Assembly (NCBI GenBank): GCA_034433795.1
Contig: DAOUAE010000013.1
Location: forward strand, 1 to 64,000
Origin: Chloroflexota bacterium
Lineage (GTDB): Bacteria; Chloroflexota; UBA6077; FW602-bin22; DAOUAE01
Direction: 5' to 3'
DNA length: 64,000 bases
The notes beneath the pieces were generated by a model, which had not been told where the DNA came from, made no database searches, and worked only from the letters and a program-made list of their open reading frames with translations. This document shows positions 1 through 64,000 of this stretch, piece by piece; position 1 is the stretch's first letter; each line of letters begins with the position of its first letter. The position numbers and the translations under genes are program-made.

Positions 1-1125
1 CACGCAGGCCGAGCGGTTGCGCTGGGAGTAGATGAGGTTGACCGGGGCCTCGTAGCCGGGCACCAGCCGCCGGTAGGAGTTGGTGGTCGGCGCGCACAGG
101 GCCAGCAGCGCCGGCGCGTGCCGCAGCAGGCCCCCGATATAGTACAGGGCCAGCGGGGAGAGCTGCGCGTACCCCTCCGGGTCGTAGAAGAGGTTCTGGC
201 CCTCTTTCCAGAGGCTCTGGTGGGTGTGCATGCCGGAGCCGTTGTCGCCGAAGATCGGCTTGGGCATGAACGTGGCCGTTTTGCCGTTCTCGCGGGCGAC
301 GGTCTTGACCACGTATTTGTACAGGAGCACCTGGTCGGCCATGCGGGTCAGACTCTGGTAGCGCAGGTCGATCTCGCACTGGCCGCCGGTGGCCACCTCG
401 TGGTGGTGGGCCTCGACGGCGATCCCCATCTGGCGCAGTCGCCGGACGATGAGCGTGCGCAGGCGGTGGAGGGAGTCGGTCGGCGGGGCCGGGAAGTAGC
501 CCTCTTTGAAGCGGGGCTTGTAGGCCAGGTTGGGCTGTTCGTCGCGGCCGCTGTTCCAGGCTCCCTCGCGGGAGTCGAGGAAGTAGTAGCCGGAGTGGCT
601 GGTCTGATCGAAGCGGGCGTCGTCGAGGATGAAGAACTCGATCTCCGGCCCCCAGTAGCTGACGTCGGCGATGCCGCTCTGCCGCAGGAAGGCCTCGGCC
701 TTCTGGGCGATGTAGCGGCTGTCGCGGGTGAAGCGCTCGCCGGTGACCGGGTCGTAGATGTCGCAGAAGAGGCTGACGGCCAGGATATCGTCCACCCGGT
801 CGAGAACCGCCGTCGTCGGGTCGGGGCGCAGGAGCATATCGCTCTCGGCGATCTCCTGAAAACCGCGGATCGAGGAGCCGTCGAAGCCGATGCCCACCGC
901 AAAGGCCTCGTCGTCGAGCGCCTCGGCCGGGATGGTCAGATGCTGGAGCGTGCCGACGAGGTCGGCGAACTTCAGATCGACGACCTCGGCCCCGCTCTGG
1001 CGGACAAAGGCGATGACGTCGGCTGGCTGGACGGTCAGGCGGTGGCCGTCGCGGGCCGCCAGAAACTGCTGAATGGTGGTGGCCGTCTGGCCGGCGCGGC
1101 GGGCCGGCAGGAGTCCCCGGACCAT
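1..1125 (-). CDS. glnA: glutamine synthetase type I (partial; 3' end beyond window start)
   Basis: Minus-strand translation from ATG at 1123-1125 (RBS GAAGGAGAGG upstream) reads MVRGLLPARR...VVDLKFADLVGTLQHLTIP...KPIFGDNGSGMHTHQSLW...NSYRRLVPGYEAP, which are classical GS-I signatures. The frame is open to position 1. It is absent from the ORF track because it has no stop inside the window. The listed + ORF 118..1209 is its antisense shadow. Confidence 0.9.
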   Translation of the reverse strand, partial: MVRGLLPARRAGQTATTIQQFLAARDGHRLTVQPADVIAFVRQSGAEVVDLKFADLVGTLQHLTIPAEALDDEAFAVGIGFDGSSIRGFQEIAESDMLLRPDPTTAVLDRVDDILAVSLFCDIYDPVTGERFTRDSRYIAQKAEAFLRQSGIADVSYWGPEIEFFILDDARFDQTSHSGYYFLDSREGAWNSGRDEQPNLAYKPRFKEGYFPAPPTDSLHRLRTLIVRRLRQMGIAVEAHHHEVATGGQCEIDLRYQSLTRMADQVLLYKYVVKTVARENGKTATFMPKPIFGDNGSGMHTHQSLWKEGQNLFYDPEGYAQLSPLALYYIGGLLRHAPALLALCAPTTNSYRRLVPGYEAPVNLIYSQRNRSACV

Positions 1126-1136
1126 CGTCCTCTCCT

Positions 1137-2519
1137 TCAGGAGCCGCTCTCCGCCGCGCGACCGGCCCGCCGCCCTGACGAGCGCTCCAGCAGGGTGCTC
1201 AGTTTCTGACCGGTCAGCGCCTCGACGATGGCCGGGAGCTGGGCGATGATATCGGCCACATCACGGGTCAGGCGGTGGGCGCCGGCCGCGCCGTCGGGCC
1301 CGCCGATGATGACAATGCGGTCGGTCTTGGCCAGCGGCTGGCTGATGGCGTTGGCCAGCTGGGGCAGGACGTTGACCACGATCTCGGTCAGGGCGGCCTC
1401 GTTATAGAGGCTCCAGGCCTCGGCCTTCTGGCGCATGGTCTCGGCCTCGGCCAGACCGACCGCCCGCCGCACCTCGGCCTCGGCCAGCCCCCTGGCGCGC
1501 AGGCCGTCGGCCTCGCCGACGGCCTCGGCCCGCCGGCGGTAGCCTTCGGCCTGGGCCAGCAGCTCGATCCGCTGGCGTTCGGCCTCGGCCGGCTTGATCA
1601 CCGTCGCCTCCAGTTCGCGGCGCCGGCGCTCGATCTCCCTCTCCTGGAGAGCGATCTGCCGCTCTTTCTCGACGATGGCCACCTGGATCTCTTCGGCTTT
1701 GACGGCCTGGGCCATCCGGTAGCGCTGGAGGTCGTAGGCCAGGTCGGCCTCGGCCCGCTTGCGGGCGATGTCGGCGGCGAACTCGGCCCGGCGCATCTCG
1801 TAGTCGCGCCGGGCGGCCTCGATTTCGATCTGGGCGGCGTAGTGGACCTGCTGGGCCTCGCGCTCGGCCTGGGCCTCGCCGATGACGGCGTCGCGCTTCA
1901 CCTGCGCCACCCGCGGCCGACCCAGCGCCTCCAGGTAGCCCTGACTGTCGCTGATGTGGTGCAGGGTCAGCGAGACGATCTCCAGCCCCATGCGCTGCAG
2001 GTCGGCCTCGGCGGCCTCGCGGACCCGCCGGGCGATCTCCTCGCGCCGGCGGTAGACCTCCTCAACCGAGACGGTGCCCAGCACCGCCCGCAGGTGCCCC
2101 TCCACCACCTGGTGGGCGACCCGTCGGATCTCCTGCGGCGGACGCGAGAGGAACTGCTCGGCCGCCAGGGCGATGGAGCGGTCGTCGCTGCGGACCTTGA
2201 CCTGGGCGACCCCTTCGACGGTGATCCGCACGCCCTGGGCGGTGTAGGCCTCCGGTACGCTGACGTCGACCGTGAGCAGTTCCAGCGAGAGGCGCTGGAC
2301 CCGCTCCCGGATCGGCCAGACGAACGTGCCTCCGCGGACGAAACGGTAGCCGATGGTCCGGCGCTGCCCGGTCTCGTCGACGATCGTCCGCGGCCGGCCC
2401 GAGATGACCAGCACCTCGTTCGGCCCGGCCTTGACGTAGCGCAGCGCCCACAGCACGATCAGTCCGGCGATCAGCGCGGCCAGCAGGATGAGGATCAGCA
2501 CCACCAGCCACAGCTCCAT
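1137..2519 (-). CDS. flotillin / SPFH (band-7) domain membrane protein
   Basis: 460 aa with N-terminal TM helix MELWLVVLILILLAALIAGLIV. An SPFH domain is followed by a long Ala/Glu/Arg-rich coiled-coil (EAQAEREAQQ..., RQIALQEREIERRRRELEA), typical of bacterial flotillins (FloA/YqiK-like). RBS GGGAGGGA before the ATG. Confidence 0.8.
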   Translation of the reverse strand: MELWLVVLILILLAALIAGLIVLWALRYVKAGPNEVLVISGRPRTIVDETGQRRTIGYRFVRGGTFVWPIRERVQRLSLELLTVDVSVPEAYTAQGVRITVEGVAQVKVRSDDRSIALAAEQFLSRPPQEIRRVAHQVVEGHLRAVLGTVSVEEVYRRREEIARRVREAAEADLQRMGLEIVSLTLHHISDSQGYLEALGRPRVAQVKRDAVIGEAQAEREAQQVHYAAQIEIEAARRDYEMRRAEFAADIARKRAEADLAYDLQRYRMAQAVKAEEIQVAIVEKERQIALQEREIERRRRELEATVIKPAEAERQRIELLAQAEGYRRRAEAVGEADGLRARGLAEAEVRRAVGLAEAETMRQKAEAWSLYNEAALTEIVVNVLPQLANAISQPLAKTDRIVIIGGPDGAAGAHRLTRDVADIIAQLPAIVEALTGQKLSTLLERSSGRRAGRAAESGS

Positions 2520-2540
2520 CGGATCCCTCCCGGTCCACGG

Positions 2541-2987
2541 TCAGGCCACCGCCCGCCGGCGGCCGTCCTGGACCTCCAGGCCTTCCAGCGCCTCCTGGAG
2601 CGTCCGCAGGCTCTCGCCCACATACAGCATCGGCCGCTCGGTCGGCTCCAGACAGACCAGGTAGCGGCCGGCCAGCCAGTGCACCGGCCACTGACGGCGC
2701 CGGCCGTTGAGGCTGACGGTCAGGTGACCGACCGGTGGTCGATCGGGCTGAAGCCCCCGCCACCGCTGGGGCGAGAGGAGAGCGATGGCGAGCCTCGTCG
2801 GTTCGGCCAGGCGCCCGGATCGGAGCAGCCGGTCGGCCAGGATGTCGCGGAGGTCGAGCAGGCCGGCCAGCCCGGCCGGCCGGGCGCCGTCGGTCACATC
2901 CGGGCACCAGAGGGTCGGTCCGGTCTCCCGGAAGACCGGTGTCCAGATGCCCGCCAGCGGGTCAGCCAGGAGGGCGTAGGGGGCCAC
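2541..2987 (-). CDS. hypothetical protein
   Basis: 148-aa ORF (GTG start) with no recognisable motif. It overlaps the next ORF by 26 nt in another frame. It may be the 3' part of a disrupted gene. Confidence 0.3.
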   Translation of the reverse strand: MAPYALLADPLAGIWTPVFRETGPTLWCPDVTDGARPAGLAGLLDLRDILADRLLRSGRLAEPTRLAIALLSPQRWRGLQPDRPPVGHLTVSLNGRRRQWPVHWLAGRYLVCLEPTERPMLYVGESLRTLQEALEGLEVQDGRRRAVA

Positions 2988-3456
2988 GGCCCGCAGCGTC
3001 GGCGGGGCGATGCGGGCGATCTGGACCTGCGGGTCGAACCCGGCGGCCGCCCGGTAGAGCTGCAGACTGCGGATCAGGGTCGCAAGGTCGCGCGTCGTGA
3101 AGACCGGCCCCCCCCGCCGGGCGGGCCTGGTAGGTCCCGGCGAGGGCGTAGACCGGCACCACCTCCTCGTCCGGCCCCAGGATCAGCCAGTAGGCCGGGA
3201 GGCGGCCGCGCCACAGAAGGGTCCGGAGCAGCGTCTCAACCGCCGTCTGCAGGGCGGCCAGGTTCTGCCGCTCCAGCCGCCAGCCCAGCACCTCGGCCGT
3301 GTAGACGGCAGGGCGGTCGCCGCCGCCCTGCCAGTAGACCGGGAGGGTGGCCACCGGTCGTCCCTCCAGCGCCACCGTGCAGAGGTATCGGGGTGCCGGG
3401 GGCACCGCCCGAGGGGCGTAGGCCGGATTGTGCTGCCAGGCCAGGTGCAGCGGCAT
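2962..3456 (-). CDS. hypothetical protein (C-terminal 50 aa low-complexity)
   Basis: 164-aa ORF immediately downstream of amt. The N-terminal 110 aa look protein-like; the tail (GRRVRPAGPDRPHRPADAAGRGPLRPPG) looks like out-of-frame or disordered sequence. No PII (GlnB/K) signature. Confidence 0.3.
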   Translation of the reverse strand: MPLHLAWQHNPAYAPRAVPPAPRYLCTVALEGRPVATLPVYWQGGGDRPAVYTAEVLGWRLERQNLAALQTAVETLLRTLLWRGRLPAYWLILGPDEEVVPVYALAGTYQARPAGGAGLHDARPCDPDPQSAALPGGRRVRPAGPDRPHRPADAAGRGPLRPPG

Positions 3457-3483
3457 CGTCCCTCCTCGTCTGCCCAGCGTCCG

Positions 3484-4893
3484 CTAGCCCTCCTCGGGGG
3501 CGCGCACCACCATCACCCCGCCAGGCCGCAGGCCGGCGGTGGGCAGTTCCGGGTAGCCCTCGGTGCCGTGTTCGGCCAGGTCCAGGCCGATCACCTCGTC
3601 GCGCGGCGCCACCCGCAGGCCGACGAGCCGCTGGAGCACCCAGAAGACGACCAGTGAGGCCAGGGCGACGTAGGCGAAGGCCACGCCGATGCCCAGCGCC
3701 TGAACACCGAGCTGGGCCAGGCCGCCGCCGTAGAAGAGGCCCGGCCGGCCGACCTTCAGCTGCTCGACGAGCGCGGGGGCGGCGAAGAGGCCGGTGGAGA
3801 GGGTGCCCCAGACGCCGGCCATCCCGTGGACGCCGAAGGCCCCGACCGGGTCGTCGATCCGCAGACGGTACTCGACCAGGCGGACGGTGCCGAGCATCAC
3901 CAGGGCGGCCACGGCGCCGATGATGACCGCGGCCCAGGGCTCGACGAAGGCGCAGGCGGCGGTGATGGCCACCAGGGCCGCCAGGATGCCGTTCAGCATC
4001 ATGCCGATGTCGGGCTTGCCCAGGAAGAGCCAGGCCCCGCCGAGGCCGGCCAGCGCGCCGGCCGCGGCGGCCAGGTGGGTGGTCAGGGCGACGTAGGCGA
4101 AGAAGCCGCCGACCGCCGCCAGCGTCGAGCCGGGGTTGAAGCCGAACCAGCCCAGCCAGAGGATGAACACCCCCAGGACGGCGAAGGCCAGGTTGTGCCC
4201 CGGGATCGGGTTGGGGGTGCCATCGGGGTTGTACTTGCCCAGCCGCGGACCCAGGAGCATGGCGCCGATAAGGGCGGCGGTGCCGCCCTGGAGATGCACG
4301 ACCGTTGAGCCGGCGAAATCCTGCATCCCCAGCCCGGCCAGCCAGCCCCCGCCCCAGATCCAGTGGGCGACCACCGGGTAGATGACCGTGGCGTAGGCCA
4401 GGCCGAAGAGGGGATAGACCGCCAGCCGGGTCCGTTCGGCCATCCCGCCCCAGACGATGGCCAGCGAGACGGCGCAGAAGGCGACCTGGAAGAGATATTT
4501 GGCGCCCAGCGGCACGGTCGAGGCGGCCAGCGAGGCGAAGACCGTGGCGACCTCCTCGGGGGAGACGGCCAGGAAGAAGCCGCTGGTGCCGAAGAGGGGG
4601 GTACCCGTGCCGAAGGCGACGGCGAAGCCGACCGCCCAGAAGGCCAGCGAGGCGCTGGCCAGGACGATAAGGTTCTTGGCGGCGACGTGGCCGGCGTTCT
4701 TGGTGCGGGTCAGGCCGGCCTCGAGCAGGGCGAAGCCGGCCTGCATGAAGATGACCAGGACCCCGGCCACGAGCACCCAGACCGCATCCACCGCCAGAGC
4801 CAGGTCGGCCGGCGTCGGGTCCGCCGCCCGGGCCACGCCCACCACCGCCAGGGCCGGCAGCACCCCTGCCAGCGCCCGCCGGCAGCGTGTCAT
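3484..4893 (-). CDS. amt: ammonium transporter, Amt family
   Basis: About 11 TM helices with Amt signature blocks (DAVWVLVAGVLVIFMQAGFALLEAG, GFNPGS, HGMAGVWGTLSTGLFA). Start reassigned to ATG 4891-4893 (RBS GGAGGAGG; signal-like MTRCRRALAGVLPALAVVGVARA) rather than the track's upstream ATG. Confidence 0.9.
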   Translation of the reverse strand: MTRCRRALAGVLPALAVVGVARAADPTPADLALAVDAVWVLVAGVLVIFMQAGFALLEAGLTRTKNAGHVAAKNLIVLASASLAFWAVGFAVAFGTGTPLFGTSGFFLAVSPEEVATVFASLAASTVPLGAKYLFQVAFCAVSLAIVWGGMAERTRLAVYPLFGLAYATVIYPVVAHWIWGGGWLAGLGMQDFAGSTVVHLQGGTAALIGAMLLGPRLGKYNPDGTPNPIPGHNLAFAVLGVFILWLGWFGFNPGSTLAAVGGFFAYVALTTHLAAAAGALAGLGGAWLFLGKPDIGMMLNGILAALVAITAACAFVEPWAAVIIGAVAALVMLGTVRLVEYRLRIDDPVGAFGVHGMAGVWGTLSTGLFAAPALVEQLKVGRPGLFYGGGLAQLGVQALGIGVAFAYVALASLVVFWVLQRLVGLRVAPRDEVIGLDLAEHGTEGYPELPTAGLRPGGVMVVRAPEEG

Positions 4894-5045
4894 CGCCGCT
4901 CCTCCTCCGCCTGGGCCAGCCGCTCGGGCTCGGTGGGGCGACGGCCGGCCCAAGATCACGCCGCTCGGGATCGTCTTAGGTGCCTGATCGGCTGTCTTGC
5001 AATGGGCAGAGTGACCAATTTTTCGGCGTCAGAATTGGGCGCTTG

Positions 5046-6713
5046 TCACAATCCGGGAGGGGCGGGCTGGCGCTGGGTGGCGGCCAGCACCTCGCCGATG
5101 CGCAGGGCCAGGTGGAGGGCCAGGCGCACCTCGGCGTCGTCCAGGTCGAGCCCGGTGATCTCGCGGATGCGGCTCAGGCGGTAGAGCAGGGTGTTGCGGT
5201 GCACATGCAGGGCGGCGGCCGCCGCAGTCGGGCTGCCGTGGCAGCGGAAGTAGGCGTCGAGGGTCTTGAGGAGGTCGCTGGCGTTGCGCTGGTCGTACTC
5301 GACCAGCCGGCCCAGCGTCTCCTGGTAGAAGGCCTCCAGCTCGGCCCGCCCCTGCATGGCCAGGAGCAGCCGGTAGAGCCCCAGGTCGCCGAAGTAGGTC
5401 AGCCGGCCCGGGCCGAAGAGGCGAGTTCCCAGCAGCAGGGCGCCTTCGGCCTCGCGGTAGGCGGTGCGCAGGCCCTCCAGGCCGGGGTAGAGGCGGCCCA
5501 GCCCGCCCGAGACGACCGCCTGGGTCTCGCGGGCCAGGATGGTCCGCAGGTGCTCCGCGGTCGATTTCAGGGCCGGGGGTTCGCTGCCCTCGCCGACCGG
5601 GTAGAAGGCGATCAGCCGGCCGCTTTTCACCGTGCAGGGCACCGCCAGGCCACGGCGGTTGGCCTCGCGCAGCAGGGCCTCGCGCAGTCGGCTGGCCTCG
5701 CCATTGGCGCCGTCGGCGGCGAAGACCACCACCGCGTGGGGCTGGCGGAGGTCGTAGCCCAGGCGTTCGGCCCGGGCCAGGAACCCCTCGACCGAGCCGT
5801 AGGTGCCGCTGAGCAGACTGTCCACCAGGTCGGCGTGCAGCCGGTCCTCGGTCTCCAGAACCGCCCGCTCGCGGGCCAGTTCGATGGCGCAGGCGGCGGC
5901 CGCCCGTCGCACGGCCAGAGCGTCGAGTTCGGTCAGCGTCTCCGGCGGTCCGATGACCGAAAGATAGGCCGCCACCCGCTCGCGGACGACCACCGGGGCC
6001 ACCAGCCGCATCAGCCCCAGGGCCAGCGGGAAGCGCTCAACCGGTGGGTCGGCGGCGTTGGGCACCCCGCGGGGCCAGTCCGCCAGGTCGCTCCGCCGCT
6101 CCTCGAGGAGGGGCCCCAGGACGCTCTCGTGGGCCTCTTCGCCGGGCAGGCTGCCGATGTAGCGCTGGCCGGTCTCGATGTCCTCCAGGACGGCCGGGTT
6201 GCCGACCAGGGCGGCCAGCCGCTCCAGAATGGCCACGATCCCGCGCCCGGCCAGGGCCAGTTCGGTCAACTGGCGGTAGATCTCCTGGCCGCGCTGGTGC
6301 AGCTCGGTCCGCCAGTCGGCGACCGTCCGGGTGATCGTCTGCTCCAGATCGTGCAGGTTCGTGCCGGCGGGCAGTTTGAGGAGCGGCAGATCCAGCTTGT
6401 TGCTGAGGTCGCGGGCCTCGGGCGGGATCTCGCCCAGGACGGCCACGGCGGCCACCCCGACGCCGGCCAGCGAGCGGATGACCTGGACCAGGGTGAGGGA
6501 GGGGTCCAGGATGCGCATGGCCTCGGTGGCGATGAGCGCCACCTCGCCGCCGCGCAGCGACTGGAAGGCCGGCGGGCGCGTCCGGAGCGTGGCCGGCCAG
6601 GTCACCTCGCGCCCCAGCCCGCCGGCCCCGGCCACCAGCTCGGTTCCGGCCGGGAAGGCCAGCCGAATCAACGTCTCAACGGTCAGACCGGTCTGAAACC
6701 GTCCCGAGACCAT
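5046..6713 (-). CDS. PucR-family transcriptional regulator (GGDEF-like middle domain, C-terminal PucR HTH)
   Basis: 555 aa. The C-terminal HVHRNTLLYRLSRIREITGLDLDDAEVRLALHLAL matches the PucR C-terminal HTH. The N-terminal region matches the purine-catabolism PurC-like domain. Confidence 0.8.
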   Translation of the reverse strand: MVSGRFQTGLTVETLIRLAFPAGTELVAGAGGLGREVTWPATLRTRPPAFQSLRGGEVALIATEAMRILDPSLTLVQVIRSLAGVGVAAVAVLGEIPPEARDLSNKLDLPLLKLPAGTNLHDLEQTITRTVADWRTELHQRGQEIYRQLTELALAGRGIVAILERLAALVGNPAVLEDIETGQRYIGSLPGEEAHESVLGPLLEERRSDLADWPRGVPNAADPPVERFPLALGLMRLVAPVVVRERVAAYLSVIGPPETLTELDALAVRRAAAACAIELARERAVLETEDRLHADLVDSLLSGTYGSVEGFLARAERLGYDLRQPHAVVVFAADGANGEASRLREALLREANRRGLAVPCTVKSGRLIAFYPVGEGSEPPALKSTAEHLRTILARETQAVVSGGLGRLYPGLEGLRTAYREAEGALLLGTRLFGPGRLTYFGDLGLYRLLLAMQGRAELEAFYQETLGRLVEYDQRNASDLLKTLDAYFRCHGSPTAAAAALHVHRNTLLYRLSRIREITGLDLDDAEVRLALHLALRIGEVLAATQRQPAPPGL

Positions 6714-8444
6714 TCAGACCATCCGGTAGCGGTTGGCGATGGGCAGGCGCCGGTCCTTGCCGAAGGCCCGGGGGGTGATCTTGACGCCGGGCGGCGCTTG
6801 CCGCCGCTTGTACTCGCTGCGGTCGACCATCAGGATCACCCGCCGCACCGTCTCCGGGTCGAACCCCAGGCCCACGATCTCCTCGAACGACCGGTCCTCC
6901 TCGACGTAGGCCTTGAGGATGGGGTCCAGGACCGGGTAGGGCGGCAGGCTGTCGGTGTCCCGCTGGTTGGGCCGCAGTTCGGCCGAGGGCTCCTTGGTCA
7001 GCACGCTCTCCGGGATGACCGGCCGGGGGCCACAGGCGTTGCGATAGCGGGCCAGGGCGTAGACGGTGGTCTTGAGGACGTCTTTGAGGACGGCGAAGCC
7101 GCCGGCCATATCCCCGTAGAGGGTGGCGTAGCCGGTGGCCATCTCGCTCTTGTTGCCGGTGGTCAGGACCAGGTAGCCGAACTTGTTGGCCAGGGCCATC
7201 AGGATGTTGCCCCGGATGCGGGCCTGGAGGTTCTCCTCGGCCAGCCCGAACGGCGTGCCCTCGAAGGGACCGGCCAGCATCTGCAGCATGGCCTGGAAGG
7301 CCGGCTCGATGGGAATGACCAGCAGTTCGATGCCCAGGTTCTCGGCCAGCGTCCGGGCGTCCTCGAGGCTCCCCGGCGAGGAGAAGCGCGACGGCATCGA
7401 GACGCCGACGACGTTCTCCGGGCCCAGCGCGTCGGCGGCGATGACGGCGGTCAGGCTGGAGTCGATGCCGCCGGACAGCCCGACCACCACCTTCTGGAAG
7501 CCGTTTTTGTGGACGTAGTCGCGGGTGCCGGTGACCAGCGCCTGGTAGATCTCGGCGACCGGCTCCAGCGGCGTCTCGATGCGCCGCTCGACCGGCGGCC
7601 GCGCCCGCTGGACCGGCTCGGTCGAGAGCACGATCCGCTCGACCCGGCCCTCGGTCTGGTGGGCCAGTTTGCGCCAGCGCGGGTCGTGCAGCCGGCGGCG
7701 GAAGACGCCCTCGACGTCGAGGTCCACGATGAGCAGGTCCTCGACGAACTGGCGGGCCCGGGCGATGACCGTCCCCTCGGGGTCGAAGACCACGCTGCCG
7801 CCGTCGAAGACCAGTTCGTCCTGGCCGCCGACCATGTTCACGTAGCCGACGATGGCGCCGTTGTCGCTGGCCCGCGTGGCCAGCATGCGCTCGCGGAAGA
7901 GGCGCTTGCCGGCGTGGTAGGGCGAGGCGTTGATATTAAGGATCACCTCGGCCCCGGCCAGGGCCTGGGTGGTGGCCGGCCCGGCGGCGTACCAGATGTC
8001 CTCGCAGATCCCCAGGCCGATCGTGACCCCGCCGAGAACGTAGACCGGCGTCCGGGTGCCAGCCCGGAAGTAACGGTCCTCGTCGAAAACCCCGTAGTTG
8101 GGGAGATACTGCTTGTGATAAATGTCCACCAGACGGCCGTCGGCGATAAGGGCGGCGGCGTTGTAAATGTCGCCGTTGGCGGCGTCGACGAAGCCGACGA
8201 CGGCGGCCAGACCACGGGTGGCCGGCAGAACCGACGCCAGCGCGGCGCGGTTGTCGCTGATGAAACGGGGCTTGAGCAACAGGTCTTCGGGCGGGTAGCC
8301 GGTGATCATCAGCTCGGGGAAGACCACCAGGTCCACGGCCAGGTCGCGGCAGGCGTCGAGGGTCGAGACGACCTTGGCGGCGTTCCCGGCCAGATCGCCG
8401 ACCGTGGGGTTGAGTTGCGCCAGGGCCAGGCGGAAGGTGCGCAC
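6714..8444 (-). CDS. nadE: glutamine-dependent NAD+ synthetase
   Basis: 576 aa. N-terminal C-N hydrolase (nitrilase-like) domain plus a C-terminal NAD synthase domain with PP-loop [23 protein letters not shown] start with RBS AGGAGG. Confidence 0.9.
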
Positions 8445-8715
8445 GGACCACTGCCTCCTGCCAGGGTTCTCCGCGCCGAATTATACAATATTCACAATAG
8501 GGGTGAGCGCCAGCCGGGGCCTATAGCGCCCCTGCCCAAAATCATGGGGCAGGTTTTTGGGCTTTCTGCCTAAGTGACCGGGCCTTCTGGGGGCAACCGG
8601 AGACCACCGGGCGGACAGCCGGGGTCAGCGGCCCCCTGCCAGGTGGCTGGGATTGTTGACGGGCGGGCCGGCGGACCCTATAATTGCCCATGATGTCGCC
8701 CTCAGGAGTTGACCG

Positions 8716-9492
8716 GTGATATCGGCCCTGCGGCGGGCGGTGGGATTGATCGCGCTGCTGCTCCTGGCGCTCTGGCTGGTCGGCTGTGCCGCCGACCGGC
8801 TGCCCGATGGCACCTACGAGGTGCGGCCGGGCTCGGTGACCTACGACGGCCAGACCTACAGCCTCCACTGGGTGGACGCGCAGGGGCAGGTGCACCGCCT
8901 GGAGCGGCGGGACCTCAAGATGGTTCAGGACGGCCGGACTTTTCTGGAGGTCCGCGACGGCGAGCCCATCCTGCACCTGAAGCCCGACGAGCCGATCACG
9001 GTCCTGGGCCGCGACAAGCAGGGCGAGTTCGGCAGCCTCTGGTTCCCCTTCCTCCTGGGACATCTGGCCGGATCGCTGGGCCGGGACCCGGTGGTCATCA
9101 CCCAGCCGGCGCCGGAGGCGCCCCAGCCCCCGCCCGACCGTCCGGCCTACCGCTATCCACCGACCGATCGGGCTGGGCGGGAAGAGGTCCTGACCGGGAG
9201 CATCGGCAGCGACCGGCCGACACGGCCGGACTACGAGCGGTGGCGGCCGAGCGCGACCGTCGTGGGTGGGCAGGCGGCGGGGACCGGTGGGGGGACCGCC
9301 GTCAGCGGTCGGACCCCCTACGCCAGCGGCCAGACCGGTGGCACCGGCAGTGGTTCGGCGGTGCTGCGGAAGAGCGGCGTTCCCAGTAGCGGGGACCGGC
9401 TCTCGCCGGCGCCCAGCCTGAAGTCCCGGCCCTCGGTTCAGGCCCCGCGCCTGAAGCCGTCTCTGCCCTCGGTTCGCAGCCTGCGCCGGTAG
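8716..9492 (+). CDS. hypothetical lipoprotein
   Basis: GTG start after CAGGAG. Signal peptide with lipobox LWLVGC. C-terminal half is Gly/Ser/Thr/Pro-rich. Confidence 0.5.
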   Translation: MISALRRAVGLIALLLLALWLVGCAADRLPDGTYEVRPGSVTYDGQTYSLHWVDAQGQVHRLERRDLKMVQDGRTFLEVRDGEPILHLKPDEPITVLGRDKQGEFGSLWFPFLLGHLAGSLGRDPVVITQPAPEAPQPPPDRPAYRYPPTDRAGREEVLTGSIGSDRPTRPDYERWRPSATVVGGQAAGTGGGTAVSGRTPYASGQTGGTGSGSAVLRKSGVPSSGDRLSPAPSLKSRPSVQAPRLKPSLPSVRSLRR

Positions 9493-9591
9493 CCCGGGCG
9501 GTGTTGAGGGGCGCCCCGGCGTGCTCCGCCTCCCCGCCGCCCCGGTGAACCGGTGGGATCCGTTTCAGCTCGCGAGAGGAGGCTGTCCACC

Positions 9592-9804
9592 GTGGAGATC
9601 GGCCGCTTTCTGCTCAGCCTGCTCCTGACCGTGGTCTGGAGCGTCGTGGCGGTGGCGATCGTGGTGGTGGTCTTCGAGGTCTTCCAGCGCCGCTACCGGC
9701 TGCTTGAGGAGATCTTTCAGGAGAACAGCGTCGCCGCGGCCATCCTGGCCGGCAGTTTCGTCATCGGCGTCTTCTACGTTGTCACCCAGATCGTGATCCA
9801 CTGA
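9592..9804 (+). CDS. DUF350-family small membrane protein
   Basis: Two TM helices with the central LEEIFQENSVAAAILAGSFVIGV motif typical of DUF350. Start taken at GTG 9592 preceded by GAGAGGAGG rather than the track ATG 9553. Confidence 0.5.
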   Translation: MEIGRFLLSLLLTVVWSVVAVAIVVVVFEVFQRRYRLLEEIFQENSVAAAILAGSFVIGVFYVVTQIVIH

Positions 9805-9847
9805 GCCGGCCAGGGCCAGAGACGTCCCGGCGGCCTTCAGACAGAAG

Positions 9848-9890
9848 GCCCACCCCCAGGGCGGTGGAGAACCGTGCCCTGGGGGTGGGC
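9848..9890. terminator. bidirectional intrinsic terminator (15-bp perfect stem)
   Basis: GCCCACCCCCAGGGC-ggtggagaaccgt-GCCCTGGGGGTGGGC sits between convergent genes. Confidence 0.5.
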
Positions 9891-9916
9891 CTCGCCAGGT
9901 TCGGGCGGCCGTCTGG

Positions 9917-10234
9917 CTAGTGGCCGGGATGGCAGTAGGCGCCCACCATCTCCTGGTCGGTGGCCTGGGTCTGGGTTTGGGTCTGGGTCTGAGCCGGGGC
10001 GGTGGTGGCCGGCCCCTGAACCGGAGCGGCCGGCTCGGTCGTGCGCTCCGGGGCGACCGGCGGGGCGGCGGCCGGCTGGACGGTCAGGGCCGGCAGAGTC
10101 GGCAGGCGAAAGACCAGGAAACCTCCGGGCCCCTGGCCCTCGCGGGCGGTGGCCGCCTGGCTCACGCAGGCGGCACCCAGGAGAGCCACGGTCCCCCCGA
10201 TGGCGATCAGCCGGACCAGACGCCGGGAAGCCAT
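9917..10234 (-). CDS. small secreted protein with TQ repeats and C-terminal CHPGH
   Basis: Start at ATG 10232-10234 (RBS GGAAGGAG) gives MASRRLVRLIAIGGTVALLGAACVSQA signal, a Pro/Ala-rich linker, (TQ)5 and a C-terminus MVGAYCHPGH. The track ORF starts further upstream. Confidence 0.45.
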   Translation of the reverse strand: MASRRLVRLIAIGGTVALLGAACVSQAATAREGQGPGGFLVFRLPTLPALTVQPAAAPPVAPERTTEPAAPVQGPATTAPAQTQTQTQTQATDQEMVGAYCHPGH

Positions 10235-10316
10235 ATACCACTCCTTCCCATCGGCCCGCGGGCCGATAGCGCTCTTGGCGAAGAGTGTACTGGCCGCTCC
10301 ATCGGCTGTCAAGGGG

Positions 10317-11909
10317 TCAGCGCCGGGTCCGGCGCAGGATCTCGTGGGCGGCGTTATGGCCGGGCATTCCGGTCACACCCCCGCCGGGGTGGGTGCCGGA
10401 GCCACAGAGATAGAGATCCCGGATGGGGGTGGCGTAGCGGGCCCAGCCGGGCGCCGGGCGAAAGACAAACAGCTGGTCCAGGCGCAGGTCGCCGTGGAAG
10501 AGGCTGCCCCCGGTCAGACCGTACTCCGTCTCCAGGTCGAGCGGCGAGAGGGCGTGGACGTGCTCGATGGCCGCCGGGAGATTGGGCGCGTATTGGGCCA
10601 GAAGGTCGATCGCCCGTCGGACAAAGCGGTCTTTCTCCTCGGCCCAGGAGCCGCTCCGCAGCTGGTAGGGGGTGTACTGGGCGAAGATGGACAGAAGATG
10701 CTTGCCCGGCGGGGCCAGGTCCGGGTCGTAGACGGTGGGGATGGTGATCTCCAGCAGCGGTTCGCGCGAGGGCTGACCGTACTTGGCATCGTCCCAGGCC
10801 CGTTCGAGGGCCTCAAGTGAGGGGCAGATATGGGTGGTCCCCCGGTGCTGGGGGCCCGGGGCCGTGCCGGGCAGAGCCGTATAGCTGGGCAGCTCGCCCA
10901 GCGCCAGGTTGATCTTGAAGGCCACGCCGGTGCAGCGGTAGGCCTGGATCCGGGCGACGAACTCTGGAGGCAGCGCCTCTGGCCCGACCAGGTCCAGGAA
11001 GGTGCGTTTCGGGTCGGTGTTGGCGACGACCACCCGCGCCCGGTACTCGCTGCCGTCGGCCAGCACCACTCCCGCGGCCTGGCCGTCGCGGACCAGGATC
11101 CGGCTGACCGGGGCCAGCGTCCGGATCTCGGCTCCCGCCGCCCGGGCGGCGGCCGCCAGGGCCTGGGTCAGCCCGCCCATGCCGCCTTTGACAAAGCCCC
11201 AGAGACCCCGAACACCCCCGACCCCGCCCATCACATGGTGGAGCAGGACATAGCCCGTGCCCGGCGACGCCGGGCCGGCCGGGGCTCCGATGACCCCATC
11301 GGTGGCCAGGGCCACCTTGAGGGGCTCGCTCTCGAACCACTGGTCGAGGATCTCGGCCACGCTGGCCGCGAAGAGCCGCGCCAGGGCGGAAAGATCGGCC
11401 GGCCCGAGACGGAGCAACCGACGGGCCAGGTCGAGGAGCAGCCGCCAGTCGGTCAGGTCGCGTGGGGGCAGGTTCGGGGGCGGTCGGAGCAGCAGCGGCT
11501 CGATGAACCGGGCCAGCCGCTCGATCTGGGCCGCGTAATCCGGGTAGCGGGCGGCGTCGCGGGGCGAGAACCGGGCGATCGCGGCGCAGGTCCGCGGCTG
11601 ATCGGGGTACATAAAGAAATATCTCCCATCGGGGAGCGGGGAGAAGTAGGCCGGGTCCTTGGGCCAGACGTGGTAGCCGAAGCGCCGCAGGTCCAGCTCA
11701 CGGACGATCTTCTCCGGAAAGAGGCTCACCAGGTAGGCGGCGGTCGAGACGCGGTAGCCGGGGAAGACCTCTTCGGTCACACAGGCCCCGCCGAGCACCG
11801 CCCGGCGCTCGAGCACCAGCACCCGCCAGCCGGCCCGCGCCAGGTAGGCAGCCGTCACCAGACCATTATGGCCACCGCCGACGATAATGGCATCGTAGCG
11901 TCCGGTCAT
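10317..11909 (-). CDS. FAD-dependent oxidoreductase, phytoene-desaturase (CrtI-like) family
   Basis: Real start MTGRYDAIIVGGGHNGLVTAAYLARAG (Rossmann GxGxxG) at ATG 11907-11909. The 950-aa track ORF is this gene read through into the upstream gene in another frame. Confidence 0.8.
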   Translation of the reverse strand: MTGRYDAIIVGGGHNGLVTAAYLARAGWRVLVLERRAVLGGACVTEEVFPGYRVSTAAYLVSLFPEKIVRELDLRRFGYHVWPKDPAYFSPLPDGRYFFMYPDQPRTCAAIARFSPRDAARYPDYAAQIERLARFIEPLLLRPPPNLPPRDLTDWRLLLDLARRLLRLGPADLSALARLFAASVAEILDQWFESEPLKVALATDGVIGAPAGPASPGTGYVLLHHVMGGVGGVRGLWGFVKGGMGGLTQALAAAARAAGAEIRTLAPVSRILVRDGQAAGVVLADGSEYRARVVVANTDPKRTFLDLVGPEALPPEFVARIQAYRCTGVAFKINLALGELPSYTALPGTAPGPQHRGTTHICPSLEALERAWDDAKYGQPSREPLLEITIPTVYDPDLAPPGKHLLSIFAQYTPYQLRSGSWAEEKDRFVRRAIDLLAQYAPNLPAAIEHVHALSPLDLETEYGLTGGSLFHGDLRLDQLFVFRPAPGWARYATPIRDLYLCGSGTHPGGGVTGMPGHNAAHEILRRTRR

Positions 11910-12826
11910 GCGGTCGGTCTCAGGCGGCGATGGAGTGCCGCGATGTGATCGGGGGTGGTGCCGCAGCAGCCGCCCAGAATGCGCGCTCCCATCGCCCGCC
12001 ATTGCTGGCCCAGGGCGGCGTAGCGCTCGGGCGGATACTCGTCGGTGAAAAGCCACTCCGGCGGGTCGAAGCGGCCGATGTGCGGGTAGACGCCGACCGG
12101 GCAGGGGGCCACCGGGGCCAGAACCGCCAGGCCTCGGGTGATGTCCTCGGGCGGGGCGCAGTTCAGAAGCAGCGCCTCCGGGGCCAGCGGCGCCAGCGCC
12201 TGGACGGCCTCGGCCAGCGTCTCGCCGGTGAAAAGACGCCCCTCTTCGTCGGGGACGAACGAGACCCAGTACGGGAGGCCGAGACTCCGGGCGGCGCGGG
12301 CGGCGGCCACCGCCTCCCGGATCGCGTTCACCGTCTCGATGAGGAGCAGGTCCACGCCGGCCTCGGCGAAGACGGCCATGGTCTCGCGGTACTCGGCCTC
12401 GGCCGCCGCCGGCGAGGGGGCCAGGTCGGGGCGGAAGCACCATTCCAGGGTGGTCAGCGAGCCGGCGATGGCCACCGGCCGGCCGCCGGCCGCCGCAGCC
12501 CGGGCCGCCTGGGCCAGCCGGACGCCGGCCCGAATGAGGTCGCGCCAGCGAGTCTCCAGATCGGGCGCCCCGATGTGCCGGAGGTGAGCCAGGTCGCGGA
12601 AATGGTTGAGGAAACTGCGCCGGGTGAGCTGGAAGGTGTTGGTGGTGATGACATCGGCCCCGGCCAGGATGTAGTCGCGGTGGATGGCCTGGACGACCTC
12701 GGGACGGCGCTGCAGCTGGTGGTCGGCCCAGCTGACCTGGCGGCGCAGGATCTCGGTGCCGATGGCGCCGTCGAGGAGAACGGTCTCCCCCCGCGCGAGC
12801 CGCTCGCGGATAGCCTCGTAGCTCAC
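11906..12826 (-). CDS. homocysteine S-methyltransferase domain protein (paralogue 2)
   Basis: Pfam S-methyl_trans-like: VLLDGAIGTE, TNTFQ, zinc-ligand motif GGCCGTTPDHI. GTG start 12824-12826 after GGAGG. Stop overlaps the oxidoreductase start (ATGA). Confidence 0.8.
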   Translation of the reverse strand: MSYEAIRERLARGETVLLDGAIGTEILRRQVSWADHQLQRRPEVVQAIHRDYILAGADVITTNTFQLTRRSFLNHFRDLAHLRHIGAPDLETRWRDLIRAGVRLAQAARAAAAGGRPVAIAGSLTTLEWCFRPDLAPSPAAAEAEYRETMAVFAEAGVDLLLIETVNAIREAVAAARAARSLGLPYWVSFVPDEEGRLFTGETLAEAVQALAPLAPEALLLNCAPPEDITRGLAVLAPVAPCPVGVYPHIGRFDPPEWLFTDEYPPERYAALGQQWRAMGARILGGCCGTTPDHIAALHRRLRPTA

Positions 12827-13767
12827 GGTGCGGCCTCCAGGCCCGCCCGCAGGGCCCGAATGTGGTCCGGCGTGGTGCCGCAGCAGCCGCCGATGATCTG
12901 GGCGCCGGCCGCCTGCCAGGCGCGGGCCGCCGCCAGATAGCGTTCGGGCGGCCACTCCTCGGTCCCGGTGAACTGGGGATAGAACTCGAACTTCCAGCTG
13001 GGCGGGTCGAAGCGGCCGATGTGGGCGAAGGCGCCGATGGGGCGCATCCCCAGCGCGGCCAGAACGCCGACCGCCCGGCCGATATCCGCGGGTGGGGCGC
13101 AGTTGACCAGCACCGCCGCCGCGCCCTCCCGGCGCACCCTCTGAGCGGCCTGGGCCAGCGGCTCGCCACTCAGGAGATCGCCCTCCGGCCCCAGGACAAA
13201 ACTGACCCAGACCGGGAGCCCGGTCTCGCGGGCCGCAGCCAGGGCCGCCATCGCCTCGGCCAGCGTGTTCATCGACTCCAGCAGCAGGAGATCCACCCCG
13301 GCTCCGGCCAGCGTCTGGGCGATCTCGGCGTGCTCGGCCCGGGCGACCGTGGCCGGCGGGGCGAGGTCAGGCCGGAAGCAGTGCTCCAGAGGGCCGATGA
13401 CGCCGGCAATGGCGACCTCTGGCCGGCCGACCCGCGCCCGGGCCGCCCGGGCCAGGGCCACCGCCTGCTCCAGGAGCCGGACCGGTCGCTCCTCCAGGTC
13501 CGGTGCCCCGATCCGGCGCATATGGGCACGGTCGCGGAAGACGTTGAGATAAAGCCGGCGGTTGAGCTGGAAGGTGTTGGTGCGGATGACGTCGGCCCCG
13601 GCCAGAAGGTACTCCTCATGCAGCGCCTGGACCGCCCCGGGCGCCAGCCGCAGTCCGTGGTCGCGCCAGCGCACACCACGCCGGACCAGTTCGGTGCCGA
13701 GCGCCCCGTCGAGAAGCACCCACTCACCGCGCTCCAGACGCCGCTGGAGCGTCTCAGCCGGAGACAT
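12823..13767 (-). CDS. homocysteine S-methyltransferase domain protein (paralogue 1)
   Basis: MSPAETLQRRLERGEWVLLDGALGTE...GGCCGTTPDHIRAL. About 45% identical to paralogue 2. ATG 13765-13767 after GGAGAGGGG. Confidence 0.8.
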   Translation of the reverse strand: MSPAETLQRRLERGEWVLLDGALGTELVRRGVRWRDHGLRLAPGAVQALHEEYLLAGADVIRTNTFQLNRRLYLNVFRDRAHMRRIGAPDLEERPVRLLEQAVALARAARARVGRPEVAIAGVIGPLEHCFRPDLAPPATVARAEHAEIAQTLAGAGVDLLLLESMNTLAEAMAALAAARETGLPVWVSFVLGPEGDLLSGEPLAQAAQRVRREGAAAVLVNCAPPADIGRAVGVLAALGMRPIGAFAHIGRFDPPSWKFEFYPQFTGTEEWPPERYLAAARAWQAAGAQIIGGCCGTTPDHIRALRAGLEAAP

Positions 13768-13798
13768 CGCCCCTCTCCGCACAGGCGGTGCTTTGTCT

Positions 13799-13827
13799 CT
13801 CATAGCAGACCAGCAGCCGCCTGTCAA
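13799..13827 (-). promoter_or_regulatory. sigma-70-like promoter (TTGACA-17-TATGAG) of the HMT/oxidoreductase operon
   Basis: Minus-strand gcaTTGACAggcggctgctggtctgcTATGAGagacaaag. Embedded in inverted repeat ACAGGCGG...CCGCCTGT. Confidence 0.4.
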
Positions 13828-13980
13828 TGCTCACGGCTGCCAGTCCGGTGTGAGCGGCGTCCCGCAGGCCAGATGGTGGTCCGGCCGGTCGTCGCCCGCC
13901 CCCCCTGGCCGGGCCGGCCAGGAGCACTGAGGGACCGCCTCCGCCAGGGTCGGTGCGGACCGGGGCGGCCGGGCTGGGGC

Positions 13981-14838
13981 TCAGGCGGCGAAGGGCGACT
14001 GGTACTGACGGGCCTCGGCCAGAAGCGCCGCCATCTCCTCCTGGCTCAGCGGACGGAAACGGGCCCCGGCCGCCAGGACGTGGGGCAGGAGGCGCAGGTC
14101 GCCCGGCGTGGTCAGGGTGGTCACCGGCAGACTGAGAACGAAGGCCACCGCCCGGTCGATCTTCTCCGGGTCGGTGAACGGCGCGTACCAGGTGTCGTGG
14201 GTCTTGGGCTCGGTTCCCCAGGGGCCGCGGGCCACGGTCTTGATGATCTGGACGCCCACGTCTTTCTCCCGGGCCACCCGCAGCAACTGGTCGGCCGCCG
14301 CCCGGTAGGCCGGGTCGCTGTAGAGAACGAAGTTGAGGGGGAACATGACAGTGTCGAAATCGAAGCGGCGCAGGGCCTCCAGGTGGGTAGCGGGCGCCTG
14401 ATGGCCGTGGCCGGTGATGCCGATCCAGCGCACCAGCCCCTGCTCACGGGCCTGGATGATCGCCTCCAGCGCCCCGCCGGGGGCGGTGCACTTGTCCAGC
14501 TCCTCCAGCGTCCCGACGGCGTGGAGCTGGTAGAGGTCGAACGAGTCCACCCGCAGACGCTCCAGCGAGCGGTGCAGTTCGGCCCAGGCCCCCTCGCGGG
14601 TGCGCTGCTGGGTCTTGCAGCCCAGAAAGACCTGCGACCGGATCTGCGGCATCCAGGGGCCGAGGCGGACCTCGGCCTCGCCGTAGGAGGGGGCGACGTC
14701 GATGTGGTTGACGCCGTACTCCAGGACCAGTTCCATGGCCCGGTCAGCCTCGGCCTGGGAGACGCGGGCCAGGGCGACCGCCCCGAAGGTGATGACGGTG
14801 CTCAGATGCCCGGTGCGCCCGAGCCGCCGTTTCTCCAT
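13981..14838 (-). CDS. aldo/keto reductase
   Basis: MEKRRLGRTGHLSTVITFGA...GVNHIDVAPSYGEAE...ITGHGH: AKR family. ATG 14836-14838. Confidence 0.8.
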   Translation of the reverse strand: MEKRRLGRTGHLSTVITFGAVALARVSQAEADRAMELVLEYGVNHIDVAPSYGEAEVRLGPWMPQIRSQVFLGCKTQQRTREGAWAELHRSLERLRVDSFDLYQLHAVGTLEELDKCTAPGGALEAIIQAREQGLVRWIGITGHGHQAPATHLEALRRFDFDTVMFPLNFVLYSDPAYRAAADQLLRVAREKDVGVQIIKTVARGPWGTEPKTHDTWYAPFTDPEKIDRAVAFVLSLPVTTLTTPGDLRLLPHVLAAGARFRPLSQEEMAALLAEARQYQSPFAA

Positions 14839-15025
14839 CGATCTTTCCCCCAACGGTCGATGACGGGGGCGGCTGCACCCCCCCTCATCGGTGTGGTGAC
14901 GATTATAGCAGGGGGAAGGGACGGCCACAAGGCCGCTTTTTTTACGCACTTTTCACGCCCCGTCTCTTGCTTTTTGTCACGCCTGCCCCGAACATGTATT
15001 CCGAACTTTTATTCGGGAGGCATCG

Positions 15026-15526
15026 GTGAAAGCCTGGCGGCTGCTCACCCCGCTGCTGGTCATCGCCACGTTCGTCGGCTGCGTCGTCTACACCACCGGG
15101 GCGGTCGGCCGACGCGATCCCCTCTGGTTCTGGCCGCAGACGCTACCAGCCCCGGTCGAGGTCCGGGTCTCCCGCGCCGGTCAGCTGTGGCGGCTGCGGC
15201 CGGGGGAGCCGGCCTATCAGGAGGTCACCGCGGCTCTGGCCGAGCAGCTGGACCGGATCCAGGGGGTCACCCGTCTGGGGCTGACCCCCGAGACCCTCGC
15301 CCGGTACCGGGAGCGGGAGACGACCATCGAGGTCCTCTACGCCCAGCCGCTGCGGCTGCGCGGCGCGCTCGACCTGGGCCGGCCCACCCGCCTGCTCATT
15401 CCCCTCTCGGGGCCTTACAGCGACCTCAACGTGGTCTTCCCCGGCGACGGCGATGCGCTCTGGGCCGGGGCGCTGCGGGTCGAGAGCACCGCCGTCTTCC
15501 GGGCGATTGTCGCCCGTCTGCCGTAG
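15026..15526 (+). CDS. hypothetical lipoprotein
   Basis: GTG start after GGGAGG. Signal with lipobox FVGC. Confidence 0.5.
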   Translation: MKAWRLLTPLLVIATFVGCVVYTTGAVGRRDPLWFWPQTLPAPVEVRVSRAGQLWRLRPGEPAYQEVTAALAEQLDRIQGVTRLGLTPETLARYRERETTIEVLYAQPLRLRGALDLGRPTRLLIPLSGPYSDLNVVFPGDGDALWAGALRVESTAVFRAIVARLP

Positions 15527-15602
15527 CCTCACGCTGACAGCCGGGCCACCGATCCAGTCGCAGCCCGACCGTCACCGGATGGTCGTCTGAAGGGAGGTCG
15601 TC

Positions 15603-15815
15603 GTGTTTGGGGACTTTGAGGTGCGCGTGCAGCTGGCGCGCGAGCGCCGCGCGGCCCTTCTCCGCGAGGCCGAGATCGCCCGCCGGCTGGCCGAGGCGCC
15701 GGCGAGGCGTCCGGGCTGGCGGGGGACGCTGGCCGCCGGTCTGCGCTGGCTGGCCGACCGTCTCGACCCCGGTGGCCGGGCGCTGATCCCGGAGACGGTC
15801 GCCGGGGAGCGCTAG
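15603..15815 (+). CDS. hypothetical small protein (70 aa)
   Basis: GTG start after AAGGGAGGT. High GC3 in frame. Confidence 0.4.
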   Translation: MFGDFEVRVQLARERRAALLREAEIARRLAEAPARRPGWRGTLAAGLRWLADRLDPGGRALIPETVAGER

Positions 15816-15827
15816 CGGCAGGGACGT

Positions 15828-16904
15828 TCAGCGTCGCTCCAGGTACCAGCGGATGGCCTCGCGGTCGATGACGAAGCCGAAGCCCGGCGCCTCTCCCAGG
15901 GTGATGACCCCCTCGCGCACCTCAAGCGGCTGGACGATAGGAGGCCGGGTCGGCCGCAGCCCGTGATAGAGGCCGACCTCGACGATCAGGCCATTGGGGA
16001 CGCCAGCCACGCAGTGGGCGCCGATGTGCGGGTTGCCGTGGGGGGCCATCGGCAGGTTGTGGGCGGCGGCGTAGGCGGCGATACGCCGCCACTCGGTGAT
16101 CCCGCCGCAGTACAGCGGATCGGCCTGGATGATATCGGCGGCCCGGGCGTCGATGAGGTCGCGGAAGGCGTAGCGGGTGCTGACGTTCTCGCCGGTGGCC
16201 ACCGGGATGTCGAGGGCCCGCGCCACCTCGGCGCAGCCCCGGTAGTCCCAGGGGTCCACCGGCTCCTCCAGCCAGTAGGGGTCGCAATCGGCCACCGCTC
16301 GGGCGAAGCGGATGGCCTCGTGCGGCAGCCAGGCGTGGTTGGCGTCGAGCATAAGGTCCACCGCGGGGCCGATGGCCTGGCGGACCGCCCGAACCCGCTC
16401 GAGGTCCTCGCGGAAGGAGGCCCCGGCCACCTTCATCTTCACCGCCCGGAAGCCGGCCTCGACGAAGCCGGTCATCTCGGCCACCAGTGCGGCAATGCCC
16501 TTCCCCTCCTGGTACATGCCGCCGGCGGCGTAGGCCGGCACCCGCTCGCGCGCTCCACCGAGCAGCCGCCAGACCGGCTGGTTCAGGATCTTCCCGATGA
16601 GATCCCAGAGGGCGATGTCCACCTTGCTGAGGGCCATGACCTCGTCCATCTTGGGATGGCGCCAGCCCTGGAAGAGGCGGGTCCAGAGGCGTTCGATCTC
16701 CAGGGGATTCTGGCCAACCAGCAGCTCCTTAAACGGCCCTTCGACGATGGCCGGGTTGGCGCCGGCCGGGCAGAAGCCGGTCAGCCCCTCATCGGTGAAG
16801 ACCTCGACGTAGCCGACGCTCCAGCGGATGTTGCGCAGGCCGGCGTCGCTCAGGGGATCGGGCCCGAGGTCGATGAGGACGGCTTTGATGTCGGTGATGC
16901 GCAC
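15828..16904 (-). CDS. mandelate racemase / muconate lactonizing enzyme family (enolase superfamily)
   Basis: 358 aa. N-terminal capping domain plus TIM barrel with KMKVAG, DANHAW and EEP metal-ligand motifs. Confidence 0.8.
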   Translation of the reverse strand: MRITDIKAVLIDLGPDPLSDAGLRNIRWSVGYVEVFTDEGLTGFCPAGANPAIVEGPFKELLVGQNPLEIERLWTRLFQGWRHPKMDEVMALSKVDIALWDLIGKILNQPVWRLLGGARERVPAYAAGGMYQEGKGIAALVAEMTGFVEAGFRAVKMKVAGASFREDLERVRAVRQAIGPAVDLMLDANHAWLPHEAIRFARAVADCDPYWLEEPVDPWDYRGCAEVARALDIPVATGENVSTRYAFRDLIDARAADIIQADPLYCGGITEWRRIAAYAAAHNLPMAPHGNPHIGAHCVAGVPNGLIVEVGLYHGLRPTRPPIVQPLEVREGVITLGEAPGFGFVIDREAIRWYLERR

Positions 16905-16937
16905 GGGTCCTCCTCGCGGTCGGAAGCGCGACCGCCG

Positions 16938-18595
<1,658 letters not shown>

Positions 18596-18882
18596 CGCTG
18601 TTCACTCCGCTGTCGGATCTGGTGACCGGATGGCCGGGAAAACGAAAAGCCCCGCAGACCGGCGAACGGCGGGCCTCGCCAGCGCCGGGCCCGGGCCCCT
18701 TCGACAGCACTCTCACCGTCTGGCAAGATAATACCGAAGGGGAAGGGGGTCTGTCAAACCACCGGCGGTCGACCGTCAGGACCCTCTTGACACGTCCCTG
18801 CCAGCCTATTATACCGATCCCGGACACCAGGCGGGGAGGAGCTGCCCCTCTCTGTTGCCTGGGATTTACCGAGGAGGGTATA

Positions 18883-20427
18883 ATGGGTGTCTTTCTGACC
18901 AGACGGCGCCTGCTGCGGGGAGCACTGGTTCTGGCGGCTCTCGGGCCGGTCGCGGCGGCCTGTGCGCCGGCGGCCGCTCCCACCCCGACGCCGGCTCCGG
19001 CCAAGCCAGCCGAGGCCCCCAAGCCGGCCGAGCCAACCCCGACCCCGGCCGCCAAACCCGCTCAGCCGCCGAAGCCGGCGGCCGCTCCCACCCCGACGCC
19101 GGCCCCCGCGGCTCAGCCGGCGGCGAAGAAAGAGGTCAGCGGAGTGGTGAAGTGGCTGGTGCGGGCCAACCCGGCCGAGAACAAGGGACAGGAGGAGGTC
19201 TTCGAGCCAGCGATTAAGAAAGTCGCCCCTAACCTGAAGGTAGAACGCATTATCGTCCCGGGTCGGGAATATATCCCCAAACTGAACGCGATGGCTGCCG
19301 CCGGCGACCCGCCCGAACTGTGGGGATTCGGAGGCAACTACATCGACTACTGGGCTCGCCGTCTGACCGAGGACCTCACCCCCTACATCCAGGCCGATAA
19401 GTGGGACGTCGAGAAGTACTTCCTGCCCGGGCTGATGGACAAGTTCAAGATCGGCGGGAAGTACTGGGGCGTCTCGCAGCTCACGACCTTCGGCACGTTC
19501 ATCATCTACAACAAGAAGCTCTTCGATCAGGCCGGGCTGAAGTATCCGCCCGCCGACTGGAATGACCCCTCCTGGAACTTCGATACCCTCTACGACTACG
19601 CCAAGAAACTGACCAAGAACCCCGGCAAGCCCGACGCGGTCTACGGCATCGTCGGCTTCGGCGGCTGGCGGCCGCACGACCTGGCCTACATGTGGGGCAC
19701 CGACGCCTACCTCGATGAACACTACACCAACTTCATCGCCCCCAAGACCCGCTACGACCAGCCCGAACTGGTGGAGGCCCACCAGCTGCTCCAGGACTGG
19801 ATCTGGAAGGAGAAGATCCACCCCAGCCAGGCCGATATCGAAACGCTGGGCGCCGGCGGTCTGCCCAACCCGTTCATGACCGGGCGGATCGGCATGGTTC
19901 AGACCTCGGGCTGGGGCATCTGGACCTTCAGCGTGGTCAAGGACTTCACCTTCGGGGTGGCCCCGCAGGTGCCGTTCCGCGGCAAGAAGAATAAGAAAGT
20001 CACCACCTACAACGACTTCTGGATCATCGGCCGGCAGTCGAAGAACAAGGATGGCGCCTGGGTGGTCATTCGGGCCATCACCTCGGTGGACGCGGTCAAG
20101 GCCTACGCCAAGATCTCCAACACCCCGCCGACCGTGCGCGAGGCGGTCGACGTCTGGTATCAGTACATCTCCGAGCGCCACGGCCAGAGCATCGAGGACC
20201 TGCGCAAGGTCACCGAGGGCTCGATCAACCCGGCCTTCTCGCAGGAGAGCGTCGACCACCTCTTCATCCAGTTCCCCAAGATCAACGACACCTACCGCAA
20301 CGAGGCCGACGTCATCCTGCTCAACAAGGCGCCGGCGGCCGAGGCCTGGCCCAAGATCACCGAGCGGGTGAACGAGATCGTCAAGAGCATCTACGACCAG
20401 TTCAAGGACTCGATGCCGCCCAAGTAG
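18883..20427 (+). CDS. ABC transporter substrate-binding lipoprotein (solute-binding family 1, sugar-type)
   Basis: ATG 18883 after GAGGAGGG. Tat-like signal TRRRLLRGALVLAALG plus lipobox AAAC, a Pro/Ala/Thr/Lys linker, then an SBP_bac_1 fold. No permease or ATPase genes adjacent. Confidence 0.8.
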   Translation: MGVFLTRRRLLRGALVLAALGPVAAACAPAAAPTPTPAPAKPAEAPKPAEPTPTPAAKPAQPPKPAAAPTPTPAPAAQPAAKKEVSGVVKWLVRANPAENKGQEEVFEPAIKKVAPNLKVERIIVPGREYIPKLNAMAAAGDPPELWGFGGNYIDYWARRLTEDLTPYIQADKWDVEKYFLPGLMDKFKIGGKYWGVSQLTTFGTFIIYNKKLFDQAGLKYPPADWNDPSWNFDTLYDYAKKLTKNPGKPDAVYGIVGFGGWRPHDLAYMWGTDAYLDEHYTNFIAPKTRYDQPELVEAHQLLQDWIWKEKIHPSQADIETLGAGGLPNPFMTGRIGMVQTSGWGIWTFSVVKDFTFGVAPQVPFRGKKNKKVTTYNDFWIIGRQSKNKDGAWVVIRAITSVDAVKAYAKISNTPPTVREAVDVWYQYISERHGQSIEDLRKVTEGSINPAFSQESVDHLFIQFPKINDTYRNEADVILLNKAPAAEAWPKITERVNEIVKSIYDQFKDSMPPK

Positions 20428-20447
20428 CCCCGCGGGGCCACTGCCTG

Positions 20448-20486
20448 AGAGGGGTGCTGCAGGAGGCTGCAGCACCCCTCTTTATT
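20448..20486 (+). terminator. intrinsic terminator
   Basis: AGAGGGGTGCTGCAG-gagg-CTGCAGCACCCCTCT followed by TTTATT. Confidence 0.5.
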
Positions 20487-20505
20487 GTGCTAGACTGCTT
20501 GCGCA

Positions 20506-21432
20506 ATGCTCGACCACCCGCTCCTGACCGACCCCGCCCGACGGACTGCCTGCCAGCAGCGGCTCCTGGCCTGGTACGCCCGCCACCGGCGCGATCTTCC
20601 CTGGCGGCGTCAGCGGACCCCCTACACCACGCTGGTGGCCGAGGTCATGCTCCAGCAGACCGGGGTCGAGCGGGTGCGTCTGAAGTACGCCGACTTTCTG
20701 GCCGCCTTCCCCTCGTTTGAAGCCCTGGCCCGCGCCCCGCTTGGCGCCGTGCTCCGGGCCTGGGCCGGTCTGGGCTACAACCGACGGGCCCTCTACCTGC
20801 ACCGACTGGCCAGGCTGGTGGTCGAACGGTACGGCGGCCAGCTGCCCCGCGACCCGGCCCAACTGCGGGCCCTGCCCGGCATCGGTCCCTACACCGCCGG
20901 CGCCATTCTCAGTTTCGTCTTCGGCGCCGATGAGCCCGCTCTCGACACCAACGTCCGTCGGGTTCTCAGCCGCCTCGTCTGGGGGGGAAGCCGGCCCCGG
21001 CCGCCCGACCGTGACCTGGTGGCCGTGGCGCGGGCCCTCCTGCCCCCCGGCCGGAGCGCCGACTGGAACGAGGCCCTGATGGACCTGGGCGCTCTGGTCT
21101 GCACCCTCCGCGCGCCGGGCTGCGCCGGCTGCCCGCTGGCCCCGGACTGCCAGGCCGCCTTCCGGCCGGTCACGGGCCGCCGGCTCCGTGAGGCGCCCGC
21201 CCCCTTCTACGGCTCGCGCCGGTACTATCGCGGACGGATCCTGGCCGCCCTGCGCGACCTGTCGCCAGGCCAGACCCTCGGCCTGGATGATCTGATCGCC
21301 CGGCTGGCCCCGGCCGGGTACCCGCGGCCCGCCGATCTTGAACGCCTGGTGGCTGACCTGGCGGCGGAGGGCCTGGTTAGAGTGACGGCCTCCGCCGATG
21401 GGTCAGCGCGCGTCGGGCTGCCGGATGCCTGA
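20506..21432 (+). CDS. A/G-specific adenine DNA glycosylase (MutY-like, short form with 4Fe-4S loop)
   Basis: LAWYARHRRDLPWRRQRTPYTTLVAEVMLQQT HhH-GPD start, and the [4Fe-4S] motif CTLRAPGCAGCPLAPDC. Lacks the long NUDIX-like C-terminal domain. Confidence 0.75.
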   Translation: MLDHPLLTDPARRTACQQRLLAWYARHRRDLPWRRQRTPYTTLVAEVMLQQTGVERVRLKYADFLAAFPSFEALARAPLGAVLRAWAGLGYNRRALYLHRLARLVVERYGGQLPRDPAQLRALPGIGPYTAGAILSFVFGADEPALDTNVRRVLSRLVWGGSRPRPPDRDLVAVARALLPPGRSADWNEALMDLGALVCTLRAPGCAGCPLAPDCQAAFRPVTGRRLREAPAPFYGSRRYYRGRILAALRDLSPGQTLGLDDLIARLAPAGYPRPADLERLVADLAAEGLVRVTASADGSARVGLPDA

Positions 21433-21437
21433 TCCCC

Positions 21438-21827
21438 TCACGTTCGGCAGAGCAGTTCGACGGCGTTGCCGTCGGGGTCGGTCAGGGCCAGCGTTCGGGC
21501 GGGCAGAAACGGGTGCTGGCCCTCGGCCACCTGGTATCCCAGCCCCTCCAGGCGCGTCCGGACCTGGTCGAACTGGGCCGGGTCGATCTCCAGCGCCAGA
21601 TGGTGGAGCGGGCGAGGCTGACCGTAGGGCGGCGCCTGGGGTGGCAGCGGCAGCAGGACCAGAGTCTGGGGCAGGTCGGCTCCCCGGCCGGCCTGCAGGA
21701 CGACCCCGGCGGTCGTCCCCGGTGGCGTGAGGACCGGCAGGCCCAGCGCCTCGCTGTAGAACTGGAACGAGCGACCGAGATCGTGGACCCAGAGCACGAC
21801 TTCGGCCAGACCACGGACGGTGTTCAT
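21438..21827 (-). CDS. VOC-family (glyoxalase/bleomycin-resistance fold) protein
   Basis: 129 aa, VLWVHDLGRSFQFYSEALGL...HHLALEI...DPDGNAVEL. Confidence 0.7.
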   Translation of the reverse strand: MNTVRGLAEVVLWVHDLGRSFQFYSEALGLPVLTPPGTTAGVVLQAGRGADLPQTLVLLPLPPQAPPYGQPRPLHHLALEIDPAQFDQVRTRLEGLGYQVAEGQHPFLPARTLALTDPDGNAVELLCRT

Positions 21828-21896
21828 CGCCGTTCTCCGGCTGCGTTGTTCACCGCGCCTCCCAGAGCAGAGCGCGATCCAGCCGGGGGCGGTCTC

Positions 21897-22838
21897 TCAG
21901 GCGGTGAGCCGGTAGACCAGGTAGCCGAGGTAGAGGGTCAGCAGGAGCGTGCCCTCCGCTCGCCCCAGACGGGGGCGCAGGGCCAGGAGGCAGACCAGCG
22001 TCGAGAGCCCCAGGAGCACCGGCAGGTCAACCGTCCGGGTGGTCTCCTCGACCGGCAGGGGCTCCAGCAGCGCCGCCAGACCGAGAACCAGCAGCAGATT
22101 GCAGATGTTGGAGCCGGCGGCGTTGGCCACCACGACCGCCCCGTGGCCCCGCCAGGCTCCGACGATGGCGATGATCTTGTCCGGCAGCGTGGTGGCCAGC
22201 GCCACCACGGTCAACCCGATGACGGTTCCGGAGAGGCCCGTCAGCCGGGTCAGCGCCACGGCCGCCTGGACGACCAGTTCGGCGCCCAGCAGGAGGAGCC
22301 CCAGGCCGCCGAGAAGCAACCCCACCTCGCCGATCAGCCCCTGACCGTCGGCCGGCTCCAGGGTGGCTGCCGTGGCTTTCCAGCGCAGGAGCCCGCGCGC
22401 CAGGGCGACGCCCAGCCCGCCCAGGTAGAGACCGAAGAGGGCCACAAGCACCAGACCGCCCAGGGCGTCTATCTCTCCCCGCCAGAAGAGCGGGATGGTC
22501 AGCAGGCTGAGCCCCAGCATCGCTCCCAGGGCCAGGCGGTCGGGCGGGTTGATGGGGATGGGCCGCACCAGCAGCCCCAGCGAGAAAGAGCCCGCCAGGT
22601 TGGCGATGTTGGCGCCGATCACCGTGCCCACCGCCACCTCGACGTGGCCACCGGCGGTGGCGATGAGGACCACCCCCAGTTCCTCCCACTCGATGCCGAC
22701 GGTCAGCAGGCCCAGCAGGATCGGTGAGAGCCGGGTGCGTCGGGCCAGGCGGGCGATGTGATCGCCGAGGAGATCGGCTCCCCGCTCTAAGAGCAGAACG
22801 CCCAGCAGAAAGAGCCCGAGGGTGAGCAGAGCGGACAC
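21897..22838 (-). CDS. Na+/Ca2+ antiporter, CaCA family (YrbG-like)
   Basis: 10-TM protein with two alpha-repeats (GTVIGANIANLAGS / GAWRGHGAVVVANAAGSNICNLLLVLG). Confidence 0.75.
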   Translation of the reverse strand: MSALLTLGLFLLGVLLLERGADLLGDHIARLARRTRLSPILLGLLTVGIEWEELGVVLIATAGGHVEVAVGTVIGANIANLAGSFSLGLLVRPIPINPPDRLALGAMLGLSLLTIPLFWRGEIDALGGLVLVALFGLYLGGLGVALARGLLRWKATAATLEPADGQGLIGEVGLLLGGLGLLLLGAELVVQAAVALTRLTGLSGTVIGLTVVALATTLPDKIIAIVGAWRGHGAVVVANAAGSNICNLLLVLGLAALLEPLPVEETTRTVDLPVLLGLSTLVCLLALRPRLGRAEGTLLLTLYLGYLVYRLTA

Positions 22839-22983
22839 GGTCAGTCCCTCCGGTCACCGGCCCACTGTGCGGCTGGGGGGGCCGGCGCGCCGCCGGATGG
22901 CGGCCAGCGCCGCACGGCCCCCGCCCTCGACAGCGGCCGCCGGATCGGCTATAGTTGTTATGAGTACCGAGGAGGTGTTCCCG

Positions 22984-23280
22984 TTGCCGAAGACGAAGTC
23001 TGCCAAGAAGGCGCTGCGCCAGGCGGAGAAGCGGCGCCTGCGCAATCGGCGCATCAAATCCACCGTCCGAACGCTGATCCGCAAGGCCGAGCGGCTGATC
23101 GCCGAGAAGCAGCTGGAGGCGGCGACGGCGGCGGTGATCCAGGCCCAGAGCGCCATCGGCAAGGCCGCCGAGAAGGACGTTATCCACAAGAACCGGGCCG
23201 CCCGCTGGACCTCCCGGCTGATGTCCAAGCTGGCCGCCCTGAAGAAAGAGATGGCGGCGCAGGCCCAGGCGGCGGGTTGA
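22984..23280 (+). CDS. rpsT: 30S ribosomal protein S20
   Basis: TTG start 8 nt after GGAGG. LPKTKSAKKALRQAEKRRLRNRRIKSTVRTLIRKAE...IHKNRAARWTSRLMSKLA matches S20. Confidence 0.85.
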   Translation: MPKTKSAKKALRQAEKRRLRNRRIKSTVRTLIRKAERLIAEKQLEAATAAVIQAQSAIGKAAEKDVIHKNRAARWTSRLMSKLAALKKEMAAQAQAAG

Positions 23281-23306
23281 GCTCCCCTCTCTCCGGTTGA
23301 GTCTCC

Positions 23307-24638
23307 TCATCGCAGCTGCTGGACCAGTCCGGTCAGGTCTTCGGGCCGGCTGATGCTCTCGACCGCCTGCAGGAAGGCCGCCAGCGAGGGCAGGCGGGCC
23401 CGCAGCTGGCGGAGCATCGGCTCGTAGGGGTTGCCCCCGCCGGCGTAACTGCCGAAGAACGAGAGATAGGCGGTGTTGAGGCGGCGCACATAGTAGCCCG
23501 CGGCCCGCAGGCGGACCTTCTGCTCGGCCATGTACCGCTCGGCCCCGGCGATGTCGCCCCGGGCCAGCAGGGCCTCGACCTCGCGACGAATGGCCCGCAT
23601 CAGGCTGCCGAAATCGGGACGGGAACGGTCAGCCGGGGCCGGAGCGGGACGCGGTGGGTCGGCGCCGCCGTAGTACCGGCGGTAGACCTGGCGGCCGATC
23701 TCCTGCCCGACGATGTCGGCCACCGTCTCGTTGATCGTCCGCATCTCGTAGCTGGCGAAGTACTGGCGTCCGAGCGGTCGGAAGGCCAGGTAGTGGTGCG
23801 TCCATTCGTGGGCGATGACCTCCAGCGCCCGGGGGAGGGGATCGGTGTCAGCCACCATGCTGGGGTAGGCGGCGAACCCCCCAATCGGATTGACGACCGC
23901 CGCCACGTTCCACTGCTCGACGCGGTCCTCCAGGCGCTCGATGGTCGCCAGGTCCAGCCCCGGTCGGATGAGCACGGTGTGGGTGATGGCGATGCGGTCG
24001 CGCGGGGCGATGAAGAGCGCCTCCGGCAGCGGGGAGAGGGTGAAGGCCACCGGAGGGGTGATCTCCAGCCACGGGAGTGGCCAGCCGCCCGCCGGGACGG
24101 TCCGCAGAATCGGGCGCCCAATGCCGGCCTCGGCCAGGATGGCTGTAACCTGGGCGGCCACGATCTCCTCGACCAGGGGCCGCAACGCGGCCAGCTCCCG
24201 GTCCAGGGCCGCCAGCTGCCGGGCGGTCCGCTCAACCGCCTCGGCCGGGCGCTCGGCGCTCGGCAGGCTGTAGAGACGCTCCTGTTCCCCCTGGACCCGG
24301 CGTCGCTCGGCGCCGATCTGGTAATAGCGCTGGACGAGCGCCACGGCGGCCGGGCTTTCTGGCGCTGCGGGCAGCGACCGGAGACCGGGCAGGCGCTCGG
24401 CCAGCGCTCGCGCCTGCCAGCCGGTCAGGCTGAAGGCGTAGGGGGCGGTGACGCCGGCGAGCCGCTCGCCGAGATCGGCGGCCCCCGGCCCGGCCAGGGC
24501 GAGCAGCATCGTCAGCGCCGCCAGCCCGAGCCGCCGCAGGCCCTGGGCCAGGCGTGGCTGGCTTATCCCCGGCCAGGACCAGAGACGGCCGGCGCCGCGC
24601 AGTTTGAGGCCGAGCGGTCGGAGTGAATCAGGTCGCAT
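23307..24638 (-). CDS. putative secreted zinc-dependent protease (HExxH)
   Basis: 443 aa with N-terminal hydrophobic segment and a single AHEWTHHY (HExxH) motif. No further family assignment possible by eye. Confidence 0.5.
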   Translation of the reverse strand: MRPDSLRPLGLKLRGAGRLWSWPGISQPRLAQGLRRLGLAALTMLLALAGPGAADLGERLAGVTAPYAFSLTGWQARALAERLPGLRSLPAAPESPAAVALVQRYYQIGAERRRVQGEQERLYSLPSAERPAEAVERTARQLAALDRELAALRPLVEEIVAAQVTAILAEAGIGRPILRTVPAGGWPLPWLEITPPVAFTLSPLPEALFIAPRDRIAITHTVLIRPGLDLATIERLEDRVEQWNVAAVVNPIGGFAAYPSMVADTDPLPRALEVIAHEWTHHYLAFRPLGRQYFASYEMRTINETVADIVGQEIGRQVYRRYYGGADPPRPAPAPADRSRPDFGSLMRAIRREVEALLARGDIAGAERYMAEQKVRLRAAGYYVRRLNTAYLSFFGSYAGGGNPYEPMLRQLRARLPSLAAFLQAVESISRPEDLTGLVQQLR

Positions 24639-24686
24639 CGCCGTTAGCCTACCAGAGAGCCGGCGGGCTGTCCAGCGCCCCGGATG

Positions 24687-26702
24687 TCACTGTGGGACCG
24701 GACTCCGCACACCGGGTCCCCACGGGTCGCCCCCCGGCAGCGCCTCGACCGTCACCTGGTAACTCGCCCGCTCCACACTGAACGGGGTCACAGCGGCGAC
24801 CACCAGGAGCACCCGGTCGAGGGTCCGGCCCAGGCCGCGCAGGACGATCTGGCCGCGATTCTGGGTGTCCAGGGGGAGCGGGATGACCTGGACGGTCGGT
24901 TCGAGGGTGATGATCTGGACCGAAAACTGCTGCGGCAGCAGGTTGTTCAGCCGGACAAAGCCCTCGGCGTCCCAACCCGCCTCCTGCTCGGCGTCGTCGA
25001 AGAAGCCGATCTCCGGGAGGGCGATATCGTCCAGGCAGAGGCCGGCGCCGTTGTAGGCGTCGTCGGTCACGTACTCGAACCGGAGGAGAACCGGCCGCCC
25101 CGCGTAGGGCGTGAGATCAATGGTCTCCTCCAGCCACCGGGGGACCAGCGCGCCACCGCTCCGGCCGGTGTAGCCGTGGCCGAAGTTGTTGCCGCTGGGA
25201 TCGGCGGCGGTGGTATAGCGACCCGACAGCGTCCGCCAGGTCTGCCCCCCGTCGGTTGAGATCTCGACGAAAGCGTAGTCGTAGTCGCGCTCGATGTCGA
25301 ACCAGGCGGCAAAACGCAGGGTGGCCCGGCTGAGACCGGTCAGGTCGAAACGGCGGGTGAGCCGGCTGGCGATCCCATCGCCACGGTTGCTCCACCAGAC
25401 GAAGCGGCCGCTCCGCGGCGTCGCTCCCACCACCCGGACCGTGGGAGTGCCGCTGAAGGTGATCTGCAGATCGGTCGGCTTGCCCGTCTGGATCACGTAG
25501 TAATGGGCGGCGAACTGGGGCAGCGACCGGGGGAGCCAGGCCGGAAGCTGGTCAATAACCTCGGGAGTGACCCGGAGCCCCGGCTCGACATGGGCGTAGC
25601 GGCCGCCCTCCAGACCGGGATCGTTCAGGACGTTCGCCACCACCCAATCCTGGAAGACCTGAGCGAAGGTCCAGCCGGGAAAGTGGCGCTGAAGGTAGGC
25701 GTCGAAGGCTGCCGGACCGTTCCGGAGGTCGGCCAGGACCTCGCCCAGGGCCCGGTACCCGCCGAACCGGCGGGCGAAGTACTCCAGAAAGAGGGCGGCG
25801 GCCCCGTAGTGGGGCAGGGTGTCAGTCCCGCCCGCCGCCCAGCCGGTCAGGGCGATGTCCGGGCGGCGGAGGAAGTGCTGAAAGGTGCTGCTGTTGGGGT
25901 AGCCGGCCACCCGGATCGCCACCTCGGCGGCCCCTTCGTTCACCCAGGTCTCCTCAGTCGGGTCCAGGAACAACTGAACCAGATGGAAGAACTCGTGGGC
26001 CAGCCCGGCCTCATAGGCCGGCGTCCCGGGGGGAGCGGCCGCCAGGTTGAGGTAGACCATCGGCCGCTCGTTGCTGTAGGGGTTGACCCAGCGCGGGTAG
26101 GTATCGGTGGCGCTGAAGTAGCCCACCACGCCGGGCACCCGGGCGGTCAGGACCGTGATTTCGGGGGGCTCCAGCCAGCGGTCGAGGCCGAATCCCTGCC
26201 AGATCCGTGGCAGGATACGCTCTTCAAAGGCCTGGGCGCTCCGCTGGACGGCCTCGACCGGGACCGTCTCCCCCTCCTGGACGTACCACTGGGCGTGGGC
26301 GCTGCGGTGGACCAGGCGGGCGGCCACAGAGAAGTAACTTCTGGCCGGCTGGTTGGCCACCCAGAAGTACTCGCGGCCTCCGACCTCGGCGGGCCGTGGC
26401 AGGAGCCGGCGGCCGCCGGCTCCCGGTGTGGGCCGGAGCCGGCTGGCCAGGTCGTGCAGGTCACGGTCGGGGGGCACGGTCTGTTCGAGCAGGGCCAGCA
26501 TCCCGGCCGGAGTCAGACCGGCCGGTGGGCGGGACGGTCGGGTGGCGATCGGGACCGCCGTGGCCGTGGGCTGCGCCGCTGGCGGTCGGGTCGGCAGCGC
26601 CGGCGGAGCAGGGGGAGCCGGTGTCGGCGCGGGCGGTGGCGCCGACAGACACCCCGTGATGACACAGAGCAGCAGGCCCAGCGCGGCCCACCGGGTCTTC
26701 AT
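24687..26702 (-). CDS. secreted lipoprotein zinc metallopeptidase (HExxH; M6/InhA-like) with C-terminal beta-sandwich region
   Basis: Signal plus lipobox LLLCVITGC, a Pro-rich linker, catalytic LAHEFFHLVQ, and a downstream Asp-box-like ISTDGGQTW. RBS GAGGAG. Confidence 0.55.
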   Translation of the reverse strand: MKTRWAALGLLLCVITGCLSAPPPAPTPAPPAPPALPTRPPAAQPTATAVPIATRPSRPPAGLTPAGMLALLEQTVPPDRDLHDLASRLRPTPGAGGRRLLPRPAEVGGREYFWVANQPARSYFSVAARLVHRSAHAQWYVQEGETVPVEAVQRSAQAFEERILPRIWQGFGLDRWLEPPEITVLTARVPGVVGYFSATDTYPRWVNPYSNERPMVYLNLAAAPPGTPAYEAGLAHEFFHLVQLFLDPTEETWVNEGAAEVAIRVAGYPNSSTFQHFLRRPDIALTGWAAGGTDTLPHYGAAALFLEYFARRFGGYRALGEVLADLRNGPAAFDAYLQRHFPGWTFAQVFQDWVVANVLNDPGLEGGRYAHVEPGLRVTPEVIDQLPAWLPRSLPQFAAHYYVIQTGKPTDLQITFSGTPTVRVVGATPRSGRFVWWSNRGDGIASRLTRRFDLTGLSRATLRFAAWFDIERDYDYAFVEISTDGGQTWRTLSGRYTTAADPSGNNFGHGYTGRSGGALVPRWLEETIDLTPYAGRPVLLRFEYVTDDAYNGAGLCLDDIALPEIGFFDDAEQEAGWDAEGFVRLNNLLPQQFSVQIITLEPTVQVIPLPLDTQNRGQIVLRGLGRTLDRVLLVVAAVTPFSVERASYQVTVEALPGGDPWGPGVRSPVPQ

Positions 26703-26710
26703 CGCTCTCC

Positions 26711-27529
26711 TCAGACCACGGCCCTCGCGATCAGGTGCTGGACCAGGGCGGTCAGCCGGGGGCGGGTCCGGGCCGCAGCGGCCAGGACCTCGGCGTGGGT
26801 TACCGGCGCCGGTCCCTCCGGCAGAGCCAGGTTGGTGATGCAGCTCAGACCCAGGACGCGCAGCCCCAGTTGCCGGGCCACGACAACCTCGGGGACGGTG
26901 GACATACCGACGGCGTCGGCCCCGGCCAGTCGGAGCAGTCGGAGTTCGGCCGCCGTCTCGTAGGTCGGTCCGGCGACCATCGCGTAGACACCGGCGTGCA
27001 GAGCGAATCCCAGGTCAGCGGCCAGGCGGGCCGCCAGGGCGCGCAGGTCGGGGTCATAGGCGTCTTTCAGGTCGACAAACCGGGCCTCTGGTGGGAGGGC
27101 GGGGTCGATGAGGGGATGGAAGCCAGCCAGGCCCGGGAGGAAGATGTGGTCGGTGATCGCCATCAGATCGCCGGGCTGGAAGGTCGGATTGAGACCGCCG
27201 GCGCTGTTGGTGACCACCAGGGCTCGACAGCCCAGGGCGTGCAGCAGACGCACCGGCCAGGCGACCTGGGCCATAGAGTGGCCCTCATAGAAGTGCAGGC
27301 GGCCGTTCAGAACCGCCACCGGCCGGTCGGCCAGCCGGCCCAGGACAAGTTCGCCGGCGTGCCCGGGCACGGTCGGGCGGGGAAAACCGGGGATGGCGGT
27401 ATAGGGGAAGCGACGGCTGGCGGTCAGGGCGGTCGCCAGATCGCCCAGGCCCGAGCCGAGGATGATGCCCCACCGCGGGGGCTCGCTGCCCTCCAGCAGG
27501 CGCGCGGCCAGGGTGGTGAGCGGTTCCAT
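26711..27529 (-). CDS. purine nucleoside phosphorylase
   Basis: 272 aa PNP/MTAP family (GIILGSGLG, LHFYEGH, MSTVPEV). RBS GGGGAGGAG. Confidence 0.85.
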   Translation of the reverse strand: MEPLTTLAARLLEGSEPPRWGIILGSGLGDLATALTASRRFPYTAIPGFPRPTVPGHAGELVLGRLADRPVAVLNGRLHFYEGHSMAQVAWPVRLLHALGCRALVVTNSAGGLNPTFQPGDLMAITDHIFLPGLAGFHPLIDPALPPEARFVDLKDAYDPDLRALAARLAADLGFALHAGVYAMVAGPTYETAAELRLLRLAGADAVGMSTVPEVVVARQLGLRVLGLSCITNLALPEGPAPVTHAEVLAAAARTRPRLTALVQHLIARAVV

Positions 27530-27670
27530 CGGTCTCCTCCCCTGCCGGTACTATACCACAGCCGCCACGGGCCAGGCGCGGCGGAGGAGGCGCCCTCCGG
27601 CTGGCCCGGTTGCCGCCGCCGGAACGGGGATGCTACAATAGAGAGCGAGCAGTCTGCGGCGGCCGGAGCA

Positions 27671-28276
27671 GTGGTGGCGGATTCGGTTGTCCTGGTATTG
27701 AATCAGAATTATGAACCCCTGAACGTCTGCAATCTGCGGCGCGCGCTTGTTCTGCTGAGTCGGGGAAAGGCCGAGATCATCGAGCAGGGGCCGGGTGTGC
27801 TGCGGTCGCCCTCGCAGGTCTTCCCCCGGCCCTCGGTCATCCGGCTGGTTAATCTTATCAAGCGTCCCCGGCCCAAGGCGCGTCTCTGTCGGAAAGAGAT
27901 CTTCCGGCGCGACAATTACACCTGTCAGTACTGTGGGGCGCGCGCCAAGGATCTCACCCTCGACCATGTCGTCCCCCGCCACAAGGGCGGCCGGCACACC
28001 TGGGAGAACCTGGTGACCGCCTGCCGGGCCTGCAATCACCGCAAGGGCGGTAAGACGCTGGAGGAGGCGCGGATGACGCTGCTGCGGCCGCCCTTCCAGC
28101 CCTACGTCTCACCTTACTACGCTCTCTACCCCTATCTCCAGAGCCACCGCGAGTGGCAGAAGTTTGTCCCCGGCTGGCTGCCGGCCGAGGTGCCCGAGCC
28201 ATCGGTCAACGGCGCGGTCGCCGCGCCGGCCGAGGCGAGTTCTCCCATTGAAGGGGCCCGCCGGTCCGCTCGCTAA
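27671..28276 (+). CDS. HNH endonuclease (stand-alone, McrA-like)
   Basis: VLVLNQNYEPLNV N-terminus, then CQYCG...LDHVVPRHKGGRHTWENLVTACRACNHRKG, a canonical HNH zinc-finger nuclease motif. Start GTG 27671/27674 near GGAG. Confidence 0.8.
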   Translation: MVADSVVLVLNQNYEPLNVCNLRRALVLLSRGKAEIIEQGPGVLRSPSQVFPRPSVIRLVNLIKRPRPKARLCRKEIFRRDNYTCQYCGARAKDLTLDHVVPRHKGGRHTWENLVTACRACNHRKGGKTLEEARMTLLRPPFQPYVSPYYALYPYLQSHREWQKFVPGWLPAEVPEPSVNGAVAAPAEASSPIEGARRSAR

Positions 28277-28932
28277 CTCCCCACCAGCAGCGTCCGGAGC
28301 TGCTGCTCGTACTCCACCTTCGTCAGGGCGATCACCTCGTCGCCGGGGTGCAGCACGGTCTGTGGCGTGGGCACCAGGGCGTGCCCGTTGCGGAGCACCA
28401 GCAGGACGGCCGAGTCCGGCGGGAGGGTCACCTCGCGGAGCGCCCGGCCTGCCACCCGCGCCTGGTCGCTGATGCGGGCCTCGACCACCTCCAGGTTGGC
28501 CTGCCGCAGGTGCAGCAGGTGCACCAGCGCCTGGGCCGGCAGGGCCTGCTCGATCTGGAGTTTGATGAGATCGGTCGAGTTGACCGTGGCGTCGATCCCC
28601 AGCAACTGGAAGATGCGCTGGTTCTTCGGGTTGTTGATCCGGGCGATGGTGCGCGGGACGTTGAACTTCTTCTTGGCCATCTGACAGATGACCAGGTTGT
28701 CCTCGTCATCGCCGGTCACCGCCACCACCACGTCGGCGCGGTTGGTGCCGGCCTCCGCCAGGGTGGTGGCCTCGCAGGCGTCGCCGCGCAGGACCACGCT
28801 CCCCAGTTCCTCGGCGATCTGATCCACTTTGCGCTTGTCGCGCTCGATGATCAGGACCTCGTGGCCCTCGTTGAGCAGTTCTTTGGCCAGGTAGTAGCCG
28901 ACCTTACCGCCACCCGCGATGATGATGTACAT
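28273..28932 (-). CDS. Trk/Ktr-type K+ transport regulatory protein, RCK_N + RCK_C (TrkA/KtrA-like)
   Basis: MYIIIAGGGKVGYYLAKEL Rossmann (RCK_N) followed by an RCK_C (TrkA_C) domain. Confidence 0.8.
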   Translation of the reverse strand: MYIIIAGGGKVGYYLAKELLNEGHEVLIIERDKRKVDQIAEELGSVVLRGDACEATTLAEAGTNRADVVVAVTGDDEDNLVICQMAKKKFNVPRTIARINNPKNQRIFQLLGIDATVNSTDLIKLQIEQALPAQALVHLLHLRQANLEVVEARISDQARVAGRALREVTLPPDSAVLLVLRNGHALVPTPQTVLHPGDEVIALTKVEYEQQLRTLLVGS

Positions 28933-28935
28933 CTG

Positions 28936-29386
28936 TCAGCCCTCCTCCGGCCGCGAGGATGCCCCGCTGGCGACCTGCTGGCGCCAGCGGGCGTCCAGCA
29001 GGCGCTTGATCTGATAGGCGCCCTCGGTGGTCGGGCAGACCGTCTCCAAGCCGAGCATATGGTAGGTCTCCTCCCGCACCGGGTCGTAGAGGCGTGCGAT
29101 CACCTTGGGGACGTGGAAGATGTACTTGGCGATCTGGCAGGCCATCACGTTGGTGTTGTCGTCATCGGTCACGGCGGCGAAGATCTGGGCCTGCTCGATG
29201 CCGGCCCGGCGCAGGACCTCCTCATCGATGCCGTTGCCCACCAGGGCCTGGCCACGGAACTCGGGGTCGAGGCGCCGGAAGGCGTCAGTGTTCTTGTCGA
29301 TGATGCTGACCTCATGCCCCTCGCGGTCGAGCGTACTGGCCAGGCGGGCCCCCACCCGTCCACAGCCCAGGATCACGATGCGCATG
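28936..29386 (-). CDS. RCK_N (TrkA_N) domain protein
   Basis: Start MRIVILGCGRVGARLA at ATG 29384-29386 (RBS GGGAGGAG). NAD-binding RCK_N only. Confidence 0.75.
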
Positions 29387-29420
29387 GCTCTCCTCCCTCT
29401 CCGCCTGTCCGGCGGGCCGC

Positions 29421-29852
29421 TCACTGGTGCATCGGCTCGCGCAGGACCCAGACACGGCAGGGCGCATTTTTCAGCACGTACAGGGCGGTTGTGCCCAGGC
29501 TGAACTCGCCGAAGCGGCGTTTGTAGGGCAGCCCCATAATGATCACATCCACGTTGCGCTCGATCGCCTCCTCGACAATCGCTGGCCCGACCTCGCGGGC
29601 CTGGAGCAATTCGGTCTGGATCTCGGCATCGTTCTCCTCGGCCACGCGTTCGGCGTGATCCAGAACCAGTTCACCCTTCTCGATCTCCGGCTGGATCTCG
29701 GCGTCCAGAGGCAGCGTCCGCTTGACCTCGATGACATAGATCGCCAGGACCCGCGCTTTATAGCGCTTGGCGGTGATGCTGGCCAGCCGGATCGCCTCAT
29801 CGTCGGTCGGACTGCCGTTCACCGGCACCAGGATCTGGCTGATCGGTCGCAA
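29421..29852 (-). CDS. universal stress protein (UspA family)
   Basis: ISQILVPVNGSPTDDEAIRLA...VDVIIMG...VLKNAPCRVWVL. Start proposed at TTG 29850-29852 (GGAGG 6 nt upstream) giving 144 aa. The track ATG at 29993 would add an implausible 46-aa leader. Confidence 0.65.
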   Translation of the reverse strand: MRPISQILVPVNGSPTDDEAIRLASITAKRYKARVLAIYVIEVKRTLPLDAEIQPEIEKGELVLDHAERVAEENDAEIQTELLQAREVGPAIVEEAIERNVDVIIMGLPYKRRFGEFSLGTTALYVLKNAPCRVWVLREPMHQ

Positions 29853-30186
29853 GGTCTGCCTCCAGCGGGCAAAGTAAGACGCGGGCCGCCGGACACGTGT
29901 CCCTGGCCCGCGCTCTCCGCCCGCGTCCTCCTCTGCGCTGTGCGAGTCCGAGGCCGTCGGTTCCCCAGCATACGACATCCCTCGGTGAATCATTTAAGTT
30001 TATACCCTACCAATCGGCCAACGCAAACCGGTACCTCGGCGCGCCGGACGGCAGCCAGGACGATAGCACACCGCCGGAGAGAGCGTCAATAAAAAGCCGA
30101 CAAAAAGCCGACGCCCGTCTTCTCGCCTTGTCGGGTATAATACACGGGGGCAGCCGGCCCAAAGGCTCTTCACGGTCCGGGATGGA

Positions 30187-33100
30187 ATGGACGAGGAGAA
30201 CGCGGTCGCCACGGTGCCGTTTATCACCAAGGTCGTTCCCCCACGGGTGCCAGCGCGCCTGCTCCACCGGCGTCGCCTCCTCGACCTCCTGCATCGCTGC
30301 ATCGACCGGCGCTGCACCGTGCTGCAGGCCGGGCCCGGCTATGGGAAGACCACCCTCCTGGCCGACTTCGCCGCCGAGGCCGACCTGCCCGTCTGCTGGT
30401 ACACCCTCGATGAGTTCGACCGCGACGGCGCTGGCTTTCTGACCTACCTTCTGGCCGCGGTCCGTCAACGGTTCCCCACGGTCGGCCGCCGCACCGCCCT
30501 GGCCCTGGCTCAAACCGCCCGCACCTCTGAGGACCTGCGGCGGATTCTGGGACTCCTGGTCACCGACCTCTACCAGGAGATCGCGGAGTACTACGTTCTC
30601 ATCCTCGACGACCTGCACACCGTCCGCGACTGCCCCGAGGTCGTCGAACTCCTCGATCTCCTGCTGGCCCGGCAGCCGGCCAACTGCCATCTGGTCCTGG
30701 CTGGGCGGACTCTCCCGCGCCTGCGGCGTCTGCCCGCTCTGGTGGCCGGCCAGGAGGCTCTCTTGCTGACCAGCCAGGACCTGGCCTTCACCCGCGCGGA
30801 GACCGAGGCCTTTCTGGTCGAGGTCCTGCAGCAGAGCGACGTCCGTCCACATATTGATCGCCTGCACGCCTGGTCTGGCGGCTGGCCGATCGCGCTGCTG
30901 CTGGCCAACCGGACCGGCTCCCCGGCCGACTCACCCCTTCTGTTCGACTATCTGGCCGGCGAGGTGCTCGAGCAGCTGGCCGCCGAGGTCCAGGCGTTCC
31001 TGCTGGCCACCAGTATCCTGCCAGAGCTGACCGCAGCGGCCTGCGATGCTCTGCTGGAGCGGACCGACAGCGGCGAGCAGCTACGCCGGCTGGCGGACCC
31101 CGGTGGTCTGGGACTGCCGCTCCAGACCACCGACCGGGGCTACCGTTATCATCCGCTCTTCCGCGAGTTCCTCCAGCGTCGGCTGCAGGCGACGGCCCCC
31201 GACTGGGCCCGGGCGCTCCACCGGCGGGCCGCAGCCCTGGCCCAGCACGCCGGTCAGGCCGACCAGGCTCTTCACCACCTGATCGCGGCCGGCGAGATCC
31301 AACCGGCCGCCGCTCTGCTGGAGCAGGTCGGTCCGGAGTGGCTGCGGACCGGTCGCTGGCGACAGTTCGTGACCTGTCTGGAGCAGTTGCCGCCGGCGGA
31401 GCGTCAGCGGCCGGGCCTCCAGCTGGTCTACGCCGCCGTCCTGCTGCGGCTGGGCCAGCCGGAGCGCGCCGGCCAGCTGGTCCAGTGCCTTCTGGACCAG
31501 CCGGAGGCCGAGCCCGCGCTGCGGTTGCGAGCCCTGGCGGTGGCCAGCGCCGCCGCCCGGCTGAGCGGTCAGTACGAGGTCGCCCGCACCCTGGCCGAGC
31601 GGGCGGTGGCGGCTCTCGATCCGGCGCTGCCCGCCAGCGTTCAGGCCGAGATCTACAAGGCCCACGGACTGGCCCTGGCCCGCCTGGGCCGGCTGGTCGA
31701 GGCCGTTCCCCCGCTCGAGCGGGCCCTGCAGCTCTTCGTCGATCTGGGTGAGACCGCGGAGGCGGCCAGCCTGCACGACGCCCTGGCCGCGGCGGCCATC
31801 CAGCAGGGGCAGATAGCGACCGCTCGTGGTCATCTTGAGCGCGCCCGGGCGATCTGGCAGACCCTGGGCAATGTGGCCGAACTCGCCCAGACGCTCAACA
31901 ACCTGGGCATGGTGTACTACTACCAGGGGGAGTTGGAGGCAGCCCGCGAGGCCTTCACCATGGCCCGGGACCAGGCCCGGGCGGCCGGCTATCAGCGGGT
32001 GGCGGCCTGCGCCGACCTCAGTCTGGGCGACGTCCTGCGCGACCTGGGGGGATTGGAGCTGGCGATGGCGGCCTATCAGCAGGGCCTGGAGACCGCCCGC
32101 CAGGCCGATGAGGCGGCGCTGGTCGGCTACGCCCTCTGCGCCCTGGCCCACGTCTTCCGGCTGAAGGGTGACCTGGACCGGGCCGAGACGCTGGCCCGGC
32201 AGGCTCTGGCCCAGGCCCAGACCACGGGCAGCCTGTTCGAGCAGGGCCTGGCCGAGATGGCGCTGGGGGCGACGCTGCTGGCCGCCCGCCGGCCCGGACC
32301 GGCGGTGGCCGTGCTTTCGGCGGCGGTCGAGCACCTGCGGACCTACGGGGCCCTCCCAGAGCTGAGCCAGGCCCTGCTCTTTCTGGCTCAGGCCAGCCAG
32401 CTGCGGGGGAAGGGCGAGGGACGGGCGGCCCGCCAGGCCCTGCGGGAGGTCGCCGACCTGCTGGATCGTCTGGGGATCTGCGGCCATCTCCTGGCGCTGG
32501 TCGTGCAGAACCCCCTCCTGCTCAAGCGGGCTCAGGCGGTGGCTCCGCAGAGCCGGGGGCTGCGTGAACTGGCCGAGCGGGCCAAGACCTTCCGGGCGCT
32601 GACCGCCCCGCCGGCCATCATCCGGCCGGGCCCCGCGCGCTGGCCTCGCATCGAGGCGTTCACTCTCGGGTATGCGCGGGTGCTGCGCGACGGTGTCGAG
32701 GTCACCGAGAGCCAGTGGAAGCGCAGCAAGAGCAAAGAGCTCTTCTTCTACCTGCTCTGGCATCGCCAGTGGCAGAGCGAGGAGGCGATCATCACCGCCC
32801 TCTGGCCCGATGTCGACCCGGAGCGCGCCCATAGCCGTTTCCACTCGAGCCTCTACCAGTTGCGACGGGCCCTCTACGATGACTGCCTGATCCGCGATGG
32901 CAGCTTCTACCGGCTCAATCCCGAAGGGGAGTTCTGGTGCGACGCGGTGGAGTTCTTGCGGTTGTGCGAGGGCGCCCGCACCGACCGGGAGTCCACCTAT
33001 GAGCGGGCGCTGGCCCTGTATCAGGGACCTTTCCTCCGCGATTACTACGCCGAGTGGTGTGAAGAGCCCCGACGCGTGCTGGAGCAGCACTATCTGCGCG

Positions 33101-33381
33101 CGCTGACCCACGTCGCCCGGTACTATCTGGACCACCAGCAGATCGACCGCTGCATCGACCTGCTCCAGCGCGCGCTGGCCGTCGACGAGTTCCAGGACGA
33201 GGTGCACTTTCTGCTGCTCCAGGCTTACCTGGCGGGTGGGCAGGCGGCGGCGGCCCTGGCGCACTACCGCCGCTACCAGCAGCGCCGGCGCGAGGAGCGG
33301 CTCCCGCCCCCGCCGCTGCATCTCCAGCGTCTCTACCAGCAGATCGTGGCCAGTGGCCTCGACAGCGCCCGGCGGGCCTGA
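30187..33381 (+). CDS. STAND-class ATPase / TPR / SARP (winged-helix + BTAD) family transcriptional regulator
   Basis: 1064 aa. MalT-like N-terminal NTPase (P-loop GPGYGKTTLL, Walker B VLILDDLH), then a central TPR array (YQGELEAAREAF, AMAAYQQGLETAR...). C-terminal OmpR/SARP-type wHTH (FTLGYARVLRDGVEV...ELFFYLLW...EEAIITALWPD) plus BTAD (ALALYQGPFLRDYYAEWCEEPRRVLEQHYLRAL). Perfect -10 TATAAT at 30136-30141. Confidence 0.75.
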   Translation: MDEENAVATVPFITKVVPPRVPARLLHRRRLLDLLHRCIDRRCTVLQAGPGYGKTTLLADFAAEADLPVCWYTLDEFDRDGAGFLTYLLAAVRQRFPTVGRRTALALAQTARTSEDLRRILGLLVTDLYQEIAEYYVLILDDLHTVRDCPEVVELLDLLLARQPANCHLVLAGRTLPRLRRLPALVAGQEALLLTSQDLAFTRAETEAFLVEVLQQSDVRPHIDRLHAWSGGWPIALLLANRTGSPADSPLLFDYLAGEVLEQLAAEVQAFLLATSILPELTAAACDALLERTDSGEQLRRLADPGGLGLPLQTTDRGYRYHPLFREFLQRRLQATAPDWARALHRRAAALAQHAGQADQALHHLIAAGEIQPAAALLEQVGPEWLRTGRWRQFVTCLEQLPPAERQRPGLQLVYAAVLLRLGQPERAGQLVQCLLDQPEAEPALRLRALAVASAAARLSGQYEVARTLAERAVAALDPALPASVQAEIYKAHGLALARLGRLVEAVPPLERALQLFVDLGETAEAASLHDALAAAAIQQGQIATARGHLERARAIWQTLGNVAELAQTLNNLGMVYYYQGELEAAREAFTMARDQARAAGYQRVAACADLSLGDVLRDLGGLELAMAAYQQGLETARQADEAALVGYALCALAHVFRLKGDLDRAETLARQALAQAQTTGSLFEQGLAEMALGATLLAARRPGPAVAVLSAAVEHLRTYGALPELSQALLFLAQASQLRGKGEGRAARQALREVADLLDRLGICGHLLALVVQNPLLLKRAQAVAPQSRGLRELAERAKTFRALTAPPAIIRPGPARWPRIEAFTLGYARVLRDGVEVTESQWKRSKSKELFFYLLWHRQWQSEEAIITALWPDVDPERAHSRFHSSLYQLRRALYDDCLIRDGSFYRLNPEGEFWCDAVEFLRLCEGARTDRESTYERALALYQGPFLRDYYAEWCEEPRRVLEQHYLRALTHVARYYLDHQQIDRCIDLLQRALAVDEFQDEVHFLLLQAYLAGGQAAAALAHYRRYQQRRREERLPPPPLHLQRLYQQIVASGLDSARRA

Positions 33382-33464
33382 GCGGGCGGCTTCTGTGTCA
33401 ACGGCCTGTCAACGCCTCCTGGTATGCTCTCCCCCGACACCACACTGCGGGAGGGGAACAGGCC

Positions 33465-33557
33465 ATGCGTGCTCAGGTGCTGCGGTTGGGGTGGGCGCTT
33501 CTCGCCCTCGCCGGCTTGCTGTTGGCCAGTGGTGCGCCGGTCTCCTGGCCGGTCTAA
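33465..33557 (+). CDS. candidate small ORF, 30-aa hydrophobic peptide
   Basis: ATG 8 nt after GGGAGGGG. MRAQVLRLGWALLALAGLLLASGAPVSWPV. Below the track cutoff. Confidence 0.25.
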   Translation: MRAQVLRLGWALLALAGLLLASGAPVSWPV

Positions 33558-33629
33558 CCGGCCAGCGGTGCCTGTCTGGCGACCGGGCCTGCTCGCGACG
33601 GCGGGTCCGGTCCACCGCGGCCCCACGCC

Positions 33630-34268
33630 GTGGGGCCGCGATTCTGCTCTTCTGGGCGTTGCACCGTGATTCTGGTTATTGTCATCCCCGTCACGCTGCT
33701 GGTGGCGGCGCTCGCCGGGCGGCCGCTCCTGGCGCTTGGGGCTCTCCGTTTCACCGCCCTCTGGTTGGTGGCGCTGGCCGTGCTGGCGCAGATCCCGGCG
33801 CGGTCGGGCCAGGTTGACCCTCCAGTTGGCGGCCTGCTCACCAGCCTCTCTTACGGCCTGCTGATCGTGTTCGCTCTCCTGAACCGTCGCTTGCCGGGAA
33901 TGAAGATCTTCCTGATCGGGCTGGTGGCCAACGCGCTGGTCATTGTCGCCAATGGCGGCTACATGCCGGTGGCTCCCACGGCGTTCCGCCAGATCACCGG
34001 GCTGACGGTGGAGCCGCCGACGACCGGGGCCCCGGTCGTCTACCGGAAGAGCCGTCTGGTTCCGCCAGAGGAGAGCCCGCTGGCCTGGTTGGGTGACTGG
34101 ATCGCCACGCCGCTGTGGCCGGTGCGTGGCCTCCTCAGTCCCGGCGACCTGCTGATCGCGGCCGGAGTGGCCTGGCTGCTCTGGCAAGCGACGGCGCGGC
34201 CGAGAGAGCGTTCTGGGGACGCGAGCGACGCGCCGGTGTCAGCCTCGCAACGGAATGTGTATGGGTGA
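33630..34268 (+). CDS. DUF5317-family membrane protein
   Basis: About 5 TM helices, ~200 aa. Motif VIVANGGYMPVAP...LLIAAGVAWLL is typical of DUF5317. Start uncertain (GTG 33630 or 33666). Confidence 0.5.
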   Translation: MGPRFCSSGRCTVILVIVIPVTLLVAALAGRPLLALGALRFTALWLVALAVLAQIPARSGQVDPPVGGLLTSLSYGLLIVFALLNRRLPGMKIFLIGLVANALVIVANGGYMPVAPTAFRQITGLTVEPPTTGAPVVYRKSRLVPPEESPLAWLGDWIATPLWPVRGLLSPGDLLIAAGVAWLLWQATARPRERSGDASDAPVSASQRNVYG

Positions 34269-34722
34269 GCGCAGATCGCCTGGAGGGGCGCCCCGTGTCC
34301 TGGTGGTCGACGATGACCCGCGGATCGTCCGGCTGCTCGTCTTCACGCTGGAGCGCGCTGGCTACCAGGTGCGGGCGTTCCGCTGTGGACGGACGGCGCT
34401 GGAACTCCTGCCGCACCTGCGCCCCGACATCGTCATCGTCGACGCTTTGTTGTCGGGCCTCGATGGTCCGACCATCTGTCGGCAGATTCGGGCTGCGGGC
34501 CTGCGCGAGACGGCGGTGCTGCTCCTGACGACGTGGGTGGACGAGGCGATGGTCCGCCGGTGCCTGGAGGCCGGGGCGGACATGGTGGTTCACAAGCCTT
34601 TCAGCCCGCTCGGCCTGCTGGAGACGCTGACCGCTCTCCGACGCCGGCGGTCCGGGGTCACGGCGTCGAAGGCTCAGGAAGACGCGCCGGGCTCGGCCGG
34701 GCTGGTCGAGCCGGCCGGATAA
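34255..34722 (+). CDS. single-domain response regulator (CheY-like receiver)
   Basis: RVLVVDDDPRIVRLL...PDIVIVDALLSGLDG...LLTTW...MVVHKPFS: complete REC fold with acceptor Asp. Confidence 0.75.
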   Translation: MCMGERRSPGGAPRVLVVDDDPRIVRLLVFTLERAGYQVRAFRCGRTALELLPHLRPDIVIVDALLSGLDGPTICRQIRAAGLRETAVLLLTTWVDEAMVRRCLEAGADMVVHKPFSPLGLLETLTALRRRRSGVTASKAQEDAPGSAGLVEPAG

Positions 34723-35408
34723 ACGCAGATCCGGGCGGCCGCCTTCAGCCCCACCGTGACCTCGCGGCCCTCGGGGGTCCGCAGGGTCAGCGTGCCGGCG
34801 TAGGGCGCGACCTGAACGACGGTGAAGCGGGCTCCCGGGATGACGCCGTGCTGTTGCAGGTACTCGAGGAGACGGGGGTCCCACTCAGCCTCCTCGGTGA
34901 TCCGTTCGACGACGATCTCCTGGCCCTCGGTTGCCTTGTCCAGACGGAACTCACCGGGTGCGGGCTGCCAGCCCATCCCGGGGATGGGGTTGCCGTGGGG
35001 GCAGGTCTTGGGGTAGCCCAGGACGGCGGCCAGCCGCTCTTCCAGACGCGGGGTGATCCCGTGCTCGATGTGGGTGGCCTCCTCGTGGGCGGTCACCCAG
35101 TCCAGACCGAGCACATCGACCAGGAAGCGCTCGGTCAGGCGGTGCCGACGGATGATCTTCTCCGCCAGTTCCTGTCCCTTGGGCGTCAGACCGATCTCCT
35201 TACGGTCGTTCAGGACGATCAGCCCGTCCCGGCTCATCCGCTGGAGGGTGGCGGCGACCGTCGGCGGAGTCAGGTCGAGGCGGGCTGCCAGACGGGCAGC
35301 GATAACGGTCATGCCCTCGCTGAGCATGTTGTAGATGGCTTCCAGGTACTCTTCGACGCGGGGCGTCGGACGGGGCTCCTCCATCGGCGCAAGCGTCTCT
35401 TCGCCCAT
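34674..35408 (-). CDS. DtxR/IdeR/MntR-family metal-dependent repressor with C-terminal FeoA/SH3-like domain
   Basis: VEEYLEAIYNM...TPPTVAATLQRMSRDGLI...HRLTERFL...THIEHGI, then FeoA-like GARFTVVQV. ATG 35406-35408 after GGAGGAGGGAG. Confidence 0.8.
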   Translation of the reverse strand: MGEETLAPMEEPRPTPRVEEYLEAIYNMLSEGMTVIAARLAARLDLTPPTVAATLQRMSRDGLIVLNDRKEIGLTPKGQELAEKIIRRHRLTERFLVDVLGLDWVTAHEEATHIEHGITPRLEERLAAVLGYPKTCPHGNPIPGMGWQPAPGEFRLDKATEGQEIVVERITEEAEWDPRLLEYLQQHGVIPGARFTVVQVAPYAGTLTLRTPEGREVTVGLKAAARICVYPAGSTSPAEPGASS

Positions 35409-35541
35409 CGGCGCTCCCTCCTCCGTGGGGGTCGGCGTCCCGGTGCCAGACCGGAGGACGGCCGCCCTGTCCCTCCTGCTTATAAGCCCTGATGGCATAA
35501 TCCTACCCGGTCGAGCCGGCTTTTCGCAAATAAGAGGGCGG

Positions 35542-36387
35542 TTAAAAGTGGGAGCCCTGGCTGGGGTCGGAGTGCCGCAGGCGTTTGCGCAGGCCGACCG
35601 CCTTGGGCGAGCGGGCGGCGGCCTCCTCCCAGGCCCGTCGGGCCGCGTTCAGGTCGCCCTGGGCGGCGTAGGCGTCGCCGAGGAGGCGCAGGGCCTCGGC
35701 CGGGAGGCGGGGGCGGACCTCCGGGCGGTCCAGCGCCCGGACCACCGTCGCCCAGTCGCCGCGCCGGCTGGCGTGGTGGGCCTGGTCGAGGGGGAGGTTG
35801 GTGAGCACCTTGTCGAGCAGGTCGGTTGGGGCGCCGGGCAGCGCCCGCGCCTGCCGCCAGACCGCCTCGGCCTGGTCGAACTGCTGGGCCAGGACCAGGG
35901 CCTCGCCCAGGTAGTAGTAGGCGGGATGATAGCCGGGGACCGCAGCGACGACGGCGGCCAGGTGTTCCAGAGCGGCCGGAATGTCGCGGACGGTGTGTTC
36001 GGCGACCAGGAGCCGCCCCAGGTACCAGCGGGCCAGGAGCTCGGCCTGCCGGTCGGGCGGGAAGACGGCCACCGGCAGACCGGTCAGTTCCCCGTGGGTG
36101 GGGGCTAGGCTGAGCGCGGCCTCGTAGTGCTGGCGCGCCCGCTGGAAGTACCGGGCCGCCTCGCCGGCGGGGGCACAGGCCCCGGCGTAGATCTCATAGG
36201 CCTGACCCAGCGCCAACCGGAGCCGGTAGCTCTCACCCCCACGGGCCAGGAAGCGCTCGGCCCGCGCCAGGGCCTCGGCGATCGGGGGGCCCAGACGCGG
36301 CCCCAGACGGGGGAAGGTCAGAACCAGGCGCTCCAGCGCCTGCACCAGGCGGGCGGCCTGCCAGCGGCGAAACCAGGTCCTGATCAT
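35542..36387 (-). CDS. TPR-repeat protein
   Basis: Repeated A/L/Y/R-rich 34-mers (ALGQAYEIYAG..., YYYLGEALVLAQQFDQAEAVWRQA, LLGDAYAAQGDLNAARRAWEEA). Confidence 0.6.
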   Translation of the reverse strand: MIRTWFRRWQAARLVQALERLVLTFPRLGPRLGPPIAEALARAERFLARGGESYRLRLALGQAYEIYAGACAPAGEAARYFQRARQHYEAALSLAPTHGELTGLPVAVFPPDRQAELLARWYLGRLLVAEHTVRDIPAALEHLAAVVAAVPGYHPAYYYLGEALVLAQQFDQAEAVWRQARALPGAPTDLLDKVLTNLPLDQAHHASRRGDWATVVRALDRPEVRPRLPAEALRLLGDAYAAQGDLNAARRAWEEAAARSPKAVGLRKRLRHSDPSQGSHF

Positions 36388-36561
36388 AGCGTACAGTATA
36401 CCCCTGACGCGCATGGTACCGCGCGGGTGGGTGCCTGGCCGTCGCGTCCATCACGAGCGGGGCGATTTCGGCGCCTGCATTATACCACAGGGGACCGGCG
36501 GCCGGGCGGGATCCGGCGCGACGGGAGGGCGTGGGGCCGCGCGGCGTGTGGGGCGGTCGGA

Positions 36562-36843
36562 CTAGAGACGCAGGAAAGCCTGGACGGGCAGGACGAAGAC
36601 CGTTCCGGCCCCGATCGTGACCCCGCTGGCCTCGGTCGCCGGGCGGGCCTGGGTGTGCTCGTTGAGCAACTGGATCACGCGGTCGACCTCGGCGTCGTCC
36701 ACGCCGATGAGCAGCGTCGCGTTGCCCCGGCGCAGGAAGCCGCCCGCCGTGTTGATGCGCGTCGCCCGGTAGTTGTTCTCCATCAGGGCGTCGAGGATCG
36801 TCCCGGCGTCCTGATCCTGAACGATGGCTAGCAGCAGTTTCAT
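36562..36843 (-). CDS. DarA-like PII-type c-di-AMP receptor protein (DUF970/CdAMP_rec), paralogue 2
   Basis: MKLLLAIVQDQDAGTILDALMENNYRATRINTAGGFLRRGNATLLIGVDDAEVDRVIQLL...GTVFVLPV. Close match to B. subtilis DarA/YaaQ pattern (MKLIVAVVQDQD...TGGFL..GN.T..IG...VFVLPV). Confidence 0.75.
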   Translation of the reverse strand: MKLLLAIVQDQDAGTILDALMENNYRATRINTAGGFLRRGNATLLIGVDDAEVDRVIQLLNEHTQARPATEASGVTIGAGTVFVLPVQAFLRL

Positions 36844-36859
36844 GGGGCCTCCTCGCGTC

Positions 36860-37219
36860 CTACCGCAGTGTCCGGCGCGTGGCTGCCATCTGACCCTGCA
36901 GGGTGACCACCCGTTCGACGGGCAGCACGAAGACGACCGCGCCGCCGACCTCGACCTCGACCACGTCGGAGAAGATGGCGGGCTCGCCGAAGGGTGGGGC
37001 GTAGAGGACGGTGCGGGTGTGGCAGGTCTCGGCGATGATCTGAAGGATACGGTCCACCTCGGTCAGCGGAGCGCCGATGAGGAAGGCGACGTTGCGCTCG
37101 CGCAGGAACCCGCCGACGGTGTTGAGGCGGGTGCAGCGGACGCCGGCGGCCGCCAGGGCCTGGTTTAGGCGGCCGGCGTCGATGTCCTGGACGATGGCCA
37201 GAATGAGCGTGTACTCCAC
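36860..37219 (-). CDS. DarA-like PII-type c-di-AMP receptor protein (DUF970/CdAMP_rec), paralogue 1
   Basis: GTG start after GGAAAGGAGGGGAGC. MEYTLILAIVQDIDAGRLNQAL...RLNTVGGFLRERNVAFLIGA...VVEVEVGGAVVFVLPV. Confidence 0.75.
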   Translation of the reverse strand: MEYTLILAIVQDIDAGRLNQALAAAGVRCTRLNTVGGFLRERNVAFLIGAPLTEVDRILQIIAETCHTRTVLYAPPFGEPAIFSDVVEVEVGGAVVFVLPVERVVTLQGQMAATRRTLR

Positions 37220-37249
37220 CGCTCCCCTCCTTTCCGGCGTCTCAGCGAA

Positions 37250-37425
37250 CAGAAAACCGGAGGCAGTAGCCTCCGGTCCGACCGCTGACGCTACGCCTCT
37301 TTCAAATGCCTACGAGGTTAGCTGACGGGCTCGGGCTGAAAGAGCCTACCCTATCCCTGACCGGGAATTCGCCCCAACCGACTGGGTCCCCCGTTCCCCG
37401 CGGTGCGGGGATTCGGCTCTCTTCA
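37250..37425 (-). ncRNA. c-di-AMP riboswitch (ydaO/kimA class) with intrinsic terminator expression platform
   Basis: Minus strand reads GCCGAAUCCCCGCACCGCGGGGAACGGGGGACCCAGUCGGUUGGGGCGAAUUCCCGGUCAGGGAUAGGGUAGGCUCUUUCAGCCCGAGCCCGUCAGCUAACCUCGUAGGCAUUUGAAAGAGGCG. It has the pseudo-twofold ydaO layout and conserved blocks (GCCGAAUCC, ACGGGG(G)ACCCA, GGGG-GAAUUCC, CCCG-CCCG-CAGCUAAC). Terminator CCGGAGGCUACUGCCUCCGG-UUUUCUGUU ends ~20 nt before the RBS of DarA paralogue 1. Confidence 0.65.
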
Positions 37426-37441
37426 CTTGTCGGCCTGGAGT

Positions 37442-38668
37442 CTACTGCGTCTCGGTGGGGCTGTCAAGAGGGCCGCGGTATGTCTGAAGGAACTCCGCCT
37501 GCAGGTCGAAGAAGGTGCCCTGGCGGAGGCTCTCCCGGATCTGCTGGACCAGCCGGAGCATGAAACTGAGGTTGTGAAGGCTGGCCAGGCGGTAGGCCAG
37601 GAGTTCCTCGGCGACGAAGAGGTGGCGCAGGTAGGCCCGGCTGAAATGGCGGCAGGTGTAGCATGGGCAGTCGGGTTCGATGGGATCGGGGTCGAAGCGG
37701 TAGCGGGCGTTGCGGATGTTCAGTCGTCCCCAGCGGGTGTAGAGGCCGCCGTGGCGGGCCAGGCGGGTCGGGGCCACGCAGTCGAAGGTATCGATCCCCC
37801 GCGCGATGCAGGTGAAGAAGTCCTCGGGCTCGCCGATGCCTAGGAGATGGCGCGGCCAGGCCGGGGGCAGGAGCGGCACCGTCCACTCGAGGATGCGGTG
37901 CATATCCTCCTTGGACTTTCCCAGCGAGCCGCCGATAGCCACGCCGTCGAAGGGCAGGCTGCCGATGAAGCGGGCGCTGGCCTCGCGCAGATCGCGGTAT
38001 TCACCGCCCTGGACGATGCCGTAGAGGGCCTGGTCGCTGCGGGTCCGGGCGTCCAGGCAGCGCCGGGCCCAGCGGTGGGTGCGCTCCAGGGCCTGTCGGG
38101 TGTACTCGTAGGTGGCCAGCGGCGAGGTGCATTCATCAAAACAGAGAATGATATCGGCTCCCAACGCCTCCTGAATGGCGATACTCTTCTCCGGGGTGAA
38201 GCGGTGGGAGGAACCGTCGAGGTGGGAGGTGAACGTGGCGCCGTCGTCGTCGACGGTCACCAGCCGGGGGCGAACCGGGGTCCGGGCCGGGCGGGTCTCT
38301 TCACCGGGGAAGATCTTCGCGATCTTGCCCACGCCGTGTTCGAGACCGAACCCCAGGCTGAAGACCTGGAAGCCGCCGCTGTCGGTCATCATCGGCCCGT
38401 CCCAGGCCATGAACCGGTGCAGGCCGCCCAGGGCGGCCACCACCTCGTGGCCGGGCCGCAGGTAGAGATGGTAGGTGTTGGCCAGGACGGCGCTGACCCC
38501 CAGTGCGCGCAGTTCGTCCGGCGTCAGACTTTTGACCGTGGCCTGGGTGCCCACCACGATCAGGGCCGGCGTGGGAATGGGCCCGTGCGGGGTGGTGATC
38601 ACCCCGACCCGGGCGGCTGTTCCCGGCAGTTCGCGTTCGACGGTGAACGAGAGCGGTCGGGTGGTCAT
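37442..38668 (-). CDS. tgt: queuine tRNA-ribosyltransferase
   Basis: 408 aa. TGT TIM barrel with zinc site CPCYTCRHFSRAYLRHL. Conserved TPALIVVGTQATVKSL and GGLHRFMAWDGPMMTDSGGFQV. Confidence 0.9.
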   Translation of the reverse strand: MTTRPLSFTVERELPGTAARVGVITTPHGPIPTPALIVVGTQATVKSLTPDELRALGVSAVLANTYHLYLRPGHEVVAALGGLHRFMAWDGPMMTDSGGFQVFSLGFGLEHGVGKIAKIFPGEETRPARTPVRPRLVTVDDDGATFTSHLDGSSHRFTPEKSIAIQEALGADIILCFDECTSPLATYEYTRQALERTHRWARRCLDARTRSDQALYGIVQGGEYRDLREASARFIGSLPFDGVAIGGSLGKSKEDMHRILEWTVPLLPPAWPRHLLGIGEPEDFFTCIARGIDTFDCVAPTRLARHGGLYTRWGRLNIRNARYRFDPDPIEPDCPCYTCRHFSRAYLRHLFVAEELLAYRLASLHNLSFMLRLVQQIRESLRQGTFFDLQAEFLQTYRGPLDSPTETQ

Positions 38669-38683
38669 TCGGCCCGGATCGCC

Positions 38684-39694
38684 TCAGTAATCGGTGGTGC
38701 GGACCAGGTGGTATGGGTGGTCGGCGCCGGACGACCGCTGTCCCTCGTTCCAGAGCCACCAGTCGATCTCAAACGCCCGCAGCTGGCGGCCGTGGTTGGC
38801 CAGCTCGCGGCGGAGCCATTCGACGGCCCAGATCGTGCTGGCCCGGATCTCGACCTCCTCCCGCGAGCGGGGAGGGAAGACGAACCGGTGGTCGACCTTC
38901 TGGGCCAGGTCCGGGCGGTAGACGAGGATGTCGAACCGGCGGAGCACCTGGGGCAGTTTGTAGTCGGCGAAGGCGGTGAGCTGGTCCAGATCGTGGAACT
39001 CGCCCCAGGCCTGGCCCTGGAAGGCGCCGTAGAGGTCGGCCACCAGGATCTGGGCTCGTTTGAAGAACCGGACCTCTCTCCCCTGCCAGTCGGCCACGTC
39101 GTAGAACGAGGGGAAATCGTGGACCACCTGCAGGACCAGGCGGACCGCGCTCCGGCCGGCCGCCTCGACGGCCCGGGCGAACTGGCCGCCGTAGCGCTCG
39201 CGGAGCACCTGGCCCACCTCGCGGACGATCTCCCACCGGCGGGGAAGAAGGGGAATCTCGTTTTCGCCGCGCAGGATGTGGGCCAGCGTCGGCAGCGACA
39301 TCTCGGCCAGGTAACCGGCATCCCACAGGGGGTGGCCCTCCTCCACCGCCCGGCGCAGGGCCAACACCAGGGCCCAGTAGCCGTCGTGGGTCTCCCCCTG
39401 GTAGGTGACGCGCCAGGGAGGATCGCCCCAGAACGAGAAGTTCAGCGCGTCGAGCAGGAGAAGCCAGTTGACGGTCTTCTCGGTCCCGTCAAAAAAGTGG
39501 CGGTCGCGGGGCCAGGCGGGGGGCAGGGAGCGGGCTCGCGCCAGGGCCGGCGCCAGCCCCTCGATAGCGCCACGGCTGATCGAGACGTAGATGCTCTCGG
39601 CGACCACCAGGCGGGTGGTGGTGAGCACTCCCAGGGGGTCGGGCTGCAGGAGATCGAGGGTCAACGGCTCTGCGCCGGCGAGCATCTCCGGCAT
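38684..39694 (-). CDS. DUF2419 family protein (Qng1-like queuosine/queuine salvage hydrolase)
   Basis: About 336 aa ending ...HPYHLVRTTDY, with conserved FSFWGDPPW and FFKRAQILVADL blocks typical of DUF2419. ATG 39692-39694 after GAGGAGG. Confidence 0.65.
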   Translation of the reverse strand: MPEMLAGAEPLTLDLLQPDPLGVLTTTRLVVAESIYVSISRGAIEGLAPALARARSLPPAWPRDRHFFDGTEKTVNWLLLLDALNFSFWGDPPWRVTYQGETHDGYWALVLALRRAVEEGHPLWDAGYLAEMSLPTLAHILRGENEIPLLPRRWEIVREVGQVLRERYGGQFARAVEAAGRSAVRLVLQVVHDFPSFYDVADWQGREVRFFKRAQILVADLYGAFQGQAWGEFHDLDQLTAFADYKLPQVLRRFDILVYRPDLAQKVDHRFVFPPRSREEVEIRASTIWAVEWLRRELANHGRQLRAFEIDWWLWNEGQRSSGADHPYHLVRTTDY

Positions 39695-39776
39695 CGCGTG
39701 CCTCCTCATCTGACGTCTGCGGGGACAGCGGACCGTGACTCCCGGGCGGAATTATAGCACGTGGTCGCGCACTGGC

Positions 39777-40613
39777 TCACGGCGCGGTGAGGCGGGTCAG
39801 CAGGCTCTCGAGCTGTTCATCGGAGTAGAAGTAGACCACCAGGCGTCCGCCGCGTCCACGGCGGACGATCTGAACCCGCGTCCCCAGGGCCTGTTGGAGC
39901 CGCTCCTCGAGGGCGGCGATCTCCGGCTCCGGGGGAGGCGCGGTCTCGTGGCGCTGGGCGCGCCGGACGTACTCTTCGGTCTCCCGGACCGTCCAGCGTT
40001 CGGCCTGAAGACGGGTCAGGGCCTCACGCTGGGCGGCCTCGGAGGGCAATCCCAGGAGGGCGCGGGCGTGGCCCTCGGTGATCCGGCCTTCGGCCAGGGC
40101 GGTCTTGAGGACCTCGGGCAGGTTCAGGAGGCGCAGGGTGTTGGCGATGGCGGCCCGGCTTTTTCCCACGCGGGCGGCCACCTCCTCCTGGGTCAGGCCG
40201 AACTCCTCGATCAGCTGGCGGTAGGCGGCCGCCTCCTCCAGGGGGTTGAGGTCGGCCCGCTGGATGTTCTCGACCAGGGCCAGGGCCAGCGTCTCCTCCG
40301 GGGTGGCCTCCTTGATCAGCGCCGGGATCCTGGTCAGCCCGGCCATCCTGGCCGCCTGCCAGCGGCGTTCGCCGGCGATGAGCTGGTAGCGGGGTGCTCC
40401 CTGGTCGGAGGGCAGGCGGGTGACGATGACGGGCTGGAGAAGGCCGTGGCGGCGGATGGAGTCGGCCAGCTCGGCCAGGGCCTCGGGCGCTATCCGCTGC
40501 CGTGGCTGGCGGGGGTTGGGGACGATCGCCTCGACCGGGATCTCCTGAAAGCCGGGAGTGTTCTGGGGAATGAGCGCGCTCAACCCACGACCGAGACCGC
40601 GCTGGCCGCGCAT
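39777..40613 (-). CDS. ParB/Spo0J-family partition protein (no adjacent parA)
   Basis: RGLGRGLSALIP N-terminus, ParB box IVPNPRQPRQ, ParB/Srx fold GLLQPVIVTR...YQLIAGERRWQAARMAGL, HTH QEEVAARVGKSRAAIANTLRLL, C-terminal dimerisation region. ATG 40611-40613 after GGAGGGAGG. Confidence 0.8.
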   Translation of the reverse strand: MRGQRGLGRGLSALIPQNTPGFQEIPVEAIVPNPRQPRQRIAPEALAELADSIRRHGLLQPVIVTRLPSDQGAPRYQLIAGERRWQAARMAGLTRIPALIKEATPEETLALALVENIQRADLNPLEEAAAYRQLIEEFGLTQEEVAARVGKSRAAIANTLRLLNLPEVLKTALAEGRITEGHARALLGLPSEAAQREALTRLQAERWTVRETEEYVRRAQRHETAPPPEPEIAALEERLQQALGTRVQIVRRGRGGRLVVYFYSDEQLESLLTRLTAP

Positions 40614-40775
40614 GGGCCCTCCCTCCATCTCTCCGACCTCTGGTCCGGAGGCTGCCGGGGGCTGTTTCACGTGAAACCGGACCCCTTTGCGTCCCCCAGC
40701 ACCGGCTTGCTAACATAGAGACACTGTAGAGGCTTGTCAATTGGGGAACTCTCAGTGTTAGAGAGGAGGCCGACC

Positions 40776-42227
40776 ATGGCAGAGGCCGCCAAGCGCTACG
40801 TGACCGCCCTGCCGGACCGCGACACCGATTTCTCGGGCTGGTACACCGAGGTGATCCAGCGGGCCGAACTGGCTGACTACGCGCCGGTGCGCGGCTGTAT
40901 GGTGATCCGGCCGATGGGCTACGCCCTCTGGGAGAACATTCAGGCCCACCTGGACCGCCGGCTGAAGGCGACCGGGCATGTCAACGCCTACTTCCCCCTG
41001 CTCATCCCGGAGAGTTTCCTGGCCAAGGAGGCCGAGCACGTCGAGGGCTTCGCCCCGCAGGTCGCCTGGGTCACCCAGGGGGGTGACGAGCCCCTGAGCG
41101 AGCGACTGGCCATTCGTCCGACCTCGGAGACCATTATCTGTGCGATGTACGCCAAATGGATCCAGTCCTACCGCGACCTGCCGGTCCTCATCAACCAGTG
41201 GGCCAATGTGCTCCGCTGGGAGAAGCGCACCACCCTCTTCCTGCGGACCACCGAGTTCCTCTGGCAGGAGGGACACACCGCCCACGCGACCGAGGCCGAG
41301 GCCGAAGAGGAGACGCTGCGCATCCTCGATATCTATCGCGACCTGGTCGAGACCGACCTGGCTATTCCGGTCGTGCCCGGACGCAAAACCGAGTCGGAGA
41401 AGTTCGCCGGCGCGCTCCGGACCTATTCCATCGAGGCCCTGATGGGCGATGGCCGGGCCCTGCAGGCCGGGACCTCTCACAATCTGGGCCAGCACTTCGC
41501 CAGGGTCTTCGACATCACCTTCCTGGACCGCGACGGACAGCGCAAGTACGTCTGGCAGACCAGCTGGGGCGTCTCCACCCGGCTCATCGGGGCGCTGATT
41601 ATGGTTCACGGCGACCGTGACGGTCTGATTCTGCCGCCCCGGGTGGCCCCTATCCAGGCGGTGATCGTCCCCATCTGGCGGACCGAAGAACAGCGAACCC
41701 AGGTGCTGGCCGTGGCTCAGGCGGCCGAGCAGGCGCTCCGCGACCGGGTCCGGGTCAAGGCCGACCTGCGCGACGAGTACACGCCGGGCTGGAAGTTCGC
41801 CGAGTGGGAGCTGCGCGGCGTGCCGGTCCGAATCGAGATCGGCCCCCGCGATGTCGAGCAGCGGCAGGCGGTTCTGGTGCGGCGCGACACCCGCGAGCGG
41901 CGGGCCGTGCCGCTGGACGATCTGCCGCAGCGGGTGCTCGCCCTGCTGGAGGAACTGCAGACCGCCCTCTTCCAGCGGGCGCTGGAGTTCCGGCGGGCTA
42001 ACACCCATTACGTGGAGACGCTGGCCCAGTTCGAGGAGATCCTGGCCGAGCGTCGGGGCTTCCTCTACGCCCACTGGTGCGGCTCGGCCACCTGCGAGGC
42101 GCAGATCAAAGACCGAACCGGCGCCACCATCCGGGTCATCCCCTTCGACCGTCCGATGGACGCCGGCCGCTGCCTCTGGTGCCAGGCGCCGGTCGAGGGA
42201 CGGGTTCTCTTCGCTCGGGCCTACTGA
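40776..42227 (+). CDS. proS: prolyl-tRNA synthetase (eukaryote/archaeal-type class II)
   Basis: ATG after GAGAGGAGG. Class-II motifs and C-terminal zinc-binding domain (HWCGSATCEAQIK...CLWCQAP) characteristic of the short ProRS form without editing insertion. Confidence 0.9.
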   Translation: MAEAAKRYVTALPDRDTDFSGWYTEVIQRAELADYAPVRGCMVIRPMGYALWENIQAHLDRRLKATGHVNAYFPLLIPESFLAKEAEHVEGFAPQVAWVTQGGDEPLSERLAIRPTSETIICAMYAKWIQSYRDLPVLINQWANVLRWEKRTTLFLRTTEFLWQEGHTAHATEAEAEEETLRILDIYRDLVETDLAIPVVPGRKTESEKFAGALRTYSIEALMGDGRALQAGTSHNLGQHFARVFDITFLDRDGQRKYVWQTSWGVSTRLIGALIMVHGDRDGLILPPRVAPIQAVIVPIWRTEEQRTQVLAVAQAAEQALRDRVRVKADLRDEYTPGWKFAEWELRGVPVRIEIGPRDVEQRQAVLVRRDTRERRAVPLDDLPQRVLALLEELQTALFQRALEFRRANTHYVETLAQFEEILAERRGFLYAHWCGSATCEAQIKDRTGATIRVIPFDRPMDAGRCLWCQAPVEGRVLFARAY

Positions 42228-42264
42228 GAGCGCGCCGGCGGTGGAGGTGAGGCTATGCTGCGGC

Positions 42265-42294
42265 GGGGGCGCCAGTCCGGCGCCCCCGCCGGTT
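42265..42294. terminator. intrinsic terminator between convergent proS and cimA
   Basis: GGGGGCGCC-agtcc-GGCGCCCCC followed by GCCGGTTT. Confidence 0.4.
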
Positions 42295-42309
42295 TCACGT
42301 GACACACCC

Positions 42310-43902
42310 TCAGGGCTGGACGCCGGCGCGGTGGCCGTTGCGGCTGTGGACCAGGAAGTACTCCAGACTGTCGGCCAGGGCTAGCCAGCTGGCCTCGATG
42401 ATGTTGGTCGAGCTGCCCACGGTCGTCCAGGTGCGCTCGCCATCGGTGGATTCGATCAGCACCCGCACCCGGGCGGCGGTGCCGGTCTCGCCGTCCAGCA
42501 CCCGGACTTTGTAGTCGGTCAGCTGGACCCGCCCGACCTCCGGGTAGAACCCCCGCAGCGCCTTACGCAGGGCCGAGTCGAGGGCGTGGACCGGGCCGTT
42601 GCCCTCGGCCGCCGTGTGCATCACCTGGTCACCCACCCGGACCTTGACCGTGGCCTCGGCCATCAGCACGCCGTCGCTCGCCCGCTGCACCACCACCAGA
42701 AAGTGCAGGAGCTCAAAGGGAGCACGGTACGCCGGCTGAGAGCGGCGCAGGAGCAGTTCGAACGAGGCCTCGGCCGCGTCGAACTGGAAGCCCTGGTGCT
42801 CCAGCCGCTTGATCTCCTCGGTCAGCCGGCGGGCCTCGGCCTCGTTGTCGCTGAGGTCGATGCCCAGCTGGCGCGCTTTGGCCAGGATATTGCTCCGGCC
42901 GCTCAGCTCCGAGACCAGAATGCGCTGCCGGTTGCCCACCAGGGCCGGTGGGATATGTTCGAAACTGGCTGCGGTCTTGAGAACGGCGTTGACGTGCAGA
43001 CCGGCCTTGTGGGCGAAGGCGCTGGCGCCCACATAGGGCAGATGACTGGGGTGGGCGACGTTGGCCACCTCGGCCACGAACCGGGAGACCTCGGTGAGTT
43101 TGGCCAGTTGTTCGTCGCTGATGCAGTCGATCTTTAACTTGAGTTTGAGATTGGGGATCACCGAGCAGAGGTTGGCGTTGCCCACCCGTTCGCCGTAGCC
43201 GTTGATCGTGCCCTGGACGTGCGTCGCCCCGGCCTCGACGGCCACGAGGGTGTTGGCCACCGCCAGTTCGGCATCGTTATGGGTATGGATGCCGATGGGC
43301 GTCCGGAACTCCTGGACGACCCGGGCGACGATCGCCCGCACGTCGCTGGGGAGCGACCCCCCATTGGTATCACAGAGCACCAGCCAGTCGGCTCCTCCCT
43401 CGGCGGCCGCCCGCAGGGTGGCCAGCGCGTACTCCGGGTCCGCGCGGAAGCCGTCGAAGAAGTGCTCGGCGTCGTAGACGACCTCCAGGCCGTGGCGCTT
43501 GAGGTAGGCCACCGAATCGCGGATCATGCGCAGGTTCTCCTCGCGCGTCGTCCGCAGCACTTCGGTGACGTGGAGGACCCAGCTCTTGCCGACGACGGCC
43601 ACAACCGGCGTCCCGGCCAGGACCACTTCGTTCAGAATCGGATCGTTTTCCGCGGCGACGCCGGCCCGGCGGGTGCTGCCGAAGGCGGCCAGTTTGGCGT
43701 GCCGCAGGCGGAGTTCGCTGCGGGCTCGCCGGAAGAACTCGCTGTCCTTCGGGTTGGCCCCTGGCCAGCCGCCTTCGATATAGTGAATACCCAGTTCGTC
43801 CAGCTTCCGGGCGATTTTGAACTTGTCCTCCAGCGAGAGGGAGATTCCTTCGTGCTGGGCGCCGTCCCGAAGCGTCGTATCGTAGATCACGACCCGCGGC
43901 AT
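42310..43902 (-). CDS. cimA: (R)-citramalate synthase (LeuA-family, CimA-type)
   Basis: MPRVVIYDTTLRDGAQHEGISLSLEDKFKIARKLDELGIHYIEGGWP N-terminus plus C-terminal LeuA-dimerisation domain. It lies in the ilv-leu operon next to a separate canonical leuA. Second ATG chosen (RBS GGGAGGGAT). Confidence 0.75.
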   Translation of the reverse strand: MPRVVIYDTTLRDGAQHEGISLSLEDKFKIARKLDELGIHYIEGGWPGANPKDSEFFRRARSELRLRHAKLAAFGSTRRAGVAAENDPILNEVVLAGTPVVAVVGKSWVLHVTEVLRTTREENLRMIRDSVAYLKRHGLEVVYDAEHFFDGFRADPEYALATLRAAAEGGADWLVLCDTNGGSLPSDVRAIVARVVQEFRTPIGIHTHNDAELAVANTLVAVEAGATHVQGTINGYGERVGNANLCSVIPNLKLKLKIDCISDEQLAKLTEVSRFVAEVANVAHPSHLPYVGASAFAHKAGLHVNAVLKTAASFEHIPPALVGNRQRILVSELSGRSNILAKARQLGIDLSDNEAEARRLTEEIKRLEHQGFQFDAAEASFELLLRRSQPAYRAPFELLHFLVVVQRASDGVLMAEATVKVRVGDQVMHTAAEGNGPVHALDSALRKALRGFYPEVGRVQLTDYKVRVLDGETGTAARVRVLIESTDGERTWTTVGSSTNIIEASWLALADSLEYFLVHSRNGHRAGVQP

Positions 43903-43925
43903 CATATCCCTCCCTGGAGCCGGTC

Positions 43926-45008
43926 TCAGGCGCGGGCGACCTCGGCGGCGATGAGGTCCCCCATCTGGCGTGTCCCCACCTGGGTCGCTCCGGCCTCCAT
44001 TATATCGTAGGTCCGATAGCCGGCCGCGAGCACCCGCTCGACCGCCCCCTCAATGGCGGCCGCCTCCGGCTCCAGCCCCAGGCTGTAGCGCAGGAGCAGG
44101 GCGGCGCTCAGGATGGCGGCGATCGGGTTGGCCCGGTCCTGGCCGGCGTGACGCGGCGCCGAGCCGTGGATCGGCTCGTAGAGGCCCAGCCGGCCCTCGG
44201 CCAGGCTGGCCGAGGGCAGCAGTCCCATCGATCCGGCCAGCACAGCCGCCTCGTCGGTCAGGATATCACCAAAGGTGTTCTCGGTGACGATGACATCGAA
44301 CGCCCGGGGCTGGCGGACCAGCCGCATCGCGGCGGCGTCGACGAACATGTGCTCCATTTCGATATCGGGGTAGTCGCGGGCCACCTCCTGAGCCACCTCG
44401 CGCCAGAGGCGCGAGGTCGCGAGGACGTTGGCCTTGTCCACCGAGGTCACCTTGCGCCGACGCCGGCGGGCCAGTTCGCAGGCCACCCGTACCACCCGCG
44501 CGATCTCGTGCTCGGTGTAGAACATCGTGTCCACGGCCTCGCGCCCGTTCGGCGTCACCCGCCGTTCGCTGGGGCGGCCGAAGTAGAGCCCGCCGGTGAG
44601 TTCGCGGACGACGATGAGATCGACCCCGGCGACGACCTCGGGCTTGAGGGTCGAGGCGCTGACCAGCGCCGGAAAGAGTCTCACCGGGCGCAGGTTGGCG
44701 TAGAGGCCCAGCCCTTTGCGCAGGGCCAGCAGCCCCTGCTCCGGCCGCACCGGCGCCGTCGGGTCCTCGTCGTAGCGCGGATGGCCCACCGCCCCCAGCA
44801 GGATGGCCTGGCTCGCCCGGCAGAGCGCCAGCGTCTCCGCCGGCAGGGGCTCGCCGGTCGCTTCGATGGCCGCGGCGCCGATCAGCCCCTCACGGAACTC
44901 GAAGCGGTGGCCGAAGCGCTCGCCCACCGCCTGCAGCACTTTCACCGCCTCAGCGGTCACATCAACACCGATGCCGTCGCCGGGTAAGACGGCGATCTGG
45001 TACGCCAT
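43926..45008 (-). CDS. leuB: 3-isopropylmalate dehydrogenase
   Basis: [17 protein letters not shown]...NLFGDILSD-like core. 360 aa. Confidence 0.9.
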
Positions 45009-45050
45009 TCCCCCTCCTCAGGGCTGCGATCCTGGTTTACCGGTGCGTTC

Positions 45051-46589
45051 TCAGAGGACGGCCTGGCTCTGACGGGTCATCTCCCGGCTGGCCAGGGCGC
45101 GGTTCAGAGCGTTCACATAGGCCCGGGCGCTGGCCACGATGATGTCGGTGTTGGCCCCGTGGCCGGAGAAGATGCGGTCGTCGCACTGGACCCGCACCGT
45201 CACCTCGCCGATAGCGTCGATGCCCGCCGTCACCGAGTGGACCGAGTACTCGATAAGCTTGCTGGGCAGCTGGACGATCCGGTCGATGGCCTTGTAGGTG
45301 GCGTCGACCGGGCCGGTCCCGGTGGCCGTCTCGACCCGAACCTGACCATCGGGGGTGACCATTTTAACCGTGGCCGTCGGGATGCTGTGGTCGCCGCAGC
45401 AGACCTGGACGTGCTCCAGCCGGTAGTACTCCTGGGGACCGCGCACCTCGTCCGCCACCAGCGCCTCCAGGTCGCGGTCGGTGATCTCCTTCTTCTTATC
45501 GGCCAGCTCTTTGAAGCGCATAAAGGCGCGGTTGAGGTCCTCCGGGCTCAGGTGGTAGCCCAGTTCCTCGAGCCGGGTCTTGAAGGCGTGGCGGCCGCTG
45601 TGCTTGCCCAGGACCAGCGTGCTCTTGACCAGGCCGATGCTGCGCGCGTCCATAATCTCGTAGGTCGTCCGCTCCTTGAGCACCCCGTCCTGGTGGATGC
45701 CGCTCTCGTGAGCGAAGGCGTTGGCCCCGACAATCGCCTTGTTGGGCTGGACCACCAGGCCGGTCCGGTTCGAAACCAGGCGGCTGGTCCGATAGATCTG
45801 CGTGGTGTCGATGTTCGTGGTAACCCTGTAGATATCCTGGCGCGTCTTGAGCGCCATCACGATCTCCTCGAGGGCGGCGTTCCCCGCCCGCTCGCCGATG
45901 CCGTTGATCGTACACTCGACCTGACGCGCCCCGGCCAGGATCGCCGCCAGGCTGTTGGCGGTGGCCAGTCCCAGATCGTTGTGGCAGTGGACGGAGAGGA
46001 CGACTTTTTCGATGCCGCGAACGCGCTGCCGGATCTGGCGGATGAGTTCGGCGAACTCGTCGGGAGTGGCGTAGCCGACGGTATCGGGGATGTTGACCGT
46101 GGTGGCCCCGGCGGCGATGGCCACCTCCAGCATCCGGAAGAGGTACTCGGGATCGGCGCGGGTGGCGTCCATCGGGGAGAACTCGACGTCGCTCACGTAG
46201 CTCTTGGCCCGGCGGACCATCGCGTCGGTGATCTCGAGCACCTCTTCACGGGTCTTGCGCAGCTGGTGCTTGAGGTGGATGTCTGAGGCCGAGATAAAGG
46301 TGTGGATGCGGGGCGACTCGGCCTCGCGCAGGGCCTCCCAGGCCCGGTCGATGTCCGCCGGCACCGCCCGGGCCAGCGCACAGATCTTGGTCGTCCGGAC
46401 CTCGCGGGCGATCCGGCGCACCGCCTCGAAGTCGCCGGGCGAGGCGACCGGGAAGCCCGCCTCGATCACGTCCACCCCCAGCCGGGCCAGTTGATGGGCG
46501 ATCTCGACCTTCTCCTCCACGTGCAGGCTCGCCCCTGGCGACTGCTCACCGTCACGCAGCGTCGTGTCGAAAATAAGAACCCGATCCAT
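45051..46589 (-). CDS. leuA: 2-isopropylmalate synthase
   Basis: [64 protein letters not shown]-terminal regulatory domain. 512 aa. Confidence 0.9.
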
Positions 46590-46629
46590 CTGCCTGCTTC
46601 CCTCCCGTCTGCCGCTGGCCGGCCTCCCG

Positions 46630-47628
<999 letters not shown>

Positions 47629-47660
47629 CGTCACTCCTCTCCACTCCGATCTGGCGCCGG

Positions 47661-48194
47661 CTACTCCCCGGCGGCCCGCAGGCGGGGCCGGGTCTCCTCG
47701 CCGAAGGTCGTCACCCCGCTCTGGCCGCGGACCATGGCCACCGGCCCGGTGCGGACCATCTCTTTGATGCCAAAGCCCCGCAGCAAATTCACCAGGGCGT
47801 CGATCTTGTCCTCCGTCCCGGTGACCTCGACGATGAGCGAGTCGGCGGCCACGTCCACAATGTGCCCGCGGAACATCGAGACGATCTGGACGATCTCGCT
47901 CCGGGTCTGGCGGGTGGCGGTGACCTTGATCAGCGCCAGCTCCCGCAGCACCGTCGGATCGTGGGTGACGTCGCTGACCTTCAGCACGTTGATGATCTTG
48001 TAGAGTTGCTTGACCACCTGCTCGATGTCGGTGGCCGTGCTGTCCACCACCAGCGTCAGGCGCGAGATGTCCGGTTGCTCGGTGTGGCCGACGGTCAGAG
48101 TGTCGATGTTGAAGGCCCGCCGGCTGAACAGATTGACCACCCGTTGCAGAACACCGGGGCGGTCCTCCAAGAGCGCGACCAAGACGTGCTTCAT
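47661..48194 (-). CDS. ilvN: acetolactate synthase small (regulatory) subunit
   Basis: ACT-domain protein [36 protein letters not shown]. 177 aa. Confidence 0.85.
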
Positions 48195-48218
48195 CGCCGC
48201 ATCCTTTCTCGGGTCAGG

Positions 48219-49958
48219 TCAGTCGCGCAGGGCCGGGTCGAGCAGCATCTCCTGGATCGTGCCACCCGAGGGGATCATCGGGTAGACGTTCTCCTCGGAC
48301 TCGACGATGCAGTCCACCAGCACCGGCCCGCTGTATTCCTGGGCCTCGCGCAGGACCGTGTCGCACTCCTCCTTGGTGCGGAGGCGCAGGCCACGAATGC
48401 CGAAGGCCTCGGCGATCTTGACGTAGTCCGGCGAGCCCAGGTAGGCCGCCGAGTAGCGACGGTTGTAGAAGAGCTCCTGCCACTGGCGGATCATGCCGAG
48501 GTAGGCGTTATTGATAATGGCGATCTTGACCGGGATCTGCTCCTGGGCGATGGTTCCCAGTTCCTGCATGGTCATCAGGAAGCCGCCGTCGCCGACGATG
48601 GCCCAGACCGTCTCGTCGGGCCTGGCGACCTTGGCCCCGATGGCCGCCGGAACGCCGTAGCCCATCGCCCCCAGACCGCCGGAGCTGATGAAACTGTTGG
48701 GCTTGTCGTACCACCAGTGCTGGGCCGCCCACATCTGGTGCTGACCGACGTCGGTCACCACGATGGCATCGCCCCCGGTGATCTCGTAGAGCTTCCGGAT
48801 AACGTACTGCGGCAGCAGTTTGTCGGTCTCGCGGATGACGGTGAGCGGCATCTTGCGCCGCCACTCCCAGATCTGCGCCAGCCAGTCGCGGTGGTTGCCC
48901 GGCTGGACGGCCTTGATCAGTTCGCGCAGCACCAGTTTGGCGTCGCCGACGATGGGCACGGTGGCCTTGACGTTCTTGCCGATCTCCGCCGGGTCGATGT
49001 CGATGTGAATGACCTTGGCCTTGGGGGCGAAGGCCTCGACCTTGCCGGTGATCCGGTCGTCGAAGCGCATGCCGATGGCGATGATGAGGTCCGATTCGTG
49101 GATGGCCAGATTGGAGTAGGCGGCACCGTGCATCCCCGGCATCGCCAGGCTGAGCTCGTGCGACTCCGGAAAGGCCCCCAGCCCGAGCAGGGTACAGATG
49201 ACGGGGATGTCCGTCTTCTCGGCGAACTCGCGCAGCTCAGCCTCAGCCCCCGAGATCAGCACCCCATGGCCCGCCAGGATGACCGGCCGCTGGGCCTGGG
49301 CGATGAGTTCGGCCGCCGCGCGGATCTGGCGGGCGTTGCCGTGCAGTGTCGGTTTGTAGCCGGGCAGATTCACCGTCTCGGGGTACTCGAACCACGTCTC
49401 TTTGAGAAAGATATCTTTCGGGATGTCGACGAGTACCGGGCCGGGCCGGCCCGTCCGGGCGATGTGGAAGGCCTCCTTAAGGACGCGGGCCAGGTCCTCG
49501 ACCCGCGTCACCAGGTAGTTGTGCTTGGTGATGGGCATGGTGATGCCCGTGATGTCGGTCTCCTGGAAGGCATCCCGGCCGATAGCGGTCGTGGGCACGT
49601 TCCCGGTGATGGCCACGATCGGCACCGAGTCCATCATGGCGCAGGCGATACCGGTCACCAGGTTGGTCGCCCCCGGGCCGGAGGTGGCCAGGCAGACCCC
49701 GACCTGCCGGGAGGCCCGGGCGTAGCCGTCGGCGGCGTGGGCCGCCGCCTGCTCGTGGCGCACCAGGATGTGCCGGATGGGGTACTCCGGCAGGACGTGA
49801 TAGAGCGGCAGAACCACCCCGCCGGGGTGTCCGAAGATCACCTGGACCCCTTCGCGGATCAGGCACTCGCAGACAATGCGGGCTCCGCTCAGTTTCCGTG
49901 GCTCGTCCTTGCGCGGCTCCTCCGAGGCCGCCGACCGCGTCGCCGGATGGATCGCCAT
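48219..49958 (-). CDS. ilvB: acetolactate synthase large subunit
   Basis: ThDP-binding motif GDGGFLMTMQELGT, FAD region. Start ATG 49956-49958 (RBS GGGAGGTGG) rather than the track ATG 13 codons upstream. Confidence 0.9.
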   Translation of the reverse strand: MAIHPATRSAASEEPRKDEPRKLSGARIVCECLIREGVQVIFGHPGGVVLPLYHVLPEYPIRHILVRHEQAAAHAADGYARASRQVGVCLATSGPGATNLVTGIACAMMDSVPIVAITGNVPTTAIGRDAFQETDITGITMPITKHNYLVTRVEDLARVLKEAFHIARTGRPGPVLVDIPKDIFLKETWFEYPETVNLPGYKPTLHGNARQIRAAAELIAQAQRPVILAGHGVLISGAEAELREFAEKTDIPVICTLLGLGAFPESHELSLAMPGMHGAAYSNLAIHESDLIIAIGMRFDDRITGKVEAFAPKAKVIHIDIDPAEIGKNVKATVPIVGDAKLVLRELIKAVQPGNHRDWLAQIWEWRRKMPLTVIRETDKLLPQYVIRKLYEITGGDAIVVTDVGQHQMWAAQHWWYDKPNSFISSGGLGAMGYGVPAAIGAKVARPDETVWAIVGDGGFLMTMQELGTIAQEQIPVKIAIINNAYLGMIRQWQELFYNRRYSAAYLGSPDYVKIAEAFGIRGLRLRTKEECDTVLREAQEYSGPVLVDCIVESEENVYPMIPSGGTIQEMLLDPALRD

Positions 49959-49974
49959 CTGTCCACCTCCCACA

Positions 49975-50345
49975 TAACGAAAAGGCTCTCGTCCCAAGGG
50001 ACGAGAGCCGCCGCTGCTCCCGCGGTACCACCCTTATTGATGGGGCCAGAGGAGGACCGCTCCACCCGATCAAAAATCCCGTCCCGGTGAGGGACGGGAT
50101 AAACCGGATCCCGCGGTACCACCCTGCCTTGATGGGGCCCTGACCCCATCCACTCTGGGCGCTCTATCGGGCGCCAGGCGACAGAGACCTACTGAGCGAC
50201 CGCCGTTCGGTCCCGTTGCTCCGGGGCGAGTTCCGGGAGGCCCCACCACCGGGCTCGCACCTTCCCCCGGCTCTCTGCCGGCGGGCCGATCCCGTACTAC
50301 TCCCCATCAACGCAACGCCGTATGCGGTTGTGCTGGTCGGAGTTT
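49975..50345 (-). promoter_or_regulatory. T-box riboswitch leader of the ilv-leu-cimA operon (putative Leu CUC specifier), with duplicated T-box/terminator module
   Basis: Minus strand holds two T-box consensus sequences: AAGGCAGGGUGGUACCGCGG (rev-comp of 50111-50130) and AUAAGGGUGGUACCGCGG (rev-comp of 50021-50040). Each is followed by an intrinsic terminator (AUCCCGUCCC-UCACC-GGGACGGGAU-UUUUG; GGCUCUCGUCCC-UUG-GGGACGAGAGCC-UUUUCG). Upstream Stem-I-like region shows AGUAGUAC, AGAGAG and GGAACUCGCC (CUC followed by G). Confidence 0.7.
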
Positions 50346-50531
50346 TACCAGAAGCGGGCGGTATTGTCAAGCCCGAAAATCGCGGCCGGTTTGCCGTGGA
50401 GCGCGTCTTTCCGCCGGCGACCGCTTGGCCCGTCGGGCGCTCAGCTTTGAGGACCCGGGCGAGGAGCGGCGGGCTCTGCTATAGTAGCCTCCAGGGATGT
50501 CCGGGCTTTCGACCGGCGTGGAGGAGGTCAT

Positions 50532-52571
50532 ATGACCTGCGCGACCGTTCTCTGCCCCGGAGTGGCGCTCCAGGTCCTCGTCTACGGTCTCACCAACGGC
50601 GCGATCATCGCCCTGATGGCTCTGGGCTTCACCCTGGCCTACAGTGCCGTGCGGACGGTCAACTTCGCCTATGGCGATCTGTTCGCCCTGACCACCGTTC
50701 TGGTGGCACTGCTCATCGGCCGGCTCGGCCTGACCCCGGAGAGCCCCTGGGGAGCGCTCCTCGCCGGTCTCGGCGCCGCCCTCGGCCTGGCGCTGCTCTT
50801 CGGGGCGCTGCTCAACACGGTGGTGGAGCACGCCGCTTTTCGTCCCTTTGCGGCCGGCGCGCCCTCGGCACCGCTCATCGCCAGCGTCGGCCTCTCGTTC
50901 GTCCTTTATCAGGGCGCCCTCTGGCTGCGCCTGGTCCTGCCGGAGACGGCGGCGGGGACCTTTCGACCGCACCATGGAGCGCCGGAGGTTCCCCGTTTAG
51001 CCGTCCCGGACCTTCTGCCGACGGCCGATCTCCTCGGTTCAGTCGCACCCACGCTCGGGGTTACGTATACGGTTAAAGATGCGGTGGTCGTGCTGCTGGC
51101 GACGGGGCTGGCCCTGGGGGTCGACCGCTTTCTGGCGCGAACGGCCATCGGCCGGGCGCTGCGGGCCAGCGCCCAGCATCCCACACTGGCCTGGCTCTGC
51201 GGCGTCGCGCCACGCCAGGCGGCGCGCTGGGCTTTCGCGCTGGGCGGTCTCCTCGCCGGCGCGGCGGCTTTTCTCTTCGTCCTCTACTATAACGGCGTCT
51301 ACGGTCAACACGGGGCGCTCAGTGGTCTGGCGGCGTTCACGGCGGCCGCTCTGGGTGGACTGGGCCGCCCGCGCGGCGCTCTCGTCGGCGGACTGCTGCT
51401 GGGACTGCTCGCGGCGGCGAGCGATTACCTGCTGGCTCCCCGCTGGACCCCGGTCCTCACCCTCACCCTGCTGGTGGTTCTCATGGTTTGGCGCCGACCC
51501 GATCCGGCGGAGGTCGCTGAGCCCCCGCCAGGCCCGCCTCCGCCGGGTGGCGTTCCGGGAGGACGCTGGGTGGCCGCCGGCCTTCTGGTCGCTGGCCTGA
51601 TCTATCCCCTGCTCGACACCGTCCTGGGGTTGCGTCTGCAGGTGACGGTGGTCAGCCTGCTGCTCCTGGCCCTGCTGGCGGGAGGATTGAATCTGCTCTT
51701 CAGTCTGGCCGGGCTCATCGATCTGGGCTACGCCGCCTTTTTCGCCGTCGGCGGCTACACAGCGGCCCTGCTGGCGCCGGCGCTGTGGCGGTGGACCCGT
51801 TCCCTGTTTCTGCTCGACGAAGTGGTGATCGTCCTGATCCTGGGCGCGGGTGTCACTGCTCTGATCGGGGCGGTGGTCAGCGCCCCCGTCCTGCGGCTGC
51901 GCCGCGACGATCTGGCGATCGCCACCCTGGCTTTCGGCGAGATCGTGCCGCGTCTTCTCCTGAATCTCGACGAGTGGACCGGTGGTCCACGGGGGATCGC
52001 TGCCGTTCCGCTGCCGCGTCTGCTGGGCTGGGAACTGGCGACTCCTATCGCCTGGCACTACCTGGTTCTGACGCTCGTCGTGCTGACCGGGGTGGCGAGC
52101 CAGCGGCTGGCAGTCTCGCGGCTGGGCCGCGCCTGGAGGGCCGGTGGGCAGGATGAAGTGGCGGCGGCCAGTTGCGGGGTCGCCCTGGTGCAGAGCAAGC
52201 TCCTGGCCTTCGCGTTGAGTGCCGGTGTCGCCGGTCTGGCGGGGGCCCTCTTTGCGCGCCTCTTCGGCTATGTCGAGCCCGGCCACTTCGATTTCACCGT
52301 CTCGGCGATGGTGCTGGCGACGGTCGTTGTCGGCGGCGGCCGGGCTGGCCCCGGCCCGCTCCTGGGAGCGCTCCTTATCGGCGGCTACGACCGGCTGGCT
52401 CTCCCCCTTCTTGAGGCCGGACTGGGGCGGTTCGGAGCGGTCGCCGGCCTCTCTCTCCCGCCGGCGCCGGATCTGCGGGCCTTGAACTTTCTCGTCTTCG
52501 GGCTCGCTCTCTACCTTACGGTCCTCTGGCGGGCCGGCCCTATCCGGACCCACCGGACGGGCGAGGGGTGA
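50532..52571 (+). CDS. branched-chain amino acid ABC transporter permease, fused LivH-LivM
   Basis: 679 aa. N-terminal half is LivH-like (GFTLAYSAVRTVNFAYGD). C-terminal half is LivM-like (GLIDLGYAAFFAVGGYTAALL). RBS GGAGGAGG. No ATPase or SBP genes adjacent. Confidence 0.8.
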   Translation: MTCATVLCPGVALQVLVYGLTNGAIIALMALGFTLAYSAVRTVNFAYGDLFALTTVLVALLIGRLGLTPESPWGALLAGLGAALGLALLFGALLNTVVEHAAFRPFAAGAPSAPLIASVGLSFVLYQGALWLRLVLPETAAGTFRPHHGAPEVPRLAVPDLLPTADLLGSVAPTLGVTYTVKDAVVVLLATGLALGVDRFLARTAIGRALRASAQHPTLAWLCGVAPRQAARWAFALGGLLAGAAAFLFVLYYNGVYGQHGALSGLAAFTAAALGGLGRPRGALVGGLLLGLLAAASDYLLAPRWTPVLTLTLLVVLMVWRRPDPAEVAEPPPGPPPPGGVPGGRWVAAGLLVAGLIYPLLDTVLGLRLQVTVVSLLLLALLAGGLNLLFSLAGLIDLGYAAFFAVGGYTAALLAPALWRWTRSLFLLDEVVIVLILGAGVTALIGAVVSAPVLRLRRDDLAIATLAFGEIVPRLLLNLDEWTGGPRGIAAVPLPRLLGWELATPIAWHYLVLTLVVLTGVASQRLAVSRLGRAWRAGGQDEVAAASCGVALVQSKLLAFALSAGVAGLAGALFARLFGYVEPGHFDFTVSAMVLATVVVGGGRAGPGPLLGALLIGGYDRLALPLLEAGLGRFGAVAGLSLPPAPDLRALNFLVFGLALYLTVLWRAGPIRTHRTGEG

Positions 52572-52575
52572 GGCG

Positions 52576-53730
52576 TCAGTACAGCAGCACCGGCCGGCAG
52601 CGCTCCCAGAAGGCGCGGAGATCGGCCCGCCAGCGCTCCACCAGCGCGGCCGGCGGCTCGCCTAGCTCCAGCGCCCGCCGGACCGCCTCGGTGCCGGCCA
52701 GCCGGTCGATGGGATACTGGCCGGGTGGGGATTCCCTCCAGGCGAAGCGGTCGGGCGCCTGGGCCCGGACCGCCCACAGCACCGCCAGCCCGGTGAGGAC
52801 CGGGTCGACGCGCTGACGGTCGCTGACATGCACGTAAACCCCACCACAGACCTGCCCGGCGTGCTTGCTGAACGTGGGCACGAAGTAGACGGGTCGGAAG
52901 CGCACCCCTGGCAGCCCCTGACCGTTCAACGTGTCGGCCAGAGCGAACGGGTCGAGCCAGGGGGCTCCCACCTGGAGGAAGGGCAGCGTGGTCCCGCGCC
53001 CCTCGGAGAGGTTCGTCCCCTCGAGGAGACAGGTGCCGGGGTAGACGATGAGCGTCTCCAGGGTGGGCAGGTTGGGCGAGAGGTTGATCCACGGCAGCCC
53101 GGTCTCGTCGTACCACAGCTCCCGCCGCCAGCCCTGCAGGGGCACCACGGTGAGGTCGACCGCCAGCCGCCGTTCGGCCACCACCAGCCGGGCCAGTTCG
53201 CCGAGCGTCAGCCCGTGGCACCAGGCGATCGGGTGGGCGCCGACGAAGGAACGGTGCGGCGGCTCGAGGACGTTCCCACAGAGCCGTCCCCCCAGAGGAT
53301 TGGGGCGGTCGAGGATCAGCACCCGGCAGCCGGCCACAGCCGCCGCCTCCAGGACCTCGACGACTGTCGAGAAGTAGGTGAGGAAGCGCACCCCGCCGTC
53401 CTGGAGGTCCACCAGGACGGCGTCCAGCCCCTGGAGGATCGCGGGCAGCGGCGATCGCGCGGGGCCGTAAAGGCTGTAGACCGGCCGGCCGGTCGCCGGA
53501 TCGGTCTGAGTGGGCACCGGCTCGCCGGCCTGGGCGGCCCCCCACAGCCCGTGCTCGGGCGTCAGAAGCGCCTCCAGACGCAGGTCGCTGGCGGCGGCCA
53601 GGACCCGGGCGGTGGAGCGGAGGTCGGGGAGCACACCGGTCTGGTTGGTGAGGAGGCCCAGGCGCTGCCCGCGGACCCGCCAGCGCTCCTCGGCGAGCAG
53701 GCGCACGATGCCCGGTCGCACGGCCGTCAT
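52576..53730 (-). CDS. DUF1343 family protein (NamZ-like exo-beta-N-acetylmuramidase)
   Basis: Start ATG 53728-53730 (RBS GGAGGGAG; overlaps murQ stop) gives MTAVRPGIVRLLAEE...GLLTNQTGV...PEHGLWG...VDLQDGGVRFLTYFST, typical of DUF1343. The track ORF carries 224 junk residues upstream. Confidence 0.7.
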   Translation of the reverse strand: MTAVRPGIVRLLAEERWRVRGQRLGLLTNQTGVLPDLRSTARVLAAASDLRLEALLTPEHGLWGAAQAGEPVPTQTDPATGRPVYSLYGPARSPLPAILQGLDAVLVDLQDGGVRFLTYFSTVVEVLEAAAVAGCRVLILDRPNPLGGRLCGNVLEPPHRSFVGAHPIAWCHGLTLGELARLVVAERRLAVDLTVVPLQGWRRELWYDETGLPWINLSPNLPTLETLIVYPGTCLLEGTNLSEGRGTTLPFLQVGAPWLDPFALADTLNGQGLPGVRFRPVYFVPTFSKHAGQVCGGVYVHVSDRQRVDPVLTGLAVLWAVRAQAPDRFAWRESPPGQYPIDRLAGTEAVRRALELGEPPAALVERWRADLRAFWERCRPVLLY

Positions 53731-54647
53731 CACCCGTCTCCCTCCGCCTCGACCCCCAGGCGAGCCAGAGCCCGGTGGACGTGCCCTCCCGCCTGGTCGA
53801 GGGCGGCGGCGGCGGTCGCCGCGTCGACGCCGGCGCGGAGCATCACAATGGCCAGCTTGACGCGCCAGCCGGCGGCCTCGAGGGCCGCCCGGGCCGCCTC
53901 GGGCGAGGCCCCGGTCAACAGGCAGACGATCCGCTGGGCGCGGGTCCGCAGTTTCTGGTTGGTGGGCTGGAGGTCCACCATAAATGGGCCGTAGACCCGG
54001 CCCAGACGGGCCATCGCGGCGGTGGTGAGCATGTTCAGGACCATTTTCTGCGCCGTCCCGGCCTTGAGACGGGTCGAGCCGGCCAGGACCTCGGGGCCGA
54101 CGGCCACGGTGATCGTCTGGTGGGCCAGGGCGGCCAGCGGAGCGTCCGGGGTGCAGACCAGGGCCACGGTCCAGGCCCCGCGGGCCCGGGCCGTCTCCAG
54201 CGCGGCCCGGACGAACGGCGTGCGGCCGCTGGCGGTGATCCCGACCACCACATCGTCCGGGCCGATGCCGGCGGCCTGGACCGCTGTCTGAGCCTGGGCC
54301 GTATCGTCCTCGGCCCCCTCGACCGGCTGGCGAAGAGCCCTCTCCCCGCCGGCGATAAGCGCCTGAACCATCTCGGGGGGCGTGCCGAAGGTCGGCGGGC
54401 ACTCGGCCGCCTCGGCCGCGCCCAGCCGACCGCTCGTCCCGGCGCCGACGAAAAAGAGGCGGCCCCCGCGGGCCAGCCGGTCGGCCACCACCTCGACGGT
54501 GGCGGCGATGGCCGGGAGCGCCTCCTCGACCGCCTGGACGACCTTCTGGTCCTCGCGGTTCATCAGCCGGAGGAGCGCGAGGGTCGGCAGTCGGTCCAGA
54601 GGCGGCTGTTCGGGAAGAACCTGTTCGGTCAGCGGCAGATCGCCCAT
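53730..54647 (-). CDS. murQ: N-acetylmuramic acid 6-phosphate etherase
   Basis: SIS domain (LFFVGAGTSGRLG...GITASGRTP). MGDLPLTEQ start at ATG 54645-54647. Confidence 0.85.
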   Translation of the reverse strand: MGDLPLTEQVLPEQPPLDRLPTLALLRLMNREDQKVVQAVEEALPAIAATVEVVADRLARGGRLFFVGAGTSGRLGAAEAAECPPTFGTPPEMVQALIAGGERALRQPVEGAEDDTAQAQTAVQAAGIGPDDVVVGITASGRTPFVRAALETARARGAWTVALVCTPDAPLAALAHQTITVAVGPEVLAGSTRLKAGTAQKMVLNMLTTAAMARLGRVYGPFMVDLQPTNQKLRTRAQRIVCLLTGASPEAARAALEAAGWRVKLAIVMLRAGVDAATAAAALDQAGGHVHRALARLGVEAEGDG

Positions 54648-54799
54648 TCCGGGAGAGACTCTAGCCCGCCCGACGCCGGTTGTCAACCGCCAGCCGGACC
54701 GGGAGGGCGCGGCCGGCCGTCTACTTGACAATAAATCACGATCTCGGGCAGGATGATGCTGGAGGCCGCGGAGGATTCCGCGAGGGCAGGGTGTGTGCC

Positions 54800-55099
54800 A
54801 TGGGCGAGTCGACCAGCACCCCGCAGCGTGTCGCCGCGCTGGTGCGCGAGCGCACCGGTCTTTACGTGTACAGTGTGGGTGCCAGCCGTGTTCAGGCCGG
54901 GCCCGGGCAGGAGTCTCTGACGGTCTGGACCGCCTGGACCGAGCGGGGGACGTTTTATCTCATCGACGGACCGGAGCCGGTCCTCTACCGGCGGTCGTCG
55001 GCCTGCCCGACGCCTTTCGCCGCCGGCCGGCGCTATCTGGCCGAGCGGGCGGGCACCGCCCCTCGCCGGCTGGCCGAGCGGCCCGAGCCGACCGGCTGA
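54800..55099 (+). CDS. hypothetical protein (99 aa)
   Basis: ATG after GAGGGCAGGG. High GC3 in frame. No motif recognised. Confidence 0.35.
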   Translation: MGESTSTPQRVAALVRERTGLYVYSVGASRVQAGPGQESLTVWTAWTERGTFYLIDGPEPVLYRRSSACPTPFAAGRRYLAERAGTAPRRLAERPEPTG

Positions 55100-55249
55100 C
55101 CCTTGTCGCCTCGGGACAGGGTGTGATAAGGTTCCACCTGGTTGGGGGCGCGGTGGCGGCGATCCTCGAGAAGGGAGGTCTGGCTGCCCGGTGCGTCTGC
55201 GCCCCGCGCGGCCAGAGCGCGCGCCGGCCCCTGGCCGGGCTGGAGAGCC

Positions 55250-55453
55250 GTGCGAACGGGTCAGCGCGTCCGCATCAAAGAGAGCGTCCGCTTCTGGGGT
55301 GGACGTGGCGGCATCGTCGTCAACGTCGAACCCGGCGCGGTCTGGGTGCGGCTGGACCAGCCCGATGGCCGCCCGATCCACACCACCTTGCGGTTCACGC
55401 TCGATGAGGTGACGGTGGAGATGGAGCGGCCGGCCTCACCGACCAGTCCCTGA
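55250..55453 (+). CDS. hypothetical small KOW/Tudor-like beta-barrel protein (67 aa)
   Basis: Only this frame has strong GC3 bias. GQRVRIKESVRFWGGRGGIVVNVEPGAVWVRLD resembles the DUF2945/Hva1-TUDOR pattern. Start is a tentative GTG. Confidence 0.3.
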   Translation: MRTGQRVRIKESVRFWGGRGGIVVNVEPGAVWVRLDQPDGRPIHTTLRFTLDEVTVEMERPASPTSP

Positions 55454-55477
55454 CGCCGCTCCCGCCGCGGTGCGGGC

Positions 55478-55729
55478 TCAGCCCTGGAGCCGGGACCGCA
55501 CCGCGGCGACGATCTCCTCGGGTTTGGGAAACGTGCCCGACCGGAGCCGGGAGTGGACCAGTTCCCCGTCGATGCGCACCTCGAAGGCCCCGTCGAAACC
55601 GGGAACAATCCGCACCGCGTCCAGAGCCGGGCCGAACTCGCGCAGGAGCACTTCGGTCAGGCGGACCGCCTGATCTTCGTACCCTCACTCGGTGCAGTAG
55701 GTGATCTCAACGGTGACCGGCCGTTTCAT
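55478..55729 (-). CDS. selW: SelW/Rdx-family selenoprotein with in-frame UGA (Sec) in CxxU motif
   Basis: Not in ORF track. ATG 55727-55729 with perfect RBS AAGGAGA 8 nt upstream. MKRPVTVEITYCTE-U(TGA 55685-55687)-GYEDQAVRLTEVLLREFGPALDAVRIVPGFDGAFEVRIDGELVHSRLRSGTFPKPEEIVAAVRSRLQG-stop. Downstream block matches the Rdx consensus (...GGxFEVxVDGELVxSKLxxGRFPxxxEL...). Hairpin UCAGGCGG-UCC-GCCUGA starts 11 nt after the UGA (bSECIS-like, GU in apical loop). Confidence 0.7.
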
Positions 55730-55764
55730 CGCTGGCGTCTCCTTACCCAACCGAGGCTTTCTCT

Positions 55765-56790
55765 TCAGCGCGCCACGCCGGACGCCGCGGGTGTCTGGAG
55801 GGCCTGACCGAGTTCCTGGTGGTAGGCGAAGAGGGCCGGCGTGCCGCCGGTGTGGATGAAGACCACCGTCTGGTCGGATCGGATCTGGCCCCGCCGGATG
55901 TGGTCGATAAGCCCGGCCGCCGCCTTGGCGGTGTAGACCGGGTCGAGAATGATCCCTTCGGTCTGGGCGAAGAGCCGGATCGCCTCGGCCGCCGCCGGCG
56001 TCAGGACAGCGTAGCCCGGCCCGACGTAGGCGTCGCTCACCGTAAAATCCTCGGGGCCGAACGTCAGGTCCACTCCCAGCCGCCGGGCGCCCTCGGTGGC
56101 CACGCGGGCGCAGTTCTGGCGGACGACCGTGGCCGGACTGCCCGGGCTGATGCCCACCACCTGGTAGGCGGCGTGGTAGAGCCGGGCCCCCAGGACCAGC
56201 CCGCCCTGGGTGCCGCCCGAGCCGGAGGCCACGTAGACATAGTCGGCCCGGATCCCCTCCTGAGCCAGCTGCCAGGCCAGTTCGAGAGCGCAGCCGACGT
56301 AGCCCAGACAGCCGACGCCGTTTGAGCCCCCGCCGGGGATAAGGTAGGGCCGGTGGCCCCGGGCCCGCTCCCGGGCCGCGATCTCCTCCATCACCTGGGC
56401 GGCCGGCCGGTCGGGCGCGGGATCGATCAGCTGAACCTCGGCCCCCAGCAGGGCGTCCAGGAGCAGATTGCCCTGGAGTTCGTTGTGCTGGCTGCGGGTC
56501 AGGACCAGAATGCAGCGCAGGCCCAGCTGGCGGGCGGCGGCGGCGGTCTGGCGGGCGTGATTGGACTGCGCCGCCCCGACGGTCAGGACCACGTCGGCCC
56601 CCTGCCGCTGGGCGTCGGCCATCAGGTACTCCAGTTTCCGGGTCTTGTTGCCGCCGAAGGCCAGGCCCGTCAGATCGTCACGCTTGACGAAGATCTGCGG
56701 TCCGCCCAGCGCCGCCGACAGCCGGGGCGCCGGCTGGAGCGGGGTGGGCAGGGTGGCCAGCCGGACACGCGGGATCCGTTCCAGGGGCAT
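55765..56790 (-). CDS. PLP-dependent ACC deaminase / D-cysteine desulfhydrase family enzyme
   Basis: ATLPTPLQP...FVKRDDLTGLAFGGNKTRKLEYLMADA...SNHARQTAAAA. RBS AAGGAGG. Confidence 0.8.
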   Translation of the reverse strand: MPLERIPRVRLATLPTPLQPAPRLSAALGGPQIFVKRDDLTGLAFGGNKTRKLEYLMADAQRQGADVVLTVGAAQSNHARQTAAAARQLGLRCILVLTRSQHNELQGNLLLDALLGAEVQLIDPAPDRPAAQVMEEIAARERARGHRPYLIPGGGSNGVGCLGYVGCALELAWQLAQEGIRADYVYVASGSGGTQGGLVLGARLYHAAYQVVGISPGSPATVVRQNCARVATEGARRLGVDLTFGPEDFTVSDAYVGPGYAVLTPAAAEAIRLFAQTEGIILDPVYTAKAAAGLIDHIRRGQIRSDQTVVFIHTGGTPALFAYHQELGQALQTPAASGVAR

Positions 56791-56814
56791 CGCCGCCTCC
56801 TTCGCGTCGTGTTC

Positions 56815-57552
56815 TCAGAACCCGTCGTCACGCCGTGACGGACGGATGAGGATCTCGTCCACGCTGGCCCGTGGGGGCAGGGTCACGGCCAGGAGAACGG
56901 CCGCAGCCACATCCTCGGGCTGGAGCATCTCGGCCCGCGCCTCTGGCGGGGGCGGCACCGGGCGCTGATCCAGGATCGGGGTGTTGGTCTGGCCGGGAAA
57001 GATGGCGCAGGCCCGGATACCGTGCGGCCACTCCTCGAGGTTGATGGACTGGGTCAGGGCGGTCAGGGCGAATTTCGCGGCGCAGTAGGCCACTCCGGAG
57101 ACGGCGTAGGCCCGTCGCCCGGAGATCGAGGAGATGTTGACGATGGTCCCCCGCCGCTGGGCCCGCATGTAGGGGAGCACCGCCCGGACGGTGTAGAAGA
57201 CGCTGTGGACGTTGACATCGAAGGTGCGGTGCCAGTCCGCCAGGGAGATGGTGGCCAGATGCCGCTGAGGAACATTGTAGCCCTGGCTGTTGACCAGGAT
57301 ATCGATGCGGCCCCAGCGGTCGGCCGCCGCCCGGGCCATCTGCTCGGCCACCCCCGGGTCGGTGACATCGCCGGGCCAGGGGACCGCCTCCCCACCCTGG
57401 GAGGCGATGGTCTGGGCGACGGCCTCCAGCTCGTTCGCCCGCCGGGCCACCAGCAGCACCCGGGCCCCCTCACCAGCCAGGGCCAGGGCGGTGGCCCGGC
57501 CGATACCGGAACTGGCGCCGACCACGATCGCCACCTGTTCGGCCAAGCGCAT
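56815..57552 (-). CDS. SDR-family oxidoreductase
   Basis: MRLAEQVAIVVGASSGIGRATA (TGxxxGxG), NSQG, YCAAKFAL catalytic YxxxK. ATG 57550-57552 after GAGGAG. Confidence 0.8.
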   Translation of the reverse strand: MRLAEQVAIVVGASSGIGRATALALAGEGARVLLVARRANELEAVAQTIASQGGEAVPWPGDVTDPGVAEQMARAAADRWGRIDILVNSQGYNVPQRHLATISLADWHRTFDVNVHSVFYTVRAVLPYMRAQRRGTIVNISSISGRRAYAVSGVAYCAAKFALTALTQSINLEEWPHGIRACAIFPGQTNTPILDQRPVPPPPEARAEMLQPEDVAAAVLLAVTLPPRASVDEILIRPSRRDDGF

Positions 57553-57776
57553 ACGACTCCTCACCGCCGTGCAAACTGACCGCGCCCATTATAGCGGTCT
57601 GAAGGGCGTCTGTCGACCGGTGGCCACCGCTGTCCGCCCCCAGGGAAAGGTCCATCTCCGCCAGGGCTGGCCGGGCGGGGCGTCTGGAAGACGGCCGCCG
57701 AGCGTTGACGCGGGGCGGGCGACCTGTTACCCTGAGGAAGCCGACCCTGGCAGCCGCTTTCGGGAGGTGGGAGGCT

Positions 57777-58928
57777 ATGGACCTGGCCGCCATCCGGGCC
57801 GCACACCCGGCCCTGGCGCAGTGCATCTATCTCAACACCGGCACCTACGGCCTGACCCCCACACCGGTCGTCGAGCGTCTCCTCAGTCTGACCCGTCGCT
57901 TCGAAGAAGAGGGCGCGGTCGCCTACGCCGACCTCACGGCCCAGCTGGAGGCCGTTCGGGAGCGGGTGGCCGCCTGCCTGGGGGCTTCGCCGGACGAGAT
58001 CGCCTTCACCCGCAACGCCACCGACGGCGTCAACCTAGTCACCGCCGGTCTGGACTGGCGGCCGGGCGATGAGGTCGTGCTGTCGGACCAGGAGCATCCG
58101 GCGATGGATTACCCGTGGTCGTTTCTGGCCCAGACGCGGGGTGTCCGTGTGGTTCTCTTTCAGGTCGACCCTGACCCCCGGCGGACTCTGGCCAGCGTCG
58201 AGCGGGCGCTCTCGCCCCGGACGCGGGTGGTGGCCGCCAGCCACGTCAGCTGCCAGACGGGGATCCGGCTGCCGGTGGCCGAGATCTGCGCCCTGGCTCG
58301 CGCCCACGGCGCCCTCAGCCTGATCGACGGCGCCCAGGCCTTTGGCATGATTCCGGTCGACGTTCGGGCCATCGGCTGCGACTTCTACACCACCAACGGT
58401 CACAAATGGCTGTGCGGTCCTAAGGGCACGGGCTTTTTCTACATCCGCCGGGATCTTCTGGACCAGGTTCGTCCGGCGCACGTGGGCGCCGGCTCGGCCA
58501 GCCAGTTCACTGCCGACCGGCGGCTAGTGCTTCAGCCCTCGGCCCGGCGCTACGAGTTCGGCTCGCGCGCCCTGGCCACCCACGTGGCGGTGGGAGCGGC
58601 GCTGGACTGGTTCGATCAGATCGGCTGGGAGGCCATCAGCCAGCGGGTGCGGGCCCTGGCCACGCTGCTCAAAGAGCGTCTCCAGGCCGTTCCCGGCCTG
58701 GTCCTCCACACCCCCTGTGACTGGGCGGCCGCCTCGGGGCTGACCAGTTTCAGTCTGCCGGGGCTCGAGGCGGCCGGACTCCAGCGCCGGCTCTGGGAGG
58801 AGCACCGGATCGTCAGCCGGCTGGTCAGCGAGCGGAACGCCCTGCGTCTCTCAACCCACTACTTCAACACCGAGGAGGAGATCGAGCGCACGGTGGCCGT
58901 GCTGCATCAGCTCGCCCGGACGGCCTGA
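57777..58928 (+). CDS. class-V aminotransferase (cysteine desulfurase / isopenicillin-N epimerase-like)
   Basis: ATG after GGGAGGTGGGAGG. IYLNTGTYGLTP...FYTTNGHKWLCGPKGTGFFYIR (PLP lysine in NGHKW). Confidence 0.8.
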   Translation: MDLAAIRAAHPALAQCIYLNTGTYGLTPTPVVERLLSLTRRFEEEGAVAYADLTAQLEAVRERVAACLGASPDEIAFTRNATDGVNLVTAGLDWRPGDEVVLSDQEHPAMDYPWSFLAQTRGVRVVLFQVDPDPRRTLASVERALSPRTRVVAASHVSCQTGIRLPVAEICALARAHGALSLIDGAQAFGMIPVDVRAIGCDFYTTNGHKWLCGPKGTGFFYIRRDLLDQVRPAHVGAGSASQFTADRRLVLQPSARRYEFGSRALATHVAVGAALDWFDQIGWEAISQRVRALATLLKERLQAVPGLVLHTPCDWAAASGLTSFSLPGLEAAGLQRRLWEEHRIVSRLVSERNALRLSTHYFNTEEEIERTVAVLHQLARTA

Positions 58929-59006
58929 GCCGGTCCGGCCGGGCGCAGGCCGACGGGGAGCGGGCGGAGGCCCGTGAACGAGCCCGGCAGGCCACCTGGT
59001 CGGCTG

Positions 59007-59036
59007 TTGACAGGATCGCTGGGACCGGTCTACATT
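59007..59036 (+). promoter_or_regulatory. sigma-70-like promoter of acs (TTGACA-18-TACATT)
   Basis: gcTGTTGACAGGATCGCTGGGACCGGTCTACATTagg, 55 nt upstream of the acs ATG. Confidence 0.5.
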
Positions 59037-59090
59037 AGGAGCAACCAGACTATACAAAAAGCAGCTGGACGGCTGCGCGCGGAGGTGCCC

Positions 59091-61055
59091 ATGCAGGTCC
59101 AGGCTGGAACGATTGCCGCCCTCTTGCGAGAAGAACGGCGTTTCCCGCCCCCACCGGAGTTTGCCGCTCAGGCCAACGTCAGGGACCCGGCCATCTACAA
59201 GCGGGCGGCTGAGGACCCGGAGGGGTTCTGGGCCGAGCAGGCCGAGCGGCTGGACTGGTTCCGCAAGTGGGACCGAGTGCTGGAATGGAATCCCCCGTGG
59301 GCCCGGTGGTTCGTGGGCGGTGTTCTCAACGCCTGCTACAACTGCGTCGACCGCCATCTCAAGACCTGGCGCCGTAACAAGGCGGCGCTCATCTGGGAGG
59401 GCGAGCCGGGCGACGAGCGGGTCCTGACCTACCGCGATCTCTACCGCGAGGTCAACCGGGCGGCGCTGGCGCTCCGCCGTCTGGGTGTCCAGAAGGGTGA
59501 TCGGGTGGCCATCTACCTGCCGATGATTCCGGAGCTGCCCATCGCCATGCTGGCCTGCGCCCGGATCGGTGCGCCGCACACGGTGGTCTTTGGGGGCTTC
59601 AGCCCGGAATCGCTGCGCGACCGCATCAACGACAGTCAGGCCAAGATCCTTATCACCGCGGACGCCGGCTATCGTCGGGGGAACCTGGTGCCGCTCAAGG
59701 ACAACGCCGACGAGGCCTTGAAAGAGACCCCGAGTATTGAAAAGGTGCTGGTCGTCCGGCGGGTGGGTGAGCACGTCAAGCGGATCCACATGCAGCCCGA
59801 GCGCGATATCTGGTGGGAGGATGCGCTGGACGGGCTTGACGGTCAGGAGTGCCCGCCGGAGCCGGTGGATGCCGAGCATCCGCTCTACATCCTCTACACC
59901 TCGGGCACGACCGGCAAGCCCAAGGGGGTGCTCCACACCACCGCGGGCTATCTCCTGGGAGTCTCGCTCACCCATTACTGGGTCTTCGATCTCAAAGAAG
60001 AGGATGTGTACTGGTGCACGGCCGACATCGGCTGGGTCACCGGCCACAGTTACATCGTCTACGGCCCTCTGGCCAACGGTGCCAGTGTGGTGATCTACGA
60101 GGGGGCGCCGGACTATCCGGACAAGGACCGCTTCTGGCGGATCGTTGAGAAGTACGGGGTGACGATCCTCTACACCGCCCCGACGGCCATCCGGACGTTT
60201 ATGCGCTGGGGTGACGAATACCCGAAGCGCTGCAATCTGAGTTCGCTCCGGCTGCTGGGGACGGTCGGCGAGCCGATCAACCCCGAGGCCTGGATCTGGT
60301 ACCACCAGGTCATCGGCGGGGGGCGCTGCCCGGTGGTGGACACCTGGTGGCAGACCGAGACCGGCATGATCATGATCTCGCCGCTGCCCGGTCTGACTGT
60401 TCTCAAGCCCGGCTCGGCCACCAAGCCCCTGCCCGGCGTCGCCGCCGCCGTGCTCGACGACCGTGGCCAGCCCGTCCCGGTCAATACCGGCGGCTACCTG
60501 GTCCTGACACGGCCCTGGCCGGCGATGCTGCGGACGATCTGGGGTGACCCGGACCGCTACGTCCAGCAGTACTGGAGCCGCTTTCCCAACGTCTACTTCA
60601 CCGGCGACGGGGCCCGCATCGACGAGGACGGCGACTTCTGGCTGCTGGGTCGGGTGGACGACGTCCTGAACGTGGCCGGGCACCGCATCGGCACGATGGA
60701 GGTCGAGAGCGCGCTGGTCAGCCATCCCAAAGTGGCCGAGGCGGCGGTCATCGGCATCTCCCACGAGATCAAAGGGCAGGCCATCGTCGCCTTCGTCACC
60801 CCGCGGGCGGGGACCAGAGCCGACGAAGCCCTGAACGCCGAGCTGCGTGAGCACGTGGCGCGCAAGATCGGTCCCATCGCCCGGCCCGACCGCATCTACT
60901 TCACCTCGGAGCTGCCCAAGACCCGCAGCGGCAAGATCATGCGCCGGCTGCTCCGCGACATCGCCGAGGGGCGGGTCCTGGGCGACACCACCACCCTGAC
61001 CGACCCCAACGTCCTGGCCGAGATCAAACGGCAGTACGAGGAGCAGGAGAGCTAG
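59091..61055 (+). CDS. acs: acetyl-CoA synthetase (AMP-forming)
   Basis: [12 protein letters not shown] start after [38 protein letters not shown]. 654 aa. Confidence 0.9.
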
Positions 61056-61063
61056 GCCGGCCA

Positions 61064-61102
61064 CTGGCCGGGGAGAGGAACATCTCCCCGGCCAGTTTTT
61101 TT
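61064..61102 (+). terminator. intrinsic terminator of acs
   Basis: CTGGCCGGGGAGA-ggaaca-TCTCCCCGGCCAG followed by TTTTTTTATT. Confidence 0.6.
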
Positions 61103-62018
61103 ATTGGCAGGTAGCGGCGGACCCGTGATCTAGGGTCGGCAGGCCCACAAAGCCGGGCGTCCCGACCCAGACGGAAATTCCCGGTCATCGCCACCCGGCA
61201 GAGTGCTGGACGTGGTCCAGAGCGCGGAGCCGGCGTGCTCGTGAGCGAAACGCGGGGCGGCTGCGCAGTTTGCGAGCCGCAGCCGAACCAGGGACGGACC
61301 GATCCGCACCGCCATCGTGGCCGGGACCTGGACCATGGTCCGCTGGTCTGCGCTGCGACCGGTGGGGCGACAGCGAGCAGGAGCACCGCCCTAACGAACC
61401 GGGCGAGCGGCCAGATGGAACCCAGTCGGGCACGCCCGAGGGCCGCTGCCAGCGGTAGCGTCTCCCCCTCGACGAGGGGCCTCAACGGCCCGATCGCGCG
61501 AAGGCGCACCGGCCCCGGCCACTCCATTGATACGACCCTCCGGTCCGGTGCCGCCTCGGGCGCGGCCGTCCCGGTCAACACGCGGTTGGCGAACGTCACC
61601 GTCGCGGCCCCTTGATGCCGAGGGCCGGGGCGCTGGCGAGCGTCAGCGTGGTGCCGCGTCCGCGGATAGGCGTTGTGGTGGCAGAGGGCGCGGGCAGGAA
61701 CAGAATGTCGGCGACTACCCATTCTCGCCCGATCAGCCCCGAGGCGCCGTTAAACAGCGGATTCCCATCGGCTATTGCGGTTGGTCAGGTGTCCGGGATA
61801 CACCCTGTAAGAGGCGTGGATACGCGGGATAGGGTAGCGGGCCTGGCTTAGGGGCGGTGGAGACGGGCCCGTTACAGGTATGCCCCGGCGGGGATCGGGC
61901 TGTGCCCTCTGCCGGCCGACCGGGTGCGGGCTGGGAAGTCGCCGGCGCGTCTCCGGTATCGTTGGGGGCTGCGGGGTACCGGTGCCCGGTCTGGCTGGAG
62001 CGGCTTCTGGGGAGGGCT

Positions 62019-62047
62019 CTTGACAGATCGCGGGGAAGCCGTTAGGA
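62019..62047 (+). promoter_or_regulatory. near-consensus sigma-70 promoter (TTGACA-17-TAGGATAAT)
   Basis: ctcTTGACAGATCGCGGGGAAGCCGTTAGGATAATagc, followed by an unusually AT-rich leader and RBS TAGGAGTGA before ATG 62105. Confidence 0.55.
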
Positions 62048-62104
62048 TAATAGCGACTCTCTGGTTATATACCTGCGCATTTTCTTAATTTAGGAGTGAC
62101 AGAA

Positions 62105-62377
62105 ATGCCGGAGCAGAGGGCGTTCCCAGGGGTTCAGACCGGCGCTGGGGGGAGGCCACTCCTGACCGTCTGCCGGCGGGTTCTGGTGCAGTTGGCGCGC
62201 TCGCCGGGCGAAGCCTGGACGCTGGCTCGCCTGGGGGCGGCCCTGCGCTGGGACTACGATGTGGGGGTGCTGGCCTGGGCGTTGCGGCGGCTGGAGGGTC
62301 TGGGGTTGGTTCGGAGCGCCCGAGCGCCCGATGGTCAGCAGCGCTGGTGGCTGAGCGAGACCGATGTGAGGGCCTAG
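62105..62377 (+). CDS. small winged-helix DNA-binding protein (hypothetical regulator)
   Basis: 90 aa. LLTVCRRVLVQLARSPGEAWTLARLGAALRWDYDVGVLAWALRRLEGLGLVRSARAPDGQQRWWL has wHTH (MarR/PadR-like) character. Stop overlaps the next start (TAGATG). Confidence 0.45.
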   Translation: MPEQRAFPGVQTGAGGRPLLTVCRRVLVQLARSPGEAWTLARLGAALRWDYDVGVLAWALRRLEGLGLVRSARAPDGQQRWWLSETDVRA

Positions 62378-62863
62378 ATGCGCGGGTTGCTGGCGCGTTG
62401 GCGTGACTGGTGGCGTTCGCTGGCGGAGCGGCTGGTCGTCTGGCCGGCGCCGTTGGTTGCGCCGGTGCCGGCCGTGCGTGTGCTGGTTCTGGGGGAGCGG
62501 GCGCTGGACCTGGCGCGGGCGCTGGTCCAGGCGGGGTACACCGTCCAGACGGTGGAGAGCAGCGCCGTCGCGTTGCGTCTGGTGGCCCGGCGGTGGCCGA
62601 CGGTGGTGGTGCTGGTGCTGGACGGAGACGCCTTCGAACTCTGCTGGTTCGTGCAGGAGCTGCGGGCTTTTCCGGGGACGCCGCCGCCGGTGGTCGGCGT
62701 GGCCCGGAGCGCGCAGGACCACCTTTTCGCCGCGGGTCTGGCTCTTGACACCGTGCTTACGCCGGAAGGTCTGCTTGACTGGCTGCGTCAGTGGCCGGGT
62801 GGGCGGATGGCTCTGAGGGTGAGGCCAGGTGACCAGCCGGCGCCGCAGACCGGGGTGTCCTGA
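62378..62863 (+). CDS. atypical receiver (REC-like) domain protein
   Basis: VRVLVLGERALDLARALVQAGYTVQTVESSAVALRLVARRWPTVVVLVLDGDAFELC...VVGVARSAQ: CheY-like alternation, but the N-terminal acidic pair is GE instead of DD. Confidence 0.45.
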   Translation: MRGLLARWRDWWRSLAERLVVWPAPLVAPVPAVRVLVLGERALDLARALVQAGYTVQTVESSAVALRLVARRWPTVVVLVLDGDAFELCWFVQELRAFPGTPPPVVGVARSAQDHLFAAGLALDTVLTPEGLLDWLRQWPGGRMALRVRPGDQPAPQTGVS

Positions 62864-62921
62864 GGGGGGCGTGGGGCGAGACTGAGGCTGTCAGCCGTGC
62901 GCAGAGGAGAGTGGAGGGAAC

Positions 62922-63275
62922 GTGCCGCAATCGTTGCAGGTCTTTAAAGCCGACCTGTTCAAGGCCCTGGCTCATCCGACGCGGATTCGGATTCTCGAGC
63001 GTCTGCGGGAGGGGGAGCGGTCGGTAACCGAGCTCCAGCATGAGCTGGGGTTGGAGGGGCCGGTGGTCTCGCAGCAGCTGGCGGTGTTGCGGGCCAAGCA
63101 CATTGTTGAAGGCCGGAAGGAGGGGGTAAACGTCTACTACTCGGTCCGCGAGCCGCGGATCTTCGCTCTGCTGGACATCGCCCGGGAGATCTTCGCCAAC
63201 CACCTGCTCGATCTCCAGGCGATGGTTCGGGCTGAAGAGGAGGCGTTGCCGTCGGGGGCGCGGAGCCGGTCGTAG
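62922..63275 (+). CDS. ArsR/SmtB-family transcriptional regulator
   Basis: GTG after GGAGGG. LFKALAHPTRIRILERLREGERSVTELQHELGLEGPVVSQQLAVLRAKHIV is the canonical ArsR HTH. Confidence 0.8.
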   Translation: MPQSLQVFKADLFKALAHPTRIRILERLREGERSVTELQHELGLEGPVVSQQLAVLRAKHIVEGRKEGVNVYYSVREPRIFALLDIAREIFANHLLDLQAMVRAEEEALPSGARSRS

Positions 63276-63484
63276 GCGCTGGCCTGGGCTGGTTATCGAA
63301 GGGGGACGTCGGCTGGTCTGTCAGGGCCGGGGGTGAGAGCGGTTGGGGCGACTGCCTGGGGGTGGGAGAGGGTACCTCCGGCTCGGTGGAGCCAGCTTTG
63401 CGAGGTGTCGCTCGCTGGTTGCAGGGCAGGTGGTGGGCTTGACGGCCTGATGGGGGCTGGGCTATACTTAAAGACGCAGCGGAT

Positions 63485-63570
63485 GCGGGTGTGGCGGAAT
63501 TGGTAGACGCGCCAGCTTGAGGGGCTGTTGGGAGATCTCTCCCGTGGAGGTTCGAGTCCTCTCACCCGCA
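63485..63570 (+). tRNA. tRNA-Leu (anticodon GAG)
   Basis: Cloverleaf folded by hand. Acceptor GCGGGTG/CACCCGC, anticodon loop UUGAGGG, long variable arm, T-loop GGTTCGAGTCC, discriminator A. CCA not encoded. Confidence 0.85.
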
Positions 63571-63579
63571 CCCGGTCGA

Positions 63580-63651
63580 GCGGAAGTGGCTCAGTGGTAG
63601 AGCGTCTCCTTGCCAAGGAGAAGGTCGCGGGTTCGAATCCCGTCTTCCGCT
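63580..63651 (+). tRNA. tRNA-Gly (anticodon GCC)
   Basis: Acceptor GCGGAAG/CTTCCGC, anticodon stem TCTCC/GGAGA with loop TTGCCAA, T-loop GGTTCGAATCC, discriminator T. Confidence 0.85.
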
Positions 63652-63658
63652 CCCCTGT

Positions 63659-63732
63659 GGCGACGTAGCCAAGTGGTTTAAGGCGGAGGTCTGCAAAACC
63701 TCTATTCGGCGGTTCGAATCCGCCCGTCGCCT
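63659..63732 (+). tRNA. tRNA-Cys (anticodon GCA)
   Basis: Acceptor GGCGACG/CGTCGCC, anticodon stem GAGGT/ACCTC with loop CTGCAAA, T-loop GGTTCGAATCC, discriminator T. Confidence 0.85.
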
Positions 63733-63750
63733 CCGCCCGTGTGGCTGGTC

Positions 63751-63778
63751 GACCCCGTGAATGCGGGGTCGTTTTTTT
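63751..63778 (+). terminator. intrinsic terminator after tRNA cluster
   Basis: GACCCCG-tgaat-GCGGGGTC followed by GTTTTTTTCT. Confidence 0.55.
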
Positions 63779-63925
63779 CTGGGGGTGTTTCCTGTGGGGC
63801 GGAGAGAGGGTGAGTGGGCCGTGGGATTGGGGGTGGCGGAGTTGCACGGGCGATGGGCGACGCGGTATGCTTTAGACGCGGCGTGGGGTGGTAGGTTGCG
63901 GGGCGTGGCTCTTCGATTTTGACAG

Positions 63926-64000
63926 GCCGAAGTGGCGGAACGGCAGACGCGGCGGTCTCAAAAACCGCTGGGGGCGACCCCGTGGGGGTTCGAATCCCCC
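63926..64000 (+). tRNA. tRNA-Leu (anticodon CAA), 3' end truncated by window
   Basis: Acceptor GCCGAAG, anticodon stem GCGGT/ACCGC with loop CTCAAAA, long variable arm, T-arm GGGGGTTCGAATCCCCC. Window ends before the 3' acceptor strand. Confidence 0.7.

What the first reader, a model, noticed from the sequence alone, without database searches (positions are those of the whole stretch)
36562..37425. c-di-AMP (ydaO-class) riboswitch placed directly in front of two tandem DarA-like c-di-AMP receptor genes
The minus-strand leader 37425->37295 has the pseudo-twofold ydaO/kimA architecture and its conserved blocks (GCCGAAUCC...ACGGGGGACCCA...GGGGCGAAUUCC...CAGGGAUAGGG...CCCGAGCCCGUCAGCUAAC). It ends in an intrinsic terminator (CCGGAGGCUACUGCCUCCGG-UUUUCUGUU) about 20 nt before the RBS of the first gene. 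The two downstream genes are tandem paralogues of the PII-like c-di-AMP receptor DarA/PstA (DUF970). Known ydaO riboswitches are mostly OFF-switches controlling osmolyte/K+ transporters and cell-wall hydrolases. Putting the receptor proteins themselves under the second-messenger riboswitch, and duplicating the receptor, would be a c-di-AMP circuit I have not seen described. It suggests the receptors are made only when c-di-AMP is low. The riboswitch begins only ~17 nt after the tgt stop, so read-through from the queuine-salvage operon may also feed it. Orphan RCK (KtrA-like) proteins, which are classical c-di-AMP targets, lie 8 kb away.
Basis: partly seen in the sequence, partly recalled or inferred. 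Interest (0 to 1): 0.8.

Follow-up and report, generated by a model that had tools for sequence, protein, structure and literature searches.

The report
c-di-AMP riboswitch controlling paired DarA-like receptors
A standard c-di-AMP-sensing RNA switch, with its own promoter and terminator, sits in front of two genes for PII-like c-di-AMP receptor proteins (a full-length form and a loop-deleted form), and the same module recurs in at least nine other Chloroflexota-type lineages, so the cell appears to control these poorly understood receptors with c-di-AMP at both the RNA and the protein level.

Summary
Window 37428-37292 (-) matches Rfam RF00379 at 97.7 bits (gathering score 38). A GC-rich hairpin plus U-tract follows at 37276-37248. 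Two co-oriented genes come next (119 aa and 93 aa), and both score above 90 bits on Pfam CdAMP_rec. They are not recent duplicates. They are a conserved pair: a 'long' form with the full PstA-type B-loop, and a 'short' form lacking about 17-23 B-loop residues. Both keep the c-di-AMP contact residues T28, GGFL, N41, G47 and F99. Promoter, aptamer, hairpin and CdAMP_rec gene(s) recur in 10 distinct lineages, in several different gene neighbourhoods and in either gene order. The aptamer P2 helix and pseudoknot covary. The most likely mechanism is a transcriptional OFF switch, so the receptors are made when c-di-AMP is low. This polarity is inferred, not shown. Double control at RNA and protein level is already known for KtrA and KimA. 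Its extension to DarA-like receptors was not found in the searchable literature. Side leads from related genomes are fused long-short proteins and Na+/H+-exchanger-CdAMP_rec fusions. Novelty: new variant of a known kind. Interest about 0.58.

The parts
37439..37467 (-). Sigma-70-type promoter: -35 TTGACA (37467-37462), 17-nt spacer, -10 TAGACT (37444-37439). The TAG of the -10 hexamer is the tgt stop codon.
   Evidence: 10 of 12 consensus matches, and 0.0 +/- 0.2 such sites expected in shuffles; an equivalent TTGACA/TTGATC-17/18-TAnnnT sits at the same distance upstream of the aptamer in L002, L103, L104, L109, L023, L027, L038 and L073.
37292..37428 (-). c-di-AMP riboswitch aptamer (RF00379), including the 3' pseudoknot strand UGAAAGAG that pairs with the loop CUCUUUCA.
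   Evidence: 97.7 bits, E 6.4e-22; across 10 homologous leaders 94% of cells are paired, against 38-57% when the partners are slid. Ten pairs show changes on both sides, five of them in P2 and five in the pseudoknot.
37248..37276 (-). Intrinsic-terminator-like expression platform: 8-bp GC-rich stem, UACU loop, then UUUUCUGUU.
   Evidence: dG -16.7 kcal/mol. A hairpin with a different stem sequence but a similar position and loop (UAUG, UAUU or GAUU) follows the aptamer in all 10 lineages.
37224..37235 (-). Ribosome-binding site GGAAAGGAGGGG of the first gene.
   Evidence: Read directly from the sequence. It lies 4 nt upstream of the GTG start at 37219.
36860..37219 (-). 'Long' CdAMP_rec (PII-like, DarA/PstA family) gene, 119 aa. 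It has a full B-loop, the EVEVGGA kink motif and a C-terminal extension of about 15 aa.
   Evidence: PF06153, 93.2 bits; DarA equivalog 97.9 bits, below the cutoff of 140; PstA and DarA structures, E about 1e-17; alignment.
36848..36854 (-). Ribosome-binding site GAGGAGG of the second gene, inside the 16-nt intergenic gap.
   Evidence: Read directly from the sequence.
36562..36843 (-). 'Short' CdAMP_rec gene, 93 aa. The PII-like core is intact, the B-loop is cut to about 13 residues, and the GGA kink is replaced by GAG.
   Evidence: (96.3 bits; only positions 1-68 of the profile align), (subfamily of 82-100-aa proteins), (AlphaFold mean pLDDT 85, beta-alpha-beta-beta-alpha-beta fold; top fold matches are PstA and DarA).

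Best explanation
This is a self-contained transcription unit: promoter, c-di-AMP riboswitch, intrinsic terminator, 'long' CdAMP_rec gene and 'short' CdAMP_rec gene. When c-di-AMP is abundant the aptamer binds it and transcription stops at the hairpin and U-tract (37276-37248) before the first gene. When c-di-AMP is scarce the polymerase reads through and both PII-like proteins are made together. They keep the c-di-AMP contact residues, so they would then be mostly ligand-free. Genetics in Firmicutes points to the ligand-free form as the active one. c-di-AMP would therefore act on this receptor pair twice and in the same direction: on synthesis through the RNA and on activity through the protein, as it does for the KtrA and KimA potassium importers. 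Shown here: the identity and conservation of the aptamer, promoter, hairpin and both gene families, and the recurrence of the module. Inferred: the OFF polarity, ligand binding by the two proteins, and the apo form being active.
For: Aptamer at 97.7 bits. Structure and pseudoknot covary in 10 leaders. Own promoter. Conserved hairpin with a pyrimidine/U tail 10-20 nt after the aptamer in all 10 lineages, with different stem sequences. The hairpin does not overlap the aptamer, so ligand binding cannot sequester it, which argues against an ON design. The module recurs in L002/L101/L102, L103, L104/L105, L108, L109/L110, L023, L027, L038 and L073. The annotated loci show several different neighbourhoods, and both gene orders occur. 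Five of the six closest lineages of the short paralogue carry the riboswitch. Both proteins keep T28, 34-GGFL-37, N41, G47 and F99. These are the contact residues defined in PMC4475381, and N41A and F36A weaken binding there. Riboswitch control of kimA and ktrAB works by transcription termination, and K+ uptake is inhibited at both RNA and protein level (PMC10636490; PMC7288161). Apo-DarA/PstA appears to be the active or toxic form at low c-di-AMP (PMC10636490; PMC12802241).
Against: No conserved antiterminator was found. Pairing of either terminator arm with the aptamer is no better than for shuffled arms, so the link between ligand binding and termination is unexplained. U-tracts are weak in L038, L073 and L109. 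The consensus terminator scan did not call the window hairpin. The short protein lacks the 94-GGA-96 kink described as universally conserved, and most of the B-loop, whose backbone contacts the ligand, so its binding is uncertain. Neither protein conserves His108. No diadenylate cyclase or phosphodiesterase gene was found among about 50 window ORFs, so c-di-AMP synthesis in this organism is assumed. In the S. aureus preprint c-di-AMP strengthens PstA-GlnR binding, so 'apo = active' is not universal.
Confidence: 0.7

Rival explanations
1. The riboswitch works with the opposite polarity or at another step, either as an ON switch or through translation or RNA stability. High c-di-AMP would then induce the receptors, giving homeostatic buffering of the messenger.
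For: No antiterminator could be identified. An outer stem (GCGUCAGCG...CGCUGAGACGC) encloses the terminator and ends just before the RBS, so other structural switches are conceivable. L104 and L108 have 190-300-nt spacers between the hairpin and the gene.
Against: The hairpin lies 10-20 nt beyond the aptamer and shares no nucleotides with it, so the bound aptamer cannot disrupt it. The RBS is not paired in the predicted folds. The characterised c-di-AMP riboswitches cited here act through ligand-induced termination or negative regulation (PMC10636490, PMC7288161, PMC6488665).
Confidence: 0.1
2. One or both proteins, especially the B-loop-less short form, no longer bind c-di-AMP. They would be ordinary outputs of the c-di-AMP (osmotic/K+) regulon and not receptors, for example PII-like adaptors that bind another ligand or none.
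For: Both score below the DarA equivalog cutoff. The short form replaces GGA with GAG and lacks most of the B-loop, whose Gly94 amide and Gln92 carbonyl contact the ligand. His108 is not conserved.
Against: T28, GGFL, N41, G47 and F99 are conserved in both forms across 20 proteins. The predicted fold of the short form matches ligand-bound PstA best (TM 0.87). Arg26 is also present in both window proteins.
Confidence: 0.15
3. The aptamer is a decaying relic or a chance neighbour, or the hairpin is simply the terminator of the upstream tgt operon, with no regulatory link to the two genes.
For: Only 4 of 80 CdAMP_rec loci in the species-representative genome scan carry the riboswitch. The aptamer starts 13 nt after tgt.
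Against: The score is far above threshold and compensatory changes maintain P2 and the pseudoknot. The same promoter-aptamer-hairpin-gene order occurs where the upstream gene is divergent or different (L002, L103, L109). All RF00379 hits in the fetched loci lie immediately upstream of, and co-oriented with, a CdAMP_rec gene.
Confidence: 0.03

Closest known systems
Bacillus subtilis kimA (ydaO) and ktrAB c-di-AMP riboswitches (RF00379)
   Same: Same aptamer family. The aptamer is followed by an intrinsic terminator and is reported to act by transcription termination. The regulated product is itself a c-di-AMP-binding protein, so the messenger acts on both mRNA and protein (PMC10636490, PMC7288161).
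   Different: Those targets are K+ transporters or their RCK gating subunit. Here the targets are soluble PII-like signal-transduction proteins with no transport or enzyme domain. The host is an uncultured Chloroflexota-like organism, not a Firmicute.
DarA (YaaQ) / PstA, the PII-like c-di-AMP receptors of Firmicutes (PF06153; PDB 4RLE, 4D3H, 4WK1, 4RWW)
   Same: Same Pfam family and predicted fold. GGFL T-loop, T28, N41, G47 and F99 are conserved. The long form keeps the extended B-loop and the GGA kink.
   Different: Firmicute DarA/PstA is described as a single gene forming a homotrimer. A single darA-like gene next to tmk was seen in the P0003 loci, and none of those that were scanned (L006) carries a riboswitch. 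Here there are two genes, one with the B-loop deleted, placed behind a riboswitch. Scores are below the DarA equivalog cutoff.
Bacillus thuringiensis kdpFABC c-di-AMP riboswitch (PMC6488665)
   Same: Another case in which the RF00379 regulon was found to extend to a further potassium-homeostasis operon by transcriptional control.
   Different: It controls a transporter operon, not a receptor protein.
Canonical PII proteins encoded next to the transporter they regulate (GlnK-AmtB)
   Same: A PII-superfamily signal protein whose flexible loop contacts a membrane transporter (described in PMC4475381). The Na_H_Exchanger-CdAMP_rec fusions in related MAGs suggest an analogous pairing.
   Different: In the window the pair is not next to any transporter. 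The output loop would be the B-loop and not the T-loop. The ligand is c-di-AMP and not ATP/ADP/2-oxoglutarate.

Membership tests
c-di-AMP riboswitch (Rfam RF00379, ydaO/yuaA) | Covariance-model score at or above the curated gathering score (38 bits) | tested here: met
   97.7 bits, E 6.4e-22, full-length match to model positions 1-134.
c-di-AMP riboswitch (Rfam RF00379, ydaO/yuaA) | Conserved helices (P1, long-range helix, internal hairpins) maintained by base pairing with covariation | tested here: met
   In 10 homologous leaders 94.1% of cells are paired, against 38-57% for slid partners. Ten pairs show changes on both sides, and 0 of 500 shuffles reach the observed values. The shuffle control is not a probability.
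c-di-AMP riboswitch (Rfam RF00379, ydaO/yuaA) | Pseudoknot between the internal loop (CUCUUUC) and the 3' tail (GAAAGAG) | tested here: met
   An 8-bp pairing is present in the window. Helix 6 is 93.8% paired, and 5 of its 8 pairs change on both sides.
c-di-AMP riboswitch (Rfam RF00379, ydaO/yuaA) | Binding of c-di-AMP | not testable with these tools
   Needs in-line probing, ITC or crystallography.
c-di-AMP riboswitch (Rfam RF00379, ydaO/yuaA) | Expression platform that couples ligand binding to gene expression (terminator plus competing antiterminator) | tested here: inconclusive
   The terminator-like hairpin is present and conserved. No conserved antiterminator pairing better than shuffled controls was found.
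CdAMP_rec / DarA-PstA PII-like c-di-AMP receptors (Pfam PF06153) | Pfam HMM score above the gathering score (27 bits) | tested here: met
   Long 93.2 bits, short 96.3 bits.
CdAMP_rec / DarA-PstA PII-like c-di-AMP receptors (Pfam PF06153) | T-loop 34-GGFL-37 and ligand contacts T28, N41, G47, F99 (PMC4475381) | tested here: met
   All are present in both window proteins. GGFL, T28 and G47 are kept in all 20 riboswitch-linked proteins, and N41 in 19 of them.
CdAMP_rec / DarA-PstA PII-like c-di-AMP receptors (Pfam PF06153) | Extended B-loop of about 30 residues with the 94-GGA-96 kink ('universally conserved', PMC4475381) | tested here: not met
   Met by the long protein (B-loop about 26 residues, EVEVGGA). 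Not met by the short protein (about 13 residues, GAG in place of GGA). The short form is therefore a structural variant of the family.
CdAMP_rec / DarA-PstA PII-like c-di-AMP receptors (Pfam PF06153) | PII-like ferredoxin fold (beta-alpha-beta-beta-alpha-beta) | tested here: met
   AlphaFold model of the short protein: mean pLDDT 85, pTM 0.75. The top 16 PDB fold matches are PstA, DarA and the P. pentosaceus PstA homologue 3M05. The long protein was not modelled.
CdAMP_rec / DarA-PstA PII-like c-di-AMP receptors (Pfam PF06153) | Trimer formation and c-di-AMP binding at subunit interfaces | not testable with these tools
   Only single-chain prediction was available. Needs biochemistry.
DarA equivalog (NCBIfam NF058593) | Score at or above the curated equivalog cutoff (140 bits) | tested here: not met
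   97.9 bits (long) and 96.8 bits (short). They should be called DarA-like or CdAMP_rec-family proteins, not DarA orthologues.

The most novel reading that the evidence does not exclude
The long and the B-loop-less short CdAMP_rec proteins assemble into a mixed PII-like trimer. It is produced only when c-di-AMP is low and acts, ligand-free, on a cation/proton antiporter or another ion-homeostasis target. The RNA sensor and the protein sensor would then form a two-tier circuit. Because newly made receptor also sequesters c-di-AMP, the circuit could be self-reinforcing. This would give a concrete target class for the long-enigmatic DarA family.
Probability: 0.2. Interest if true: 0.8.

Novelty: new variant of a known kind. 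Interest (0 to 1): 0.58.

Why it matters
The function of DarA/PstA was described as enigmatic, despite extensive efforts, in a 2023 review (PMC10636490). A first protein partner, GlnR, was proposed only in a 2026 preprint (PMC13484208). A conserved riboswitch in front of DarA-like genes is independent, evolution-based evidence that these proteins are needed when c-di-AMP is low. This agrees with the genetic finding that the apo-protein is the active or toxic form. It also extends the principle that c-di-AMP controls both the mRNA and the protein from transporters to a dedicated signal-transduction protein. The long/short pairing, the fused long-short proteins and the Na+/H+-exchanger fusions found in related genomes suggest direct experiments on heteromer formation and antiporter regulation. 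They also show that Chloroflexota hold much more architectural diversity of this receptor family than the Firmicute models.

Tried and rejected
1. Antiterminator search. I ran RNAduplex with the terminator 5' arm and then the 3' arm against the aptamer and linker in all 10 leaders. Energies were no better than for shuffled arms, and the best partner differed between loci. No coupling mechanism can be stated.

2. The consensus terminator scan found nothing in 36300-37700. I kept the hairpin on the basis of folding energy and its conservation across loci.

3. Recent tandem duplication is rejected. The pair is 44% identical, and each member groups with its own long or short type across lineages.

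4. A degraded long gene in the 296-nt spacer of L104 is rejected, because tblastn finds no trace of one. L104/L105 is a true short-only variant.

5. The two genes are not DarA equivalogs by the NCBIfam cutoff.

6. The idea that the hairpin is the tgt operon terminator is rejected, because the same hairpin follows the aptamer where the upstream gene is divergent (L002, L109).

7. Identifying the organism failed. The genome scan did not return the source species (best hit 57% identity), and the cluster look-up gave no names. The nearest named ProRS relatives (65-70% identity) are mostly Chloroflexota MAGs, with several other phyla among them.

8. Literature. Nine searches found no paper linking the riboswitch to DarA/PstA/DUF970/yaaQ genes. 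Nelson et al. 2013 and Block et al. 2010, whose gene-association lists would be the decisive check, are not held.

9. A search of the window for c-di-AMP cyclase or phosphodiesterase genes found none among about 50 ORFs. The rest of the genome is not available.
Full report
**1. Observation**

A covariance-model scan of the whole 64-kb window against Rfam gives exactly one riboswitch hit. It is RF00379 (c-di-AMP, ydaO/yuaA) at 37428-37292 on the minus strand, at 97.7 bits against a gathering score of 38, E 6.4e-22, covering the full model. The only other hits are tRNAs at the far end of the window.

Downstream on the same strand lie two ORFs, 37219-36860 (119 aa, GTG start) and 36843-36562 (93 aa, ATG start).
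- Both match Pfam PF06153 CdAMP_rec, at 93.2 and 96.3 bits against a cutoff of 27.
- Their best solved-structure matches are S. aureus and L. monocytogenes PstA and B. subtilis DarA, with E 1e-16 to 1e-20.
- They are 44% identical to each other.
- They fall below NCBIfam's DarA equivalog cutoff (about 97 bits against 140). They are family members, not demonstrable orthologues.

Between the aptamer and the first gene lies the hairpin CCGGAGGC-UACU-GCCUCCGG (37276-37257; dG -16.7 kcal/mol; present in the MFE and centroid folds). UUUUCUGUU follows at 37256-37248. The consensus terminator scanner did not list this hairpin. I attribute that to its stem extension using up the first U residues; this is my inference.

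The upstream genes are tgt and a queuosine-salvage gene. The downstream genes encode a TPR protein and a DtxR/MntR-type regulator.

**2. The unit has its own promoter**

The promoter scan finds one site in the region, TTGACA-17 nt-TAGACT at 37467-37439. Shuffled sequence gives 0.0 +/- 0.2 such sites. The TAG of the -10 hexamer is the tgt stop codon. A transcript would start a few nucleotides before the aptamer. Read-through from tgt is therefore not required, although nothing between tgt and the aptamer would prevent it.

**3. The arrangement recurs elsewhere**

- *Near-identical relatives.* These show the same synteny and come from metagenome assemblies (L001, L011-L020).
- *A 50%-identical homologue of the long protein (P0002).* It sits in a different neighbourhood, between a divergent metallophosphatase gene and a TauE gene. 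It is again followed by a 92-aa short CdAMP_rec gene and preceded by an RF00379 aptamer of 93.1 bits.
- *The six closest lineages of the short protein (59-68% identity).* Five carry the aptamer directly upstream and co-oriented: L101/L102, L103, L104/L105, L108 and L109/L110. Full-length aptamers score 82-102 bits, and the hit cut by the end of L105 scores 42.
- *Species-representative genomes.* A scan with a 40-sequence alignment of short proteins returned 80 loci, almost all from Chloroflexota MAGs. Four carry the aptamer: L023, L027, L038 and L073, at 71-100 bits.

This makes ten distinct lineages. Nine have a long plus short pair, in either order: long then short in the window, L002, L103, L109, L038 and L073, and short then long in L108, L023 and L027. 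L104/L105 has the short gene only.

Every RF00379 hit in about 0.5 Mb of fetched loci lies immediately upstream of a CdAMP_rec gene. The association is therefore not chance.

Riboswitch control is also not universal in this family. By my count, about 27 of the 80 loci hold unfused pairs, and only 4 of these have the aptamer. None of the lone, fused or transporter-fused forms has it.

**4. The leaders are built alike**

- All nine leaders with enough upstream sequence have a TTGACA (one TTGATC), then 17 or 18 nt, then a TAnnnT promoter that ends 10-15 nt before the aptamer.
- All ten have a GC-rich hairpin that starts 10-20 nt after the aptamer model, followed by a U- or pyrimidine-rich tail.
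- The stems differ in sequence (CCGGAGGC, GCCAGGGGC, GCCGAAGGC, GCCUGGAGC and others), while the position and loop type (UAUG, UAUU or GAUU) are kept.
- The U-tracts are weak in L038, L073 and L109.

The aptamers themselves are under structural selection. With the Rfam helices plus the pseudoknot imposed on the ten-sequence alignment, 94.1% of cells are paired, against 38-57% when the partners are slid. Ten pairs show changes on both sides, five in P2 and five in the pseudoknot, and no shuffle reaches these values. As the tool warns, the shuffle control is not a probability.

**5. The two proteins are different types, not duplicates**

A search with the short protein finds a subfamily of 82-100-aa proteins with an invariant core T-R-x-x-x-x-G-G-F-L-x-R-G-N. 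I aligned the 20 riboswitch-linked proteins with PstA.
- *Long proteins* keep a full B-loop and the EVEVGGA motif. Most also have a C-terminal extension of 10-17 aa.
- *Short proteins* lack 17-23 B-loop residues and replace GGA with GAG or xTG.

Choi et al. (PMC4475381) define the ligand contacts as Gly47, Thr28, Asn41, Thr97/Phe99, the 34-GGFL-37 T-loop, the Gly94 and Gln92 backbone, and His108. They describe the 94-GGA-96 kink as universally conserved and the B-loop as the element that moves when ligand binds.
- Both window proteins keep T28, GGFL, N41, G47, F99 and Arg26.
- Neither keeps His108.
- The short protein lacks the GGA kink and most of the B-loop.

An AlphaFold model of the short protein (mean pLDDT 85, pTM 0.75) has the PII-like beta-alpha-beta-beta-alpha-beta fold. 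It matches ligand-bound L. monocytogenes PstA best (TM 0.87), followed by S. aureus PstA and DarA.

c-di-AMP binding is therefore plausible for both proteins, and less certain for the short one.

**6. Most likely mechanism**

In B. subtilis the riboswitch on kimA and ktrAB is reported to act by transcription termination. c-di-AMP also inhibits the encoded proteins directly (PMC10636490; PMC7288161). By analogy, and given the conserved terminator-like hairpin that does not overlap the aptamer, I conclude this is an OFF switch. High c-di-AMP terminates transcription near 37248. Low c-di-AMP allows synthesis of both proteins.

In several lineages the two genes overlap by 4 nt, which suggests translational coupling. 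In the window they are 16 nt apart and the second has its own RBS.

In B. subtilis and L. monocytogenes the ligand-free DarA/PstA appears to be the active or detrimental form. The circuit would then be coherent, with low c-di-AMP both inducing the receptors and leaving them unliganded.

The weak points are these:
- I could not find an antiterminator, so polarity rests on precedent and architecture.
- The S. aureus preprint reports that c-di-AMP strengthens the PstA-GlnR contact, so 'apo = active' may not hold everywhere.
- No c-di-AMP synthase or phosphodiesterase gene lies in the window.

**7. Comparison with what is known, and novelty**

- The RNA is a clear member of RF00379.
- The proteins are members of PF06153. 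The long form is close to PstA/DarA, and the short form is a B-loop-deleted variant.
- The gene associations described for this riboswitch are K+ and amino-acid transporters, cell-wall remodelling and osmotic-shock functions (PMC7266159; PMC7288161).
- Nine full-text searches found nothing that links the riboswitch to DarA/PstA/YaaQ/DUF970 genes. The two primary papers with full gene lists, Nelson 2013 and Block 2010, are not held, so prior mention in a supplement cannot be excluded.

I rate the finding a new variant of a known kind: a canonical switch and a canonical logic, applied to a new target class that also has an undescribed paired architecture.

**8. Leads outside the window**

In related Chloroflexota MAGs, Pfam shows two further architectures.
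- Single ORFs of 230-380 aa contain a long and then a short CdAMP_rec domain (L024, L033, L034, L035, L047, L054). About ten more loci show similar ORFs.
- ORFs of about 630 aa consist of a Na+/H+-exchanger domain (PF00999) with a C-terminal CdAMP_rec domain (L039 and L083). L067, L068, L088 and L100 have ORFs of the same size and position. In all six loci a free short gene follows directly.

The fusions and the 4-nt gene overlaps suggest that long and short units work in one complex. The transporter fusions suggest cation/proton antiporters as a target class. Both ideas are hypotheses and were not tested here.

**9. Organism**

The exact proteins occur only in metagenome assemblies. The closest named ProRS relatives, at 65-70% identity, are mostly Chloroflexota MAGs, with several other phyla among them. 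Nearly all related CdAMP_rec loci are from Chloroflexota. The window most likely comes from an uncultured, high-GC Chloroflexota lineage. This is an inference.

**10. Verdict**

Confidence in the OFF-switch, dual-level-control explanation is about 0.7. Interest is about 0.58. It is a solid and testable extension of c-di-AMP biology that bears on the open question of what DarA-like proteins do. It is not a new kind of system.

Noticed in passing
L039:589-2490, L083:604-2496 (also L067, L068, L088, L100): ORFs of about 630 aa combine a Na+/H+ exchanger domain (PF00999, residues about 20-388) with a C-terminal CdAMP_rec domain (residues about 527-632). A free 'short' CdAMP_rec gene follows directly, and L083 and L100 have a further long+short pair after it. 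This may point to the target class of DarA-like proteins. L109 also has a Na_H_Exchanger gene about 1.1 kb upstream of its riboswitch module.
   Followed up: partly
L024:2039-2788, L033:1976-2785, L034:2063-2788, L035:1649-2785, L047:2057-2785, L054:2054-2758: Single ORFs of 230-380 aa contain two CdAMP_rec domains, a long type at the N-terminus and a short type at the C-terminus (Pfam reports two stretches). This is a fusion-based hint that the long and short forms act together. None of these loci has a riboswitch.
   Followed up: partly
window 36479-36487 (-): An extended -10 element, TGGTATAAT, lies in the 147-nt gap between the short gene's stop (36562) and the start of the TPR gene (36414). 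The TPR gene probably has its own promoter, so the riboswitch-controlled unit is probably just the two receptor genes. No terminator was detected after the short gene.
   Followed up: no
window 37220-37291 (-): An outer stem (GCGUCAGCG ... CGCUGAGACGC) encloses the terminator hairpin and ends about 4 nt before the RBS. Similar outer stems occur in L002 and L103. Its role is unknown.
   Followed up: no
L104:236-531 and L108:176-368: Unusually long spacers (296 nt and 193 nt) separate the terminator hairpin from the first CdAMP_rec gene. L104/L105 has only the short gene, and tblastn finds no remnant of a long gene in the spacer.
   Followed up: partly
window 28273-29993 (-): A KtrA-like RCK protein (TrkA_N+TrkA_C, 219 aa), a TrkA_N-only protein (162 aa) and a universal stress protein (190 aa) lie in a row. 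No KtrB/TrkH-type membrane partner was found among the ORFs scanned. RCK_C and Usp domains are known c-di-AMP-binding modules in Firmicutes.
   Followed up: partly
window 3484-4959 (-), 21897-22838 (-): An ammonium transporter (Amt family) and a Na+/Ca2+ exchanger are encoded in the window. The two small ORFs next to amt (2541-3456) gave no Pfam hit, so no canonical PII/GlnK gene was identified beside it.
   Followed up: no
L039:3717-3819: A glycine riboswitch (RF00504, 63.5 bits) lies about 1 kb downstream of the exchanger-CdAMP_rec locus in an Anaerolineaceae MAG.
   Followed up: no
L070-L072, L075, L076, L078, L080-L082, L084, L086, L090, L091, L095, L097, L099: A large group of Chloroflexota MAGs carries a short (99 aa) then long (112 aa) CdAMP_rec pair with a tRNA gene about 1.3-2 kb upstream and no riboswitch. 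The receptor pair is therefore much more widespread than its riboswitch control.
   Followed up: partly
Genome-contig scan: The species-representative genome collection did not return the window's own species (best match 57% identity), although the identical short protein is present in NCBI MAGs GCA_006214125.1 and GCA_041640255.1. The source lineage is absent or masked in that collection.
   Followed up: no

What the first reader, a model, noticed from the sequence alone, without database searches (positions are those of the whole stretch)
49975..50345. T-box leader of the ilvB-ilvN-ilvC-leuA-leuB-cimA operon contains two T-box/terminator modules in series
Two copies of the T-box consensus (AGGGUGGUACCGCGG) occur on the minus strand 90 nt apart, each followed by its own GC-rich terminator hairpin with a U tract. 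Only the upstream copy is preceded by a recognisable Stem-I-like region (AGUAGUAC, AGAGAG, putative specifier GGAACUCG, i.e. CUC Leu followed by G). Only ~50 nt separate terminator 1 from T-box 2. The second module therefore looks like a duplicated antiterminator/terminator without its own specifier domain. This is either a degenerate tandem T-box or a two-step attenuation device. The UGGU bulge predicts pairing to a tRNA with discriminator A, consistent with Leu, Ile or Val.
Basis: seen in the sequence. Interest (0 to 1): 0.5.

Follow-up and report, generated by a model that had tools for sequence, protein, structure and literature searches.

The report
Leucine T-box with two serial terminators
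The leader of this Chloroflexota branched-chain amino acid operon is a tRNA-sensing T-box with one tRNA-Leu decoding domain and two successive stop/go modules, an arrangement already noted in the literature whose mechanism is still unknown.

Summary
On the minus strand, 50319-50087 is a full-length T-box (RF00230, 84.5 bits, below the gathering score of 93; specifier CUC, Leu). It ends in antiterminator/terminator 1. Ninety-one nt downstream lies a second exact copy of AGGGUGGUACCGCGGGA with its own antiterminator and terminator. Rfam matches this copy only over the Stem III/antiterminator part of the model, and there is no room for a second Stem I. The operon is ilvB-ilvN-ilvC-leuA-leuB-cimA. 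A tRNA-Leu(GAG) gene with discriminator A73 lies in the same window.

This is not a decaying duplicate. Eleven other Chloroflexota ilv leaders (IlvB 52-68% identical) share the layout of one Stem I and two modules. Module 2 is orthologous across them, and its antiterminator helices show compensatory changes. Six closer relatives have a single module. The same layout recurs in Firmicutes, with up to four modules.

Best reading: a two-checkpoint T-box in which both terminators must be overridden by an uncharged tRNA 3' end, giving tighter and sharper control by leucine. Module 2 usually lacks the 5' purine string of a complete discriminator, so it probably depends on the tRNA anchored by the single Stem I. 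A 2020 review states that partially tandem T-boxes exist and that their mode of action is unknown, so this is a new member of a known kind.

The parts
50342..50370 (-). Promoter-like site: TTGACA (50370-50365), 17-nt spacer, TAAAAC (50347-50342).
   Evidence: Read directly from the sequence. The consensus scan did not report it because the last base of the -10 hexamer is C. Relatives have TTGAC(A/T)-17-TA(T/G)A(A/G)T at the same position ahead of Stem I. This part is inferred, not shown.
50087..50319 (-). Complete T-box riboswitch: Stem I with K-turn, specifier loop, AGAGAG and GGUGCGA distal motifs, Stem II region, Stem III and antiterminator 1.
   Evidence: RF00230 full-length hit, model 1-219, 84.5 bits (gathering score 93), E 6.8e-19.
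50228..50230 (-). Specifier codon CUC (Leu) in GGAA-CUC-G.
   Evidence: Rfam alignment of the specifier loop. GAACUCGCCCC is conserved in most related leaders, and one relative has GAACUCACCCC. It matches the anticodon GAG of the tRNA-Leu gene in the window.
50129..50155 (-). Module 1 Stem III with its flanks: purine string GAGUG, hairpin GAUGGGGU/GCCCCAUC, and 3' AA.
   Evidence: Fold of -14.0 kcal/mol, z -2.87. The motif matches the 5'-RRRxG-Stem III-AA-3' pattern described in PMC7583486.
50090..50125 (-). Antiterminator 1: A1 AGGG/CCCU, bulge UGGUACC, A2 GCGGGAU/AUCCCGU with G.U at its base.
50071..50100 (-). Terminator 1: 10-bp stem AUCCCGUCCC/GGGACGGGAU followed by UUUUUG.
   Evidence: -19.4 kcal/mol, z -4.5.
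50037..50073 (-). Spacer with an irregular hairpin (candidate Stem III'): GAU-C-GGG...GCCC-C-AUC followed by AA. There is no 5' purine string, because the U-tract of terminator 1 occupies that position.
   Evidence: Fold of -13.5 kcal/mol but z only -1.15. The 3' strand plus AA is identical to module 1. The alignment of the two modules has 78% mean column identity.
49996..50035 (-). Antiterminator 2: A1 AAGGG/CCCUU, bulge UGGUACC, A2 GCGGGAGC/GCUCUCGU with G.U at its base.
   Evidence: Partial RF00230 hit at 50067-49997. The helices are conserved with compensatory changes in 12 leaders.
49980..50009 (-). Terminator 2: 11-bp stem GGCUCUCGUCC/GGACGAGAGCC followed by UUUUCGUU.
   Evidence: -22.8 kcal/mol, z -6.4. 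The 5' strand GGCUCUCGUCCC is identical in L212 and L044.
48219..49970 (-). RBS GGAGG (49970-49966) and ilvB (ATG at 49958, ends 48219).
   Evidence: NCBIfam TIGR00118, 829 bits. The exact protein is found on metagenome contigs.
42310..48194 (-). Rest of the regulated operon: ilvN 47661-48194, ilvC 46630-47634, leuA 45051-46589, leuB 43926-45008, cimA 42310-43905.
   Evidence: NCBIfam equivalogs above their cut-offs.
63484..63573 (+). Gene for the presumed ligand, tRNA-Leu(GAG), with discriminator A73.
   Evidence: ARAGORN, Rfam and the sequence itself.

Best explanation
The leader is a 'partially tandem' T-box riboswitch. It has one tRNA-decoding domain (Stem I/II with the Leu codon CUC) followed by two expression platforms in series. 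Each platform has a T-box bulge (UGGUACC), an antiterminator and an intrinsic terminator.

Proposed course of events:
1. Transcription starts near 50335.
2. tRNA-Leu(GAG) docks on Stem I.
3. If the tRNA is uncharged, its ACCA end pairs with UGGU of module 1 and holds antiterminator 1, so RNA polymerase passes terminator 1.
4. About 90 nt later the same decision is taken again at module 2. Terminator 2 forms unless an uncharged ACCA end stabilises antiterminator 2.

Operon expression therefore needs two successive positive read-outs. This should lower basal read-through and make the response to tRNA-Leu charging steeper.

What is shown: the anatomy, the single Stem I, the structural conservation and covariation of module 2, and the finding that terminator 2 is not automatically disabled when module 1 is in the antiterminator form.

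What is inferred: that module 2 binds a tRNA 3' end at all. A further inference concerns which tRNA it binds. I judge it about 0.4 likely to be the tRNA-Leu still anchored on the single Stem I, released from module 1 once terminator 1 folds behind the polymerase. I judge a second, free uncharged tRNA about 0.25 likely. The reason for this preference is that module 2 lacks both a Stem I and the 5' purine string of a complete discriminator.
For: - One full and one 3'-only RF00230 hit in the window.
- Both modules have canonical A1/bulge/A2 antiterminators and terminators.
- Eleven further Chloroflexota ilv leaders have one CUC Stem I plus two modules. Nine came from the pattern scan and two from an IlvB-based sample that was not selected on the repeat (L210, L212).
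- Rfam finds exactly one full T-box per leader in 9 such loci.
- The module 2 antiterminator is 93.9% paired over 12 leaders. Its A1 helix and A2 core are 100% paired, 5 pairs carry changes on both sides, and 0 of 500 shuffles reach the observed value.
- Module 1 resembles module 1 of other genomes, and module 2 resembles module 2 of other genomes, more than either resembles its own partner. The duplication is therefore old and both copies have been kept.
- With module 1 locked as antiterminator, terminator 2 still forms in the minimum-free-energy fold in 7 of 8 leaders.
- The cognate tRNA-Leu(GAG) has A73.
- Module 2 keeps the 3' AA flank (12/12) but mostly lacks the 5' purine string (3/12, against 11/12 in module 1).
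- Published background: the discriminator needs Stem III and its purine flanks to bind tRNA (PMC7583486).
Against: - There is no experimental evidence for this or any partially tandem T-box, and a review states their mode of action is unknown.
- Nine of the eleven other double leaders were found with a pattern that required both T-box cores to be intact. Conservation of the core itself is therefore partly ascertainment, and only L210, L212 and the window are free of it.
- Six of eight informative close relatives manage with a single module, so the second module is dispensable.
- Stem III' of module 2 is weak and irregular (z -1.15) and its 5' purine string is absent. By published criteria this should weaken tRNA binding.
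- tRNA locked on an antiterminator is reported to be immobilised (Grundy & Henkin 2004, as cited in PMC7583486). This argues against rapid hand-over of the same tRNA.
Confidence: 0.65

Rival explanations
1. Module 2 is an autonomous, Stem I-less sensor. It captures a second, free uncharged tRNA with A73 (not necessarily tRNA-Leu), so the operon integrates leucine-specific starvation at module 1 with general uncharged-tRNA load at module 2.
For: - The discriminator domain is described as necessary and sufficient to sense aminoacylation (PMC7583486).
- The module 2 bulge UGGU pairs with any A73-CCA end.
- tRNA locked on module 1 is reported to be immobile.
- Terminator 2 is not relieved by module 1 alone.
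Against: - Module 2 usually lacks the 5' RRRxG purine string and has a poor Stem III. Without Stem III the antiterminator does not bind tRNA appreciably.
- Leaders with 3-4 modules would then need 3-4 independent captures within seconds.
- The variable bulge base of module 2 tracks that of module 1 across families: U/U, C/C, A/A, or C then U, which remains compatible with G73. Shared ancestry could also explain this.
Confidence: 0.25
2. Module 2 is a non-functional or merely constitutive remnant of a tandem duplication. Terminator 2 only adds a fixed attenuation step, or does nothing, and the T-box 2 sequence is not used.
For: - Six of eight informative close relatives have no second module.
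- Some second modules look impaired: L035 has no U-tract after terminator 2, and L077 has a poor terminator 2.
- Conservation of the T-box core in the pattern-derived loci is partly due to ascertainment.
Against: - Module 2 is orthologous across lineages with only 52-68% IlvB identity, yet keeps A1/A2 pairing through compensatory changes and keeps a terminator.
- The two double leaders found without reference to the repeat (L210, L212) both have intact second T-boxes.
- No clearly decayed copy was seen among the single-module leaders. Five have only about 30-50 nt between terminator and start codon, and L215 has about 90 nt with no T-box.
- A fixed terminator would reduce induced and basal expression equally, with no regulatory gain.
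Confidence: 0.08
3. Relay without a second tRNA. When antiterminator 1 is held by tRNA, the unpaired 3' strand of terminator 1 (GGGACGGG) pairs with the 5' strand of terminator 2 (CUCGUCCC). The first decision is thereby passed on to the second terminator.
For: The two terminators share the GUCCC/GGGAC core, so 8 bp of cross-pairing is possible in the window. In L210 the constrained minimum-free-energy fold shows exactly this pairing.
Against: - In 7 of 8 leaders, including the window, terminator 2 still forms in the constrained fold.
- The relay does not explain why the 7-nt bulge UGGUACC and the AA flank of module 2 are kept.
Confidence: 0.05

Closest known systems
Canonical single T-box leader (Rfam RF00230), e.g. 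the Bacillus subtilis ilv-leu leader with a CUC specifier (Marta et al. 1996, cited in PMC2494555)
   Same: Stem I with K-turn, the specifier CUC and distal motifs. Stem III, a T-box bulge pairing with the tRNA NCCA end, and competing antiterminator and terminator structures. It controls an ilv-leu operon in response to tRNA-Leu.
   Different: This leader carries a second Stem III'/antiterminator/terminator unit after the first terminator. The host is a Chloroflexota bacterium with high G+C content, and the Rfam score is just under the gathering threshold (84.5 against 93).
Fully tandem T-boxes (two or three complete T-boxes in series, e.g. thrS/thrZ, trp and ilv operons of Bacillota; PMC12452182)
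   Same: Several terminators in series must each be overridden. The proposed purpose is a sharper, more digital response.
   Different: In fully tandem T-boxes each unit has its own Stem I and specifier and binds its own tRNA. Here there is one Stem I for two platforms, and the 91-nt spacing leaves no room for a second decoding domain.
'Partially tandem T-boxes', mentioned as an open question in Zhang 2020, WIREs RNA (PMC7583486)
   Same: This is the category that the locus belongs to: part of the T-box is duplicated in tandem.
   Different: In the papers I could read, the category is named without description, distribution or mechanism. This work adds three observations. The duplicated unit runs from Stem III to the U-tract. 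It keeps the AA flank but usually loses the 5' purine string. It recurs in Chloroflexota ilv leaders and in many Firmicutes leaders with 2-4 modules.
Leader-peptide attenuators of the ilv and leu operons in Proteobacteria
   Same: Premature termination in the leader is relieved when charged branched-chain tRNAs are scarce.
   Different: Those attenuators sense through ribosome stalling on a leader peptide, not through direct tRNA-RNA pairing, and they are not homologous.

Membership tests
T-box leader (RF00230) | Covariance-model match over the full model at or above the curated gathering score. | tested here: inconclusive
   The match is full length (1-219), 84.5 bits, E 6.8e-19 in the local search, but the gathering score is 93 and a whole-window search at the gathering threshold does not list it. 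Homologous leaders score 92-105 bits (L028, L210).
T-box leader (RF00230) | Stem I with a specifier loop presenting a codon followed by a purine, plus the K-turn and distal AGAGA / GGUGNRA motifs. | tested here: met
   GGAA-CUC-G, UGAUGGGGAGUAGUA, AGAGAG and GGUGCGA align to the consensus. The specifier context is conserved in relatives.
T-box leader (RF00230) | A T-box sequence forming an antiterminator (A1, 7-nt bulge UGGNACC, A2) that competes with an intrinsic terminator. | tested here: met
   Met for both modules.
T-box leader (RF00230) | A cognate tRNA whose anticodon matches the specifier and whose discriminator base matches the bulge. | tested here: met
   tRNA-Leu(GAG) with A73 at 63484-63573, matching CUC and UGGU.
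T-box leader (RF00230) | tRNA-dependent antitermination. | not testable with these tools
   This needs in vitro transcription or in vivo reporters.
Partially tandem T-box | One decoding domain (Stem I) followed by two or more antiterminator/terminator units in one leader. | tested here: met
   There is one full and one partial (model 163-216) Rfam hit. The 91-nt spacing leaves about 40 nt between terminator 1 and T-box 2. The same holds in 9 related or analogous loci.
Complete T-box discriminator domain (Li et al. 2019, as summarised in PMC7583486), applied to module 2 | 7-nt bulge, helices A1 and A2, and a G.U pair at the base of A2. | tested here: met
   In the window: UGGUACC, A1 5 bp, A2 8 bp, and G50023.U50001. 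Across relatives the base pair of A2 is G.U in 6, A-U in 3 and G-C in 3.
Complete T-box discriminator domain (Li et al. 2019, as summarised in PMC7583486), applied to module 2 | Stem III directly upstream with a 3' AA flank. | tested here: inconclusive
   The AA flank is present (12/12 in module 2). The hairpin is irregular, its z-score is -1.15, and its structure is not conserved among relatives.
Complete T-box discriminator domain (Li et al. 2019, as summarised in PMC7583486), applied to module 2 | A 5' RRRxG purine string before Stem III. | tested here: not met
   In the window, UUUUUG (the terminator 1 U-tract) occupies that position. A GAGCG does occur, but inside the spacer hairpin. A RAGYR motif is present in 3/12 of module 2 against 11/12 of module 1 in the ilv set, and in 12/37 against 26/37 in other leaders.

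The most novel reading that the evidence does not exclude
The second module is not an independent sensor. It re-queries the same Stem I-anchored tRNA.

After the polymerase clears terminator 1, the more stable terminator 1 hairpin folds and expels the tRNA 3' end. The 5' strand of module 1's Stem III, with its purine string (AGAGUG-GAUGGGG), then re-pairs with the identical downstream copy of the 3' strand (CCCCAUC-AA). This loops out module 1 and rebuilds a complete discriminator around T-box 2.

Chains of 2-4 such units would form a kinetic-proofreading, multi-sampling device that reads the charging state of one bound tRNA several times. If this is correct, it would be the first mechanism proposed for partially tandem T-boxes.
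Probability: 0.15. Interest if true: 0.7.

Novelty: new member of a known kind. Interest (0 to 1): 0.4.

Why it matters
T-boxes are a well-understood example of one RNA reading another. Their partially tandem variants are nevertheless listed as unexplained (PMC7583486).

This locus, its eleven Chloroflexota counterparts and the Firmicutes examples with 2-4 modules give a defined set of natural sequences on which three questions can be tested:
- Can a discriminator work without its own Stem I and purine string?
- Can one anchored tRNA serve several expression platforms?
- What does serial checking add to the response curve?

There are also practical consequences. Rfam-based censuses can either miss these high-G+C leaders, which score below the gathering threshold, or may count partial modules as complete tandem T-boxes. 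For this organism, the finding only means that branched-chain amino acid synthesis is under tight leucine-tRNA control.

Tried and rejected
1. Metagenome scan with IlvB (L126-L205). The 80 loci were 53-61% identical homologues. None has a T-box directly upstream of ilvB. Seven have an isolated core match 1.2-2.9 kb upstream that I did not follow up. The scan was uninformative for leader evolution.
2. Single-fold explanation. I tested whether the second T-box is just part of one antiterminator. It is rejected, because each copy has its own 3' partner strand and its own terminator.
3. Relay via the free 3' strand of terminator 1. Rejected as a general mechanism, because terminator 2 still forms in 7 of 8 constrained folds.
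4. A hidden second specifier or mini Stem I in the 40-nt spacer, for example a Val or Ile codon in a hairpin loop. No hairpin or codon is conserved across the spacers, and there is too little room (reading).
5. Stem III strand-swap test. The upstream region of module 1 pairs with the module 2 3' strand as well as with its own (-9.1 against -9.4 kcal/mol) and better than module 2's own spacer does. However, cross-locus controls are nearly as good (-8.2), and shared ancestry is a confound. The test is inconclusive.
6. Literature. Vitreschak 2008, Gutierrez-Preciado 2009 and Suddala & Zhang 2019 could not be read. I therefore could not check how they describe partial duplications.
7. The whole-leader minimum-free-energy fold pairs the Stem I base with the module 2 CCCCAUCAA. 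I treated this as a thermodynamic artefact of the repeated GAUGGGG/CCCCAUC motifs.

Full report
**1. What is in the sequence**

All features are on the minus strand. The 575-nt gap lies between a divergently transcribed branched-chain amino acid permease gene (plus strand, from 50532) and ilvB (ATG at 49958). It contains the following, in order.

- A promoter-like site, TTGACA-17-TAAAAC (50370-50342). I read this by eye; the consensus scan did not report it.
- A full-length match to the T-box model RF00230 at 50319-50087. It scores 84.5 bits, E 6.8e-19 in the local search, under the gathering score of 93, and a whole-window run at the gathering threshold does not list it.
- The Rfam alignment places the K-turn region, AGUAGUA, AGAGAG, GGUGCGA and the specifier loop GGAA-CUC-G. 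CUC (Leu) is at 50230-50228.
- Module 1 follows:
  - purine string GAGUG;
  - Stem III (GAUGGGGU/GCCCCAUC, -14.0 kcal/mol);
  - AA flank;
  - T-box AGGGUGGUACCGCGGGA (50125-50109);
  - antiterminator helices A1 AGGG/CCCU and A2 GCGGGAU/AUCCCGU;
  - terminator 1 (50100-50076 plus UUUUU, -19.4 kcal/mol).
- Directly after the U-tract the unit repeats as module 2:
  - GAUCGGG...GGCCCCAUC-AA;
  - the same 17-mer (50034-50018);
  - A1 AAGGG/CCCUU and A2 GCGGGAGC/GCUCUCGU;
  - terminator 2 (50009-49984 plus UUUU, -22.8 kcal/mol).
- Then come GGAGG and the ilvB start codon.

Rfam sees the second unit only as a partial hit to model positions 163-216, that is Stem III plus antiterminator (23.1 bits). 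The 17-mer occurs nowhere else in the window. The two units align with 78% mean column identity, apart from an insertion in the second Stem III loop.

The downstream genes are ilvB, ilvN, ilvC, leuA, leuB and cimA. A tRNA-Leu(GAG) gene with discriminator A73 lies at 63484-63573. It matches both the CUC specifier and the UGGU bulge.

**2. Origin and relatives**

The IlvB protein is found unchanged on several metagenome contigs. Its nearest named relatives (72-75% identical) are annotated as Chloroflexota.

I scanned one genome per bacterial species for two T-box cores 60-90 nt apart. Of the 119 stretches returned, roughly half are coding repeats in actinomycetes and myxobacteria. The other half are genuine leaders with terminators after each core.

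Ten of the genuine hits lie in front of ilvB-ilvN-ilvC-leuA homologues, or ilvD-ilvB homologues (52-66% IlvB identity). Most are Chloroflexota MAGs. L084 is nearly identical to L033 and was dropped, which leaves nine.

In the leaders I read in full, there is one Stem I with GAACUCGCCCC, then T-box 1 and terminator 1, a spacer of about 40-50 nt, then T-box 2 and terminator 2. L077 and L075 carry the tandem upstream of ilvD.

I also took a sample that did not depend on the repeat, using leaders of IlvB homologues picked by protein identity alone.
- Six have a single module: L206, L207, L208, L209, L211 and L215 (68-75% identity).
- Two have a double module: L210 and L212 (68% identity).
- Three have ilvD upstream, which puts the leader out of reach.

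The double arrangement is therefore recurrent but not universal. The window's closest relatives are single.

**3. Is the second module maintained or decaying?**

Across the 12 double ilv leaders, both modules form canonical antiterminators and, with two exceptions, terminators.
- L035 has no U-tract after terminator 2.
- L077 has a poor terminator 2.

On an alignment of the twelve second modules, the antiterminator I specified is 93.9% paired. A1 and the A2 core are 100% paired. Five pairs carry changes on both sides, for example GCGGGA/UCCCGC against ACGAGA/UCUCGU. No shuffle out of 500 reaches the observed covariation, and versions of the structure slid by a few columns fall to 45-65% paired.

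Outside the invariant core, module 1 is most similar to module 1 of other genomes, and module 2 to module 2 of other genomes. Each is less similar to its own partner (0.62-0.71). The exceptions are L210 and L074, where the copies resemble each other. The terminator 2 5' strand GGCUCUCGUCCC is identical in the window, L212 and L044.

The duplication is therefore old. The two copies have stayed distinct, and module 2 has kept its structure over a divergence of 52-68% IlvB identity.

One caveat applies. Nine of the eleven other doubles were found with a pattern that demanded both cores, so conservation of the 12-nt core in them is ascertainment. The helices, terminators and AA flank were not part of the pattern.

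In the window itself, a 31-nt stretch from the Stem III 3' strand to the A2 5' strand is identical between the modules. Relatives have ACGAGAG in module 2 at the A2 position. This looks like a local homogenisation, and it leaves two G.U pairs in A2 of module 2.

**4. The arrangement is widespread**

The same layout occurs in many Firmicutes, with spacing of 75-102 nt and 2-4 modules. It regulates the following genes:
- an SNF/NSS-family transporter in the Bacillus cereus group, Lysinibacillus and Paenibacillus (3-4 nearly identical modules);
- Liv-type ABC transporter components in Dialister and Lachnospiraceae;
- DAHP synthase in Alicyclobacillaceae;
- trpE;
- class-V aminotransferases;
- aspartate-semialdehyde dehydrogenase;
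- a family-5 solute-binding protein.

In nine loci tested with Rfam, there is exactly one full-length T-box per leader, ending at the first module. Later modules give only weak or partial hits.

**5. Anatomy of the second module against the published discriminator**

According to Zhang's 2020 review, the aminoacylation-sensing 'discriminator' consists of 5'-RRRxG, Stem III, AA, and then the antiterminator with a G.U pair at the base of A2. An antiterminator without Stem III does not bind tRNA appreciably (PMC7583486).

Module 1 of the window has all of these features. Module 2 compares as follows.
- It has the bulge, A1 and A2.
- It has the G.U pair at the base of A2.
- It has the AA flank.
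- Its Stem III is irregular (z -1.15).
- The terminator 1 U-tract sits where the purine string should be.

Counts across leaders:

| Feature | Module 1, ilv set | Module 2, ilv set | Module 1, other leaders | Module 2, other leaders |
|---|---|---|---|---|
| 3' AA flank | 10/12 | 12/12 | 31/37 | 33/37 |
| RAGYR purine motif | 11/12 | 3/12 | 26/37 | 12/37 |

The duplicated unit is thus typically a truncated discriminator. It keeps the 3' strand of Stem III, the AA flank, the T-box and the terminator.

**6. How it most likely works**

The conserved bulge, AA flank and compensated helices argue that module 2 still pairs with a tRNA 3' end. When module 1 is constrained to the antiterminator form, terminator 2 still forms in the minimum-free-energy fold in 7 of 8 leaders. 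Passing terminator 1 does not by itself disable terminator 2.

The best-supported model is therefore two checkpoints in series, both needing an uncharged ACCA end. Such a design lowers leak and steepens the response. It also fits the fact that it can be gained or lost without abolishing regulation.

Which tRNA serves module 2 is not settled. I favour the tRNA-Leu held by the single Stem I, for three reasons.
- Module 2 has neither its own Stem I nor a purine string.
- Chains of 3-4 modules would otherwise need 3-4 independent captures.
- The variable bulge base of module 2 follows that of module 1 across families (U/U, C/C, A/A, or C then U, which still pairs with G73). Shared ancestry could also explain this.

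Against this view, tRNA locked on an antiterminator is reported to be immobile. Hand-over would require terminator 1 (-19.4 against about -12 kcal/mol for antiterminator 1) to displace the 3' end once the polymerase has moved on.

A more specific idea is a Stem III strand swap. The module 1 5' strand with its purine string would re-pair with the identical downstream 3' strand. This is possible in the window, L060, L044, L212 and several Firmicutes. It is not possible in L028, L035 or L077, and the energy test against cross-locus controls was inconclusive.

**7. Comparison with what is known, and novelty**

The decoding part is an ordinary Leu T-box. It uses the same CUC specifier as the Bacillus subtilis ilv-leu leader (Marta et al. 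1996, cited in PMC2494555).

Fully tandem T-boxes, each unit with its own Stem I, are well documented, including for ilv genes (PMC12452182).

'Partially tandem T-boxes' are named in the 2020 review with the remark that their modes of action remain unknown. I found no later paper in the searchable library that addresses them. Two key comparative papers could not be read.

The locus is therefore a new member of a known but unexplained variant. The class-level observations made here (unit boundaries, loss of the purine string, retention of the AA flank, old orthologous second modules in Chloroflexota) may be new, but they are computational only.

**8. Verdict**

- Interest is moderate (0.4). A specialist would not be surprised that such a leader exists. 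However, the locus and its relatives make an acknowledged open question directly testable.

Noticed in passing
window 37292-37428 (-): A strong c-di-AMP riboswitch (ydaO/yuaA class, RF00379): 97.7 bits against a gathering score of 38, full length.
   Followed up: no
window 50532-52571 (+): Divergently transcribed from the T-box leader is a 679-aa ORF with a branched-chain amino acid ABC permease domain (BPD_transp_2). On one metagenome copy (L121) the same stretch is called as two genes of 355 and 324 aa. This is either a LivH-LivM fusion or a frameshift difference between the two assemblies. No T-box was found on its strand within 49900-50500.
   Followed up: partly
window 63484-64000 (+) and 31310-31387 (+): A tRNA cluster Leu(GAG)-Gly(GCC)-Cys(GCA), plus a further long-arm tRNA cut by the window end (63926-64000). 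A tRNA-Arg(GCG) at 31310 is called by ARAGORN but is not listed by Rfam at the gathering threshold.
   Followed up: no
L206, L207, L208, L209, L211, L215 (single-module ilv leaders of close relatives): The variable base of the T-box bulge is C, U, C, A, C and A in these six single-module leaders. It is U in both modules of all 12 double leaders. C or A would not pair with the usual A73 of tRNA-Leu. This could reflect phylogeny, or a need for the fourth base pair in double leaders.
   Followed up: no
L037 1110-1340, L065, L051, L038, L069, L076, L105, L113, L116: Bacillus cereus group, Lysinibacillus and Paenibacillus carry 3-4 nearly identical T-box/terminator modules at an 87-91 nt period, behind one Stem I and ahead of an SNF/NSS-family transporter gene. 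The spacers share a conserved CUUGUUGU...UUCAUAACUAGGG and lack the 5' strand of Stem III.
   Followed up: partly
L027, L032, L066, L093, L100, L114, L118: In these leaders module 1 has bulge UGGC and module 2 has UGGU. L066, L093, L114 and L118 share near-identical T-box cores, and L066 precedes a class-V (serC-like) aminotransferase gene. L027 precedes a DAHP synthase gene. Both bulges can pair with a G73 tRNA, the second by a G.U wobble. A systematically weaker second checkpoint is possible.
   Followed up: no
L035 3314-3397; L077 5868-5951 (-): Two Chloroflexota second modules look impaired as terminators. L035 has a strong hairpin but no U-tract after it. L077 has a good A2 helix but only a weak terminator. 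These may be early stages of loss, or a different read-out.
   Followed up: no
L060 (labelled Sphingomonadaceae MAG) and L074 (labelled uncultured actinobacterium): These contigs carry Chloroflexota-like ilv operons (63-64% IlvB identity to the window) with the double T-box leader. The contigs may be mis-binned.
   Followed up: no
window 50302-50314 versus 50125-50137 and 50037-50047: The 5' base of Stem I (GCGUUGAUGGGG) is complementary to the CCCCAUCAA(GGCA) that follows Stem III in module 1, and partly to the same motif in module 2. The whole-leader minimum-free-energy fold uses this pairing. L060 shows a similar GUUGAUG/CAUCAAC complementarity. I treated it as a by-product of the repeated motif and did not test it.
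   Followed up: partly

What the first reader, a model, noticed from the sequence alone, without database searches (positions are those of the whole stretch)
55478..55729. Unlisted SelW/Rdx-like selenoprotein gene with in-frame UGA at the CxxU position, downstream of ACC-deaminase-family and SDR genes
On the minus strand a perfect RBS (AAGGAGA) precedes ATG 55729. The frame reads MKRPVTVEITYCTE, then TGA (55685-55687), then continues for 68 more codons. High GC3 and a strong match to the Rdx/SelW fold (VRIVPGFDGAFEVRIDGELVHSRLRSGTFPKPEEI) continue to a TGA stop at 55478. The internal TGA sits exactly where Sec (or Cys) occurs in the CxxU/CxxC redox motif. A hairpin (UCAGGCGG-UCC-GCCUGA) begins 11 nt downstream, consistent with a bacterial SECIS. 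ORF callers miss it, so it is missing from the supplied track. Only 35 nt separate it from the upstream PLP-dependent ACC-deaminase/D-cysteine-desulfhydrase-family gene, hinting at co-transcription with that gene and the SDR.
Basis: partly seen in the sequence, partly recalled or inferred. Interest (0 to 1): 0.75.

Follow-up and report, generated by a model that had tools for sequence, protein, structure and literature searches.

The report
SelW-like selenoprotein gene, miscalled as fragment
A small redox-protein gene of the well-known SelW/Rdx family very probably encodes selenocysteine at an in-frame UGA, which is why gene callers report only its tail; it is a sound annotation catch but an ordinary member of a known selenoprotein family.

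Summary
On the minus strand, AAGGAGA, then ATG 55729, 14 codons (MKRPVTVEITYCTE), TGA 55685-55687, 68 more codons and stop 55478-55480. With Sec read as Cys, the 83-aa product matches Pfam Rdx over its full length (79 bits, cutoff 22.6) and TIGR02174. The TGA aligns with the second Cys of CxxC in all Cys-form relatives. Nine diverged relatives also carry TGA there, and the closest reads KYCTE-TGA-GYEDQAV. A 7-bp hairpin (loop GUC, 18 nt after UGA, -9.8 kcal/mol) meets all four published bacterial SECIS constraints. Sec forms have stronger hairpins there than Cys forms (p about 5e-4), with one compensatory pair change in each subgroup. The TGA is identical in about eleven independent hot-spring assemblies. 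Strains 97.5-99.4% identical differ only at two synonymous sites in the gene. TGA is the commonest normal stop here (31 of 46), so the code is not reassigned. Gene callers report only a 57-aa C-terminal fragment. A promoter, 24- and 35-nt gaps and a terminal hairpin support an SDR-PLP lyase-Rdx operon. Not verifiable: selA/B/C/D, because the rest of the genome could not be retrieved. Verdict: a genuine SelW-like selenoprotein gene, a new member of a known kind.

The parts
55478..55729 (-). Full-length SelW-like/Rdx selenoprotein CDS: 83 codons plus stop, with Sec at codon 15
   Evidence: for the sequence. Pfam Rdx 79.1 bits and TIGR02174 71.7 bits with U read as C. Homology to solved Rdx-fold proteins 2fa8, 3dex, 2npb.
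55738..55744 (-). Shine-Dalgarno sequence AAGGAGA, 8 nt upstream of ATG 55729 (AAGGAG core 9 nt upstream)
   Evidence: Read directly from the sequence. Unchanged in strain variants L037-L040, although the intergenic spacer further upstream varies.
55685..55696 (-). CxxU redox motif (Cys12-Thr-Glu-Sec15). The Sec codon TGA is at 55685-55687.
   Evidence: The TGA aligns with the second Cys of CxxC in L007-L009, L013-L023, L026 and P0003, and with TGA in L010, L024, L025, L027-L031 and L033.
55657..55673 (-). SECIS-like hairpin UCAGGCG-GUC-CGCCUGA: 7 bp, apical loop GUC at 55664-55666, 18 nt between UGA and loop
   Evidence: dG is -9.8 kcal/mol at 37 C and -5.0 at 65 C. It meets all four bSECIS model constraints (PMC13188914). 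The same hairpin occurs in L028/L030 with a compensatory U-A to C-G change. Sec forms have stronger hairpins than Cys forms, p about 5e-4.
55649..55651 (-). GTG used by gene callers as the start of the truncated 57-aa product; very probably not a real start
   Evidence: No Shine-Dalgarno sequence lies upstream of it. Amino-acid conservation continues upstream of it in all homologues.
55463..55508 (-). Strong hairpin (13-bp perfect outer stem) spanning the Rdx stop codon; candidate operon terminator without a U tract
   Evidence: the 101-nt context folds at -62.3 kcal/mol, z=-3.2, and 0 of 200 shuffles fold as well. The consensus terminator scan did not report it because it lacks a T run.
55765..56790 (-). 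PLP-dependent enzyme of the D-cysteine desulfhydrase / ACC-deaminase-related family, closest to CuyA; the upstream operon member
   Evidence: PALP 191.6 bits. TIGR01275 320 bits, above its 289.4 cutoff. CuyA NF052482 399.7 bits, below its 450 cutoff.
56815..57564 (-). Short-chain dehydrogenase/reductase, first gene of the operon (metagenome callers start it at 57552)
   Evidence: adh_short 185 bits. Gene calls on the metagenome contigs.
57588..57616 (-). Sigma-70-like promoter TCGACA-17-TATAAT (11 of 12) upstream of the SDR
   Evidence: 2 sites found in the region against 0.1 expected from shuffles.
57777..58928 (+). Divergently transcribed class-V PLP enzyme, C-DES-like cysteine/cystine C-S lyase type. 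This is context; its membership of the system is not shown.
   Evidence: Aminotran_5 238.7 bits. The best solved relative is Synechocystis C-DES 1elq, E=6e-47. The GHKW lysine is kept, and no Cys is seen where SufS has HHC.

Best explanation
The locus 55478-55729 (minus strand) is an intact gene for an 83-residue SelW-like (Rdx-family) thiol/selenol oxidoreductase. Its active site is Cys12-x-x-Sec15. The UGA at 55685-55687 is decoded as selenocysteine. The proposed route is the standard bacterial one: the hairpin 11 nt downstream (a SECIS element lying inside the coding sequence) recruits SelB-GTP-Sec-tRNA(Sec) to the ribosome, so translation continues to the UGA at 55478-55480. The gene is the last cistron of an SDR-PLP lyase-Rdx operon. 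That operon is driven by the promoter at 57616-57588 and closed by the hairpin over the Rdx stop codon. The protein probably cycles between a selenol/thiol state and a selenylsulfide state. In that way it would exchange reducing equivalents with a thioredoxin-fold partner or a low-molecular-weight thiol. What is shown: the anatomy, family membership, the Sec/Cys alignment, a SECIS-compliant hairpin with comparative support, retention of the TGA across strains and deep relatives, and the operon signals. What is inferred: actual Sec insertion, presence of SelA/SelB/SelC/SelD in this organism, the redox chemistry, and any functional link to the neighbouring sulfur-amino-acid lyases.
For: The sequence and frame are as described. 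The Rdx match is full length and well above cutoffs (PF10262 79.1 vs 22.6 bits; TIGR02174 71.7 vs 34.2). The protein is homologous to solved Rdx-fold proteins, including mouse SelW. The TGA column is Cys in 12 or more relatives and TGA in 9 others besides the window's own population. The closest Sec form, L028 at about 52% identity, reads KYCTE-TGA-GYEDQAV. Many database homologues are 52-62-aa N-terminally truncated calls, which is the usual footprint of Sec forms. The hairpin satisfies the bSECIS constraints (PMC13188914). Best hairpins in the SECIS window average -9.5 kcal/mol in 10 Sec forms against -5.6 in 9 Cys forms (Mann-Whitney p=4.6e-4), and the loop begins with G in 9 of 10 Sec forms. 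There are compensatory changes: U-A to C-G between the window and L028, and U-A to C-G between L029 and L010. The TGA and hairpin are identical in about 11 independent assemblies. Strains at 97.5-99.4% identity show 2 synonymous and 0 nonsynonymous changes in Rdx, against 9/2 in the PLP gene and 10/3 in the SDR. TGA is the normal stop for 31 of 46 window genes. It is the only plausible TGA-read-through ORF in the window. There is a good SD before ATG 55729 and none before GTG 55651. A redox role is supported by Thioredoxin_9 adjacency (L008, L009, L014, L023) and Thioredoxin_9-Rdx fusions (P0013, P0017, P0045) among relatives. SelW-like CxxU proteins are an established bacterial selenoprotein family (PMC1088965, PMC1794560).
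Against: No selA, selB or selD (tblastn with E. coli queries; Pfam of large ORFs) and no tRNA-Sec lie in the window or in the roughly 6 kb of extra flank recovered. The source genome was not retrievable, so the Sec-decoding trait is unverified for this organism. The hairpin by itself is not rare in this GC-rich DNA (4-16% background), and its z-score in a 61-nt context is only -1.3. Rfam gave no SECIS hit, although Rfam has no good bacterial SECIS model. The nearest relatives by identity (54-58%) are Cys forms. Strain-level evidence rests on only two variable sites. Sec and Cys sequences are phylogenetically non-independent, so the p-value is optimistic.
Confidence: 0.85

Rival explanations
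1. The gene is a pseudogene or relic. Either a Cys-form Rdx gene suffered a TGC-to-TGA nonsense mutation, or it is a former selenoprotein gene stranded after this lineage lost the Sec machinery. In both cases translation stops after 14 residues.
For: No Sec machinery was found in the DNA available. The most similar homologues by identity are Cys forms. TGC to TGA is a single base change. Loss of the Sec trait and of SelW-like genes in sister lineages is documented (PMC1794560, Table 4).
Against: The same TGA with the same hairpin is kept in L028/L030 at about 52% protein identity, which implies long-term selection. There are no frameshifts, no further stops, and an intact SD and start. Only synonymous variation occurs among strains, whereas the adjacent intergenic spacer has an indel and substitutions. 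GC3 stays coding-like on both sides of the TGA. The hairpin is maintained specifically in TGA forms.
Confidence: 0.07
2. The real product is the 57-residue C-terminal fragment that gene callers predict (start GTG 55651). It would be an Rdx-domain remnant without the redox motif, and the upstream 14-codon ORF would be incidental.
For: This is the model in JGI, ENA and NCBI gene calls, and the fragment alone still hits Pfam Rdx.
Against: No Shine-Dalgarno sequence precedes GTG 55651, whereas AAGGAGA precedes ATG 55729. The fragment lacks beta-strand 1 and the CxxC/CxxU motif that define the family. Residues upstream of the GTG (ITYCTE-U-GYEDQAVRLTE) are conserved in every full-length homologue. 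The GTG lies a few nucleotides downstream of the hairpin.
Confidence: 0.03
3. The UGA is read through without selenium. Near-cognate insertion of Trp or Cys, or a context-dependent recoding event stimulated by the hairpin, would give a CxxW or CxxC protein.
For: A stable hairpin shortly after a stop codon can stimulate read-through in some systems (own knowledge). The Sec machinery is unverified.
Against: Position, spacing and the G-U loop fit the bacterial SECIS model. The site is the catalytic Cys/Sec position of a family with many proven or predicted Sec members (PMC1088965). A genome-wide TGA reassignment is excluded, since 31 of 46 genes stop at TGA.
Confidence: 0.03

Closest known systems
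Bacterial SelW-like selenoproteins (CxxU), as catalogued in the Sargasso Sea and bacterial-genome selenoproteome surveys (PMC1088965, PMC1794560); Pfam PF10262 Rdx / TIGR02174
   Same: Size of about 80 aa. CxxU motif directly after the first beta-strand. UGA aligned with Cys in homologues. An in-CDS SECIS hairpin with a small apical loop containing G. Routinely truncated or missed by gene callers. Both Sec and Cys forms exist in the family.
   Different: Nothing fundamental differs. This copy comes from a 70% GC hot-spring bacterium and sits in an SDR-PLP lyase operon not seen next to the relatives examined. Its SECIS lies 4 nt closer to the UGA than in the L010/L024-type Sec forms.
Cys-containing bacterial Rdx proteins with solved structures: Atu0228 (2fa8), SAV_2001 (3dex), 2oka, 2obk, 2ojl, 2p0g
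   Same: Alignable over the whole domain (E=5.6e-11 to 1.6e-6). Same position for the CxxC/CxxU motif.
   Different: Those proteins have CxxC (typically CTQC followed by W/N) and about 20 extra C-terminal residues. The window protein has CTEU followed by GYED. None of them has a known physiological function.
Mammalian selenoprotein W (2npb) and MIEN1/C17orf37 (2ljk)
   Same: Same Rdx fold family and the same CxxU (SelW) or CxxC (MIEN1) position.
   Different: Eukaryotic SelW uses a 3'-UTR SECIS of unrelated structure (PMC1088965, Fig. 7). Sequence similarity is low (32.6 bits to 2npb).
E. coli fdhF-type bacterial SECIS, the SelB-binding hairpin immediately 3' of UGA (own knowledge; consensus model in PMC13188914)
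   Same: It lies inside the coding sequence. It has a GC-rich stem, a small loop with G followed by U, and loop spacing within 16-37 nt.
   Different: The stem is shorter (7 bp) and has no bulged U. There is no sequence similarity, which is normal between bacterial SECIS elements. Binding to SelB was not tested.
Thioredoxin_9 (PF14595)-Rdx gene pairs and fusion proteins in Chloroflexota and other relatives
   Same: The Rdx domain is of the same subfamily (ITYCxEC-GYE...). The pairing implies a thiol-redox partnership.
   Different: The window has no Thioredoxin_9 gene within 64 kb. The partnered copies examined are Cys forms.

Membership tests
Rdx / SelT-SelW-SelH family (PF10262, TIGR02174) | Profile-HMM score above the curated cutoff over the whole domain | tested here: met
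   PF10262 scores 79.1 bits against 22.6, covering model 1-73 of 74. TIGR02174 scores 71.7 bits against 34.2. Sec was substituted by Cys for the scan.
Rdx / SelT-SelW-SelH family (PF10262, TIGR02174) | CxxC or CxxU motif immediately after the N-terminal beta-strand | tested here: met
   C12-T-E-U15 aligns with CxxC in all full-length homologues and with CTQC of 2fa8 and 3dex.
Rdx / SelT-SelW-SelH family (PF10262, TIGR02174) | Thioredoxin-like Rdx fold | not tested
   Supported only by sequence homology to eight solved Rdx-fold chains. No model was built, because the Sec-to-Cys sequence is not accepted by the structure tool.
NF041051 SelTWH_Campy (equivalog) | Score above the equivalog cutoff | tested here: not met
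   67.6 bits against a cutoff of 88. The protein is not a member of that specific equivalog, only of the wider family.
Bacterial selenoprotein (Sec-decoding gene) | In-frame UGA aligned with Cys, or UGA, in homologues, with conservation on both sides | tested here: met
   The column is Cys in L007-L009, L013-L023, L026 and P0003, among others. It is TGA in L010, L024, L025, L027-L031 and L033. Conserved blocks lie before and after it.
Bacterial selenoprotein (Sec-decoding gene) | bSECIS model: 3-9 nt apical loop, 4-16 bp stem, G in the first two loop positions, 16-37 nt from UGA to loop, dG of -7.5 kcal/mol or lower (PMC13188914, Fig. 2A) | tested here: met
   Loop GUC, 7 bp, spacing 18 nt, -9.8 kcal/mol. 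The background pass rate at other TGA triplets is 16%, or 4% at equal stability with a G[G/U] loop.
Bacterial selenoprotein (Sec-decoding gene) | selA, selB, selC (tRNA-Sec) and selD present in the same genome | not testable with these tools
   None are in the window or recovered flanks. The source genome is absent from genome contigs, and no tool lists the other contigs of the MAG.
Bacterial selenoprotein (Sec-decoding gene) | Selenium incorporated into the protein | not testable with these tools
   Requires 75Se labelling or mass spectrometry.
D-cysteate sulfo-lyase CuyA (NF052482), for the upstream operon gene | Score above the equivalog cutoff | tested here: not met
   399.7 bits against 450. 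The broader TIGR01275 D-cysteine desulfhydrase family is met, at 320 bits against 289.4.

The most novel reading that the evidence does not exclude
In this hot-spring lineage the SelW-like selenoprotein has been recruited as the last cistron of a sulfur-amino-acid catabolic operon. The operon holds an SDR and a D-cysteine-desulfhydrase/CuyA-like lyase, and a C-DES-like cystine C-S lyase is transcribed divergently. In this reading the Cys-x-x-Sec centre accepts or reduces the persulfide or sulfide-derived product of these lyases, or the selenium analogue. That would give the first physiological role for the bacterial SelW-like family, which has none. A smaller point: the two SECIS registers, 4 nt apart, would mark independent Cys/Sec conversions within one subfamily.
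Probability: 0.1. Interest if true: 0.55.

Novelty: new member of a known kind. Interest (0 to 1): 0.27.

Why it matters
The practical value is an annotation fix. Public gene calls for this organism, on about eleven contigs from several hot-spring metagenomes and one NCBI MAG, list a meaningless 57-aa fragment instead of an 83-aa CxxU selenoprotein. The gene also implies that this uncultured 70% GC thermophile decodes selenocysteine, which is a checkable prediction about the rest of its genome. Biologically it adds one more SelW-like selenoprotein to a family known since 2005. The operon with sulfur-amino-acid lyases, and the Thioredoxin_9 pairing and fusions in relatives, are modest leads to the still unknown function of bacterial Rdx proteins.

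Tried and rejected
- Rfam scans (gathering on the whole window; E up to 10 on 55400-55800) gave no SECIS family, only chance miRNA-like hits on the terminal hairpin. This is uninformative, because Rfam lacks a usable bacterial SECIS model.
- The word-indexed protein search found only the organism's own 57-aa fragment.
- The source genome is not in the species-representative collection. The accession and paper searches identified only the habitat, Dewar Creek hot spring, not the taxon.
- L001-L006 and L012 carry no differences in the gene, so they only exclude sequencing error.
- tblastn with E. coli SelA, SelB and SelD against the window and all loci found nothing relevant. The two weak SelA hits (25% identity) fall on an unrelated PLP enzyme in L014/L015.
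- The partial tRNA at the window's right edge, next to an integrase, was checked as a possible selC. It is tRNA-Leu(CAA).
- A scan for a second TGA-read-through ORF found none that is credible.
- The SDR, PLP, class-V, AcsA and MurQ neighbours are not conserved next to Rdx genes in relatives, so the operon link is lineage-specific.
- A loop-centred alignment for formal pair counting was re-registered by MAFFT to the codon frame, so covariation was tabulated by hand within subgroups.
- The NJ tree is poorly supported (24.5% for the window's immediate clade). It was not used for claims about the direction of Sec/Cys conversion.
- Rejected: a TGA-reassigned genetic code and a sequencing or assembly artefact.

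Full report
**Observation.** AAGGAGA lies at 55744-55738, with the AAGGAG core 9 nt from ATG 55729. The start is followed by MKRPVTVEITYCTE, TGA at 55685-55687, 68 further sense codons (GYEDQAVRLTEVLLREFGPALDAVRIVPGFDGAFEVRIDGELVHSRLRSGTFPKPEEIVAAVRSRLQG) and a TGA stop at 55478-55480. The mechanical ORF list holds only the 57-aa piece from GTG 55651. The gap to the upstream PLP-enzyme gene is 35 nt.

**Family.** With Sec replaced by Cys, the 83-aa product matches Pfam Rdx (PF10262) end to end: 79.1 bits against a 22.6 cutoff, E=2.9e-22, model positions 1-73 of 74. It also matches NCBIfam TIGR02174 'SelT/SelW/SelH family' at 71.7 bits against 34.2. It does not reach the narrower Campylobacter equivalog NF041051 (67.6 against 88). 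By sequence it is homologous to eight solved Rdx-fold chains, including Atu0228 (2fa8, E=5.6e-11), SAV_2001 (3dex), MIEN1 (2ljk) and mouse selenoprotein W (2npb). The CxxC of those proteins aligns to C12-T-E-U15.

**Is the UGA a Sec codon? Comparative evidence.**
- An exhaustive HMMER search with the post-UGA 68 residues found 192 relatives.
- The full-length relatives carry CxxC, and the closest reads ITYCAECGYED against the window's ITYCTE-UGA-GYED.
- Many other hits are 52-62-aa calls that begin 8-13 residues after the UGA position. This is the usual footprint of truncated Sec forms.
- DNA retrieved for relatives confirms the pattern.
  - TGC or TGT at the column: L007-L009 (Chloroflexota MAGs), L013-L023 and L026.
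  - In-frame TGA at the same column: L010, L024, L025, L027, L028, L029, L030, L031 and L033.
- The closest Sec form, L028 (about 52% identity), reads KYCTE-TGA-GYEDQAV.
- One database entry with 'W' at this position (P0046/L031) is a TGA translated under another code. One with 'G' (P0041/L032) has a true Gly codon.
- Conservation therefore runs through the UGA on both sides, and the UGA is interchangeable with Cys. That is the standard comparative criterion for selenoprotein genes (PMC1088965).

**SECIS.** Eleven nucleotides after the UGA lies UCAGGCG-GUC-CGCCUGA (55673-55657). It has 7 bp and loop GUC. It is -9.8 kcal/mol at 37 C and still -5.0 at 65 C. The published consensus model (PMC13188914, Fig. 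2A) sets four requirements:
- a 3-9-nt loop on a 4-16-bp stem
- G in the first two loop positions, mostly followed by G or U
- 16-37 nt between UGA and loop
- dG of -7.5 kcal/mol or lower

All four are met, with a spacing of 18 nt. On its own this is weak evidence. Of the 1282 TGA triplets in this 70% GC window, 16% pass the model, 8% with equal stability, and 4% with a G[G/U] loop as well. The local z-score is only -1.3.

The comparative picture is stronger.
- In the +9 to +45 interval, the best hairpin averages -9.5 kcal/mol in ten Sec forms and -5.6 in nine Cys forms (Mann-Whitney p=4.6e-4).
- Nine of ten Sec-form loops begin with G: GUC, GGUCG, GGU, GUU or GGUGU.
- The window and L028/L030 share the same hairpin, with a compensatory U-A to C-G change at the basal pair.
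- In the other subgroup, L029 has U-A where L010, L024, L025, L031 and L033 have C-G. Both sides of that change are nonsynonymous.
- The hairpin sits 4 nt further 3' in that second subgroup, so the structure is conserved rather than its position.
- Caveat: these sequences are related to one another, so the p-value is optimistic.

**Not an error, not a reassigned code, not obviously decaying.**
- The TGA and hairpin are identical in L001-L006 and L012, and in the diverged strains L037-L040 (97.5-99.4% identity overall). These come from different samples and assemblers.
- Among the diverged strains the Rdx gene has two variable codons, both synonymous (GAA18GAG and GAG71GAA). The PLP gene has 9 synonymous and 2 nonsynonymous changes, and the SDR has 10 and 3. 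The upstream spacer carries an indel and substitutions.
- TGA terminates 31 of 46 confidently called genes in the window, so a TGA-sense code is excluded.
- The Rdx gene is the only credible ORF in the window that needs one TGA read through.

**What could not be shown.** The window has four complete tRNAs plus one partial tRNA, and none is tRNA-Sec. The partial one, beside an integrase, is tRNA-Leu(CAA). Pfam scans of the large ORFs and tblastn with E. coli SelA, SelB and SelD against the window and all held loci found no Sec machinery. That is unsurprising for 64 kb. The source genome is absent from the species-representative collection. Exact look-ups show that it is an NCBI/ENA contig of 70,785 bp, but its other contigs cannot be listed. 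About 3 kb beyond each window end was seen and holds glnA genes, a histidine kinase and an integrase. One sample is from the Dewar Creek hot spring. Some Chloroflexi and Actinobacteria are known Sec users (PMC1794560, Table 2), but the taxon of this organism was not established.

**Context and mechanism.** An 11/12 sigma-70-like promoter (TCGACA-17-TATAAT, 57616-57588) precedes the SDR (57564/57552-56815). A 24-nt gap leads to the PLP enzyme (56790-55765). That enzyme meets TIGR01275, the D-cysteine desulfhydrase family. It scores 399.7 bits against CuyA, below the 450 cutoff. A 35-nt gap then leads to the Rdx gene. A hairpin with a 13-bp perfect stem spans the Rdx stop codon (55508-55463; z=-3.2). 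This is the anatomy of a three-gene operon.

The divergent gene (57777-58928) is a class-V PLP enzyme closest to Synechocystis C-DES cystine C-S lyase (1elq, E=6e-47). It keeps the GHKW lysine and has no Cys where SufS has its catalytic residue. The neighbourhood thus has a sulfur-amino-acid catabolism flavour, but it is not conserved beside Rdx genes elsewhere.

What does recur among relatives is a Thioredoxin_9 gene next to the Cys-form Rdx (L008, L009, L014, L023). True Thioredoxin_9-Rdx fusion proteins also occur (P0013, P0017, P0045). A glutaredoxin-domain gene follows the Sec form in L010. The window has no Thioredoxin_9 homologue. These associations support the generally assumed thiol/selenol-disulfide oxidoreductase role of the CxxC/CxxU centre. 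The substrate remains unknown, as it does for all bacterial Rdx proteins.

**Comparison with what is known, and verdict.** Bacterial SelW-like CxxU selenoproteins were described in 2005. They were the most abundant selenoprotein family in the Sargasso Sea data, with 48 genes (PMC1088965). They occur in several phyla (PMC1794560). Their in-CDS SECIS with a G-containing small loop, and their systematic mis-annotation, are textbook features. This locus matches that description in every tested respect.

It is a new member of a known kind. I put 0.85 on a functional Sec-containing SelW-like protein. The rivals are 0.07 for a relic or pseudogene, 0.03 for the 57-aa fragment as the true product, and 0.03 for non-Sec read-through. 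Interest is 0.27. The most novel reading not excluded is a lineage-specific role in handling persulfide or selenide products of the neighbouring lyases, which I rate at about 10% probability.

Noticed in passing
L008:6322-6939, L009:9296-9910, L014:8223-8855, L023:1115-1876; proteins P0013, P0017, P0045: In Cys-form relatives, mostly Chloroflexota, the Rdx gene is adjacent to a Thioredoxin_9 (PF14595, EDWCGD motif) gene. Proteins of 266-308 aa fuse Thioredoxin_9 to Rdx. This looks like a Rosetta-stone link pointing to a redox partner for this orphan family. The window has no Thioredoxin_9 homologue.
   Followed up: partly
window 55657-55673 versus L010, L024, L025, L029, L031, L033: Two SECIS registers exist within one Rdx subfamily. 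The window/L028/L030 hairpin (CAGGC-GGUC-GCCUG) is centred 23 nt from the U of UGA. The CCGCCA-GNU-UGGCGG hairpin of the other Sec forms is centred at 27 nt, on non-homologous codons. This suggests either independent Cys/Sec conversions or a SECIS that has slid.
   Followed up: partly
window 57777-58928 (+): A class-V PLP enzyme transcribed divergently from the operon is closest to Synechocystis C-DES cystine C-S lyase (1elq). It lacks the catalytic Cys of SufS-type desulfurases. Together with the D-Cys-desulfhydrase/CuyA-like gene it gives the locus a sulfur-amino-acid catabolism theme.
   Followed up: partly
window 55463-55508 (-): A very stable hairpin (13-bp perfect stem, z=-3.2) has the Rdx stop codon inside it. 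It has no U tract, so the consensus terminator scan missed it. It is probably a high-GC-style terminator or an mRNA-stabilising element.
   Followed up: partly
window 37292-37428 (-): A c-di-AMP (ydaO-type) riboswitch scores 97.7 bits against a 38 gathering score. It lies upstream of two small ORFs (36860-37219 and 36562-36843) of unknown function.
   Followed up: no
window 63484-64000 (+) and L001:1594-2763: A tRNA cluster (Leu(GAG)-Gly-Cys, then Leu(CAA) cut by the window edge) is followed just outside the window by a phage-type integrase. This is a likely integration site for a mobile element. HTH_5/ArsR-like and small unknown genes at 61-63 kb may belong to it.
   Followed up: partly
P0046/L031:94-435; P0041/L032:2282-2575: Some database Rdx proteins show W at the Sec position because TGA was translated under another genetic code. 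In L031 the codon is TGA. P0041 has a genuine Gly codon, giving a CxxG variant.
   Followed up: yes
L010:2281-3630: Directly downstream of the Sec-form Rdx gene in L010 lies a gene that fuses an ADP-ribosylglycohydrolase domain to a C-terminal glutaredoxin domain.
   Followed up: no
window 54800-55099 (+) and 55250-55453 (+): Two small ORFs (99 and 67 aa) are called on the opposite strand just downstream of the Rdx gene in all metagenome contigs. They have no Pfam or NCBIfam match, and the second overlaps the terminal-hairpin region. Whether they are real genes is unclear.
   Followed up: partly
L036:14076-17249 (beyond the window's left end): Two tandem glutamine synthetase genes, followed by a hybrid histidine kinase, lie next to the window's ammonium transporter, PucR-type regulator and NadE. 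This forms a nitrogen-assimilation neighbourhood.
   Followed up: no
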